From: Pavona decussata
Lineage: Eukaryota
Direction: 5' to 3'
Length of the DNA: 64,000 nt
Assembly (NCBI GenBank): GCA_977016875.1
Contig: CDRNST010000034.1
Span: 806,001-870,000 of the forward strand
Shown here: positions 1 through 64,000 of the stretch, in pieces
Position numbering within the stretch: position 1 is the stretch's first letter
Layout of the letters: every line of letters begins with the position of its first letter
Position numbers and translations under genes: made by a program
The notes under the pieces: generated by a model
The model's input: only the letters and a program-made list of their open reading frames with translations
Told to the model about the DNA's origin: nothing
The model's database searches: none

Positions 1-902
1 AAAAACAAAACAGTAATACGTGTTATATGGGCACCAGCTTGAACAGATTTAATGGAAGGAATGAACCAACCTGATTCCAATTGGCAATGTACCTTGCTAT
101 ATGGATGCTTTAGAATATGGTTTCATGTTTCCTCATCTATAAACAAAACCGCTATGGAAGCCTAGAAGTGTAGGGTGCCACAGGAACTGACACAATTGTC
201 TAATGTTTGCATAATACGTGCCTAACATTTCACAGGCTTTTCCTCCAAATAAATAAATAAAAAATTTTGAGTTTTGGATTCCTAAGAATTTTTTTTTTTT
301 TTTCAAAACTTTTGAGCACAAAATTTAGGATACAGATTGGGTGATAGGAATGTAAGCTCATGTAGTGTGGAATAATGTTAATAGTAACAATTTTTGGGGG
401 AGGGGGGTTGTTAAGGGGGTTTTCAAGAAGAAAAGCTGTTTAACCACTGACTGTATAGTTGAGGTGATTTAACACAGTTCTGTGTTTCTGTGTAAAAGTT
501 CATATATTTTGTAAGGTAAAATGATAGACAGCATGGTGGCTTTGTCATTGAAGGTAGTGGAAAATATCAGAGTCTAATTACATGGAGGATTGTAGCTACA
601 CTGAGATTTAAGATTTAAGACTGTCTATGTGAACAAATTCTGATTAAAATATTTTGCAATAACATGAAGTGTCAGACCAGGCTGAAAATTCCAGCCAGGT
701 TTTAGCAAACTGCACTTGTCTGGTTCTATTGACATTGCCTTTTATTGTGCCCACACTGAAATATTCATGGCATAACCTGAAAGAAATCTTAGGTCACTTG
801 CTCTGCTAAAATTTTAGCCCAAGGGATAACATTTGCCATGTTATGAGGTGTCATATGTTTCAATTTATTGCATAAAGGGTTTTGCTCTATCACACTATGT
901 AA

Positions 903-1185
903 AGGGCGATTTAGATGGTACGATTTTCTCTTACGACTGTCGTATGCCATTTCTAGAGCGCGCGCTGCTTCCGTCATGTAAAAATCGTACACAACTCTCG
1001 CCACTCAACATTGCCTTTACCTACGATTGTCGTGTTTTAAAATCCTACGACATTTTTTGTGTTGCTTGCGTCTGTCGTAAGGATGTTGTAGGTTGATTTA
1101 CACGACGCGATTCGTGTTGTAGGCATGGCGTAAGCGTGTCGCATGCGACAAATCGTAGGCAAAATCGTACCGTCTAAATCGCCCT
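903..1185. mobile_element. PIF/Harbinger-type MITE
   Basis: TIRs AGGGCGATTTAGA(T/C)GGTACGATTTT at both ends; 3-bp TAA TSD at 900-902 and 1186-1188; no coding capacity. Confidence 0.85.
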
Positions 1186-1381
1186 TAAGGTGTGCACTGA
1201 TAGATGTTTCTTCATAATGAAAGTAGACACAAGTCACTGCAGGGTTTATTCAGCTTCTTAGGGCCCAGTAAGCCCTTGTCAGAGATTTTAGAGGGCCTTT
1301 ATTCATGAAAAAGGCCCCAAGATATTTCAGCTTCTAACACAATATACAAATTAATGATCAGTTGGTACTGAGATATGTTAA

Positions 1382-1460
1382 AGTGCTACTATGATGAAAT
1401 TCACGTCATTCTAATCTGAGTCATTTTAAAACATAAACAAGTAGTCTGTACGTGAAGAAG

Positions 1461-1498
<38 letters not shown>

Positions 1499-1577
1499 GG
1501 AGATATTCAAGTTTTTAAAATATGCAAATTAGCCAAGTGATGACGTCATAAACTCAACCGAATTTTGATCAAGTATT

Positions 1578-1615
<38 letters not shown>

Positions 1616-2204
1616 CTTGATTCTTTGCAGTTACATTGTTCTAGGTGCGCTCCACAATATGAGCCTATCAGTTTTGTTACCATGGCAACATACTGGGTTC
1701 CAGTCCTCCCTGATACTTAAAGCTTTGCTGGCCACCTTTGGCGTTCTATTTTGATATTTGCCAATGGTGCCTCATCTGCATGATCCAGCAAGTGTATAAA
1801 TATGTTAGGTCGAGTTCGTGGGCTTGTTAATTTTTTTCAAGCTGAAAATCACTAAAATATTGAAATCAGGTTGGAGGGGACTGGAAAAGAGTGAGTTGCC
1901 ATGGGAACCAAATTTTTTATAGCCGTAGGTGTATTGCCTTTAGAACTATTAGCCTGCTAGGTTTCAATGGTCTCTGCTGTAAATTGATTGAGATAGCTCT
2001 ATTTATATACTTGATGTTATATTGAGTTGAGAATATGACGTCATCAGTCATCTAATTTACATATTTTACACATTTTTCAATCTTAAATATCTCCGGAACC
2101 AATGCAGATTTTTAGAAACGGTAAACGGCGTTTTTAATCTTTCCTAGAATGCTATGTGATAAACCTTAAAATTCAAGAGGTAAAATTTTGATCATAGTAG
2201 CACT
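1382..2204. mobile_element. Non-autonomous TTAA-targeting DNA transposon (Kolobok/T2-like)
   Basis: TIR AGTGCTACTATGAT...ATCATAGTAGCACT flanked by TTAA on both sides; internal CCATGGCAAC, GTTGCCATGG and TGACGTCA motifs. Confidence 0.8.
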
Positions 2205-3530
2205 TTAAGGAAATTTTTAAAGCTGCTTTGATAACATTCAATTTGTAGTAATGTTTTCTGCTCTGTAGTCCAGAATGAATCTAAAAAAAGATAGCCATGT
2301 TCTCAAAGTGTAGTCAAATGTCTGTAATAGTAACATGATCTTCCTTTGAAACTTGAGTGCCCTGCAAATTTGTGGTTAAAAATGATCTCACAGTGCTTCA
2401 TGCTAGAGTAAACCCTGCATTGTATTGGTTATTTTCAGATCTAAGATGTCGTGAAGTGGCCAAATTACCCTGCAGCTGTTGTGTAATTAAAGGGAGGGTA
2501 CTGTGGCAAATGGTTAAAAACATAGTTTACTCCAGCAGTAACAAATAATTATCCAGTTGCAATTCAATCTAAGTATCCTGGGATACAAATGATGCAATTG
2601 GATTCCCACCAATAATATTGTTCCTGTTGGGAAATTACTGTTAGTAGATTTTATTTTTGTAAGGAAGAAATTTTCGGTGTTGTTACTCAACTGACTGTCA
2701 GGTGGCAAAACAGAGGGAGATTTAGTAATTTATTACCTCACTGTAATATTTAGTGTGTTTTCACCAGCGAGCACTGTATAGAACAATAAGCTATGACATT
2801 GCATTGGCTTGTACATAATTGTACATGGAATAAAAACATTTCCTACAATTTCGTTTTTGGTTACATTGTGTCTAGTGTGTGCTGTAGGTTATTCACGGGT
2901 GGGGTGATCCCTACTGAAACTGAAAGCTGACTAAGAGGTGTGAATGAAGTGTCCAAAAAGAAAAGCTTGCTGTTGTCATATTCCATTTGATGTCACATGG
3001 ACATCAGCTTGTTTTACTGCATCTACTTTTGGTTGGTCTTGCAATCTTAGTTATGTTGACCTCAAGATTTTGCTACATTGAATTTGCAGTGAATAAATTT
3101 TCTACAAACATCTTCAGTTGCATCAGAGCTTGAGCAGTCACCAATGGCAACAGAAGTGTCATTTAAAAAATGTTTTATGTTATTTGCATTACTTTGCAAT
3201 TATTCTGGATTGTTCAACCGTGCATGATGTTTCCAAATAATTATTCTCCAGGAACTGAACTGGTAGGTATGGCATTCAAATTTAGAGTGAAAATTTCAGA
3301 ATTTGCATTTGCCCATGTTCACTGACAAAACTTTTAATTTTCTTCATTTCACTTATAGACAGGCAAAAAGGTACCAGAACATGCCAATAATGCATGCGCA
3401 TTGTTACTGTTTTCTGGTAAATAAACTCTTTGGTTAATGATGTTGTTGTTGTTGCCTCCACCATTGTAGTGGCCAAGGGCCCTAATGTTTCCTGCAAAAA
3501 AACTGCTGACTCATCTCCATGGGGACATGG

Positions 3531-3667
3531 TAGCCTCCCATGCAGTAGAGGAGCATTACCCGCCTCTCCACAAATGTCTGACTAGACCTAGACCGTTAGA
3601 CTCCTCGGGGGGGGGACACAAACTCCCCCCCCCCCAAAAAAAAAAAAAAAGACTGCGTGGGAGGCTA
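3531..3667. mobile_element. Short MITE
   Basis: TIR TAGCCTCCCA(T/C)GCAGT...ACTGCGTGGGAGGCTA; TSD not clean. Confidence 0.6.
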
Positions 3668-3888
3668 CATGAAAGATGGCTGCTAATTAAACCCAGAAAG
3701 GGTGTGTTCACGACAAATCTTCATGGCCACATTCAGCACTACACAGGAAGAGATGATGGAAATGAATTGGAATTGTATGGAAAATATGAGGGACATTTAC
3801 AGCCAAGCTGTCTTTTAGACAAAATCCAGACACCCCTGAGGTAACTTTATGTATATCCTTTACACTTTTTGTTAGATTTCATCCTATA

Positions 3889-4114
3889 CAGTGAATTAAA
3901 ATAAGCAAAAAAAGGAGCGATGTTACGGTGTCATCTTGGTACCATTATCGAGTAAAGAATGTAACAGAAAAGATAATTTTATACACAAAGTAAAGGTGTG
4001 AAATATTTCACACCTTTACTTTGTGTACATAAATTATCTTTTCTGTTAATGGTAATGGTACCAAAATGACACCGAAACGTCGTTCTATTTTACGATTATT
4101 TTTCTAGTCAACTG
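3889..4114. mobile_element. Foldback Tc1/mariner-type MITE
   Basis: TA|CAGT...ACTG|TA ends; whole element is an imperfect inverted repeat with a perfect 46-bp central palindrome at 3982-4027. Confidence 0.7.
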
Positions 4115-4459
4115 TATTTCTAAATTTAATCTTTTCAGACAGTGAATAAACCACCAAAAGGCTTTTGTTAATTAATTCAACCAGCACCAGCAAATCAGGG
4201 AATCATTTCCAGAAACATTTCAATTTTTAAATATTGTAAAACTTATCCATCTTTGACTCTGGAAGTTAATGTCATCTATTGCTTGTACCTTGTAGGAATT
4301 CCCAATCTTTTACCGGATACAGTGGGTGGGAGGAGAGGTGGAAGCTAATTTTCTCTTTCTTTTTGATGCTCATAATTATGACTTATGATTCTAAGGCAAT
4401 TCCACACTGTGTAACCAATAAAGTATCAAACAAACATTATTAAAACTTTTTGAAAACAG

Positions 4460-4465
4460 TTTATT
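4460..4465 (-). promoter_or_regulatory. Candidate polyadenylation signal (AATAAA) of WDR82
   Basis: TTTATT on plus, ~240 bp past the WDR82 stop; an opposite-strand AATAAA lies at 4417-4422. Confidence 0.5.
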
Positions 4466-4702
4466 TACAAAAAAAAAAAAAAAAAGTCCAATCAACAGAG
4501 TTTATGTATATGTAAAGTATATGTACAAAGTTCTTAAAATGTTATGTTATTCCTTTGCAATACAATCAAACTGTGTATTGTTCTTGATACTTTGCAAAAG
4601 AAAACTAAACATGCACTGTACACTTGTATTGTAAGGAACTACACTTAGAATTCCCCGCAGACAAACAATATTAGGCTTGTGTTCACCACAGGGTGTTCCT
4701 TG

Positions 4703-7700
4703 CTAGCTTTGTAGTAATCTTTTGCTAGCATCATCAAGCTCTTCTAAGTTAGGTAACCAGAATGCCTGAAAAACAAAAATTCAAACTATGAATTAAAGCA
4801 GAATAACAAACATTTAAAGGCTGGTTTTCACTAGCGACGGAGTCAGAGTCGGAGTCGTAAGCAGAGTCGTAAGAGCGCTTATGACCTAGTGAAAATCAAA
4901 AATCGGAGTCGTAAGCGGAGTCATAAGCGCAATGGAATCAGAGTCAGAAGAATCAGAACGTTTCCATTTTCTTCCGACTCTGCTTACGACTCCGTCGCTT
5001 AGGTTCTGCTTAAGCAAAGCTGTTTTCACTAGATCATAAGCTCTACGCTTCTGATTACGACTCCGACTCCAACTCCGTCGCTGGTGAAAACCAGCCTTAA
5101 GAGAGATACAATGCTTCACGCTTTTCTTAAGTTTTGAGTCTTCCACGCTCTAAGCTGCTGGGAACAAGGAACAGAATGCAAAATTTAAGTGAAGAGATTA
5201 GGAAATATGGCAAAGGTGACCTTCCCTTTTGACACTCATTTCCTTCATATTCCATTTTTTGTTTACTTGCAAATACAAATAGGAATACTTTATTTAAGGT
5301 GGTAAATACACTTAGCTAAATGGATATATCACATGTGAAATGTTGCAACCTGTGGTAGCTAGTTTTCACATGATTTTTTCATGTTTCTATGATTATTTTG
5401 TTAAAATGTATGTAGAAAGGAGAGGTCAACTGCATCGCTGATATGTGGTTACTATATTTTTTGGGCATTACTACTTGTTTTGTGCCTAATAGAGAAAAAA
5501 AATATACCAGTCCTTATTAGTCAGTAGAAATGCCACTGATTTAGCAGGTTCCTCTAAAAATGGTGCAGACATCTAAATTGAAAAAAAGATAAAAATTGAA
5601 GTAAATCTTACCATGTTAGTACAAGCAGAAGCTAACATCATGTACTTAGGGTTAAACCCAATACACTGAATAGGACCAGGATGATTCCCCTCTAGCACAG
5701 TAAGCTTCTGGCCACTGTCTGATGCCCACACATGGACCCGTCCATCCTGTGAGCCTGAAAATTAAAAACAATATTTATTATGAATTGAGTTTCTGTCAGT
5801 CAGAAGGTGGGCTGATTACATGTAGCTCTGTTGGACCAGGGGCTTTCAAGCCACCTTTCACTTCACTTCCAATAAGGTTGAATTTACTAGTCCTACAATC
5901 TATGAGTTTTAAATTCTGAATGAAAATGTGTTGTAAGCCAATTCAAACATAAGCAAATTAATAAAATAAATGGTCTTATTCAGGAATATATCAGTACTCC
6001 AAGTCTCAAATGCATACGTCCTTCTCATGACAAGCCATCCCTTATATAAGCCCATGGACTTGCAACGATAGCTTTTTAGGCTTTTAAACTTCACCCTTTT
6101 TCATTGTCAACCCAAGACATTTTAAAATGGAAAATTCTGTCCAATAGCAATAAGCTAAAAGAGGCCCTTGAATATCAGCCCGAGGCTTATTATTACGTGG
6201 AATTTGAAAATAATTTAAGACAATCACCACAAAGTCTGGACATGCACCATATAATGTATTTATGGTGTCATGAAGCCCCATTTAAGATTTCAAGTGAGTA
6301 ATTGGGAAAACGAGCAGCCAGTAGAATATTGATTAAGTGTCTGGGGAAAGGTAAAGGAATTTCCCAGTTTAAGTCATGTCAGTCACTCACTACATGTAAA
6401 ATTAATATGTCAAGTTTGAAATCAAGTTAACTGGAAAATTATCTATGGCGGCTTAAGTTGTTTTAACTTAACGCTGCCCCGTTGGCACTTCACTTCTTAT
6501 GCTTCCTTTCTTTTCTTTTTTGGTCTGAAATATTTCAACAAAAGTTGTAAGCATATTGCTCCAAACCATTTACACACCTGATAAGACGTATTGTGCGTCA
6601 GGAGAGAAACAGACTTCTACTGGGGTGGTTCTTGAAACAGCATGTCCCTAAAAGTAAGATAGGTAGGTAAGTAAAGGTAAAGTGATTTTATGAGCCAAGG
6701 CCTATCACACTGGTACCTCCAGTTGCTGGAGAAGAAAGGAATGTATACCTGTTAATCATACGAGAAGGTGCTAAACAGTTTAACATATTAATTGTTGCCT
6801 GCTGTACAAGATCTTGCAGCTTAGACCATGGTGTTAAGAATATGGCTCAACCAATTACTGTAAGTATCTTGTTACATTTCATGCAACTTTGTAGAACGAA
6901 CATGTTAAAACAAAAGCAAAGTGAACAATCCAGACAAAATTAACTAATCATACAGTAACTAACCGCCGCCCGGTTAGCTCAGTTGATTGAGCATCGGACT
7001 ACCATGCGGGAGGTCGTGGGTTCAAACCCCGGCCGGACCAACAGTCAGGGTCTTTAAATAACTGATGAGAAAGTGCTGCCTTTGTAATGACATCTGCAAA
7101 TGGTTAGACTTTCTAGTCTTCTAGGATAAGGACGATAAACCGTAGGTCCCGTCTCACAACACTTCAATGTTCATAACCCTGTGGGACGTTAAAGAACCCA
7201 GACACTAATCACAAAGAGTAGGGCATGGAGTTCCCGGTGTGCTGGTCTGGTCTTCGTGCTGTTTCATGATTTCATGGGTTGGGTGGGTAGGATGAGGTTG
7301 CTAATGGACAAATGCTGATGTAAACCGCATTTAAATATATATGAATAGAAAATGCGGTATATAAATGCATTACCAAAAAAAAAAAAAAAAAAAAACTCAG
7401 GTAGATGGTCTATTATTAAAGCATAGGAAACGTGCATGACAATCTCAAAAACTGGTTTTGTTTACTTCTCTCCAGAGACACACTTTTTTTCACCAATCAG
7501 AGAACATTGTGCTGCAGCAAAACCACACAAAATGCAACATTACTACTTTCAAGACAATTGAAAACTACTCTTACATTAATCAGAAATTGTACATGCACAC
7601 TGTATTCAATAACAGTATTGAACTCACTGTAAATGCATGAAGTTGTGTTCCTTGAAATGCATCAATCAAATGAATGACTCCTCCATTTGTGGCCAGTAAA

Positions 7701-10700
7701 ATCATTTTACCATCTGAGCTAAATTTCACACCAGTCCACTCAATGTTAGGATCATTTTGAATGTGGAAAGTGGAAAATGGACCCTATTAAGTAAATCACA
7801 AGGAGACGATTCTTTAACAAGATATTCAGAACTTTTCAACAATGATTATTTTAGTAATGTAACACTGCAATACTCTGGCTTCAACAAAATCAGTTTTCAA
7901 ACTTTGGATAAATTACAAATTAAACATTATTAAGGTTGCTTGGTTAGCATCTGGTAACAGTTGGGAACAGCACATTACAAATGAGGAACTCTATGGAGAT
8001 CTTCCTAAAATCTCAGACAAGATAGCGGCTTCATGACTCACCCTAGCAGGTCACTACCATCAACATCCACAGCTCCCTGCTAAAAGTCATCCTATGGGAG
8101 CATTTTGGATCACTTTAACTACTTAAGGTCACTACAGACCTTCAATATTAAAGGATTTAATTTGCTGTTTTAGGAGTAAATTGAAGGCACAACAGATGCA
8201 ACTTGGATATCCTCTTTAAAAACAAGTGCAATCAATGATTATTCATCTGCCCAGGTATGGCTGCCACCTTTACTCTAACTTACATTGGAGACACCGGAAT
8301 AGACGTTTATTAGTTAAATAAAGAAAATTCTATACTTTTTGTTTTCTTAACTTGTTAGAATTACCTTGTCAAATGACCTTAAGTCATAAAGCTTCACCAT
8401 TTCAGAGTCAACACCAGCAGCGAATATGAGACCCTCAGGATCAAAAGCTGCAACAGGTCTTCCATTAACATGCATCAATCCCTGGATAAAATTTCACATC
8501 ATTTGAGAAAACATTAATCCAACTAGGCAAGACTGATATGTACAGTGGGAGAATAAGGAAGTTAAAAGTATGTGTACTAACAAATCTGTTTCACTGTTAC
8601 AATTAAGAAACAACTTCTGTCTTTCCAGAGAGGCACAATAAAATCAATATGCTTTAAAGGTTTGGGATAATGAGAAACAATAAAAATATTGCGCACACAC
8701 AAAATGTAATTGACTGTATCCACTGTTATTTTGAGATTCTAAACTTCTAAATTTATATCATTTAGCTAGCAATCTTTTCATTATCCATCTTAATTAAGTA
8801 TGAAATACAACGGATTTAAAAACAAATCACTGCGTAAAAAATCTAAAAGTTACTACTATCTAACTGCATACAAATATAGAATTGTCATGTGTAAAAAGTT
8901 TCCAAAAAGTTTTTACAAAGAAGAAAATTAAAAAGAAAAAAATATCTTTCCGTAAAGAAAGTTCTAAACAGTTACACCACTGTTTGACTGCTACTTCTAA
9001 CAATTCTGTGGAAACAAAGACAATTTGTTTTTATTTCCTTGCAAAACAATAACCCTGTGAAAATTTACTGCATTTCCTTTGAGGTGGCTGATTGGTTAAT
9101 CAGAGTACATGCCCAACAAAGTTTTTTCTATAACACATGTATTCTCACTGGAACATGCCTGTCCAACATGTACATTACAAACAAAAAATGTTATGCAGTG
9201 TCAAAAAAACAGAAAAAAAAAATTATTTGTGCAATTATTTACCTGGCAATTTGGGGATCTCAGGTCCCACAACCTTAGCGTCCTGTCTAATGAACCTGAC
9301 ACAAATGTATCATCCATTGGTGACATGTGAAGGGTCATTACTCTACCAAAGAAAGTAAGCTGGTGTTAGCTGTCTGTATAGAATCTGGCATTGGCAACAA
9401 AAATAAAGGGCACATACAATGAATGTTGACACAAACGGTGGATCAGAGATTTAACTGAGCTGCAGTGTGTATTGTAGTGCTAACTGAACTCATGAATTTT
9501 CTACTATTAAGCATTTGCCCTACACACATAGGAAGAAAATAGTATACTGCATGAGCAAAGACACACTGATCAAATTTGGAGGTTGTAGGTTTGAGTCAAA
9601 GATATTGATTAGCAGAATTTACCTACAAGGCTGTGAGGGACTTGGGATTGCTTTAAATAAAAAAATATATATTTCAAATTTGTGTACAAATAGTTTTGAC
9701 TGGTCTCACCTTTTTGTGTGTCCTGTAAAGTATCTGAGATACTTGTTATCATGGAGGGAGAGATAACGAATGGTGTCTGTTATGAGACAACAAGAAAGAT
9801 GTCAAACTACACCATGTAGAATGATTCAGTATGAAACAGCAACAGACTCAGAAGAGTGGCGGATACTCTTAAAAAAGCTGTATATTGAATGTTTAATTAT
9901 ATAATCTGGTATATAATCTGTACAGTGTGCAGTTTCATACTACAGTCAACTCTCTTGTAAGCGACCACCGTTGGTGCACGACAAAGTGGTCGCTTACGGG
10001 AGGTGATCGCTTACGGGAAAGATCAATAAAATAAACCAAATGCTGAACTGATAAATTAATTACCTTAAAATATTACCCTAGCAGCTAAAATTAGGCAAAT
10101 AGAAACTAATTTATTTGATTTTTTCACATCTATTCATTCTTCTGACGAAACTTTGTGTAACATTTTGGAACAGATCACTGTAACAATTCCCATTTACCTA
10201 CAGATCTAATTATAGTAATCTTCTCTGTCTGTAAACTGTCAGTTGTCCGGGGCAGCGTCATTAAAAATTGAACTTTTGTTGCTTCTGAGTAATTGTTTAC
10301 TCAGATCATACGCGAATATGTTGGGTGGTTGCTTACCGCAAACAGAAAACAAAAGAACATGTCAAATATCTGGCCTAAAAAGTGGTTGCGGTCCCTCAGA
10401 AACTTGAGTGGTGGTCGCTTATGAGAGAGCTCTTGTAACAGTATTTAACTGAGAAACAAAATGGTTGTTTACGAAGTGGTCGCTCATGGGAGGTGGTCGC
10501 TATGAGAGAGTTGACTGAATAGTTCATTAACTCAGTTTATTAATTTTACATGTGTTGTATATCACAGATGCTATTTAGTACTTTCCCCAAACAGTGCCAA
10601 CTAAAACTTCAATCGCTCACCATCAATCTTTGTAGAAGTGTGAATGACTGTGTTTGTAGCATGTGTGTACTGGATATTAGCTACACCATATTTCTTGCTG

Positions 10701-12040
10701 TAAAGAGTCCTTTTTGGCCTGTAAAAAGATCAGCCATGAACATCATCAAGATTGTCATCTTTAGTTTGTGTAGAATGAAGTACAAAAAATATTCTTGCAA
10801 ACAAATGTGTTTGCTTTCTGGCTTAAAATGACATTGGATTAAGTTATTACTGTCAGCAAGTTACATGTAGAGCGGAATCTCGATATAACAAACGCAATAT
10901 TGTGTGTGATTTCGCAGGGTAACTATTTTCAAACATTGCTCAGACCAGCCAAAGTTACAGTACAGTCGACTCCCGATAACTCGAACCCTCGCTAACTCGA
11001 ACCTCGCGCTAACTCGCACCAATTTTCCTTTCCCTTCAGGTCATTTTCTATATAATTTTACCCTCGATAACTCGAACTCCCGAAAACTCGAATCTTTTCC
11101 AATTTCCCTTGAAGGTTCGAGTTATCGGGAGTCGACTGTAAAATGTAAGGAATGGAACCCAGATATAGCGAACTATGGTGTTATGAAATCCCAGTGATAA
11201 CGAACATTATCGACAAACCCAAATTGCAAAATATCTAACCTGATCCGATGAGAAGTTGCATGTGAAACAGATCAACAGAGATAAGATTCCATTTTAATGC
11301 AAAAGACTATGTCGCTCTCAACAGCCTATTATATTTTAACAACAGTGTTTATGTTGAGTGACTGTTGGCTGATAGTTGCCCTGTGTAAATTTGGGTTCTT
11401 AAAACAAACATTAGCCCAAGAGGTGAAGAATCAATGTCTTATATGCTAATTTTAAGAACATTAAATTTCCATGGGCAAACTATCAAACCAACAGTCCCGA
11501 GACGGAAATACTCTCTTGTTTTTCTTGTTCACCACTAAACATTCTTTCAAACAAAAATCACTGAGACTCGAATATTTTCGAACTTATGCTAAATGATCAA
11601 TGTACAAGATAAATGAATTAAAAGAATAAATGGGAGGGGCTTTTTTTGCGGCTTGGTAAGTTTAACAGTCATGTAAGATTTTATCCAGTCTGCAGTTCCC
11701 ATTACTAATCATCTTCTCCACATTTTACAAATTAATTATTAGCCAAACCCCTATTTTGGTCTTTTGTTCATAAATTTGTGTTTAAAAGGAACACGTTTCC
11801 CAGTCCCTTACCGCTTCGTTAAACCTTTACTAGGTTACACTGGGTATTCGTTACACTGTACATGAAAAGTTGATCTTACTTTCCCTCGAGGCAATCATAA
11901 ATCACGATGGAATCGTCATCGCTACTGGAGATTAGAGTCTCTCCGTTGGGTGCGAAGTCCGTGTGATTGATTCGATCACTATTTTCTCGAAAGACTTTCG
12001 CCACTCGAAAGCTTCGAATAGTGCTGTCCACTAGTTTCAT
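4703..12040 (-). CDS. WDR82: WD repeat-containing protein 82 (Swd2; COMPASS/SET1 and PNUTS-PP1 subunit), 9 coding exons, 324 aa
   Basis: Exons 11880-12040, 10621-10718, 9710-9776, 9243-9342, 8365-8481, 7628-7783, 6578-6647, 5612-5754 and 4703-4765, all GT-AG and in frame (975 nt). Translation [50 protein letters not shown]...[13 protein letters not shown]...[17 protein letters not shown]...[16 protein letters not shown]...[30 protein letters not shown]...[20 protein letters not shown] matches WDR82. Confidence 0.97.
4818..5097. mobile_element. PIF/Harbinger-type MITE in last intron of WDR82
   Basis: TIR AGGCTGGTTTTCAC(T/C)AGCGACGGAGT; TAA TSD on both sides; internal GGAGTC repeats. Confidence 0.85.
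6963..7395 (+). mobile_element. tRNA-derived SINE in WDR82 intron 6
   Basis: Pol III A box (TAGCTCAGTTG) and B box (GGTTCAAACCCC) head; non-tRNA body with a CCCTGTGGGACGTTAAAGAACCC core; A-rich tail. Confidence 0.85.
7925..8100 (+). mobile_element. RTE-type LINE 3' ORF fragment
   Basis: Translates to [32 protein letters not shown], typical of the RTE-clade ORF C-terminus. Confidence 0.65.
9943..10517. mobile_element. Tc1/mariner-pogo-type MITE
   Basis: TIR CAGTCAACTCTC-TAAGCGACCACC; TA at left end; internal GTGGTCGCTTA repeats. Confidence 0.8.
10963..11138. mobile_element. pogo/Tigger-type MITE
   Basis: Perfect 25-bp TIR CAGTCGACTCCCGATAACTCGAACC; TA TSD on both sides. Confidence 0.88.
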
Positions 12041-12060
12041 TCTCGATGTCACAGAAATGT

Positions 12061-12072
12061 GGCCGCCATTTT
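12061..12072 (-). promoter_or_regulatory. YY1-like motif (AAAATGGCGGCC) just upstream of the WDR82 start
   Basis: GGCCGCCATTTT on plus, 20 bp upstream of the ATG in a CpG-richer region. Confidence 0.55.
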
Positions 12073-12504
12073 CAAAAGAAATGCATTCCGACGGCGTTTT
12101 GTGAGTTTTACATGCAGTTGGAAAAGAATATACCGCTGAAATGATCGCGTATTCATCGAGGCCAACCGCTGGGAGGGGAGGGCAAGGGTACTCAGTCAAT
12201 GGTTTTGGATCAGGGGGCTATGACTCCTGTTTTGAATAGATAACCGCTTGTCACACCAATCTCGTTTCTAGAGAAGTAGAAAGAATTCTGGGGATGTGGA
12301 TGATTTGAAATTCGAAAGTCGCACTCGTACTCAATTTCATACTCCGTCTCGAAGGTCCCCATCGATCCACCGTCTTCCACAGTCCGGTCAAGAATGCCGG
12401 GTCCATTCTAATTTTTCGAAGGACGTCAAGAATCTGACCACGTGATTTGGTTGTGGCTCAGATTGCAGCGTGTGGAAGCCGTTCGAGTGGGCAAGAAGCT
12501 CGTA

Positions 12505-13165
12505 TTTTTTTGAAACTGTGAGTATACTTTGATCGTTATGGCTCAACTGAAGTTTGGGTTGCTTGGTTCGGTGCTTGCTCTGTATTATTTCTTCCATTTG
12601 TTTCACCTCCATTTCACTGCAAGGTCGCAACAAACAAGCTAAAATTTGTACGTTTGTCAACTGACTCAATCAATTCCATCTCCGATCTTCTTTTCAATTC
12701 AATTTTATTCACGCTTATTACAACGAAATACAATATATTTTATAGGAAGAAAAAAAAAATTGGAGGTGCGGTTCGTTATCAAAGTTCCAGGAGGGTCAAG
12801 AAATGATTGTTGGTTATTCTGCAGATCTTTACAGTCTGCTCGAGTGGAGAATGGCGGGCTTCTTCGATGCGTTGGGACAAGAAGTCTTGCTCGCTCATGT
12901 TTATTCCAAACTGTGAGTATTTGATTGTTATGATTCAATTGAAGTTTGGTTCGGTGCTTCCTGTGTTGTTTCTCTCATTTGTTTCATCTCCTTTTCGTTG
13001 CAAGACTGCAAGATCGCTGCAAACAAACTGACATCTGAAGTGCAGTTCCTAGTTTGAGGAGGGTCTAGAGATGTTGTTTGGTTTGCAGATCTTTTCATGC
13101 CAGTCTACTCGAATAGAGAATGGCTGGCTTCTCATTTGCGTTGGACCAAGAACTCTTGCTTACTG
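12505..13165. repeat. Degenerate direct repeats upstream of WDR82
   Basis: 12510-12640 resembles 12905-13030 (AAACTGTGAGTAT...TTGGTTCGGTGCTT...); 12821-12892 resembles 13086-13160 (GCAGATCTTT...GAGAATGGC...CAAGAA-TCTTGCT). Confidence 0.6.
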
Positions 13166-14058
13166 CACGCAAGTGCCCCCCCCCCCCCCTCCCCTGGTCA
13201 TTCTCTGGTCATTCGCTGGGGTACGGTAAAATTCATCCACTGCAAACCTTTATAAAGAAGGCTGCACTTGAAAATTGTGAAGTGTACACATTCTATTCTA
13301 ATCTTATGTGGCAAACTGAGGTTGTTATCCCCAATCTTCAGGGTATCGTTTGAAAATCTCCAGGTTTGCACACTGGTAGATTAGCAGGTCTCTCAAAGTC
13401 GGATACTGTAGTTTCACAAAAGTTCCAGATTCCAACCATTAAACCTTTGCTGACCAGTCATGCCTCGTTTGATAGTGATGTTAATGATGTTTATGAGACA
13501 TGTCGCAGCCTGGATGGAACTGATGATGATTAATTTTGTTTGCAGATCTAGAGTAACTGCAGAATATCCAGCCTCTTCATGCTTGATGCACACACAGATA
13601 CAGATTGAGGTGTGCTGGTAAGCATCTTTTGTTGTTAGTGCCATAAAATTATAAGAAATCCACTTGTGTGTGCATTAAATAATATCCAGCATGCCGTTTA
13701 TTGCCCGCTATTAGGGGGATTTAGCAAAGACAACGTGACGCCAAAGATGATGGCGCGCGCATAGATTAAAACTGAGAAGGACTAGGTCGAGACGCCGTCA
13801 CATTGTCATTTCAAAGTGATTTAGCAAAGCCATTTGACAATTGGCAGCTTGTTCTCGAATACTATGTCTTTACCTCATTCATTCGTTCAATTCTAAGTGT
13901 AGTAGCCATTTCTAAAGGTCATATTTACGTCCTGGAATACAATTTCCTGCTTATGAGAGACTAAAGATGTTATGGAACTGGTTGAGTGAATCCGACCAAT
14001 GGAAGATTCTTGGAATTAACATGAAATCCAAGTAAGGCGCTTACCACAGAGCTTTAGC

Positions 14059-15251
14059 TAGTGGTGGGAATCGGTTGAGATTCCGCAATCGATTATCGGA
14101 AATAATCGGATTGCCCCACCCGATCGATCATTGATTATAATCGGAAAAATCTACCAGTAAGCATTCCATGTATTTTTCACCTACATAGAAGTCAAAGTGA
14201 TAGCTTGAAGTTTTTAAACTGTTTTCAATGTTATCACGACTTATTAGTAATCATTTTGATTTCAACTTTAACAAAAGCTACGTCACCACTAAAAGTGTGT
14301 TACAGTGCTGTAACTGGATGAATAAACTCAATACAGTGTTCTTTTACCAACTCAGCTGTGTCTCTGAGTAATGAAATTGTGCTCGTGATCCAAATGAAAC
14401 TGCAGGTTGGTTGTATTTCCTGCGATGAACAAATTTGAACTTAGATAAGGGTTAAGAAAAAAAATAGCATTTAAACATGTTGTAAGCTTAGTAAACTCAG
14501 GCTGTGCATGTTATTAAGTTCAAGATTACATTGGAGCAGTTCAAGTGAGACTGACCTGAAATCAACAAAACACACGTGCCACAAACCTTTGTTGGCGTAT
14601 TGCTTTCTGAAGAGCCTACAGATTACCTTCGTCATATCCAAGTTCTCCTTTGTTTTGGGCCCTTCCTTCATGTGATAAAAACCAAAATATTCCCACACTT
14701 TTGACCTGGGGTTTCCAGGATAACGACGATCTCCAACTCGGCCATTTCAGCCCCCATGTTGGACTCGTGAGCAACATGTAAGCGAGGCAGGTCAGAAAGA
14801 GGCGACATTTCGCTGCGATTTTGTTTCTAATACCTTTCATTCGCTAGTAATAGTAGTGATACTACAAACACGAGACAATGAGCTTGTAATTTATGTTTTG
14901 GTTCAGTTGTTCATGAAATACAAAGCAGCTTAGTATGCCACATCTTTCAAATAAGCGTGGTGTATTTGAAGTGACAACAACACAGTGTGCAGGGTACGCA
15001 CAGGTAAACACATTCAATCTTAGATTATATCTGCTGTTATGACTTAGAAGTTAGGAGTCCACGAAAAAAGACAACTCACACTAAGATATTAAACGTACAT
15101 TTTTATTGATTTTAATACTTTTATTTGTCCCCGATAAATTTTTAATTTTTCCGCAACAATCGATTATGAAAAAAACATAACCGATTGTCGTGTCGCTTGA
15201 ACTTTTCGATCAACTTTCGATTATAATCGATCATCTGCCCACCACCCACTA
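14059..15251 (-). mobile_element. Internally deleted hAT element with BED zinc-finger remnant
   Basis: TAGTGGTGGG...CCCACCACCCACTA termini; 8-bp TSD GCTTTAGC at 14051-58 and 15252-59; frameshifted KS-VWEYFGFY...DMTKVICRLFRKQYANKG. Confidence 0.85.
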
Positions 15252-16672
15252 GCTTTAGCTAAATGAGAACTTTTTCGTTGTGTTTAACACAAAATGCACT
15301 GCAGATTTTTCACATTCTGAAGTGTAATATCGTGTAGAAAAATCTTGTGGGAGACTAAAGTTCTAAGAAGTGAATTATTGCTGGCGAGCGTTAGCGGGAC
15401 AGCACACTATTCTTGTCAATAGGGGTAAAAATCCAAAATTTTGTTGGATGTAAGACTCGAAGCTTGCGCAGTAGAGCATTATCCGGGATAGTTGAGACGA
15501 CAATCATGTGCAAATCACATGGCTGACATATAATCCGGGATACACACCTCACTTTGCACTTGAGAATCGCACGCTGTCAGACGCTTTTGGTTACGAGGTG
15601 CAGTTGACGTTTGCTTTTGTAATCATTCATCAAGGTCACGAACGGAAAGATATCACTTTCCACGGGATTCACCATTGATCCATTTCTTGACCTTGATGAA
15701 TATTCACAAGCAAATGAAGACATCTAGCAAATAAAAATATTTAGAAATACTTACCTATTTGTTTTATGGCAAAGTCAACTGCGCCTCGAAACCGTCTGTG
15801 CGTAAGATCGTGGTAAAATTTTTCCGTGGAAAGTGATCTCAATTCTCAAGCGGTGGATCTATAAAAGCAGGCAAACACAAATTGATCTCTTTCCGTTCGT
15901 GACAAAGGTTGTTCGTGACCTTGATGAATGATTACAGAAGCAAATAAAGACAGCAAATAGAAAAAATACCGTGGAGGCTAATAATTCAAAATCTGCGAAC
16001 CACTCAACTGTGAAATCAAAGGACTCGTACTTTCACACGAGTTCTTCGCCCGTGGAGCCCAATCATTCAAAATCTTTGGAGTTTGTGCGGGATAATTCGA
16101 CCGTTGAGTCATGCTTTTTCGGTCTGCAAGTGTGTCTGTTGAGGTAAAAGAAATGAAAACATGTCGATCGCGCGTCGAAGCGAACTGTGCAACTGTGAAA
16201 TCAGATGATTGCTTCACTCTGAAATCAAACGACTTGTTGCACTTTCACTCGAGTTCTTTGCTCGTGGAGGCAAATAATTCAAAATCTGTGCCGTTTGAGG
16301 CGGCTGATCCGTCCACTTCACCAACACCCCCATCCCACAAAAAAGAAGCGTTTTCAACGTTTCTTCCCCAATGTGGGTTATACAAATCACTAAACCTGCC
16401 ATGACCCATTTTCAAAACCAATGCTTGCTGTAGTCATGATTTTTACAACTCATCCAACTGAAACCTACTCTCCCTACCCTCAAAGTCAACCCCCTTTTCC
16501 AAACCCATTCACTGTTTAATTAAATCCCCACAACTTTATCCCACTTCGCCAGCACCCACTTTTATATTGAAATCACTAGTATTTTATATTAAATGAAGTC
16601 ATTTTCAAACTGGTGTTTACTTTTGCTCTCATCATGCTGTCGCAACAGGAAGAAAATTTTCATCTTCATGTC

Positions 16673-17724
16673 ATGGCTCATGGTGGGCTTAGAGCTGTTC
16701 GTGAGGCCGTAATTTTTGCAAATGCCAAAGAGATTATTGATGATGAAGATTTTGTTCTCTTGTACGATGCTTATGTATCAAAACCGGTTTTTCCATATTG
16801 GAAGTTTAACAAGTTTGATCCAAACTGGAGTGATACAGAGTGCTGAACAGAGTTGAGATTTGATAAAGACGACTGAGAGTTGCTATCAGATTGTCTTCAG
16901 ATTCCAGCACAATTTAGATGCCAACAGTGAACTGTGTGTCATGGAAAGGAGGCACTATACATTTTGTTGAAGAGATTAGCCTATCCATGTCGATACACAG
17001 ATATGGTACCTCGCTTTGGATGTAATCCAAGTCAGCTGTGTTTGATATTTAATGAAGTTGTGGATTACATTTATACCACACATTGCCACCATCTTCAGTC
17101 CTGGGGCCAACCATTCCTCCAGGCGGCTCAGCTGTTTACAGTCAAGGAGCACCCCTCAGCAATTGCTTTGGGTTTGTTCACAGCGCAGTATGTGGCATTG
17201 CACGACCAGAACACAATCAATGTGTTATGTACAATAGGCATAAGCATGTCCATTCGGTGAAATTTCAAAGTGTGGTCATCCCAAATGGCCTCATAGCAAA
17301 TTTAAGTGGCTTATTTGAGGGTAAACGTCATGACAGTACAATGCTGTATGAATCGGGTCTACTGATTGACTTGCGCCGTGTTGCAGTTTACAATGGGGAG
17401 CCCCTTTGTATTTATGGTGACCTGGCTTACCCATTGGGAATTCACCTGCAAGGCCCATACAGAAATCCAAATACGCCAGAAAAAGCTTTATATAATGAAG
17501 CAATGAGGGGAGTGAGATTTGCAGTGGAGTGGCTTTTCGGTAATATAACCAAATATTTCAAGTTCATCGACTTCAAGAGACAAATGAAACTAAATCTGAG
17601 TGCAGTAGGCAAAATGTATATTGTTTGTGGTTTACTGCAGAATGCCCACACTTGCCTCTATGGCAATCTTACGTCAAGCAAGTTTGACCTTCAACCTCCA
17701 TTTCTTGAGGAATTTTTTTGGTAA
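16673..17724 (+). pseudogene. PIF/Harbinger DDE transposase pseudogene
   Basis: Motifs ELRF, LLKRLAYPCRYTDMVPRFG, YNRHKHVHSVKFQSVVIPNGLI, GKRHDS, IYGDLAYP, VEWLFG; several in-frame TGA stops, a frameshift near 17130, and first catalytic DG changed to HS. Confidence 0.92.
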
Positions 17725-19743
17725 TTATAAAATGGTTGTCAGGGCATAGTCAGACATTTTTTGAGTCGTTAAACCAGAGAAAGTGGTGCTGTGGTATTTT
17801 GTATTAGCACGAAAGACCATTTTTCTAGGGGGGATATGGGACATGTTTTAGAACACATTGTTGGGCCAACATTGAAATTTTTTTCATATTTCATGTTGTG
17901 AGTTTGTTGTGTTAAACAGACAAACTAAACAGTAGCAGACTCTTGCCATTACTAACCTAAAAAAAATCCCCAAATATTCCTTAAAGGCTGGCTACACCCC
18001 TGGTTGTGATGCAGAAGCAAATCCAGGATTTATGAAAGCAAGATCATAGTTGACACTATTTTACACCCTTCAATGGGTATTTGTTTTATCATTATTTTTT
18101 GTTAGGATTTATGTGATGGCTGTTCACGCAATCCACTCCTTCCAAATCTATCCCTACATTGTGTTCTTCCAAAAATATCAATAACCCTCAACCCTGCCCC
18201 CACTCCTGTGGAAATTATTTTTTTTGCCCCTCCACATCAGAATTTGATATTACCTGTTTTGTGGTGATGCAAATTAATCGCTGTTGCTGTACAGCAATGT
18301 ATGTGAATATTTCATGAGTTGCATAGTATTTTCCTGAGCCTTGCAACAAGTGAAATCATTTGCAAGTTTTTCCCTTTTTGAGTGGAATAATAAATTTTAA
18401 TTGAATTATCCTTTAACTCTTCCTAGTATATATACCAGTATGCACATGTGTTGCTTGTTTGCTTTTTATTTCTTAAATGGTAGGGTTTTCCTCTTTTTTC
18501 ACCTGTTGTAACACCTCCACCTTTTCTTTCAACCACTCCTTTGCTTCTCTGCCTGTTCTTCTTCTTTTAGTTGTCGTCTTTTCTGCCTCCTGTTCATCAT
18601 CGTTCCTTTTCCTTGTTTCTCCGAATCTATCGCTATTGCCTGTTTTTTCTCATTTGCCATTGCTTCTTTCTTTGCCTCACTCTGGTCATCTGCTCTTTTA
18701 TCACTTTCCTCTCCCAAAGTCACCAACTCCTCCACCAACCTCTCCAACTCACTCTGCTTTTCATCACCCCCACCACTTTCCTTTAATTCCTTTCAGAATT
18801 TTGATTTCACCAAGGCTGCTGCCTAAGAAAAATTTTAGGGAGCCCTTCGGGCTCCTAAAGTTTAAAGTTAGGAGCCCGAGCCACATTGTTAGGAGCCCAG
18901 TTTGAAATCCATGTATTGTTTTTCCAAGATCATTACATAGGTTATAGAGGTTCTTGCACACTTTAATAAGAATTCGCCGGGCCTAATAAATAACACGTAA
19001 ACAAGAATTAACCGAATTATTTACTTTCATTTATTAATTTATTCAATTAACTTCCACATCTGTTGTGTTCAATGTGACCTAGAAGAGCCTTCAAAGAATT
19101 TTCTAAAATGTAACAATTAAACTGCTTCTTACCTTTCTTATACACATTCATGAGCCGGAAAAATATTTGAGGGGCTTAATTTGCGTGTAAAAGGAATTTT
19201 CACAATTTTCACAATAAAAGAATAACATAACAGTAGGTAATTTCAACTCAGAATTATTTACTTGACTTTCACATTTGTTCAGTAACAGTTGTGTTCCACA
19301 TGACAACTTAACTAGTCTTCCAAAAACTTTCTAAAGTAGACCAATCCTCTCCTTGCCTTTTTTATACATGAACAGGAAAAACAGAACAGAACATCAAGTG
19401 CCTTATGTAAACCTTAGCCTGGATGGATCTCATTAAATGAAGTGCTAAACATTTGAGGAATCATTTAAATTGAATAACATTTTCCTATCTGATTCTGTGC
19501 TATAAAAGAATTTTATGTCAATGTAACTACATTGTAAATTCAAAAGATCATTTTTTTAAGTCTTATAAGTTCTCCAAAACAGCTCGGAGTTGTCCAAAAC
19601 AGCTCCATTTTAGAAGAGCTTAATTAGCCCCTCAAATAGTACTGTATTTTACTCAAGGAAAAACTCCCAATTTTGGGTCCAAAACAGATCCTTTGAATTC
19701 ACAGTGTAGTTTACAATTAAATCACAGCATTGAGCAATGTTCA

Positions 19744-22700
19744 TCAGTCTTTTGGTTTTGTCCCCTTAAGAGAACTCCAGGTTCTAGCCTCTGGATGTTT
19801 GTCCACCCAGTTCTCTCGTCGGGCTCTGACACTGTTTTCTCGCCAATGCTTGACTGCATTGGCAAGGTGCCCAGATTGAGCGAAGGCCTTGACTCTCTCT
19901 GATTTGTTCAGGCTGTGGTACTTAACTGAGATACGCAAGTTGTTGTCCAGTGTCCTAGTTGCAAGACTTGAACGCTGAATAGTTTTAGTGCGGTTCATGG
20001 AGCTGAAACCTCGCTCACAAGCTGCGGTGGACAAAGGCCAGGTGAACACAATCTCGGCAATCAAAAGGAAGTTAGGAAATTCTTCTTGTTTAGAAAACAA
20101 CACAGAGTAAATGTCAGGTGTTGTCTTGTGCTTCATTAGACTCACAAGGCTCTTAACTCCCTGCCACTCACTACTGACAGACTCAGCTTTAAAACCAGCT
20201 TTTTGCAACTGCTCTTGGTACCTGTTAGCGATTACACAGAGCTGATCACAACCATAAGACGCTAACTCTTCAGGATCTGTAGGCCACGTGTCTGGATCTA
20301 AAACTGAAGAAGCCTTTACAACTGGGTCGTTAAAGAGGTAATGGAATCGCTCTCCCATGCTCTGTCCAATTTCATCCAAAACAGACTTTCTGATCTTCTC
20401 AAATTGTTCAATATCATTGTCTTCCCTTTTGATCTCAATTTCTCTGAACACACTGCCATCCCCTGCTTCTTTCAAAAACGCCTCAAGTCTTGGACCATTT
20501 AACGACTTCATATTAAGACACTGTAATTCAAATTTTCGAACTGCTGCCGCTGCGGTTGTAACTGTAAGAAACTCAGCTTGAAAAACCTTACTTAAATGAG
20601 CTGCTTCCTCCGCAATGTCCCACAGAAAACTGGTAAAGAGCAACCCTCTGAATGAGGTTAAGAACTTGACCGAAAATGATGCTCGCCCCTGTCTACCACT
20701 TGATCCTACACGCATCTCTCTTGTGTTCTGGCAATGCATCATGAGAGTTTTATATCCCCGAAACAGTACCTGGAGTGCGGTTTGAAGATGTGGCAACCAT
20801 CTAGCTCCAAACACATTAGTAGGCTTAGAGATCTGGTTATCTAGTGCTTCAGCTAACTCTCTTAATTCCCTGAGGGCCTTGGCGCTGTAGTGATATTCCT
20901 GGTATAAACTGCGAAGGACATCACGTACTTTCACAAAATCTGGGTATTTTTCTAGGCACTTGACAACTGCCAATTCAAGCTTGTGTGCTCCGCACCAGAA
21001 TCCCATAAATTCTCTATTTTCTTGCCTCAATAAACCAACCACTCCGTTCTTCTCACCTGTCATTGCCGCACAGCCATCAGTTCCCAGGCCTGTAATTTTC
21101 TCCTTCCAGGTGACTGAATTCATGTTGGTTACTCTTTGGAAACAGGAATCAACCGCATCTAAATAACCTCTTCCAGTTCCAGCCTTAGGTTCTTCGATTC
21201 CAAGATATGCAGTGACCGGTCTTCCAACTGACTTTTCCAAGTAGCGCACATACATAATGGCTTCCTCAATGACACCATGATCTGTACTTCCATCAATCAT
21301 TAGGGAGAAAAAGTTACATTCCTTCAATTTGTCTGCGAGATCCTCCTTCATAACAGAGCTTATGTGCTCAATGAACTCAGTACATGCAGATCGTGTTAAG
21401 TAAGTTTCACCCAGCTCCACCCCATTTAACTTTTGAAGCGCACAGAGACTTTCATAGTCATCTAATGGCCGTTCTAATGCTGAAATGTAGAAGGCTGTTT
21501 TAAATTTCTTCTCCATTTTTTCGTCTTCTTTTTCGTATAACTGCTTACAGCACTTGTACATTTCAGTTTTTTTCGGATCATTTATGGCTTTGTCCGCAGC
21601 AATACATTTTTTATGGTTCTGGCTTGTTTCATGTTTTTTTAATGTCCCGTTTTTGAAGTTGCTTGACCCACTTCTCTTAGCTATTTCACTGTCCTTTGAT
21701 GCTAAAGAAGGGTGCTTCGAGCAAACACCACAGTACATTGATTTCACTGCTGTTCCAACAGGTTGTGAATTTGGGTAGGGTGTGTTAGTAATGAATGGCT
21801 GCATTGTGCCTTTTCTTACAAGGTTTATACGCAACCAAGAATGGGCTTGAAGCCACTTCCACTGAAATGACCTTGTCCGTTTTTGTTCATATTCCTTACG
21901 TTTGTCCATAGCATTAGCGTGATTTTCCCTTGTCCTATCCGATTCATCCTTTCCATCTTCTTCTATCTTCCTATTCACCTCAATCTTCCTTTTATCATCC
22001 ATCGTCGTTGCACTCTTTACCTTTCTTTCACCCTCCATGTTCTTTTCTGCAGCCATTTTTCTTGCATCCATCTTCCCCTGATCATCCTTCATTTTCCTCT
22101 CATCCTCCATTTTTCTCTCATCTTCCATATCTGTTTCGTCCTGCATCTTAAATTCATCTGTCATCTTCGTTTCATCCTGCATCTTCAATTCCTTTTCCAT
22201 CTTCATGTCATCCTGAATCTTTAATTCTTCCTCCACCAGCATTTTTTCCTTCATCTTTATTTTGTCCTCTGTCTTCTTTTCTGTCTTCCCATCATCCCCC
22301 ATTTTCATTCTTTTATTGTTTATGCCTGCTTCATTTCTCTTTTTCTTTTTACATTCTGTTGGAAACCAAAAGTCTTCCAAACTAAACGACCTTTTCGGGG
22401 GGGATGCTTTTTTAGTGGACTGGTCAGCAACTTTGCGGTAGTCTTTAGCAGTTTTGACTGCATGATCGGCATATTCCTTTTTAAAAAGGGGGACAAAGTG
22501 GTTAGGAACATAAATAGCATTTGGGCGGCTGTCTAATCCACCATCCCTTGACCACAGAATATGAAAGCAATCATTATTGGAAAACACGTCTGGCCTGTTA
22601 ATACGTGGTTTCACTAAGCCATGTAAGAGGGGGCGAATAGCTTCTGCACAACTTGGATAGATTGTAAAGACAGGCCTGGAAATCACTGTGGAAAGTGCCA

Positions 22701-24304
22701 TGATGTGCATCAGCGACGACCATTCACCTAGCTGACATCCCCCAATTGCCTCACTCTGGATAGCAGACTCACGGTTGCCACTGTGCTCCCACTCTGCTAT
22801 TCCATTTTCTTTCAGTGCGAGCGTGAAAACGGTGACTTCTCCAAAGGGACACCCACATTGAAGAGCTTCCCGGAATCGCGGATGGTTTCCATAGTAGGCA
22901 GTATTTTCAAACAGCTCAATGGCTGTCAGAATACGAAGACAAGTAGAGTATTCTGTTGTACCCACAAGGGCCAGAGAAATGGCGTGGTACAGGCAATTTC
23001 CATCCCCAGCGACTTCATGAGCAATAAGGCCAGTTGGTGCATCACACGGAATAAGGGACTGTGCCAGTTGGTCTTGTTTTAGCTTATCAGATCTCGGGAA
23101 GGACTGGTTAAGGTTTAATTTTCGCGAATATTTGTCCCTTAACTTGCAACACAAATCTTGGTTATTGCTAATCAGGGCTTCTTTCAAAGTTTTTAAGTCA
23201 GCAACCTGAAATATAAAGAAAACCGGCCCACTCTGTGAACTGTTCAAAACTTGTTATATTTTATTTAGGACCTTGGCCTCAATGAGGCTAGACCAGTTAT
23301 ACACAGTGTAGCGTTACTATAAAGATATCAAGTGGCATTTCATTTTAAAATATCTTATATCTGTCACTAAAGGAATAAAGATTCCCGCGGCCAAACCCCG
23401 AAAGATTTTGTATTTGTAAGCGAATAAAAATATAGCCCAATTACAAGTCAGTATCAGAAGAAAACAATTGATAACCGAAGTACCGTATTTATTCACTTAT
23501 AAGACGCACCTTTGTTTACGAAAATTTGTGCTTGCTCGATAAAAATTTTCTCAAAACTCGGGGTGCGTCTTATAACCGAGTATTTTCCCGCAACAAAATT
23601 TAACTTTGCCAAATTTCCTTATAATTGATGTTCAACTAAGATGAGAATGAATAAACAAGACATTCATCGTTGCATGGTCATCTTGAAGGTAAATTCCTGG
23701 TTTGGTTATGGAAAAGAGAGATTCTCCATCTGAGCCGTCAGAACTGGTTACCTAGCACGTGATCAAAATCTGCCCCGATCAAATTTCCTTCCACGACAAA
23801 AATAGCCGTGTCACGAAAATGATATTTGTTACATTTCAAGCGCTACTGTCTTAAACTTTCTGCACTTTTCTGTGAGCATGTTCCAGAACCAAACTCAACA
23901 TCAGTGTATCGAAGCTGTAGAAACTGTACGCGAAAAGAAGCCGTTTTTATTATAAGTGAAATATCAAGCTTACAGTATCTTTGATCTCAAAACAAACGCG
24001 GTTCAAATTTCATTAGTCAAAGAAAATTTGCATGAATTTGCGAGGCAATCACAGACAGCTACCTAGCTGATCTGCTATTTCGTTTAGAAGGTCAAGAATG
24101 TCAAGTTGTCACTACGGATTAAATAAAACCGCATTGAATATAGGTCAAATGAAGGCACAGCATCTTCGGTTGTGTTTTAAAAGCGGGAAATATATTTTAT
24201 TGTTTTGAAAGAGACAGTTTCCAAATCGTTATCTATATTAATATAAATGTTCACATACGGAGTCGTAAGAAATAAACATTGCTTACCTGTTGCGAGAATT
24301 CCAT
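19744..24304 (-). CDS. hAT transposase (ZNF862-like) with N-terminal OTU/vertnin-like domain; join(24287-24304, 19744-23205), ~1159 aa
   Basis: Exon 1 ATG GAA TTC TCG CAA CAG|GTAAGC splices in phase 0 to TTTCAG|GTT GCT GAC. OTU-like GDGNCLYHAISLAL...PNHFVP; zinc finger MYCGVC...HETSQNH; catalytic FSLMIDGSTD, GTDGCAAM, CGAHKLEL, ARWL, STAACERGFS; no stops. Confidence 0.9.
21950..22265 (-). repeat. Coding 18-bp minisatellite (hexapeptide KM[EQ]D[ED]x) inside the transposase
   Basis: KIQDDM KMEKEL KMQDET KMTDEF KMQDET DMEDER KMEDER KMKDDQ... Confidence 0.8.
23483..23600. mobile_element. pogo-type TIR remnant in the transposase intron
   Basis: TA|CCGTATTTATTCACTTATAAGACGCACC with internal inverted GGTGCGTCTTATAA; matching far end not found. 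Confidence 0.55.
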
Positions 24305-24330
24305 TGTAGTCACTGGGCTTAAGACAAATT

Positions 24331-24420
24331 GCTGAAACCTTTGTCGATTTTAGCGAGAAAAGAAGAACCTTTGCCGATTTTAGCGGGAAAAGCAGAACCT
24401 TTGCCGATTTTAGCGGGAAA
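24331..24420. repeat. 3 x 30-bp tandem repeat just upstream of the transposase ATG
   Basis: Unit core AACCTTTG(T/C)CGATTTTAGCG(A/G)GAAA. Confidence 0.85.
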
Positions 24421-25038
24421 GGGCGCTAAGCACGTGCAGCAAGGCAGAAATACAACCAACACAAAGTTGATCATTACTTTAATTTCTTTATTCAAGGTAA
24501 AGGCATCACATTACAAATATGAAATATCATACTGCGTTCTCTGGCGTGTTGTTTTTTAAAGTCTCTTGAAAATGCTGATACGTTGCAAACTGGTACATGA
24601 AATCGAACATCAAGCACGTCCAGTCGATAGCACGCAAGATAGCTTCCCATTCTCGCCACAAAAAAGTTATCAAATCGACGATAACCCAAGCAAACGATGA
24701 ACTGCACGAATGTCAACATAGGCAACAAACAGCCCATAATTTTGCTATTCCATATTTGGAAGTCAAATCTCAGACCCAGTCTTCAACTGCCATCCGGACT
24801 CGGAAACGATGGCTTCGTTCGTTTCGACAAAGCTTCACAGTTGAACACGTTAGGTTTACATAATTTACGGTTTACTTGTGGAAATTTTATACTGCCTAAT
24901 CGCATCATCGCTAACCATATCAACAGTTCCACTGTTTAAAGTCCTACTCCAGCTAAAGGAATATAATGTACAAGGAGGTTAAGTCTAATGCCGTGTGTTA
25001 AGTCAGGCGCCCGCGCGGGCTCCTTGTACCGAAATTTG

Positions 25039-25851
25039 AGGGCCGTTTACACGACCGAAAAAATTGGAACGGCTCGGATAAAAAGACGAACGGCTCCGAC
25101 AAAATTTGACGTGTAAACAGTACTTGAACCGTTCCAGTCTTATCCGTTCCGTTCCTAAAAAGGTCCATAGGCGGCTATGGACCCCTTTCGGAACGGAACC
25201 GATAAAAAACGGTTCCGTACCCACATTTTTGTTTTCTTTTCAACGTGTAAACGCTCGCCCTTTTTTCGGCACCGTTCTGTTACGTTTTTTCTGTGCCCGT
25301 TGTACTCCATGTCAGTTGTTTAGCATACCATTGATCGTTAGAGCAAGGGCTGTATGCAAGATCAAACCAAGCGCTTGTTCTTGGAATTTGCCACAAGCTC
25401 CGTGCGACTGTGAAGTGCGATACAAGGGCTGTTAATAGGAGAACCGTAAGCCTTGTTTTTCTCCTAATTCGGTACATTCTCTCAGAAGCATTTCTTTGAA
25501 GAATCACTCGCCCTCTCAAACGTGAATTTCGTGTTCTCTTCTTCAGAAGAAACCAGAAAAGTGCTTGTAAATTTATGATAGTCGGAGATACGCACAGTGT
25601 ACTGTATGTGTAAGCACATAGGAACAACTAATCGAAGCAGTTTTGTTTAATTATTGCGAGCTCTATCGTTACCGGTCTCGAAGAAAACAACATGTAAACG
25701 TTTAGTACCCGTTCCAAGGGGCTCTCAAGTACCGTGCCTTTTTCTGTTAGGTACATTACAGAATTTGTACGTGTAAACGGAAGATTTCGTCTGGAACCGG
25801 TACTTGTTTCTAACCGAGCCGTTCCTTCTCTTTTAACGTGTAAACGGGCCT
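25039..25851. mobile_element. Harbinger-type MITE nested in the hAT subterminal region
   Basis: TIR AGG(G/C)CCGTTTACACG; 3-bp TSD TTG at 25036-38 and 25852-54; internal GGAACGG/CCGTTCC repeats. Confidence 0.8.
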
Positions 25852-27589
25852 TTGGTCGCCCATGCTCTTACCTTGGGCGCCCGTTAGGCAGCAGCCTTGT
25901 TCACTCTTTTAGCTAAAATGTTAAATCTATCCCAAATGGATCTAGCCAAAACACAAAATGACTGTGTTGTATTCGCGTTCAGGCTTACAGCAACAGCTTG
26001 CCATGCTTTCCCGCGTTCTAAACTCCCCAACTTCCAATGGAACATACCCTCCGCAGCTATGGTGGTAAGCATGATCACATCTTTTTGTTCCATATCATGA
26101 CAGATCTAAGATAGAAAAGGTTTAAATTATTTTATAATTATTATAAAAGATATTTTTAATTATTACATAAATTATTATGAGTTAGTTATAGCAAAGGTTC
26201 AAGATTGAAAGGCTCACATAAATCCCCAGGGCACACGATTTCATTGCTGTAAATTAAAATTGTAAATCTGTATTGATATTCTGTATAAAAAATTTCAGGT
26301 GTCTAAAATCTTATACAAACAAAATAGTTGTATTTTTACACCTGATTTAATGATAAATGAAAAAATGTATCAAGAAAACAGAACTCTGCCTCTTATGTGT
26401 ATAAAATATCGATAAACAACATTTATACTAAATATATATGACAACATAAGAACAATATAAGGTGATGGGCGGTTTAAGGAAAAGAAAGAAGTCAAATTAC
26501 AAACAAGGCAACCAATAGACCGCGACTCTGGCTCAGTGTGAACAATGTTCACCGAAAGCAAGTTGCTCAGAGCGACTGAATGACTATTATTCGTCTGACG
26601 CAAAGATGACATGTCAATTAAAAGGCTTGACCAAAAGGAGCTTAAAAAATAAATAAAAGCAAAATGACCTATCTTGCAGGCCAGCAAGAAAGCAAATGCG
26701 ATGCAAACCATTGGGTGCCCCCCAGCAGAGAGCTCAAAGGTTGCCCCTGAGCCGTGACGAGAGGCAACGGCTGACCTGCATTGAGCTGACTTTAACCTTG
26801 CCTAAATTACATTTAGCCACATTTAAACTTACAGAACTTGTCAAAAGTTAGTTACCACCCTTGCAATTGAGTAGCATGCATCAAGAATTGCATAGCGTGT
26901 GAAGAACTAAAAACTAAGTATTGTTGCGTAAAGTTCTTGTGTAATGTTGATGAACTTTTATAAGGTGCTAAACAACTAATGCAAGTGCGACGAGATCAAG
27001 TAACATTGATTTCCAGGGAAAACCTGCTGAAAACAGATAACTGTTTAATACAATGGCATTGTGTTTACCAGATGTAACAGAAGGTGGTTAGCTCCTGGTT
27101 TGGTGCAGGTGGTGTCTACACTTACTTTCAGGGAATTCCTTTGGCTAGCACATGTATTGGGCAAACTTTGTTGCAGAATATTTCCAGCTTTACTGACCAT
27201 GATTAACTATGATACAATTCATGGATCAAACCAAGAACACAACTTCATGTACATTCCATGTGCTTACTTTAATAATCATCCTGAATTGCCCATGTCCGTG
27301 ACAATATACATATAGTGTGGGTAGGGAGGGTAGGTTGGCAACATGTGTATACTACATTCCTCCCTTCTTTGAAATACATGTTGGTTTGAACAAAACCTCA
27401 TAATAACAAAATGAAATCTAAAAAAACTTAAAATGCATGCAGATGTCTTTGAAAATCCTTCTTTATAGCATGGATAATTAGATTTACTCAAAGAAAAGGT
27501 ATAGACAAAAATCTAACAAACAATAAACAATTCAGTCCAGACAAAGTCCAATACATGTCCTTTCCTGGGACCAGCCTAATACAGCCAGG

Positions 27590-28100
27590 AGCGTAATCTT
27601 TTTATCTGGATCGTAGTATTTTAACTCTGGAAGGACGTTAGGTGGAGGTAGAATCACTCTGTTCTAAAGTAGAATCTGCTGGTGTATACTCTGGCGAGTT
27701 GTCATTTTCTGATGATCTGTAGCTCGTGTCAGCAGGTTGATTTTGAGCTAGTTGTCAAGTTTCTGTCTCCAGTAGCATCTGATGACTTATCTGTGAGTAC
27801 AACATCCTCAAGCTCTAATACCGCTTAACGTGAGTTATGTTTTATTGTAAACCGTCACCTTCAACAAGAACATTGTTCCCATTCTACTGAACAACTGTAT
27901 AAGGAACTTGTTTGAATGGTGTTGACAACCTGTTGTCTCTCTTCTGCCTAGTAGCACTTTGGTACCTTGATGATGTCATTTTCACATGCATTCCTTTTGC
28001 AGTCTGCATACATCTTCTGTTTCTCCTTCCTCTCACTGTTGTGGTCTCTGACTTACTCTCTGGTGTTAAACCCCACGGGAAACTTATTCTTGGAACTGAA
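27590..28100 (-). mobile_element. Gypsy LTR-retrotransposon integrase C-terminal remnant
   Basis: QKRDNRLSTPFKQVPYTVVQ*NGNNVLVEGDG...NITHVKRY...RPSRVKIL...KDY. Confidence 0.7.
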
Positions 28101-28479
28101 TTTGCCGTAAATGTCTTGTTTTTAACATGTCTTGAATGACATTTTTGTCTCAAAAACTGCAAAGCAAAAGACAAAACAACTTACAACAACCCCTTCTCCC
28201 CCCCAAAAATAATTAATTCTAGACCTTAATTACAGGAAACAATTAATTTTGTAGTGAATTTTAGTAAGTTAAATGTTGAACAGATCAGAAAATTTTCATT
28301 ATTTACGCTGTACTTGACAATCGCTTTGCAATTAAAAGGCCTGAAACTTTATAATAATTATTATACAAGTGAAATCTAAAACAGAACTGTAAATTTTTAA
28401 TAAATATCTTCATGTACAATAGAATAAATGTCAAACAATGTCAAGTCCTGATTACTGAATATAAGAATAAGTTTAAGAA

Positions 28480-31400
28480 AGTCATCTAAACTATGTATGA
28501 TGCTAGGAATCCCTCATTCAGTGCATGCTACCCACTCCATTGCGGTACTGAAGGCCTCAAAGGTTTTACATGAGCTAGCACTTCCCATGGGGAGGCTGCA
28601 GTCGACATAGTATTTCCCTTTCCATTGCATTCCAAGTAACTGGTAGTCTAAAGGATGTATTGGGATGATGCAGAAAACACTCCGAACCAGGCTTTTAGCT
28701 AGGATTTTGAAAGTGGGAGTCCAAATTTTATGTGGGCCGAAGGCCCACATAGCATGGCGCCACAGGCACCATGCTCCTAGGGGGGTCTGGGGGCATGCTC
28801 CCCCACAAAATTTTGAAAAATTGAAGCCTCTTAGACGTGATTTCCGCGATTCTGACAACTGTAAACGTCTTTCAATTTACCTATTAAACCGCTGTTTTTC
28901 CTTGATAATTTTACTAAGCTATCGTTTCCTCAACTTACCTTGTTTAACATTGAATTATATTTGGGACAGGAACTCCAGTTGTTATTAAGAGTGATTGAAA
29001 TTTGAAGTTGTCAAGTCATGATTTACACGAAAGAACAGATATGCGTGGCTTTGTTGGTCGAACTGCATTCTGGTCTAGTCTCCCAATCTCAGAAATGCAA
29101 TATCTTTTATTATTTTCAGTAAAGAACTTTAATTTATGTGTTGTGTAGTCATTATTTACATTCAGACAATTGGTGGTGCAAAGCCAAAGACCTTTTCGAA
29201 GAAAACAAATCTACTCAATTACAACTGTAAGTCAGTTTAATAAACCAGTGTAAGGCCTAAACTGTCGAACTGCTTATGGGCCTAAATTTTGCGTTATTTG
29301 GATTTTATATTCTTCGCGGTTGGCAGTCGAAAAATACTCTAGCTGCCTCGTCGTCGATGTCTTCAATTGGAATCCCAGCGTAGACAAGACTCGTATCCTC
29401 ATAAATAATCACCAACGTGCGTATTTATTTATAGCAGCCGGCAAAGTAGCCTGGGGACGACTTGGTAAGCCAATATCACTGAATAGCGGCTTTGCCTGTG
29501 AAATCCCTTCGCTCAACTTTGATTCATTTGATCAAAACAGAAAGGAAACTCGCTAAAAAAGTGTTAATATAGAAGAAAAATACGACAGCAACACTAAAAC
29601 AACTCTTGAGAGCAAAAAGGAATGTAATTTTTTTAAATTTATAGACAATGTTTTGTTACATTAAGCACAGAAGTTCATAAATGGCCGCCCAAAACAGGCC
29701 GACGAAAATCTTCCATTTCTGAGAAGTGGCCGTCCTTTGGACGGCTGGACGGCCGCCTGGCTAAAAGCCTGCTCCGAACACCTACCTTAGATAAGGTACA
29801 GCCTTCGCCTAACAGTTTGATAATCCTAATTGTGTCATCGAACCTGGCATATTGTACTGAGCGAAACTCTGGTGGTATAAAGTCATTAACTGAATCTCTG
29901 AAGGGTAGGTCCCAGGGTGCCCCTTGTATCTGCCTAATGCTAGGAAAGTTCTTGTCATAGAACTTCCAATTTGCTCCCTGGGAGGCCAATTCCCGAATCA
30001 CTGACCCATACTTAATGAGGGCCGAGGTATCATGAGGGGCTTTCTCTGAATAAATGGCAACAAAAACCTGTAAGGCTGAGACCCACTGCTCTATGGATTG
30101 AACTGTCTGCCACTTGGGATTAGATGCTGGAATTAATGCTGGTTTGCCTCCTTCACCTTGGTCTACCCTCAAAGTGTAATGGTCATTTGATTGAGTGAGG
30201 CTTCTATTTAACAGCAGTGCAAAGTCTACACACTCATTAACCCATATTTGTTTTTTAACCTTATTGGGCACTCAATGAGTTAGTGAAACAGCAGAACACA
30301 AAAAAGTGTAAATACTTTGTGGTGAGGCTACCACACAGGGCAGCAAGGAACTGGTTGTTATACTGTTGTGTTTATAGTGTTTTGCATGGTTTGGTCTGTG
30401 TTGCTAGGAGGGGATTGTTTCTGCCAGGTCTGAACCTCCATTTACTGCTGAACCAGACCCTTGAGGAGGATCGGGAATGAACTGCAGCTCAGGGACTGCT
30501 GCTATTGCAGATGGGGGACTTGGGTGACATTCTGCGAGGCACAAGAGACTACTGTTGTGATTGTAATCGAAAGGGTTGCCAAAATGTCTTTGGAAATGGC
30601 AAGCTGTGTTGGCACTGGTACAGCATGGGTGGGATCCTGTAACCCGGACTGGACCGGTTGAAGGAATGATGGGTGTGGGTGCACTGCTTCTGAAGCGGTA
30701 GTACTATGGCCAAGTACTCAACGTCTCTTAGCAACTCTCTCCGAGTCGCTGTGTCCTCGAAGGTGGCATTCTGGCAACTAAAATAACTTTGGGATATCAA
30801 TATGTGTAAACTATAAAAACTCAAGTGTAAAGCTCTACTAAGAGCTTGCAAGGACAGTCGCAAACTGTGAATGCATGAGAAAAGGAAAACAGCCACATAT
30901 TGGTACCCTAAGTTGAACCATAATATAACAAGGGGGGATGTCAGATTCATAAACATAAACACTCTGACAGACATGACATTACTATAACACCACAAGGGAG
31001 GCATACATAATAATGCAAGAGCATTACAGTACATGAATGACCCAGAGCAATGGTGCTTCTGCCCAATAAGTATCATGACCGATGCTGACTAAAGACAGAA
31101 CCGTATGTCCCTCAAAAACAAATGGGTGGTGACAATCTGGCCACCCAAAAAATAAACGCTGGGGCTATAGAAATTATTGCCTTACGGCCCAAAACAATGG
31201 CTGCAACAGTTCACATGGTGCCAAGTACTACTGACTAAAGTGACATTTCTCATAAATCTATGTATCATGCATTTAAAGATGAATCTAAACTCTGCTACAC
31301 TTGGGACAATGCCCACAAAATGGCTCGCCTATAAAGGGCCTGGTGACCCATACTGTTTAAATGGATGCCATTGTGTGCGTACACGGCATTATTCGTTGGC

Positions 31401-31900
31401 TGAATCAAACCTCAATGCTGCCAACACTTAGTTGCCGCATAATGATTCCCTCAGGTGACCATTCAGATGAGCCGCCTTTTGGTTATATCTGCTGAAAGGC
31501 TCATTCTACCCTGCAATGACTTCACATACACCTATAAACAGCAAATTCAAGTCTGTGAGTAAGATCTCTGTTAGGGCGGCTGTGGAAAGTGTGAATGACT
31601 CGGGGTTGCTATCCTTATTGCATAAATCATTATATCCCAGCTTGAGGATAACAATGTGAGGGTCAGTGCTGCGATTTTTGTCGACTTGATTGTCAACTGT
31701 CTCCCCCTCCCCCCCTGATCCCGTGAAACACTACAGAACAGACCTTAGACAATTCTAAGTGAAGGTCATATGTTCCTTCAGAGTGAATTTGGACCGCAAA
31801 TTCCTGTAATCTACAATCAAAAGAATGACCTAGCCAAAGCCCACGTGGTTTCTCGATGCAGTCGCCATGTGACTCGGTCAATAAGACTTTGATGGTGATA
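28480..31900 (-). mobile_element. Decayed DIRS/Ngaro-type tyrosine-recombinase retrotransposon (SGNH-like ORF, gag, RT pieces)
   Basis: gag KKQIWVNECVDFALLL...IEQWVSALQVFVAIY...ANWKFYDKNF; RT SVNDFIPPEFRSVQYARFDD...LSKVGVRS|VFCIIPIHPLDYQLLGMQWKGKYYVDCSLPMG...HSLDDFL; SGNH-like LGHSF, LKLGYNDLC and NGIHLN at 31330-31900. Confidence 0.82.
28688..29771. mobile_element. Non-autonomous hAT element inserted in the DIRS RT
   Basis: TIR CAGGCTTTTAGC(T/C)AGG; 8-bp TSD CTCCGAAC at 28680-87 and 29772-79. Confidence 0.9.
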
Positions 31901-33189
31901 AAACAAATAAACACAGCCTACTTAACTAGTTCTTCACCAGATGAAACGTCCGATTCTCTTCTCCCTCCGTCTGAAAAGTGAACACGCTTGGAAATTTTTG
32001 CTCGAAATTGGGCCAACTTTCAATATGGCCTCGCAGAACCTGGGGTGAAGTATAACTAAATCCAAGTTGGCGGATCGATGTGAACCCAACAAAGAAGAAA
32101 TAATATTCTCAATAAAAGAGGCGCTCAAAGATAAGAAGTCAGTATTTGAGCGAAGAATTTCGAATGCCCATAAATTGAGGGATCTGAATATCACATTCAA
32201 GCGACTAAACAAGATTGCTGAGTTAGTTGTGAAAGGCATTCGTGAGCAACCTAAACATAAACTTGGTAAACTATATCCAATGCTAGAGTGTTGTATGATT
32301 CCAGCGAAATCTGCCTTTTGATCGCTGGCTATCTCCAAGGATGAGTAAATTGCACCTGTGGATGGTCATCTTCGATCTCCCTATGCCACAAGAGGTTTTT
32401 AACTTTTAACACAAAGAGGTTCTTGGCCGCACAAGGTATGGTGTGGAGGTAGAAGAAAAACCAGGTTCTGTCACCATTACTTTTTCCAGTCTGAAAAGAC
32501 TATGTCATTTATTTGACCAGTGTGAAGATTGTGGTGAATTCATCCAGCAGCTTGGCGAAGGAAAGGGGGAAACCAAGCTCATTGTCAGTGCAGAAAAAAA
32601 AAATTATGATCTACAAAGAAAAATCAAAGTGCTTACAAGCATAATTCCACTACGGCTATTGGAATTCTTCTGGCATTAGCCAACACTAAATACAGAAAGT
32701 CAGTGGTTTATTTCTACATTTGAAATTGCTTAATTGTTGTTAGTTAATGATTGGAGAGAGAGAGGCTTCATTGATGTATGCAGTGAGTCTAAAATGGTCA
32801 AAACATAGACAGCTGATAATGTAAGGAAAATATAACATGTCATCTTAATTGACATGCATGCAGTTTGAAATAGTTAAACAACAACAAAAAAAATTCAGGC
32901 CCGGCCATTCTTTTTTTTTTTTTATTTATTTAATTTTTTTTTTTACGTTTACTACGTGCAAAAACGTTTTATTAATTAGTTGAGTATGTACACAGTATGT
33001 TCTGTACTAGACTGTGACACCCGGGAGGAACTCAGTTCAAGCTTGATAGCGGATGGCATTGTGTCCTCTGCAGCCTCTTGTTTCAGTTCTTGAACAGATT
33101 CGGCATGTTGTGGTGCATCACCTTCTATAGCAACAACCTCTGGCAACTGAGCTGTTGGTGTGGGTGAGGAAGCAACAGTTGAGAGCAGG

Positions 33190-34110
33190 AAGCTTCTTTA
33201 GCTTTCTTCAATTTTTTCCTTTAACCACTGCCACAACTTCCTGGATAAGTGCAGGTAGCTCCTTTGATTCCTGCTTTGGACCATTGATGGAGATCTGGAG
33301 CAATAGATTGTGGAGGTCTCTCTTTATTCGTGCCCGCAACCTACTTTTCTGCCATTTCAGGACACTGGCAGCCCTCTTAGGCCAAGCATTACTCACAGGG
33401 CAACTGAAACAGACTTCAGCTCTAAACGACAGCATTGGATAGTGTGACCGATAGGTTGGCTGTAACAGTCTAGAGATGCACCAGTCCGTAGCTGTAATGA
33501 ATCCAGCTCCCTCATGGATGGTTTGGGGCAGTTCGTTCTCCTTTCACTGAAGCAGGTCATACTTACCCTTTTGCCATTCAGCAAGGATCTGTTGGCGGTC
33601 GTCTGTATGCTGAGACCCTGGATAGTAATGGTCCCCCAGCTTTGCAATCATGTTCTTGCCATATTCACAAATAATAGATATAACAAGGAGATAAGACACA
33701 ATAACTATGAACGTGGTCCTCTGGTAAACATTATTGAGAATGTTGTTTAATTTTTGATTTAGGAAAAACTTGTAAAAAAATCCACATTAAAAATAATCTA
33801 ACGCTTTAGAAACCCACAAAATCACTGTCTCATTCATGTGCAAGATTTATGGTATTTTAGTTTATGATAGTGACAGTGTTATTAAAAATAATGATAAGCA
33901 GTCAATACCTGAAACCATCATCAGTTTTAGCAGGAACGGAGAGCACATAAAAAATCCTGAAGGAATCAAGTGCATTGGACGACTCCTTAACGTGCTCATC
34001 AATGTTCTTTTGAGCTGTGTTTCATGGAATGATGTGGGCAGAGATTGGTCTGCATCAGTGTCCCTGCCTCTTAGGTCTGCTAGAACCAACTGCAGGCGTC
34101 TTTCAGGCTG
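33190..34110 (-). pseudogene. hAT transposase C-terminal remnant (spliced)
   Basis: AEWQKGKYDLL...YPMLSFRAEVCFSCPVSNAWPKRAASVLKWQKSRLRARIK...LLQISINGP (dimerisation region). Confidence 0.75.
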
Positions 34111-34254
34111 CAAGTCCTGCAATCAATATTAAGATGAACACTATATATGTTAATTAAAAAGCTAACAGATTTTATGTTTTATTTGCTTTTTTACATGTTG
34201 TTTTTGTGTTTACCTGTTTTAACGATTTCTTTTCGTTCAAGAAGAAAGAAAACG

Positions 34255-34600
34255 GTGACGCTATATCATGTCCAAAGCTTAAAAGCCTCTGCTAACTTCT
34301 CTAAATTCCATTGTTCCCATGATAGGTATCTGCGCACCAAATTATTTGTTGTTGCGGGAAGCTTATTGAAAGTCATGGAAACATAACCATTGACTTGCTC
34401 AAGTTTTCCTGCTGGGGTTGTACACAGAACGTTAGGTTGTTGATAAACTCCTGAATGTGGTGCATGTTTGGAATAGTTGGCAGCTCAAATATTTGACGTG
34501 TATTTGCCTTAATAAGTCTTGATTCCTTTCGTTGTTTATCCATTTCTATGGTCTCTCGCTTTAAAATTGCAGACCTTCTACACACTCTTTTTGTACTCTG
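34255..34600 (-). mobile_element. BEL/Pao gag remnant
   Basis: IFELPTIPNMHHIQEFINNLTFCVQ / GKLEQVNGYVSMTFNKLP...LVR...WEQWNLEKLAEAFKLWT. Confidence 0.65.
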
Positions 34601-34949
34601 AGGTCAAGGTAGGACTTAAAATAGGCGAATTTCCTTAACATTTGTCATTGTGGCAAACTGATTCCAACTTTTGTTGGTTTGCATAGCTTACAGAATATAC
34701 TACTTGAATTTCGTCTGGTCCATTCTCCTAACTATTGTTGCATTAATATCCTTTGCCACTTTTTCACTTAAGTGTAAGCAAGAATGTTTAGATGCGGGGA
34801 AGCTGTTTGTGCTGAAACCACTGGTGAGGTTTCTTTTCAGGCATTGGTGAGGTGAAGACTTTTTACTGTTACACGGGAGTCTTACATGGCGTCTGGAAAT
34901 TGGAGTATGTCAAAGATTGTGATGGCTTCCCTGCCAGAGCTTATCACTA

Positions 34950-35200
34950 CAGATTTTATAAGCCATGCTCGTGAAAAGGTGCCCATAATTCAAAAGAGAT
35001 TTCTTTAAAATGCCATCAATCCACAAACAACCATTGCAGGTTGTGACACCACAAACCTAACTGTCCTTCATCATTTGCTTTGCCTCTTCACACATCTCAC
35101 CCAGGATGTTTTTAATGTGAGGGAAAGCGATATCAGAAATTTCCAGATAGGTCTTAAGACATCATTTGGCATCTTGACTCAGATGCTAGGTGTCTTCTTC
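34950..35200 (-). pseudogene. Kolobok/Mutator-like transposase remnant
   Basis: IAFPHIKNILGEMCEEAKQMMKD...VTTCNGC resembles the region around the first catalytic D. Confidence 0.45.
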
Positions 35201-35478
35201 AATAGTTGACTTCCTCTCTCCAACATCCATTACATCAAAACAGGAGCTGTATTCCACCCCAATTCTTTTTTTCGTTTGTGGCAACAAGTCGAGTTTGCCT
35301 AAAAAAGAAATACATATAAACTGTGACAAGGTAAATAATGGAAACAAAATTGTTTAAGGGGTCAAAGTTATTACAAAACTTAAGTGTTTTCAGCAGAATT
35401 TCAAGGTTTTGATGACTTATTCATTCTCAAAATCAAGTGAAGAAATACGTATATGAACCAAATTGAAGGGAAAAATAA

Positions 35479-36233
35479 TGGCATCACCTATCCATGTGAT
35501 TACATCACTTAATTTGGAACTTTCGAGTATGTGTTTCTCTCATGGAATTGTCTTTGATTTCAATCTGGAATGTAACTATTATTTGTCAGACATCAGTAAT
35601 AATAAATATTGGGGATATTTATTCAATGGTTTTGAAAAAAGTAAGATAATCACCGTTATGTACCTTCATAATTGTGAATACCTTTCCAATATATTGTCAG
35701 CCATGTAATACCTTTAACAACAGATTTTCTATACTGTCTTCTTGACCAGGAAATTTTTGATCGACTAAGCTATTAATTGCTCCATGCTCTTTATAGTTGT
35801 GCCTCAGTGTGGCATGAATATCCACTTGCCATACTTGTGGTTACTCTTACTCTTTATTTTTGGCATCACCTATCCATATGACTACATCTCTAAATGTGGA
35901 ACTTTTGAATATGTGTTTCTCTCGTGGAATTGTCTTTGATTTCAAGCGGGAATGTGGCTGTTATTTGTCAGACACCACTAGTAATAAATATTGGGGATAG
36001 TTATTCAGTGGTTTTGGAAAAAGTAAGATAATCACCGTTATGTACTATAATAATTGTGAATACCTTTCCAATATATTGTCAGCCATGTAATACCTTTAAC
36101 AATACTGTCTTCTTGACCAGGAAATTTTTGATCGGCTAAGCTATTAATTGCTCCATGCTCTTTAATGTTGTGCCTCAGCGTGACATGAATATCCACTTGC
36201 CATACTTGTGGTTACTCTTACTCTTTATTTTTG
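35479..36233. repeat. Tandem duplication of a ~380-bp unit
   Basis: Units start TGGCATCACCTATCCAT at 35479 and 35861; high identity apart from one ~10-bp indel. Confidence 0.9.
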
Positions 36234-37499
36234 AAAGTTATTTCCATCTAGTCTTAAAACCTGTTTTTAGTGAATACTGAGGGAAACCCCTCCACTGTCT
36301 AAATGTAAGGTGTTCATGGACTGGAAACGAGAAGTTCCTATCAGGTGACACTGAACGAGCTGTCTTTTGTGAAACTGTTTTCTGGAGGTTCATTAAGCAG
36401 AAAGTGATTTTTGTCAGACCATTAGCATTTTTTAGTAGTTACAATAACCAACTTTCTTGACAGTGTTCTTGCATCTTGGTAACAGTATGGAGTACTTTTG
36501 TTGTACAATGGTATCCTTAGCCCTATTGTCTCTTGACACCAGACCCTTAGCAACCCCATCTCCTCTGCACACATTTCTTCTTACATCTTGTGTTGCTAGG
36601 GAAATGCCATGAATCAAGCACCATATGATAAACTCTGATGTTCTTTATCGCAGTCTGAAGGGTTTAACTGCATTGAATGGTCGGGTTATTTAGCTTTTTT
36701 CAAAGTAACTACATCAACTTTGCTATACCCTTTGAAATAACGTCTAACAATTGAAATAAAATCACCAGTTTACACCTGCTAAAAATTATACAACTTCCAT
36801 TCATTTTATCCTTGAAACACCCTCCCTTCCAAGAGAAAAATTTCTGGGTATACATGTTGATAGGGCACATTTTTACAAACTCTTCACTTCACTTTGAGTA
36901 AAAACAAAATTTTATCATCAGGTTATACTGATTATCCTTACCTTAACTGTTTTTTTTTTTTTTTGATCGATTACATGCCAAGAAATGTCTGGAAACAGGA
37001 GGATTCTTGGAGAACTTGATATACTTCTCCGGCTTCATTTTTTTACTGTAGAAAAAGAAAAAAAATAAAGAAAAGTTTTTCATAGCGCACAACTCAAAAA
37101 AATTGTCCGTGGTGCTTTACAGTAGATAAACAAATTAATCTTCAGGATGCAGTACATACCTTTTCCGTAATGTACGGCTCAAGATTGGTGTGCATGCTTC
37201 TTCCTGTCGCATTGCTAAAAACATTTGCTTGCAAAAGATAAACAATGAATGGTGCATCTCGTCTAAACAGCAGCGTTGCCACATCTTCTGGGTCCATACA
37301 GGCTTCAGGGATTGTCATGAAAGGGGGTAAAGAAGACAATGGGGAAGCTTGTTGGGAAGGAGATTTACAATGAAGATATGATATATGCATTGAACCATTT
37401 ATGTTTTCTGTCCTTTGATTTTTCGACAATTTTCTTTTCTTTGATACACTGTTTCCTTTTAGGCCCATGAGATTCCTTTCAAAGGTCTTCTTCTTTTCC

Positions 37500-38113
37500 T
37501 TGAGGGTTTCTATTTCCTGTGAGACCTGTAACTGGTTTAAACTTGCCGAAAAATGGTCTTGCCAACTGCAAGTTTTGGTGTTTGTATGCGATGGGCATGA
37601 GCAGCCTGCTCTTTCATCTCAACCTTTCTGAGGTGATGGAAACTGGCTGCTTTATGGTGCTGTTCTTTAGGGAGGTTGGTGGGATTGTCCACTGTTGGTA
37701 TTTCATTTGAAAGTGGCCTGTTGAATAATAGTTCTTCTGGAGAAACGCTTGTTGTTGAGTGAGGAGTAGAATGGTAATCAAGGAGGAATGGATAGAGAGC
37801 ATGTGCCAGTTATGCCCTTCAATTCTTGCTGTGCAAACCGCTTTGGTCAAAGTTTACATGAATCATTCTGCCAAACTGTTTTCTTGAGGCCAAAGCAGCG
37901 ATAATTTGTGATGGGTGTCGTCTTTGAGCTTCATGTATCCTGCGAATTCTTGTCTTTGAAATGGGGGTCCATTGCCCGAGGTTGTCTTCTCAGGCAGACC
38001 ATGTGTGGTAATTATGCGTTCTTGTGCTAGGGTAACCGCTTGTATGCATTTGTGCTTTGTATGATTCTTACCTCTAGAAATCTGGAGTAGTCGTCTATCA
38101 CAATGAAGAGTGT
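37500..38113 (-). mobile_element. Gypsy integrase remnant
   Basis: VIDDYSRFLEV...THGLPEK..SGNGPPFQ..EFAGY...WPQENSLAE*FM...FLLDYHSTPHSTTSVSPEELLFNR. Confidence 0.85.
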
Positions 38114-38149
38114 TTTAATGGAACACAGAAATAATGTTCATTCAAGTCA

Positions 38150-38950
38150 TACTTTCCAGAATTGAAGCCAAGAAATGGACGCTCTTTCATAAAGTCTTTA
38201 AGTCTTTCTGTTAGTTTCTTCAAAGGGTGATCTATTTTCTTTTTAGCTTATGGGCTGTTCAACCTGTGTTTATTGTCTTCATAGTCTGATTATCATCAAT
38301 CCCTTCTTCTCGTTCTCAATCACTTGGTAAAATGACAGCCCTTGCTCTTCCACCTCATCATTTACAAAATAATCTGTTTTCATCATCAGTCATCATCTGT
38401 TTATATCAGATCTTCTCCCTCATCATCACTACCTTCTTGCCCATTCAGGGCCATGTTACTCTCTGTGGTTGGTCTGCAACCTAATTGTTTCAGTTCTAGT
38501 TTTTGGTCAACTGTATTGAATATGGGGCTAGCTCTTGTTTCATATGAAGAGCACTTTCTCCACTAGTTTTTGCTAGGTAATCCATTCCACAATGCTTTTG
38601 ACAAGTTATTTTGAGTCTCTGTCGAAAACAATACACTTGGGTTGACCTAACTATGGCACAGTAGAACAGACATTGATACTCAGCAGTATATGCTTGGCAA
38701 TACAGGTGAGTTTCTCTATATTGTTGAGACTGATGTCTGATCTCAACATGCATTTATAGTCAAAGGTGGCTGTGGAAGGAAAGTACTTGGGTTCTGTAGG
38801 AATAAAGAAGCCTTAATCTTTGAGCAGCAGGAAACTGGTTGGTGGTGTCTTGTATGCACCGCCAGGAAACATGTAACAGAATTTAGCTTTGCAGGTACGC
38901 TTATGACAACATCATTTTCCCATGTGTTTCAAAACTTTTCACATCTTTAG
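38150..38950 (-). mobile_element. Heavily decayed Polinton-like polB fragment
   Basis: FPGGAYKTPPT...PKYFPSTATFDYKCML...EKLTCIAKHILLSINVCS, homologous to the region in 44632-45876. Confidence 0.7.
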
Positions 38951-39189
38951 CCCAGCTCCCTTTAAATTTTTCTTGTTATTTCTGAGGGTAGTGCCTCATC
39001 GTTTCTGAACATGTCCAACACATTCCTCTTTGACAACTGAAAATCTATCTCCATAAAGTTCCACCATTTTTGACTTGACTCTGCCAAAACAGCTACTAAC
39101 ACCATCACAGGCAAAGGTGGAATATATAAGTTTCCTCTTATCAAATATGGCTGAATATGGCAATGGCCCCTGAAGACTCTGTCTTTGAG

Positions 39190-39870
39190 GAACCTACGTC
39201 GTTCACTTTGCAATCAATCCTGTGTGACTCTTTCCATGTAAGATAGTCTGCTGATTCTGTATCGCAGTGTTCATGAGATCAACATTCTTTGCAAATGACG
39301 GATTTTACCTCGTAGTCAAGAATTTCTCCTGTCATTACTTGTATTGCAAAAACCACACCAATGCTAGACCAGTGTTAGAGCTTCTCACTTGTCTGTAGAG
39401 TTTTGATAGTATCACAAGATGAGCATTTTAAATACAGCGATTCAGCAAGGTCATCTCTGCTGGAGTTTTGGTTTTGAGTGTCGGCATGAGCTGCAAATAG
39501 CTGATTCGCTAATGCACTGTGATAGAAGCTCAGCATCTTGTAGCTTGAAGCCATGTGCTTTTTCATCATTGTAAAGCACGCGAGAGCATCTGTTTATGAT
39601 TCGCGCGCTATATAAATAATAAATTATTATTATTATTATTATCATCATGCATTCCTGAACAGCTACTTTGTACTTTGAGAGCGAGTAAGGTTTCCTTCTT
39701 GCTGATCCAAATTCGCGAAAGAACCGTTCATAAGTTTCAGTTCTGACATATTCCTTGGTGCAGTACCTGCTAGAAAATCGTTGTACTCACCAACCTTGGA
39801 AATGCTTGGTTGTGGTTTCAAAGGTGTTTCTATGCTGATGTCATGTCTGCCATCTGCTTCTGTTTCCCTT
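39190..39870 (-). pseudogene. Kolobok/Mutator-like transposase N-terminal remnant
   Basis: GFKLQDAELLSQCISESAICSSC...LYLKCSSC...IGVVFAIQVMTGEILDYEVKSVICKEC, parallel to the 622-aa ORF; interrupted by a short retroelement tail at 39568-39645. Confidence 0.7.
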
Positions 39871-39909
39871 CGCTTTTCTCACGCTTTTTCCCTGTGATCA
39901 CAATCAGGC

Positions 39910-40200
39910 TTATTTACTTTGGTATTCATGCAAATTTGCATTCATAGAGGCTATGCACTCTCTCCACACCTTCTCTAATACTGCTGTTTTGTCATATACA
40001 GGCATGGCATGTCTTTTAATATGGTCCAGTATTAGCGCTGGTCTTGCTTTGGACTCATAAATCACTTTTGCCCTTGAGCTCTTTGGGGGCAAATAGTATT
40101 CTCAGGGGAGAACAACACATCAACCCTTTGGTTTTTGGTCTTGGGTCCGTCTGTTATTAATTCTCCATTTGTAAACTTGCAAAGGTCACTAAATGAGCAT
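39910..40200 (-). pseudogene. BEN-domain-like fragment
   Basis: VDVLFSPE...KARPALILDHIKRHA...VWRECIASMNANL. Confidence 0.45.
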
Positions 40201-42329
40201 GGGTTAACAAAGAAATCGAAGGTAAATTTTGTTCCAACATGGGTTAAAAATGAAACTGCAACACTGCAAATAATGTTGTTTCCTGAATATTGCACGTTTA
40301 AAGACGAAAATATTGGCACACTGTAGAGTTTGAGATCACTGCTGTACTTCAAGGTGGGGAGTTTATTCACCAAAATACCGCGCAAAATAGTTATTATGGG
40401 CATTGCCTGACAAGTCAAATGGGTTGGGTTTGCATAGGCGGAAATTGTAGGCGTGGTATTTCGTAGGGTATTTGAGACTGATGAAGTATCTGGATATTTC
40501 CCATTTGTTTACAGCGAAAAGCTGTTCATTCCATCGAAAAACTCTCTAGAGGATAGAAAACAGTCATTCAATGGCCAACTTGCTCGTGAAATAAAGAAAA
40601 AGCTTTGGTCTGGATGGCGAGAGGACCCTGATTAATGTTGAACAAGATGTTTTCATGGCAGGTCTTGGGAGTGTTTTGCCCAGCTTTCTTCAAAGATTGA
40701 GGATGGTTAAACAATTGGAGTCAAATAGGGTGCTTGATTCATGTCTGGGGCTGAAGTGGGATGAAAGAATTTTAAATCCAGCTGGATATTTTGCCTATGT
40801 AATTCCACTAACTATTAAGTATTGGCTGGGACAAATAAGTCCGATCATTGAATACAATATGCTAGAACAGAAGTTGAAAACTGCTACTTTATTACATTTT
40901 AGTTTGTGAGAGGTGATGGTAACAGGAACAACTACCATGCCAACAGATGAAATAACAATCCATTATATAGCACCACTATATAGCATCTTGGCCAAAAACT
41001 TGAGATTCATAATCAAAAGTTCCAATATTATTTTACAGTTGTGGCTGAGTTGCCTGGCTTATGGCTGGAAGCGAGACTGCTGGTAAATACAGGCTAGTTA
41101 ATTCATAGGCCGGGTCACCGAGTAAACAACTGTAAAATGGCCTATTTTGGCAAAATAAATTAACCCATTGCAGCCCACGTGTTTTTGACATTTTCACAAA
41201 TTAGCATATTGTTAATAATTAACCCAATGTGCAGTAAAAATTGACAACTTACTGGGTCAAAGAACCAGCACTCCTTTGGTCTGGAATAGCTAGAATTTCT
41301 AATTGTCGAATAAAATACCCTACCTGCGAATTAAAGATTACCCAAAAAACAAAGCTGAAGGTAAAAATTTCGAAAATTTGATGAAATTTGATCCTCGCGT
41401 CACATGGCAGTAATTTGATCCGCTCTCGAGGAGACGTGTTTGTTTACGCAAGATTAGGCAGTTATCACGTTTCATCAATGAAAATAGAAAGAAAAACAGG
41501 CAATAAAGCTTTCCTAATTAAAACATTTATTCAAATAAGTCTTTGTATAGGTCTTAGAAGAAAACGCGTATAATTTTGGCCGCGAGGCGACCGACTCGCA
41601 AGCGATTTGAAGCAATTGCGAGTCAATTTTGAAGCGAATTTATCGACCCGTGCGGAGTACGAAAAACGGAATACGAAGAATCGATCAATTAGAATAGTAT
41701 TTCAGTACAAATCCACAATCAAACTTGTAATTCTTTGTGAGTTGTATTGCGAGAAACGCTCTAACATCACCAAGAAAGTCCATGGCGAAAATAATGATTT
41801 GAGATGTCCGCCAGCTCGTCGCCTCGGTAAAACTACAAATTTTCCTCGAAGCATAATTTCTTCGCCGTTAATGCTTGGATTTCCGCTGTTGAAACTGTCG
41901 AGTATTCCTTAGAAGTTCCTCTTTCGATTTACCGTTTCGAAAAGGTGTGTTTTCCTTCGGAAAATGCGAAATTGGCGTCTTGAATATTTAAGCGTAAAGC
42001 GCGTGGCCCGCCATTATCGATGAAATCTGATATTTTCGGAAGACAAAAACCTTTTTGTGTCTAGACCCCCCTAAGACCTAAAAATATATGCGCAGACGAT
42101 AGATTCTGATTCGTCAGTCTTTTCTAAAGACAATTAGAACAATAGAGGACAAAATTATCCCTTCTAGGGGAGGCAGGAACCTAGCGCGGACGTGCGAATT
42201 TTATCGGCCGGTTTTGGGCGCCTCGGCCGTTAATGGGTTAAAGGTGATATTTTAAGGGGTTCTAGAAGTATTAAATGTTATGACCCTGACTAACATTGTG
42301 ACCAAACTAAGGGGAGACCAGGGTCAGAA

Positions 42330-43700
42330 AATCCTTCCTCAAGAACTAAATGACATTTTATAACATTGTCAAACTAACTCTGGTTAATATTGAAGCTAGC
42401 GTCTGGGCATCCATTTGCCACCTTCCTTCACAAGATGTGCACGGCAAATTGGAGCTGGACAATTTTTTCATGATGATGTGCATGTCTTGATGTTGTGGCC
42501 TTTGTTTGAACAGTTATTGCATTCGTAGGTGCTCTTAACCCTTTCATAGCCTGCTACCTCCAGGAACTGAATCCTGTTTTTCTTGCAAAACAGTTGTTTG
42601 AGGGCATCAACCCCTTTGTGATTTGTGGATTTGAAGAAATCTTTTGAAGCTCTGTCATTGTATTTTTCCAAGCCTTGCTGTGTGTAATATGCCATGTTCT
42701 GATAAAGTGACAGGAACTCAGGGACATGACAACGTAGTGCATGCATTTAGGGAGTCACATCTTTTGCTTGGTAAACTTCGAGAAAGTGTTCAAACCATGA
42801 TTTGATATTTCTGTGCAGTTCAAGAATACCCTCTTGAACTAGCTTCAAATCACCAATTATGTCCATAAATTTAGCCCAGATCACTTGTATTTCCTTGTTT
42901 TGACTGCAGTGAGGGAAAAGCACAGGAATGTTTATATTCTGAAAGAATATCAATTTGTTTGGGTCCAGTAAGATCTCTATATTCCAGCTTTTTGCTCTCT
43001 TTGCTGATTCTAAAGTTAGAAGTGATTCCCATACTTTTGACAAATTCTTCATGACTTGCCATGTGTTTATATTTTTCTCTTGGGAATCCATCAAAGGTTT
43101 TTTCTTCTCATTAGCATCACTTCATCTCAGCTCTCTTCTGAGCAAGTCAATCAAAACATCTGAAATCCTCAGAAAAAGATGTAAGGTATCTATGATGACA
43201 TGGTCCATAGATATAAAATCAAATAATGGTTGTGCCTGACAGTTGAATCTCTTTCCAGTGGAAAACTTTGCTATTTCTGCGACAGTTCTAGCACCAAATT
43301 TGGGGTCATTAATTGACCATGGTTTGCTTGTGTCCTACCATTGTTCCCTGGGACACTTGCACCGCACGCAAGCATAATCTTCATTTGCCTTGCCTAAACC
43401 ACATACCGGTGCTAAAAATTGCCAATCTCCTCCTTAAAAGTATTCAATTCTATAGGTGCAATTATTTGCACTTATCTCCTTTAAGTTTGACATTTCCATT
43501 TGAAGGTCTGCTAGACTCTCTCTCAGATTATCATGGTTTTTTTTAACAGCAAGTACATAATTTTCCTTCTCACCCATTGTCACATCCTTTCCATTGAGAA
43601 TAGCAAAAGTGAAGTTGACAACTGTAAGCCGCCTCCCATTTACTGACAGGGGTCAAATCATCTCTGCCAGAACCACTTTTAGGCTTTTTGTTACCCTTAG
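42330..43700 (-). pseudogene. Chapaev/Transib-like transposase pseudogene
   Basis: GGDWQFLAPVCGL...YACVRCKCP, VIIDTLHLFLRISDVLIDLL, LEYRDLTGP, VTP*MHALRCHVPEF, YTQQGLEKYND. Confidence 0.75.
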
Positions 43701-44229
43701 CTCTTTCACGAGAATGCTGTGTACAGAGACCTTCAATTTTCCTTTGTTCTTCTGCACCTGAAAATTTCAATGTTTCATGAATGAAAACTGTGTTGTTAAG
43801 GATTACTGCTGAAAACCTGTTCTTTTAAGTGGAAATTAATTTGATATTTTAACTTGTTTTAATAGTTGACTTGCATTTGTTAACGGCTATGTGTTATTAA
43901 AGCAACAATTAAATTTGCAGCTTTAATATCTACACATTGTTGCATGACTGTACACTAAAAACTGACCAAAACTCTTGAATCCCTGCTTTGCTGACATAAA
44001 CAGAAAGAAATAAAACATGAAACCTAAAGCTTAATAATAATTAAAACATCACCAGATCATAGTTATAAGCTGATGATTTACTTTTTTTTCACAACATTTC
44101 TATCATGTCATCAACTCAAATTTCAAAAATAAAGCTTCTTCTTTAAAGCGACAGGGAAACTCGCAATTAATGTAGAGGAGAAATCATGGAGACAGCAGAA
44201 AGCATGGCAAACTATCACCTGAACTAGAT

Positions 44230-44436
44230 TTACTCACTCGTTGTTTCAAGTTTTGCTGCAATCTCTACCAGAGCTTTTTCTCTCATGTCATGATTGTTGT
44301 GATCCTTTGATCTTATATCGTACAGGCATGGAAAAGTCTCATACAGATTGATCAGTTGACTGGTGTTGTCAAACCTCCATTCGAACTCAGCTGATTCAAA
44401 ATTGCCAAATTCACCATTGCCTGCATCTCTGGACAT
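44230..44436 (-). pseudogene. Isolated MADF (Myb/SANT-like) exon
   Basis: EWRFDNTSQLINLYETFPCLYDIRSKDHNNHDMREKALVEIAAKL followed by a GT donor. Confidence 0.65.
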
Positions 44437-44469
44437 AAGTAATGTTTTTGTTCTTCAGAGATGAATAGA

Positions 44470-46690
44470 AGGCAGCGTGAGGGGTAGTGTTGTTTCCTCT
44501 AGCTTGTCCAGGCTGTTGATCCACTTGTAAGGAAAGAAACCTTTGGTCTGCTCACACTTGTATGCTTTTAGGAACTGGTTGTAGGTGAACCCGGGAGCGA
44601 GATAGTTTGTGATGTCCAAAACTTGAGGTATTCAGTCTTGAGGCACATGTGGTTGCCGTTTCTTTTTTACAGTAAACTTGACTGGCTGTGTCTCAATGAG
44701 GTAGGGAAATAAAAATTCTTTCACAGCGTTGAGATCATACTTGCCAGAATTGAAGCCCAAGACTGGCAGTTCTTGAATGTAGCCATTCAGTTTTTCTTCT
44801 AATTGACAAAGGACTTTGTTGTTACTGGTGTGTTGCTCTCCGATTAACATATCTTCACAATCTGGCATTTCTTGTCTTCTCCCCTGGTCCAACTCTACGT
44901 TTAATCTTCTATAAAACGACGGATCGTTTTCACTCACTTCGTCATCTAAAAAGACGCGATCTTCTTCGTTCTCTGGCTCGATTTCTTCCTCATCCTCCTC
45001 ATCATCGCTCGCCATTAAATCAATGTCTCTACTTTCATCTTCGCTCTCTTCTTCACTATTTTCATCTTTGCTAGACTCCTCATTTCCTTCTTGCATATCC
45101 ACTAGCATTTGCAATAACTGATCTTCGTGCGTCTCACCACGCCTAGGTACAGATGCTTGGACAAGCGCTTCAAACACGGGTGCGTACTGTTGGCGTAGCA
45201 GAGAAGAACTTTTCGTGCTTATGGCGACCATGCACTCAACAAATTTTCTCATCGGCTCTTCGGAGTTGCCCTCCAGGACAAAACATTTCAGCTCTTGGTA
45301 ACCAAGCATGTTACTGCATACATTGAAACTCAAGCGCACACGAGATGACTGCCAGGTTAACTTGTCTGTGTTTTTCTCTTGGTTAGCATTTTCCTTGCCA
45401 AAGTAACATTCAAAGTTGAAGGTGGCGTGGTAAGGGAAGTAGCGGAATTCTTCCGGAACATTGATCCCTTCCTCTTCTAATTCTTCAAAGATAGTCGTCG
45501 GGACATGGTAGGCTCCGCCTGGGTACTTAAAGGGAACTTTCCCATCACAGTTCTTCTCGTGTTGTCTCAAGTTATGCACTCGTTTCCAGTGCTTGCCACA
45601 GTGAGAACATTGAAATGATTTACTGTAGCGGGCCAGGTCTTTGATGTAAGAAAAGTGGTTCTCATAGAGGTTGAGGAATGGAGTGCTTGGATAGTGGCGA
45701 TGCGAGCGGCGGAGGAGCGTAGCAGCAATGTCAGGTTCGTCTTCATTGTCTTCTGTTTCGTCTTCCCCGTGTGTTTGGGTGGGTGCAAGACTGTACACTT
45801 GAATGTTGACTTCAAACAACTTTTCTAGATCGTCTAATTCACTTATCTTGACACCATGAAATTTCTTTTTTCCCAACCCAGCATCTTGGTATTGTTGGTA
45901 ATAGTATTGCGTGTCTCTCTCTAAATTCTTTGTGTGGCATCCGTTATGGAGGGTCAGACATCTGAAGAAACAGAGGTTATCTTCATAGGGTTTGCCTCTT
46001 CGGATATCGCAATCGAGCGGGATAATTCCACCGTTCTCTACAATGTGATGTGGGAGATATTTCCCTCGGCCGAGGGGATGATCGCGAATCTTTGTGATAA
46101 ACCAGGTGACATTCGTAATGAGATCGACAACTCATTTACTGTTTGGTTTCTGCTGGCGTATCCACTCCAGGAAATCGATGTTGTTTACTTGTCCATACAA
46201 GCGCTCTAAATCATCTTGATTGGAGACCAGGAAAGGCTCTTCTAAGACCAGGTTGTTATTGGCAGACGGGTTGTGATATTGGAGAGCCGCAGTCTCTGTA
46301 TTGCGCAGAATGAAACCAAACGAAAAGTTCACTTTGAAGACTGTCGGCTGGTCGGCAAAGATCCGGCTCAATTGTTCGCGGAGGTTGGCAGGACTGAGGG
46401 TTAAGAGGCGAAAATTATACCAGTCTCGTAGGCGGTTGTGTCAGCTAAAGCGGGTACGAATTTGCGGCCAGTGCTGTCTGTACATTTGGGCAATGTTTTC
46501 TTCACTACTGGCAACAAGGTTGGATTGAATAAGAACTAGATCAGGTTGCCAACTTGAAGTAGTGATGGTTTTTTTAGTTGTGGGGGCTGGTTCTGAAGTG
46601 GTACTCGTACTTGCTTGGTCCGACCTCTTAGATCTTTTTGCGGACGGAGCATCTGATGTTTTAAATTACTTTAAAGAGAGCACACTCGCG
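44470..46690 (-). mobile_element. Polinton/Maverick-like protein-primed DNA polymerase B fragment (N-terminal region and exonuclease), frameshifted and 3'-truncated
   Basis: FKVNFSFGFILRN, DNLCFFRCL, LEKLFEVNIQVYSL, FLNLYENHFSYIKD, YFPYHATFNFEC, LPVLGFNSGKYDLN, KFLDITNYLAPG, KGFFPYKW. Confidence 0.82.
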
Positions 46691-46699
46691 TAAAAACGA

Positions 46700-47652
46700 A
46701 GTAGGTTTTTTCCGCTTCTAAAGGTTTACAAACATTCCGCATCCTTACTGCGCCATATTTCAACACTCTGGATGCCGCCGATGTCGACAGCCAATAGAAT
46801 TACAGGAGATCTGCTGCTGAGTCCCCTGAGATTACTGATGTCCTGCCGGAAAATAGTTCAGTGCGTGACCGCAGCTCTATTACCAGTCAGAATTTCTCGG
46901 ATTTCCTTGCGAAATGCCAGGCAGAAAAAATTCTTTGAAGAAAAGGAAAACTGCAGTTACCTCGACGGTGAGCCCCATCAATCCGAAAGAACAGCTGCAG
47001 GCAGAAATGTGGCCACTGGGGTACGTTGAAGGCTATTTATACATACCATTATCCGTGCGAATAAATTGCCGTCGCAAGCTTGCTGTTCAATATCCGAGTT
47101 TTTCTGCTTTGCAGGTTTGATGGAGATATTTTCATTCGCAACCTGGATGCCAGCGTTGAGCGCAATATGTGGGGAGGGGAAGGGCCTCAAAGAACTCGTT
47201 ATATCAATTATTGTACCTGGGCTTATGCGCCATGCGGTTATGCGGTTTCGGCAAGAGTTTTTTGCCATCCTTCATCGGAAACTTTCTTCTTCTTTTTCTT
47301 AGGACCAGTTTTCTTCTTAGTTTTCAACCACGGACTCTTTCTTTCTTATTTTTTTTCGCCATACACGATACGCAAAACAAACACAAGCGAAAACTTGGTG
47401 TGAATAAATCACAAGTTGCAAACATAAACGAAAGGAAGAGAGGCGACATGAAATGAACGAGCCCGGATGTTTTACCGCGAAAAACATCACAGGAAGCCCT
47501 GATGCTGACACATTTTAATTGGCTTATAGCACTCTGGCGGGTGATAGAATTTCATTTGAAAAAACTTTCTTGTTGATAATTCGCGCACGCCTCAAGATTT
47601 GAAATATATATATTTTTAAAATGAAGCGAGACTAGTAATGTTTAATTTGGCC
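46700..47652 (-). mobile_element. Probable 5' end of a TTAA-targeting (Kolobok-like) element
   Basis: Terminus reads TTAA|GGCCAAATTAAACATTACTAG on minus, followed by a decayed basic N-terminal ORF; other end absent. Confidence 0.4.
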
Positions 47653-47709
47653 TTAAAATTTTTTTTGGCAAAAAAAACGACTCTCGAAGGTATCCGGTAA
47701 CGTTAATTG

Positions 47710-48200
47710 GAGCTTCAAACAGTGATAAAGGCCAGCCTTTATTTCTGTTCTCATATTTGCCACAGCTCTGTCTCGTTCTTCAGTTGTCAAGATATACCTA
47801 TTGACATTGTTGCGGGCAGCTTTTCCATAATATTTCTTAAGTTTTTGTATTGCAGTTTTGGTCAGCATTCCATTTCTACCTTTAGTTTGCCATCCTTCAG
47901 TTTTGTAGCGGACTTCTGGAAATCATAAAGGGCCTTCCCAAGACGTTTCTGGGTGTGGCCTATGTAATCAAGTTTAATAATTTGATTGCAGTTCCTTGAA
48001 GATGTCCCTCTTCCCATTCTTTGTAATCACTTGAAGCTTTCCACGAAATGTACTCCTTAGAGGTTGGTTCCATTGTCTCAAAGTGATTGCAAGTGTCACA
48101 TGCTCCATGTATGTTCCATATTGATGAATATGACTTTGAGTCTCCCTCAGATATAATCCACTTGTACATTAAGCCATATTGTTCACTCTTACCCCATAAT
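47710..48200 (-). pseudogene. Kolobok/Mutator-like transposase core remnant
   Basis: YKWIISEGDSKSY...GHTQKRLGRAL...LTKTAIQKLKKYYGKAARNN. Confidence 0.75.
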
Positions 48201-48976
48201 CACGTTTATGGTGTGGAGCTGAGTTAATGGCTGCCTGCAGAGTTCAAACGTCCTGCGGATGTACCAAGTTTCTCTCAGAGTACATTGTCGCAATGAACTT
48301 GCAAGCGGCTAGTACACAGTCAGAGACAATCTGAAGGAACAGTCTGACAGTGTTGTTTACAAAATGGGTGTGGATCTTCACCCCAGAAAAGCAAAACATT
48401 GAACTGTTTCCCAAACTGATGAGAGAAGATACTTCGCATTGAAAACGTTCCCGCTTTTCTTAGTCAAATAACCAACGGTCAGGTTTATTTTCAGGTCAAT
48501 TTGTCTAACTCGATGGAGTCGAAATATTTTGAAACAATTTCATGACAGCTGGCCAATTAGATTAAATCCTCGGTGTCTCAAGAGACCTTTTAGATAAAAT
48601 TCCGACACGCACATGTCACGGAATTTGGAGAAATGGCGCTTTATTTCCCAAAACTGAAGAATCATACATGTTCTAGTTGGAAATGTTTTCTCAGTGCATC
48701 GTTGTGTACACGCAAAAAGGAACCTTGGTTTTTCGCTTTTGATCGAGTTAAAGAACTGAATCGAGCATTAAGGTGATATGTGCTACAACGGTTTCTGCCA
48801 CAACCTACCGATATATTACAATATTTAGCATTCCTGAATGGTTCTTTGTACGTATTTATGTATTTGATCTGCACCATCGACAACTTGCAACTTTCAGAGG
48901 GGCAACTGTTGTTAGACACATTAAGAGGGTGAATAAATTAAAGCGAACAGGTATGTGTTGAAATTCTATAGTGTTA

Positions 48977-49190
48977 AATAGTTCTATTTTTGATGTAGAT
49001 GTTTTCAAATAGAACACAAATAGTTGTTAAGGTTGAAAATAGGCTTTAAATAGAGGTATTTAAATTCTATTTTCATGTTTGTTAAATTTGTATAATTTTG
49101 AATAGTTCTATTTTTGATCTAGATGTTTTTAAAAAGCCTACAAATAGTGTAAAGGTTGAAAATAGACTTTAAATAGAGCTACTTAACTTA
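48977..49190. repeat. Two-copy ~125-bp direct repeat
   Basis: AATAGTTCTATTTTTGAT(G/C)TAGATGTTTT...AAGGTTGAAAATAG(G/A)CTTTAAATAGAG occurs twice. Confidence 0.75.
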
Positions 49191-49481
49191 TATTTACATT
49201 AACATGGTAACAGTACCATGTGGTAACAATGGTGGGACATCCATTAGTCACCCAGATTCAATGGGTATGTGCAAACAATGAACTGTTATGCCCATTGAAA
49301 AATTTCAAAGTTAATTTTAGCTGTCGAAAAACAATATGCTTCTTCTTTTACCTACATTAGCTTCAGCTAATTTCTTCAGTAATAGCTGCCGCGCTAATGC
49401 AACGGCTTATGCAGTTTGATTTTGTGTGTACGTGTGTTTAGTATCTGCGTTTAAAATAAACTTCTGTCATATAGAATAGTA

Positions 49482-49534
49482 TAGCCTGCGAGCAAGCCCC
49501 CCACCCCCAAGCTAGAGAGCTTGCTCGCAGGCTA
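49482..49534. mobile_element. 53-bp hairpin micro-MITE
   Basis: 16-bp TIR TAGCCTGCGAGCAAGC; flanks AGAATAGTA / AGAATTGTA (9-bp TSD with one mismatch). Confidence 0.65.
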
Positions 49535-52359
49535 AGAATTGTAATACGGTAATATATTATCACAACTTTGTAATAATAGTAGCATTGTAGTTGTTGTATT
49601 ATTATTATTATTTTTTTTTCTTTTCTTAACTATTTGAAAAGTGTAATAAGTATTTATGTAGTGAAATAAAGTTCTTCTTCATTAAAAAAAAAAAAAAAAG
49701 AAAAAAAAAAAAAAAAGAAAAAACTGTTATGCCCTATTTAACCAGTAAAGTTAAAAGAATAACAGCGAACCTGGAAGCAATGACTCCTTTTAAAATAAAG
49801 GTATTAAACTGTGCGTGGAGAGGGATGTACCTTCCTCCTTGCTGAAATGAAAAAAAAATTACTTGCAGTGTTATCCAAGAGGCTGATGAAATCTAAAGTG
49901 ATGACTCTGAAGTGTCTTTTAGTATCAAAGTCACTGATAATGTATTATGTTAATGTAGATGAACTAAACAAACTCGACTCCTGCAAAACAAATACGGTCG
50001 TACAGTGGCTCACCAGTCACAGATGACAAGGGATCATTCAAATCAGTAATGTATAAATAAAGACAAAACAATAAGAGCTTAAATTCTGAAATCAAAAATA
50101 TTACTTTTAACAATCCCTAAACAGTACTACATTCTGCATTGAGCAGTAGAAATAAATGAAAGTGGCATGTGATCAATATCACCAACATCATTTACGGCAG
50201 CATAACAAATGAATGCATCTTAACTGTAATTATTTTGTTTCCTTTAGTACATGTAGTCACCGTTATAATGGAAACCTTTTCAACAATTAAATTTAGTTTC
50301 TTTTTAAAGTGAATAATTAATAGTGCATGTACATTTCCTTAAGATCCATGAAGTAAAACTTATTAAAGGCTGTTAAAACTAGTACCACTGAGTGGTGTAG
50401 CTTGAAATGCAATACACTGCAGTGACCTTTCGTTTGTTTATTTATTGCCTGGGAATGCTGATGTACTAGGATGGTTTTGGTTTTGGGTTTGAGGTGGAGC
50501 TATGCACAACATTATTCCTGGAGTCTGTATTTTCTACACTTCACCCTTTATTGATTAATTATTGATGCAAAAGTAGGGGCAATTACATGAGCCAGATTGG
50601 TTATGTGTCCTAGTAAACTGAGCCAAGATGTTACACGTACAGGTGTTGGCAAAAACTTAAGCATGTTAAGGCATGGCTTGAATACTTGTACCTTACCCCC
50701 AGCAGCGACCCTTGTGGGTTAACCCGTTACAACTTCTCGTAGCGGGATGTGATATGAAAAAAACAAACATGGAGGCATAGAAATGCGTCTTCTTGTGTTC
50801 TTAACCCTCGGTAGTTTAAGTTATTTGGGCAATTTACTACTCCTCTAAAAAATTTTTTTTTATAAAACACGTGATCAAGACCTTGTATACTTGTCCATCT
50901 CAATATGCACTAAAAATTGTTACAAGTGAGGGTAAAAGTTACCCAGGTTTAACCAATCAGAACGTTGCATTTCTAAAGCCGTCACAAGCAAGTAATATTT
51001 ACCGGTTAGAGTAGACTTTGCCACCGTCAAAATACCAGATGTTCTTGAAATGGCTTTTACCTCTTACTGAAATCGATAAACAAGGTGGGATTAAGATTTT
51101 CCCTAGCGACATAAGGTGTTCTTCCAACAAACCGTAAAATTAATTTTTATCCACAGAGGCGATGGCGGGCTTTTGAGCAACGTTTACCCCATAAAGTAAA
51201 CATTACCAGCAACAAAACACTCTAGCAACCAAGTGTTTTTTCGTATATTGATGGATGTATATTATAGATGGTACTTCTATTTCTCTTTCTAAGGAAATTG
51301 AAGTATTCCCTGGCGAAAAAATTGAATAAAGGTTTGCACAAAATGCGTGGCATAACAGACGAAAGGTCACTCGTGAGTCAACTGACGGGAGTAATTATCA
51401 ATGATCACATGTAGTTGAAGATGGTTACTGCCACGATTACATGCCAAACAAAGTCGTTTCAAGCAGTATGTTACTGCTGTTTAGTTTTTAATGAATACAC
51501 ACAAGGTAGTTTTATCTACTAATTAGAAATCGGAACTCACAGAATTCTTTCTGGCGTCAATTTTTTTTCTGCTGGGACAGTAGCTTGACTTTTGTGCATA
51601 AGTAATTTGACACATTTAACCTGAAGGAAAGATAATATTGTTGTCGCCAAAAGTATCAGGTGTTCTACAAGAGGCCATTCGCCAAAATGTTGAAGAAAGA
51701 TACAAAATTACGTGCAATTAAACTCTTCAGTTTCTAAATGTTGAATGGTACTATTAATTTTGACAATATATGATGCTTGCCTTTTTGCAGACGTCTCATA
51801 TCCTGTCAAATCTTTGTTTTGCTCCAAATATATTTCAAAGAGTGTAAAATCTCATTGTCGCTGCGCTTTGATTTGACCTTGTTGAACTACACGCAGCTTA
51901 TTTTCTTAGTAATCGCCTATCAGTTCCCACAGACAAATTTTACAAGAGGAAAGAAGCCCATTACTAATTGGGAGTAATTACAAAAATTTAGCACTTCTCA
52001 ATTTTAGTAAAATTGCACTGTTCATTGTTTCTAGTATTTACAAATGCAGTGTACAAATTATCTGAAAACAGAAATTGGTAATTGTTTATTTTCTTTGACG
52101 TTTTGTTTCCTTTTTCTTAGCTTTAGTTTTCAATGTTTGTTTCCTCTTGTTTCCAACTTGTATCTGTGTGAAATTAAAAGTAAGAAAAAAATTAACACAC
52201 TAGAAGCAGAACTACCTCAACAAATTGGCAATGACATATCATAATCGCAATTAACTTGTAAGGTTTGCAAGGTGAATTCAGTCTTTTCGTGTTTTGGACG
52301 GATCCAAAAACAATGTATTTGACAAGGCTTTCCATGAATGAGACACTAGGTGCCGTTTG

Positions 52360-53740
52360 TTTTATGCTTTTGTTGTAAAACGGTGATACTTACAGGTGGA
52401 AAGAATTTTCTTTGGCTAGGAGTCGCTCCAATTCTTCCTCATGCCTTTGTGGACCTTCTGGTTCTGCTTCCCTTTTCGTGTTGTACTTCATATACCGGTG
52501 TTGGCTTGATAAATCCTGGACTTCTCTTTCTTCCATTTTCACTGTTTCCTCCGTTCTTCCTCCAGGATGATAAAGTTTTCCCACCACTGGTGCTGGCCAT
52601 CGTCCATCCTGTGGGAACTAGATCTCAATTTTGACCGTAAGTCAGTGATTAAAGTTGCCTCCTTTCCATCTAGAGATGGTTGTATGAGGGTCTGTGTTCC
52701 CACTGGGAGGTTGGGAAAAATAATGATGGAGGCGTTGTCAGGTTTCCAAGTTTTGTCCTGGGCTCAATTCTTGTAAACCATCCTGGCTTTTTCGTCTCCT
52801 CCATGGAAGAATTTGAATGAGTGTGGGTAAATGTGGTTTTTGAGTTTAACTATGTTTTCGTCCATCCACCCAGAAATGTCAAAAACCCATTCCACAACTC
52901 GCGTTTCTGGAGCGGGAGTGTATGACTTCGTAGTCGTTGTGTGCAGCTCCAGCACTGCCATCACGTTTCTTGTTTTCAACTTAACAGCAATTCTACTGAA
53001 TACCTGCAATATAATATGACTGATACAGGAAATCTTGTTGCTTAAGCACTGTATAACAATTACTATTGGTTTTTTCTACAAGGAAATTGTTTCGTGGTAT
53101 AGATGTACGGTGACCTGTCAGTTTCTTCAAAATTGAGCTTTGATTTTCAATACAGGAAAGTCGAAGAAGGTCTGATACCATTCTTAAAAAACCTAGATTT
53201 AAAGATAGTACTTTTTATTACTCGTTGGTTGTATTGTATGCATACATGTATGTTTAATGGGGCTAGAATTCCTTGTTTATGACAGCTTAAGTTACCCCTT
53301 ACCTGGTCAACATCTTTGTGGGTGTGCCCAACCATCAGAAATGACATTTCAACCTATGAGGAGAAAAGTACAAATACACGTTTATTACGCTATTTACACT
53401 CACATGGTAAAACTTGGTAAATGCCCCACAGCATCTTTAAATATTTCCTTTACCACCAGCTAAGCAGCAAAGGCCATGATAAATCTGTTTTTATTTTCTC
53501 TATAGCAATTATCCATTTGCAACAGCAAGCATTCTGGAAGGGGTCCTTCCTAAAACCAGTAAACGGATACAATTACGGTTCTGTAACAACGTGATCTCAG
53601 GCTATGAATTGTTTTTCGTTGTAAACAAAAGGTAGGGCTTCCGCTTTCATAGAGAATGAAAAAGGGTTACCTTGCTCAGCTTGGTTAACACTTGGAGAAG
53701 GACGTTCATAGTCAAATTTGAATCATGCTTCCACTGCAGC
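52360..53740 (-). pseudogene. Spliced DDD/E transposase remnant (Sola-like / DUF7869-type)
   Basis: Exonic WKHDSNLTMNVLLQVL, LLLQMDNCYRENKNRFIMAF, SFLMVGHTHKDVDQ|VFSRIA, VFDISGWM...PHSFKF. Confidence 0.7.
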
Positions 53741-53789
53741 AGATCGAGGAAACACATTCATTTTGTCTATGGCAAATCACACCAGTAAT

Positions 53790-54170
53790 AAGAAGTGTGA
53801 TGGCTCGCTCTTACCAAAATGTTAATATGGGCCATATGTGGACCAAAATTGGAAATTATCTGGAGCAAAATATGGGATTGTTATGGGATTTACATGAGTT
53901 TTATATGGCCATGTGAAAACCATATTTTAAAATTTTCTGATGTTGTCATACTGAAGAAGTATGGGTTTAATATGTATTTGGACAATTTCCAGATATTTGT
54001 CATATATGGAAAAATATGGAGGAAAACTAAATTACAATCAGTCAGTTGCAACATTTCCAGATATTGCCCATATATGGAGGAAATATGGAAGAAAAATAAA
54101 AAAACAACAGGTATCAGACCATCCCCAGATGTTGCCCATATATGGAGAAAATATGGAAGAAAACGAAGAA
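53790..54170. repeat. Degenerate CCATATATGG..AAATATGG repeat array (likely a transposon subterminal region)
   Basis: Repeated CCAGAT(A/G)TT..CATATATGGA..AAATATGGA units. Confidence 0.55.
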
Positions 54171-55662
54171 ACATTTATAATTGTACCACTGTGCATAGAC
54201 ATGCAGGTATTCATGCAGCCTGGCCTTTTATAATTATAACTATAAAATTATGATATCTGATTTTGATTTAAGCATTACATGGAGTAATTAAGTTCAGGCC
54301 ACCATAAGGATCCCATATAATAAAGCAACTGGTCTGCAAATACACTATAACTGGAAAACATATCAATTCTCCCTTGCATATTTCACCACATGTTGATTAG
54401 CTGCTTGAGAAGAAAGTAACTCTGAGCACAGTATAATACATCAATATCGAACACTTTAATAACTGGATTAATATATATCTTCATACATTTAACAGATCTA
54501 CTCAAATACTTTTGGAAGAAATTATATTGTCTGTAAACAAAATCATGCATGGAATTGGCTATATATAGATACATGTAACAAAAAAGTACATTATGTTTTT
54601 AACAATCTCATGAAACAAAATAAGCGCACAATAATATTATAAATTAAGCAATGTGTTTGGTTCAACAAGAACCAAAAAATTTGGATTCACCCTATTATCT
54701 CCATATTATCATTTAAGAGGAATTATACAAGCAGTTAAGCCATGTTTCAGGAGTAAGATACTTTGCCATCATGAGTGAATGTAACAATTAATCTTATAAG
54801 AAACATTAAACTGAACCACTGAAATTGCTTCAATCATTTCCATATGTTATTCAGTTACACGTAGCTGCAGTTGATAACTGAACTCATTTAGGTCGCCGAG
54901 CCTCTGTGCACTTTTGGTTTATTTTAATAGTTATTTGAGCGTTGGGGGAGGCTGGAATCTTGCAAAAACTTTCCCTGTAAATTAAAATGTATACAACAAA
55001 ACGTCATTAAAATTCGATCGAGGGTTGTCTTGATATCTGAATGTCTGAGTTTTCTTGGGTCTGAGGTCGGAGTTTTCTAGACACCCCACACAAACCATGC
55101 AATTATCAGTGAATTAAGAAAATTATTGATATTTTGTAAGTTAGTTGTATAATCCGTGTCCTTGCATGCTTTTAATTTAATGCCAGTTTCTATCAATAAA
55201 TTTGTAAAAGAGCTGTTAAATACATTAACAATGAAAAAAAAAAAGAGTAAATCTGTGATCGTACCAATTATAGCATCAACCATGGGCTGACAAAGGGGAA
55301 GTGTCCTAGTTTCTTGCCCCTCTTCAATCCTCTTGCACATGATGTTTTTAACACATCTTTGGAGAAGAATACATCAACAACAGTGTTTACGTACTCTTCC
55401 CATTTTGTACAAGCGGAACATACAGCTCGCTGGTTTGTGTACCAGTATACCCCACTTCCTTCAAAGAACACTTTCACCTGACAAAGAAATAGTGTAGCAG
55501 GAATTAACCGAGAATATACTTTGAAAATTGTACTGTCTGACACTATTCATGCCGCTTTCAAACAGCAGTTAATAAGACGTTTTAATGAAATGTGATTTAA
55601 AAATTAGTTGTGGGTAATTTAAATTATATAAAAAGTGACTTGAAAATACATTTGGTTACAAT

Positions 55663-58487
55663 AATGGTACCCTCAAATATAAAAAAATTGGTATTGAGTT
55701 TAAACAAATAGTCTTCCATGTCATGTAATTATACTGACTGAGAGAAATTGTTTGATACAAATTATGACGTCATTGGTTACCATGGGAACCATGCCACGCC
55801 CCTAAAACCCCTGTTTTAAGCCTCCACTTTAACAGTAATATCTCTACAACAAATGAACATTTCAACTTAAAATTTTCAATATATGCTCTACATTCATAGA
55901 CCTGTGATATAAACCTAAGATTCCACCAAACAAGTTTTTGTTTGTTTTAATTTGAAGGTGCAAATCTATGGAACCAATTTTATAATGACACACCGTAAAT
56001 CGCTGCCCAAAAAATATTATTCAAATACAAGATCATGGTTTGTATTTAGCTTCATATCATAACTACAGTATTGATCAAAAGTTACAGCAAAATTGAATGG
56101 CTCATGTTAATTAGTTTTCCAAGGAGATATGTTGAGCCATTTTCAATATGGTCAAAATCATTTGCTTGAGTGCTTGAGAAAAAGAGACTTAAAGTTCAAG
56201 TATGGTTTTCACAAGCAACAACAAAACTGTCAGCTGCTAGAGTTAACTAAAACTGTCCTGTAGCATAGGTAACTCCCTCTGATTGTTTATTTTTGTCCTC
56301 TTTTCTCTTTTTCTTTCCTCTCAGAACCTTTCTTTGCTTCTTGTTTTGCTCTTCACCTTTGTATAATGCATTATACGCATGTTCTGCATCTAGCATTTTG
56401 CATCCTTCCTCAGTGTACTTCCCACTAGGAATTCCTAGGGCTCCATACAATTGCAAAACAGTTTGAGCACCAACATTAAAATGGGCTACAGCATCAAAAA
56501 GGCCAAATTTTAACACATCTCTTCCAACAAACACTTCTTTGGGTACTCGCTGCCAGACCAGACCATTCAAACGTTCATTTCTGTTTTGCGTTTTTCCATG
56601 CAAACACTTTTGGAGGAGTCCATCATCACTAAGTCTTTGATAAACAGGCTTGACCTTTGCTATGACTTCAAGAGGAAGCCCAGGACCATGCTTATAATTT
56701 GCTCTGTCACGGTGGTACCCACACCAGCTATTGGCTCCAATAGGACAGTAATCATGGAGATGTCGGGACTCGCTTGATGCACAATGAAAAAGACTTGCTA
56801 GGACTGCTTTTTTCATTCCTTGCAAGTCTCCCACATTGCTTCTTATTGCAATACCATAGTAGTTTTGTAGTTTATCTATCATAGAATCTGTCAGTTTACC
56901 TTTTCCGCTCAACCCTGGGGTGTCCTTCTTCAGCTTCCTTAGTGCTGTTCCCACTCTCTTTTGAACATGCCCAATGCATTCCTGTTTGGCCACTTCAATA
57001 CCAGCTGCAGCGTATACATCTTTAACTTTGTTATAACTTTTACTTTCACCATCTCCATACAGTTCCGAATACCTGAGTCTGTGAGTCTCCGCTGATCGCC
57101 TAAAGATTCGCTCAGTTCCTTCAGGTTCCATGGCTGGTGCAGATCCCTTATAGTTTGCAGGACAGTTATTACTGTGATCTGCCCAAAATAACTGGTACTC
57201 TACACTGTTCTTGTCAAGGTGCGAATGCAGTTCACATCGCTTACAACATTTAGACATAGCTTCAGCATCTAGAACTTTACCCGTGTCGATGGAGATGACA
57301 GCAACACATCCATTATTAGACGAGAAGCCACGCTTTTGCCATGTGCCATCACATGACACAGGACAATTCACCATATCATTCTCTTCAGCATTATTTGCAT
57401 TTCTAATCTCAGCAGCAGCATCTGCCATACTCTTTTTTGCAATAGCCTTAATGTTTTTCTTGATTGTATTGCTACTCTTTTGGAAGGGTTTTGCTCCTGA
57501 AGGTGGTGGCATGTTCATTAGAGTGCAAAATTTCTTTGCACCACTGTGCCCTTTTCCCAAAGACCTCATGGTATAAACAAGTCGTCTATTTACCTCAAAG
57601 CTCTTTGTTTGCTTCTTCGATGAGAAGAATTCGTTCTTCCAGCCACAGTTTTCGCAGAAAATCCTTAGACATGAGGCACAGCCACTTCGATGGAAGGGAT
57701 TCTCGTTTAGCGTCAAAGTGAGGAATCCACAATCAGCACATCGTAGCGATGAAATCACACTGCTAAGTATCTCCATATCTACCAATCTGTACCCGGTAAC
57801 GTAACTGGAGCCCTTTTCGTCGCCTTTGTTGGATTCTCCTATCTTTATTTCCTCGTCAGCAGGCTTTGGCAAGACCTTTTCAGTAGACATTGAAGCAATA
57901 TCATCCTCAAACTCGACGAAGCTACTCGAGGCAAGTGGTTCTCCGCTTACATCACATGTATCACTTTGTGTCGACTTGGGGCGCGAGTTTGAGAATTGAT
58001 TGCCACAGAATCTTCTTTTTGGACGTCTTAAAGAGCGTTGCTTTGGCATTACAGAATATTTAAACGATTTAGAGTGAAAAGTTCCCAAGATGAACAGATT
58101 TTTAACCTTCTCCAACAGATGATAACAACCGAAAGCAAATGAAAGCAGACTTTCGGTTCCAGGCTATCCTGGCGCAAGCTTACTTTTCTTCATGTAAGTT
58201 GACACGAGGTGTCCTTATCAACAAGATATCGCTTCCAGCCGAAAAAATCGGAGTTTCACACATGTTTTCGGTCGTTATTGTCAGTAAACAAGCTGTAAAC
58301 AGAACGGTTGCCCATGGCAACCAAAGAGTGAACCTTGGAAACGTCTTGGAAAAATTGTAAAATCTTCTATTCTTTGCAAAAATAACACTTTCTCAGCACT
58401 CCAGAATAATCAAAGATTTGAAACATCTCCAAAACTTTTTTTCCGAAATTTCACAAAAATCGTTGAAAATTAGGGTACCATTCCACC
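55663..58487 (-). mobile_element. Near-complete Kolobok-like DNA transposon in an intron of the BEN gene
   Basis: One terminus reads TTAA|GGTGGAATGGTACCC on minus (58473-58491); the other keeps only AATGGTACCC (55663-72); GTTACCATGGGAACC, GTTGCCCATGGCAACC and TGACGTCA motifs. Confidence 0.7.
56247..58049 (-). CDS. Kolobok-type ('Mutator-like' domain) DDE transposase, uninterrupted ORF; likely start MPKQRSLRR
   Basis: CADC...CENC zinc ribbon, SCDGTWQKRG, YGDGESKSY, ECIGHVQKRVG, LQNYYGIAIR, HDYCP..SWC, TQNRNERLN, terminal YATGQF. Confidence 0.85.
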   Translation of the reverse strand: MPKQRSLRRPKRRFCGNQFSNSRPKSTQSDTCDVSGEPLASSSFVEFEDDIASMSTEKVLPKPADEEIKIGESNKGDEKGSSYVTGYRLVDMEILSSVISSLRCADCGFLTLTLNENPFHRSGCASCLRIFCENCGWKNEFFSSKKQTKSFEVNRRLVYTMRSLGKGHSGAKKFCTLMNMPPPSGAKPFQKSSNTIKKNIKAIAKKSMADAAAEIRNANNAEENDMVNCPVSCDGTWQKRGFSSNNGCVAVISIDTGKVLDAEAMSKCCKRCELHSHLDKNSVEYQLFWADHSNNCPANYKGSAPAMEPEGTERIFRRSAETHRLRYSELYGDGESKSYNKVKDVYAAAGIEVAKQECIGHVQKRVGTALRKLKKDTPGLSGKGKLTDSMIDKLQNYYGIAIRSNVGDLQGMKKAVLASLFHCASSESRHLHDYCPIGANSWCGYHRDRANYKHGPGLPLEVIAKVKPVYQRLSDDGLLQKCLHGKTQNRNERLNGLVWQRVPKEVFVGRDVLKFGLFDAVAHFNVGAQTVLQLYGALGIPSGKYTEEGCKMLDAEHAYNALYKGEEQNKKQRKVLRGKKKRKEDKNKQSEGVTYATGQF

Positions 58488-61400
58488 TTAAAACAAGCGA
58501 CGAGGTTTCAACGCCAGCTTAATTAACGTCATTTAATCAAGTCAAAAGCGTTTGTAAGTTGCGATCTATAATGTCATTTCAACGTCTTTATAGATTACAA
58601 CTTATAAACGCTTAACTTTGACTTGATAATGATGTTAAGCTAGTGTTGAAATGTCGTTGTTTTTTAGCAATTTTTTTAAAATATTGTGTTTTTTACAATC
58701 AAATTCAAAAATTCAAGATGAGAAAAAAAAATCAATTATTCAAAAATTCAACTGAGAGTTTGCAATGGATATTACTTGACTTGTTCATGAGTAAGTACAT
58801 TCTTTCTCGCACAGCACAAACCAATCCCCCATTTTGCAGCAATGTTCGTCAATAAAATGTGAGACTTAAGAAAATTACGTGGTACTCGGGAGCAAGTTCT
58901 CTATCAATAATGCCTGCAGCTGGCTTCCCTTCCATTATTGAGGTTGGTGACTTGGCTTTCACTGCAAGTTTACATTTTCAGATAACGTTTTTTGTTATAA
59001 ATGTGACAGAATACATTTTGTACCTAAACTGAATAAATGTGATTGCCGGAGAGCTTGTTTATAAATTGTGACTCCAATATGTGATCCACAATTCTGATGT
59101 TTTGTGGGTAAACCTCACATTCAGCATCAATTAGAGAAAATGTAGAAACAACCACGGCAAAAAGTCAGATCTAGCTATTAAAATTGAAACTTTTGAAACC
59201 AGATGCTAATCAACATAAGCTGTGACTCCCCACCAAAGGTCAAAATGTTTCTTACAAAATATCGAGTGTACTAATGAATTAGACTACGTACCACCTCTTC
59301 TACCTGTTCTAGAACTGATGTTATAATTTGTTTTATTTATAACTCTTTAATTACCTGCAATGTCAAGCCTCCTTTGTTTCTTCTTTAATTTTTCTTTTAG
59401 GTTTATATTTTCCAGCAACAAGGCTTTACAGTCCACGTTGTCACATGATGTTGTGATCTGCACAGCCTCGTCACTGTCAACTTCACCATCACTTACAACG
59501 TGGGAAATTGTTTGCTTTTTTGCAGATGTTTTGCTGCAAACAGATGTTGGTGTGTCAACAGTGCAGGTCGTTTTGGTCTTATTCTTTGGTCTGCATGGTG
59601 TCTTCGGGGTTCTATTGACTGGTTGTTTCTTGCTAGCGCTTGATCTGGAAGGATCATTCGATGTGTTGGACTCTGTCTAAAAGCTGCCGGGCTAAGGGGA
59701 TGGATATCGTCATGATCAGTTGGCTGCACATGCTGCAGATTACCATTCTGTTGGTGCTGAGAAATTCTCTTTTGGTGCCTGTGGGGTTACGTTCTGTTTT
59801 TTATTTGCGGGTTACTCTTTGCTGGATGGATCAGCTGTGCTCAGACTCTGTGATCTGAAAGCTGGCAGGCTAAGGGGATGGATCACATTGTTGCCTTCTT
59901 GGTGAGGTTCAGCTCACAGATTAGGAGCGTCATTTTGTTGCTTTAAAGAAGAAATTCTCTTAGCAGCTTGCGCAATTCTGGCTGCAGTTCCTGCATCCCT
60001 CCTTTTTTCGGCCTCTACTTTTTCTGCCTCCCTTGGTTATTTGGCTTCTTCTGTTTTTGCTTTTTCTCCCTCCTTCTACTACTCTGGCTTTCTTTGATCC
60101 TGATGGCTGTTTAGGGTTAGGATTAGACGTTTTGGGACTCTTCTTTTTTGCAGAAGCATCGCCGGCCAATGCTTTGCCAACTGCACTTTTTTTAAGACTT
60201 GTTTCGAGAACTCTTCTCTCTTTAAGGAGTTCGCTCTTGTCGTCTTTAATATAAAAAGTAAAAAAAGATAAAAGTTTGTTAGCGAAAACAATGTGTTCAT
60301 GTTTGATTACCCAACCATGACATATATCCAGGCTGTTTTCCGTAAAAAATGTGAAGAACTGTGATCTAGGCTAGATGTGTTTGTTGTGGTCAACCTGCCT
60401 TACTATTGAGCATAAAATTTATTATTCTGAAAAAAATGTGCATGTTTTTGTGGTTTTGATTCAGTCATGTATTGGTTAAACTGAAATTTAAAGCACTACC
60501 CACTGGTTCTAATCCCTCTGAACCTCCTTCCACCTCTACGCCCAACTAAATTATAAAACACTCACCACTAATCTTTATAATTTGCGCTTTGTAGAATTCC
60601 TTGTCCGCTGACCAGAAGGCCAATATGGTTTCACCTTCCTGCATTTCGTCATTATCTTCAGGGTCGAGATACTTCACTTCCCTTTGATTTAGTACCCAAA
60701 AGGTATCTGTTTCGTCTTCAAACTGAACTAGAAACCACTTTTCTACAAGAAGAGATTAACCTTGGTCAGAACAAACTTTGTTTATACTGTTCTACCGAGA
60801 CCTTTACTTGTATTTTATACATTTTATGTCTTGTAAATGTATAAGTTCTATCTATCAGAAAAGCCCGGGAATTAAAGGTGGTTAAAACTTGATGAATATC
60901 TCTGTCTAGAAGAATAAAGTGCCTTTTACGAGAATTTTTGCCCCCTCCAAGAATAATTTCTTCAACTAATTCCTAACAAGTTGAGTTTTTCATGGTCATT
61001 CTTGAATCACGCATTCTTGGTTTCATACACTGCAAACACAATCTCCTCCGAAGTAATCTGTGCTCCTTTTTTATTGTTCCTTTTTGTAAGCTGCATTCGT
61101 TTTGGATTATACAAGAATTTAACAAAAAGAGACGAGTATCACATGATTGGTTTGCCTTAACCAATAGTTAATTAACCGGACATGCCTCTACATTCCGCTA
61201 ATGGGTCCTAATGGAAAGTCTTTACGACAATTTGCAAAAATGACAGCAGTCTACAATCTCACTGTTTCAGCTTTTATCAACTTTCACATATTGCCACGCA
61301 ATTGCGATCACGAGCATTTGGTGTTACATCAAAAAATGCAAAATGTTTTTTGTATCAACAGAAACCTTAAAGTATTGCTCAAATCTGTTGTAGATTGTCA

Positions 61401-61981
61401 GCCCAGCTAGTGTACTAAGGCTACCGTATCGTTGAGTGCCTCTGGCCGCAGATGCACGGCGTTAGGATGGAATGAAAAAAGTAATTAGGCTAACCGTGTT
61501 CAAGTTCTTGCCGATCACTTCCAAAATGCTCTAGAGGAGGTCATGAGTTGTTCCTTTCTAGAGTTCAGTTGATTTGTTTTTCTTCATGTTCCAGAATTAT
61601 TGTGTAACTAAGGGAAGGTGTTGTGGCACCACTTTCACGAAAAAAGATAGGTCAAAATGTAAAGAGAAAGGATAAATGTGTCAAAATTCTAGGAATATTT
61701 TTTTAAAGCAAGTTCTGGTGCAGTCCAAAATTATCAAGTGGAGGAGACAAACATCACGCCACGTTTTTAGCATCTTTTTCTAAAAAAACCGTATCGGCAA
61801 ATTTTGTCTGGTTTGTTTTCTATTTAAACAGTTAAACTTTGATGCTTGAAGAAACATCACTTCTCGTAATTGAACTTTTTATACCTTTTGAATGGAGGGA
61901 ACAAATTTTGAGATAAAGATGTAAAGAACTTGTCACAATGTTCGTCTTTTCTACGCAATCATTTCCGACTGCATTGAAACT

Positions 61982-61982
<1 letters not shown>

Positions 61983-62027
<45 letters not shown>
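61983..62027. repeat. (TAA)15 microsatellite
   Basis: Perfect trinucleotide run at the tail of the L2-like fragment. Confidence 0.95.
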
Positions 62028-62029
<2 letters not shown>

Positions 62030-62620
62030 GCATTTATTTAAACACGATTAAAAGTTCAGCAAAGCTGATGTGGTCGTGCACAATCAATAAAATTAAACTT
62101 CCTAAACTAATCACAATAAAACTAATATAAGAATTCTACGTATTGACAATATATGTGTCTGAAAAGTACTCTTGAGTGACCTATTAAAAGCGTCAATGTT
62201 GCAAATTGATCTCATTTGGTTTTCCAGGGCATTCCACCGAATAATTGACTTGTATGAACGTGATTTCTTGATCATATCAGTCCTAGGCCTGGGTAACTTG
62301 AAGGACATTTTCCTCCTGAAATCGTAGCTACTTACATACTTTACAGAAAGACAGTTCATAGGACATGGTAAAAGATGATAATAAGCATGATGCGCTAAAA
62401 TTACCACAAGAGCCCCAAACGAACATACTGTACGTAACAGAGGGCAAAATAACCGCAAAATAGAAATCAGTTCTCGCCTGACTAGGCAGGAAGTACAGTG
62501 ATTTAAGTAAGTTCAACTTCTGTGTAAACAACTTCGCTAGTTCCTAAGCATCTTGTAGAAACCACCTCCTCGATAACATAATCACCCATCTTAATAGCTC
62601 GTTCGGCCCAGTCACTTGCC
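62030..62620 (-). mobile_element. CR1/L2-clade LINE 3' fragment
   Basis: IEEVVSTRCLG, KLNLLKSLYFLPSQARTDFYFAVILPSVTY, YDFRRKMSFKLPRPRTDMIKKSRSYKSIIRWNAL. Confidence 0.8.
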
Positions 62621-63099
62621 CGCCTCCACTGAGCAGCATATATATGATTTTGTGAACCACATACTTTAGCAAAATGATCACTATAAATTCGACACATTCA
62701 ACTTCTCTCTCTAAAATAGTTAATATGTTTTGATAATCTTCAAGTGATGAGCTTTAGGAAAATATATGGTTTGTTGGGGTTTTTATGGAAAGTCTGGCTG
62801 TAAAACAGTGCAAATGTAAATCGGTAATTTTGGTGTAATCACTCAATGTGAATGTAGTCATCCACGGTCTTACAGAAGCATAAAGATGTGACAAAATGCT
62901 GTCTCTCACCAGCTGCCCGATTGATGTTTGAGTGGTTATCCTACCTTCAAGAAATATGCCATCTGTATGTCAATGTCCCAGGGTTTGTGAAGCGTAGACA
63001 AAATCATACCCCTCCTACTATCTGTTAAAATGGTAAAACATATATTACATTTATGTAACCATAATATTAACAGTGTCCAATTTACATCTTTTGTACACC

Positions 63100-63279
63100 C
63101 AAGGCTGTGCTCTAAAACATATTAGGGAGGCCTTCAGGCTCCCAACCATGTCAAGTAGGCTGCCTATACCTCAAGTTTAAAGTTTATAACCTGCAATTGC
63201 ACCAATGTCTGGACGTTTTGTCTAAGTACCCAAAACTATGAAATGCTAGGTGCCGGCGCGGCTTAAGAGCACAGCGTTG
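63100..63279. mobile_element. Small hAT5-like MITE
   Basis: TIR CAA(G/C)GCTGTGCTCT; left end with TTAGGGAG-CCTTCAGGCTCC resembles the 18811 terminus; TSD degenerate. Confidence 0.55.
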
Positions 63280-64000
63280 AGGCCCAACCTTGCTTACAAT
63301 ATCCAATTCTCTGGGAGAAATACAACTTAAATTATAGTTAGAAAACTTACCAAAATCAAAATTCATCAATTCTTCATCGGTCTCCTTTAGGCAGTCTGGA
63401 TTGTTTTCCTTGGTATACTCTCAGGCCTAGTCGTAGTTGTTACATTTTGTCACAAGTTGGACTTCTATCATTATCTTAAATTGAAGACAATTATGGTTTA
63501 TGTTAGAACGAACCCAAAAACGTTTTTTTTATTCTGATGCTTCTTTTCGTAGTCACAAAATGTAACAATGCTTTGGGTGCAAATACTTCACCATTTATAA
63601 CAAATGAAACATTGTTGATGATGCAAAATTTTGCTCTATTGAGCAGGAAAATCTTTTTGAATAAAGGCAAAAATATTCTGCTTCATGAAACATTTTTCCA
63701 CATTTTTTCCATTGTTTACCTCAAGCAGACACCATTATATATTAATACAGATTTTGTACTCACTTGATTATATGTCTTGAAGCCTGGATACTCTTCCAGG
63801 ATTTTCTTCACAGAGCCCTTTCCTGTTAGCTTTTCAATATACTTTCTTCGGTGGGCCAGAGATGGTGTTAGAAGGGCTTTTATTTTTTTATGATTGGCTT
63901 TTCAGCAATCATTTCAATTTTGAGCTGCGAGTCGTGTCCCTCTGCTGTTGAAGTGGTCTGTTGGGTTGATGTTCCAGTTGGTCCTTCCTTGTTTTTCCTT

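Follow-up and report, generated by a model that had tools for sequence, protein, structure and literature searches.

An OTU-type cysteine protease domain within a hAT transposon of the coral Pavona decussata

Protease domains directed at ubiquitin or its relatives recur in transposons that are not related to one another: Mutator and Ginger1 carry Ulp1, Ginger1 and Helitron-like elements carry OTU, and Helentrons carry VTD. We know of no case in which a role of such ubiquitin or SUMO protease domains in transposition has been shown. The hAT transposons, which usually leave a target site duplication (TSD) of 8 bp, are the best-understood eukaryotic cut-and-paste system, with both structures and assays available for Hermes. 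Ginger1, which is abundant in Hydra, carries its OTU or Ulp1 domain at the C-terminal end (Bao, Kapitonov and Jurka, 2010, PMC2836005). OTU domains are also carried by Helitron-like elements (PMC4067079, PMC11417382); the VTD of Helentrons, a domain of another class, has been shown biochemically to be an active deubiquitinase, and the activity of a transposon OTU has, according to PMC9741609, never been assayed. The hAT5 group, whose defining feature is a TSD of 5 bp, was discovered in a cnidarian (PMC9004415, PMC12730594); for the group these two papers cite Kapitonov and Jurka (Repbase Reports, 2007) and Putnam et al. (2007).

The DNA analyzed here, referred to as "the window," is a stretch of 64,000 nucleotides from Pavona decussata (contig CDRNST010000034.1); its sequence contains no N. 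At positions 18811-25899, on the minus strand, it holds a structurally complete hAT element of 7089 bp with an N-terminal OTU-type cysteine protease domain inside the mobile unit (Table 1). The predicted protein runs from an A20-like OTU domain through a basic segment and a linker of charged repeats to a C2H2 zinc finger and a Hermes-like DDE transposase with its dimerisation region. On balance we favor the reading that this is an autonomous cut-and-paste hAT5 transposon, recently active in corals, encoding a single OTU-transposase fusion protein whose OTU part is an active isopeptidase, and we hold it with some reserve.

Table 1. Features of the coral element, by position in the window (residues are numbered on exon 2)
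Feature	Position	Strand	Basis or remark
TSD TTCAC, 5 bp, 3' side in gene orientation	18806..18810	.	identical pentamer at 25900-25904
3' TIR, 16 bp	18811..18826	-	100% complementary to 25884-25899
3' untranslated and subterminal region	18827..19743	-	GGAGCCC-type repeated motifs near the end; sister copies align at 99.75%
Exon 2, 1153 codons plus stop	19744..23205	-	one frame: OTU, linker, zinc finger, hAT core
hAT transposase part, residues 471-1153 (683 residues)	19747..21795	-	D638, D710, E1064, C738-x-x-H741, W803
hAT C-terminal dimerisation region	19945..20115	-	Pfam PF05699, E 3.3e-7, 30.4 bits vs cutoff 21.4
C2H2 zinc finger, zf-C17orf113 type (C492, C495, H525, H531)	21586..21744	-	Pfam PF25431
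Charged K/E/D/M-rich linker, 18-bp (hexapeptide) tandem repeats	22082..22232	-	Tandem Repeats Finder, periods 18 and 36
Basic stretch, residues 286-301, putative nuclear localisation signal	22303..22350	-	sequence composition only
OTU-like cysteine protease domain, residues 1-245, including two N-terminal helices	22471..23205	-	Pfam, AF2, Foldseek, profile search
Catalytic His236 codon CAC, NHFVPL loop	22498..22500	-	aligns with A20 QHFVPL loop
Catalytic Cys71 codon TGC, GDGNCL loop	22993..22995	-	aligns with A20 Cys103
Asp45, candidate third catalytic residue, upstream of Cys	23071..23073	-	role inferred from A20-like position
Predicted intron, GT...AG, phase 0	23206..24286	-	donor GTAAGC, pyrimidine-rich acceptor; donor and in-frame acceptors kept in two diverged families
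Exon 1 coding part, ATG plus five codons	24287..24304	-	conservation island in diverged 5' regions of three families
Three 30-bp tandem repeats, 30-120 bp upstream of ATG	24336..24425	-	in sister copy too, partly in related families
Nested non-autonomous insertion, 813 bp	25039..25851	.	15-bp TIRs and 3-bp TSD (TTG); missing from 6290-bp sister copy L001
5' TIR, 16 bp	25884..25899	-	identical 16-mer terminates related families (L009, L010)
TSD TTCAC, 5 bp, 5' side in gene orientation	25900..25904	.	pentamer match with 18806-18810

The coral element resembles the hAT5 group in its hAT-type transposase, short terminal inverted repeats (TIRs), 5-bp TSD and cnidarian host, but in the literature searched (Repbase entries lay outside it) an OTU domain goes unmentioned for hAT5 transposases, and no description of one was found for any hAT element; the pairing of OTU and transposon is itself known from Ginger1 and Helitron elements. 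Ginger1 likewise joins a cut-and-paste DDE transposase and an OTU cysteine protease in one protein, in a cnidarian host and with the same functional idea of a link to the ubiquitin pathway; it belongs, however, to another superfamily with a Gypsy-integrase-like DDE and 4-bp CCGG-type targets, and its OTU domain is C-terminal, whereas that of the coral element is N-terminal. Helitrons and Helentrons also have a papain-fold ubiquitin protease in the main ORF, with the activity of the VTD as a precedent for function, but they are rolling-circle elements with Rep/helicase rather than a DDE transposase. The hAT example would be a further independent recruitment, this time in the best understood of the eukaryotic cut-and-paste systems.

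A sequence-only reading of the window had described an "intact" transposon with "perfect" TIRs and TSD, and "intact," like "perfect" for the TSD, needs qualifying. The TIRs are complementary at 16/16 positions and are the only two matches of their kind in the window (0.01 expected by chance); the TSD is perfect as 5 bp but not as 8 bp, and an 8-bp TSD was rejected because the flanks agree over 5 bp only. Since hAT5 is a known exception, the absence of an 8-bp TSD does not count against the hAT superfamily, and the 5-bp TSD flanking short TIRs would place the element in hAT5. The element's length of 7089 bp is due to the nested 813-bp insertion, which, to judge from the sister copy, is outside the ground plan of the family, and compared with that 6290-bp copy (L001) 17 bp of the 5' subterminal region are missing. 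Residue 520 of the zinc finger is Gly, with Glu in the sister copies and the related families. Given the nested insertion, the subterminal deletion and the Glu-to-Gly change, the window copy may be immobile.

In reef-building corals the family as a whole seems to have moved very recently. Sister copies 99.75% identical to the window copy sit at other sites: L001, of which both ends were read, is flanked by a 5-bp TSD of its own (GCTTG), two others have differing 3' flanks (starting CAAAT and GTTCT), and identical or near-identical 1167-codon ORFs are recorded on other contigs. The OTU-hAT fusion is common to at least five diverged coral families; in four of these a copy lies between matching 5-bp TSDs (CATTG in L009, ATGTA in L013 and TTGTT in L012 among the related families; no matching TSD was seen at the ends of L010). 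That the fusion is part of the mobile unit, as the sequence-only reading held, is borne out both by the position of the domain inside the TIR- and TSD-bounded element and by this repetition in diverged families. As to its age, the fusion extends to families that share only 53-54% identity over the hAT part and 30-40% over the OTU part. Between three families dN/dS is 0.13-0.17 for the OTU part and ~0.10-0.11 for the transposase at dS ~1, and these ratios are rough because dS near 1 approaches saturation. The search for other copies, which the same reading had proposed, and the dN/dS comparison place the OTU in one frame with the transposase in several diverged families, and the ratios indicate that it is under purifying selection across them.

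Coral metagenomes were scanned for a 25-nt terminus of the element, which was found on at least 120 contigs beside at least 103 distinct flanks. Most of these contigs share only ~100 terminal bases and none carries OTU coding sequence, so they are uninformative on the conservation of the Cys and His; the scan gave no convincing case of a short two-ended derivative, and an empty site sought in JGI metagenomes was not found.

These data bear on whether the locus could be a host gene, that is, a domesticated transposase of the ZNF862-like kind joined to an OTU of host origin, or, in a variant, whether the OTU could be a captured host exon riding as a passenger. NCBI names the family "zinc finger protein 862-like," and the same OTU clade is present in non-hAT bivalve proteins. 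The transposase half has its Pfam signatures (zf-C17orf113, DUF4371, FAM200-ZBED5_RNase-like and the hAT dimerisation region) in common with ZNF862, C17orf113, FAM200 and ZBED5; those are immobile vertebrate host genes (domesticated hAT), and P0208, a protein of 582 aa that was the only ZNF862-like one recovered from a fish, lacks the OTU. Against a host gene stand the perfect TIRs and TSD, the near-identical copies at other sites (one with its own TSD at both ends), the many flanks beside a single terminus and the presence of the fusion in family after family; moreover, with selection on both halves in three families, a passenger OTU is not expected. We consider a host gene, in either form, extremely unlikely.

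The mobile element, then, has an open frame on the minus strand (19744..23247) of 1167 codons counted from TTG, with no in-frame ATG ahead of the OTU catalytic Cys and none before ORF residue 180. Because no ATG precedes the catalytic Cys, a spliced model is needed: an ATG at 24304 followed through six codons to the donor GTAAGC, an acceptor (...tttcag) at 23206 and exon 2 from 23205, for a predicted protein of 6 + 1153 = 1159 aa. The ~1159-aa spliced protein of the sequence-only reading fits this model in its ATG, donor and acceptor. Exon 1 reads MEFSQQ, MELSQQ and MAFSQQ in three families; searches and folds were run on exon 2 or its parts, to which exon 1 adds six residues only. Another way to account for the late ATG is that the OTU part is untranslated, the product beginning with MHIMALST... 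at the earliest ATG of the frame, where the NCBI model XP_073236444.1 starts, and what lies ahead of it in the frame being a relic; the NCBI gene models for the family, of 988 and 854 aa, do start at an internal Met and leave out the N-terminus with its catalytic Cys. Yet the frame upstream of that Met is open in three families at dS ~1, with dN/dS of 0.13-0.29, the short exon (ATG and donor) and the phase-0 acceptors are conserved in all three, and Cys71 is invariant, so that we give an untranslated OTU very little credence.

The transposase half gave no Hermes match in a phmmer search against the PDB, so a fold search was needed. An AF2 model of residues 471-1153 (pLDDT 80) has as its best 12 Foldseek matches in the PDB Hermes transposase throughout (E 1.4e-9 to 4e-7, 545-608 aligned columns). 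In alignment A2, which is numbered from residue 471, D638, C738, H741, R802 and W803 show no variation and D710 hardly any; E1064 sits in an ERGFS motif, and the catalytic residues were equated with those of Hermes by motif. Precomputed matches to PF27073 and PF14291 also fall in this part. The zinc finger matches its Pfam family at E 4e-7 (30.3 bits vs a cutoff of 29.5), and its four ligands are invariant in alignment A3. The "complete hAT DDE core" of the sequence-only reading was thus recovered, with D, D, E, CxxH and W in place, a Hermes fold and a dimerisation region above cutoff, as were its basic nuclear localisation signal (putative in role, by composition), hexapeptide linker and zinc finger. 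In the linker dN/dS is 0.11-0.39.

At the other end of the protein, the domain taken alone matches Pfam OTU (PF02338, MEROPS C85-like) with 26.3 bits against a cutoff of 23.3, and the whole ORF with 23.1 bits, slightly below that cutoff; 30/45 relatives match as well. The N-terminal 245 residues gave a confident AF2 model (pLDDT 89.7, pTM 0.86), and its best 50 Foldseek matches in the PDB are all OTU enzymes (probability 0.92-1.00), with VCPIP1, A20 and Cezanne in the lead. Against solved OTUs the TM-scores, taken on query length, come to a modest 0.36-0.46, and identity to characterised deubiquitinases in the Foldseek matches is 16-21%. Searched against the PDB, a profile of the family matches OTU deubiquitinases only, and the significant matches are all ubiquitin-specific OTUs. 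The model and these matches support a predicted OTU variant of the papain fold, in keeping with the "OTU-fold-like" domain named in the sequence-only reading. The best structural and profile matches are A20-like OTU deubiquitinases (A20, Cezanne/OTUD7B, TRABID, VCPIP1), and the coral domain all but coincides with A20 in the loops that hold the Cys (GDGNCL) and the His (HFVPL); unlike these enzymes, the coral protein is without A20-type zinc fingers, UBX or ankyrin modules, and its domain is fused to a transposase.

Across the 45 relatives, at 23-68% identity, no columns other than Cys71 and His236 are invariant (45/45), and in a wider set of domains the Cys is kept in 143/144 instances and the His in 157/157. 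The codons TGC and CAC are read where the sequence-only reading had put them, all four OTU motifs that it quoted are found in the translation, and both residues are kept among family copies, where it had asked for a check, and far beyond the family. In the AF2 model C71 opens a helix (71-81) and H236 lies on a strand (236-242). Two positions past His236 is Val238, which is not acidic; Asp45, kept as Asp in 38/42 and 116/122, lies upstream of Cys71 much as Asp70 of A20 lies upstream of its Cys, and may be the third catalytic residue.

OTU-fold enzymes can also process other ubiquitin-like tags or polyproteins, and some RNA viruses use OTU-like proteases to process polyproteins of their own. The domain could be functional without being a deubiquitinase, acting on a SUMO- or NEDD8-type modifier or serving mainly as a ubiquitin-binding or docking module: Ulp1/SUMO-type proteases occupy the same position in other transposon superfamilies (PMC2836005), inactive OTU-fold proteins such as vertnin exist (PMC10318531), and the identity to characterised deubiquitinases is low, as given above. 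Every significant profile match, however, is to a ubiquitin-specific OTU, and a pure binding role leaves unexplained that the Cys and His are the sole invariant residues; we judge a role other than deubiquitination rather unlikely. Vertnin (VRTN), to which the sequence-only reading had likened the domain, is a vertebrate nuclear DNA-binding protein with an OTU-like fold whose catalytic site is reported missing (PMC10318531); going by that description it shares the fold with the coral family, in which the catalytic site is kept. No vertnin was identified among the 150 representative matches listed, Pfam gave no family named for vertnin at E values up to 1, and nothing relevant to a transposon origin of vertnin was found in the literature searched.

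Self-cleavage, which the sequence-only reading raised as well, could take the form of the OTU cutting within the linker to free a transposase of conventional size. A fold search of viral models (BFVD) does place viral OTU proteins on top, including OTU-like domains inside viral replicase polyproteins, and the two halves of the coral protein are separated by a long, poorly conserved and probably disordered linker. Against this, the linker has no Gly-Gly or ubiquitin-tail-like motif (GG occurs only at residues 155 and 222, inside the OTU fold), the conserved SFSLEDFWFP block past the domain is no known OTU cleavage site, and among solved structures the closest relatives are cellular deubiquitinases of the A20 group rather than the processing proteases of viruses. 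Self-cleavage is therefore a proposal for which the sequence offers no support, and we think it unlikely, a little more so than a role on other modifiers or in binding.

If the OTU works as an isopeptidase, and most probably as a deubiquitinase, we envisage that it would enter the nucleus together with the transposase and there strip ubiquitin or a ubiquitin-like tag from the transposase or from host proteins at the place where the element is excised or integrated. The transposase would then be shielded from degradation, or a ubiquitin-dependent host response would be blunted, and either outcome would help the element to spread. A bolder possibility, which we put forward tentatively and regard as doubtful, is that hAT5 transposition in corals cannot proceed without deubiquitination and that ubiquitin-dependent restriction is a general defense against DNA transposons, countered independently at least three times. 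If so, without an active deubiquitinase the transposase would be degraded or the donor or target chromatin would be unusable; hAT5, Ginger1 and Helitron-like elements would be three unrelated superfamilies that recruited deubiquitinase domains against host defense, and the near-identical coral copies, which seem to be live, would lend themselves well to showing it. Since near-identical copies with open frames are at hand, a transposition test of wild type versus Cys-to-Ala is realistic.

For coral annotation it matters that gene predictors mistake these elements for host genes, under the label "zinc finger protein 862-like," and lose the catalytic Cys. Word-based homologue searches gave, among at most 8000 candidates scored after a word filter, coral proteins and a few distant hATs only, and with that filter and cap they set no bound on the taxonomic range; Pfam found no second domain in four long proteins with a C-terminal OTU (P0058, P0061, P0130, P0154). 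The 30-bp tandem repeats ahead of the ATG may, at a guess, be promoter or binding sites.

The element at 18811–25899 (minus strand) is a DDE cut-and-paste transposon whose transposase bears a catalytically equipped, selection-maintained domain of the OTU (ubiquitin-protease-like) fold. The window sequence contains no N, and the ORF list gives a single minus-strand open frame from 23247 to 19744 (1167 codons); no ATG occurs in it until ORF residue 180, and translation of the OTU part would therefore require an upstream start. A single spliced protein of 1159 residues had been proposed from sequence alone, and a predicted gene model fits it: an ATG at 24304 plus five further codons followed by a GTAAGC donor, and an exon 2 that opens in phase 0 at 23205, behind a pyrimidine-rich acceptor whose last base is 23206 (6 + 1153 = 1159). 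Searches and models were made on exon 2 or its parts, and residues are numbered accordingly.

The splice can be compared with two related families (loci L009 and L010; OTU part 66–67% identical), in which the 5′ regions have diverged nearly past alignment. The surviving island there comprises the ATG and five codons, reading MELSQQ and MAFSQQ, together with an identical GTAAGC donor, and each locus has a phase-0 AG acceptor right before the conserved N-terminal helix; in all three families the frame 5′ of the internal Met is open and evolving under constraint. NCBI models of the family begin at internal Met codons and thereby lose the OTU domain altogether or at least its catalytic Cys; the conserved exon-1 island and the constrained open frame argue, indirectly, for the predicted splice and against these starts. 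Two such models from Porites lutea (XP_073236444.1 and XP_073246460.1; our P0005 and P0006) are named “zinc finger protein 862-like.” A block upstream of exon 1 (CCAAATATGG ... ATTATGGGCT) has likewise been retained by all three families, whose 5′ regions otherwise differ, and could be a promoter element or transposase binding site.

The N-terminal half was correctly read as OTU-like: the Cys codon (22993–95, TGC), the His codon (22498–500, CAC) and the four motifs quoted for it all lie where the sequence-only reading placed them. Residues 1–272 alone match Pfam OTU at 26.3 bits (threshold 23.3), the same model is matched by 30 of 45 relatives, and an exhaustive representative search returned 1513 relatives at E ≤ 1e-3. 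When 45 of these (23–68% identical to the window domain) were aligned, the only invariant columns were Cys71 and His236; across 215 domain instances, Cys was present in 143/144, His in 157/157 and Asp45 in 116/122. AlphaFold models the domain with confidence (pLDDT 89.7, pTM 0.86), the best 50 PDB matches of this model are all OTU enzymes (VCPIP1, A20, Cezanne, TRABID, OTUD3, OTUD5 and nairovirus OTUs), and the family profile matches exclusively OTU deubiquitinases (DUBs) in the PDB. Cys103 of A20 aligns with the Cys loop of the window domain, and its QHFVPL loop is aligned by profile with NHFVPL. No acidic residue stands two positions past the catalytic His; Asp45, conserved on the N-terminal side of the Cys, is a candidate third catalytic residue in a position reminiscent of A20.

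The transposase half is likewise the complete hAT DDE core that had been claimed. The hAT dimerisation region and zf-C17orf113 exceed Pfam thresholds, and precomputed matches add DUF4371 and FAM200-ZBED5_RNase-like. For an AlphaFold model of residues 471–1153 (pLDDT 80) the 12 best PDB matches are all Hermes transposase (E 1e-9), with no comparable match after these, and the motif residues D638, D710, E1064, C738-x-x-H741 and W803 are all found, as are the basic stretch, the charged linker (18-bp tandem repeats) and the zinc finger noted earlier. The sequence-only observation is confirmed, and the structural interpretation, an OTU–hAT fusion, is supported.

The ends were said to be perfect. 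This holds for the terminal inverted repeats (TIRs; see table), which are the only matches in the window at ≤2 mismatches (0.01 expected), and for the target site duplication if it is taken as 5 bp (TTCAC); the flanks compared as an 8-bp duplication are not identical. Given the 5-bp duplications, the element is assigned to hAT5, which was originally reported from a cnidarian (PMC9004415, PMC12730594).

Features and loci (L001 is the sister copy; positions refer to the window unless a locus is named)
Feature	Position	Strand	Description
PIF/Harbinger-type DDE_Tnp_4 ORF	17083–17724	+	213 aa, E 1e-18
TIRs of the hAT5 element	18811–26 and 25884–99		16/16 complementary
Conserved 5′ block	about 24740–24780; L001 about 3480–3520 and matching parts of L009, L010		~35 bp
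Nested non-autonomous element	25039–25851 (within 25036–25854)		813 bp; 15-bp TIRs starting AGGGCC; TTG 3-bp duplication
ORF	44632–45876	-	414 aa; DNA_pol_phi match below threshold only (25.7 bits vs cutoff 27.6)
Mutator-like transposase ORF	56247–58115	-	622 aa; full-length domain PF20700, E 1e-85
Copy of a related family	L009 5001–8408
Copy of third family	L010 3384–9016
More distant OTU-hAT gene (P0151)	L011 1–4923

The window element is mobile and young. Its long-ORF product is identical to a recorded protein whose 90% cluster includes Porites lobata and Porites lutea entries of NCBI, with more distant relatives named from Porites evermanni, Montipora and Acropora; the window is accordingly taken to be stony coral DNA. 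A protein four residues off that of the window (P0007) is encoded by 12 contigs, 8 of them with DNA 99.74–99.77% identical to the window element. The sister copy (6290 bp, in a 2-Mb contig) shares the TIRs and is flanked by a different 5-bp duplication, GCTTG, and the 3′ flanks of other contigs represent two further sites (CAAAT... in L002; GTTCT... in L003, L005 and L006). In a JGI metagenome scan the 25-nt 5′ terminus occurred in at least 120 coral-associated contigs (L014–L133) with at least 103 distinct flanks. None of the matches listed contained OTU coding, and most were limited to the terminal ~100 bp of the autonomous element, so that these contigs represent not further copies of the window element but related or non-autonomous elements, of which this suggests a large population.

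The description of the transposon as intact applies to its coding capacity and not to its 5′ end. The window copy is longer than the sister copy because of the nested insertion, which lies 47 bp inward from the 5′ end, is missing from the sister copy and has no second copy within the window. A further 17 bp, retained in L001, L009 and L010, have been lost from the 5′ subterminal region (site 25874–25875) between two GGCGCCC repeats, which could affect transposase binding. Compared with the commoner variant, the window protein has 4 residue differences, one of them Gly520 inside the zinc finger (Glu in sister copies and related families). The copy thus keeps its coding capacity yet may be a poor substrate.

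Full-length OTU–zinc finger–hAT proteins form further coral families: beside the window's own (with P0262), these are P0002; P0003 with P0018; P0192, P0209 and P0210; P0244 (UniRef “OTU domain-containing protein”); and P0227, along with fragments such as P0028, P0151 and P0123. In four of these families the elements have 5-bp duplications and TIRs of the CA(A/G)GGCT type. Among the window, L009 and L010 (Nei-Gojobori, dS about 1), dN/dS was 0.13–0.17 for the OTU core, 0.21–0.29 for the N-terminal helices, 0.11–0.39 for the linker and 0.10–0.11 for the zinc finger plus hAT; judged from these comparisons, the fusion is old and selected. Such a pattern would not be expected of a passenger or a relic.

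Individual copies vary. The L009 frame is open and keeps the OTU Cys and His, but GLGTD, a five-residue stretch that contains the transposase's second catalytic Asp, is missing. The L010 copy, within an LTR-retrotransposon-like region, keeps both TIRs without a matching 5-bp duplication (AAAGG vs CCTAC). The L011 gene is bounded by inverted repeats at least 630 bp long, whose offset self-matches suggest ~70-bp tandem units; such ends bear little resemblance to the 16-bp TIRs in the family of the window element.

We infer that the OTU domain works as an isopeptidase and, judging by its nearest relatives, most probably as a deubiquitinase; this functional reading is plausible. It would act in the nucleus beside the transposase and could spare the latter ubiquitin-dependent degradation; alternatively, its substrates might be ubiquitylated host factors present at the break. 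Self-cleavage of the fusion protein, also suggested earlier, finds no support in the sequence: no ubiquitin-tail-like site was found, and Gly-Gly pairs occur only within the OTU fold.

Ginger1 transposases, many of them from Hydra, are known to carry OTU domains (PMC2836005), as are Helitron-like elements (PMC4067079, PMC11417382), and a survey of fungal DNA transposons handles OTU as a standard accessory domain (PMC5751038). In Helentrons a different DUB class was proved active, and the same paper states that transposon OTU domains were never assayed (PMC9741609). Vertnin is listed as an inactive human OTU-like protein (PMC10318531). Our literature search found no paper linking OTU with hAT; Repbase Reports, outside its scope, may record the architecture.

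This OTU clade is joined to varied partners, so the domain is, by its architectures, modular: it is fused to DUF7869 in mussels (Mytilus P0042 and P0128), occurs as three tandem copies with an LRAT domain in Dreissena P0023, and is C-terminal in proteins of 990–1520 aa with no other Pfam domain found (P0058, P0061, P0130, P0154). At another locus, L012, a DUF7869 gene adjoins an OTU-hAT element. Within the window itself, the DNA_pol_phi match is probably due to composition, and the DDE_Tnp_4 ORF lies ~1 kb from the 3′ end of the hAT5 element, with a similar ORF near the L001 copy.
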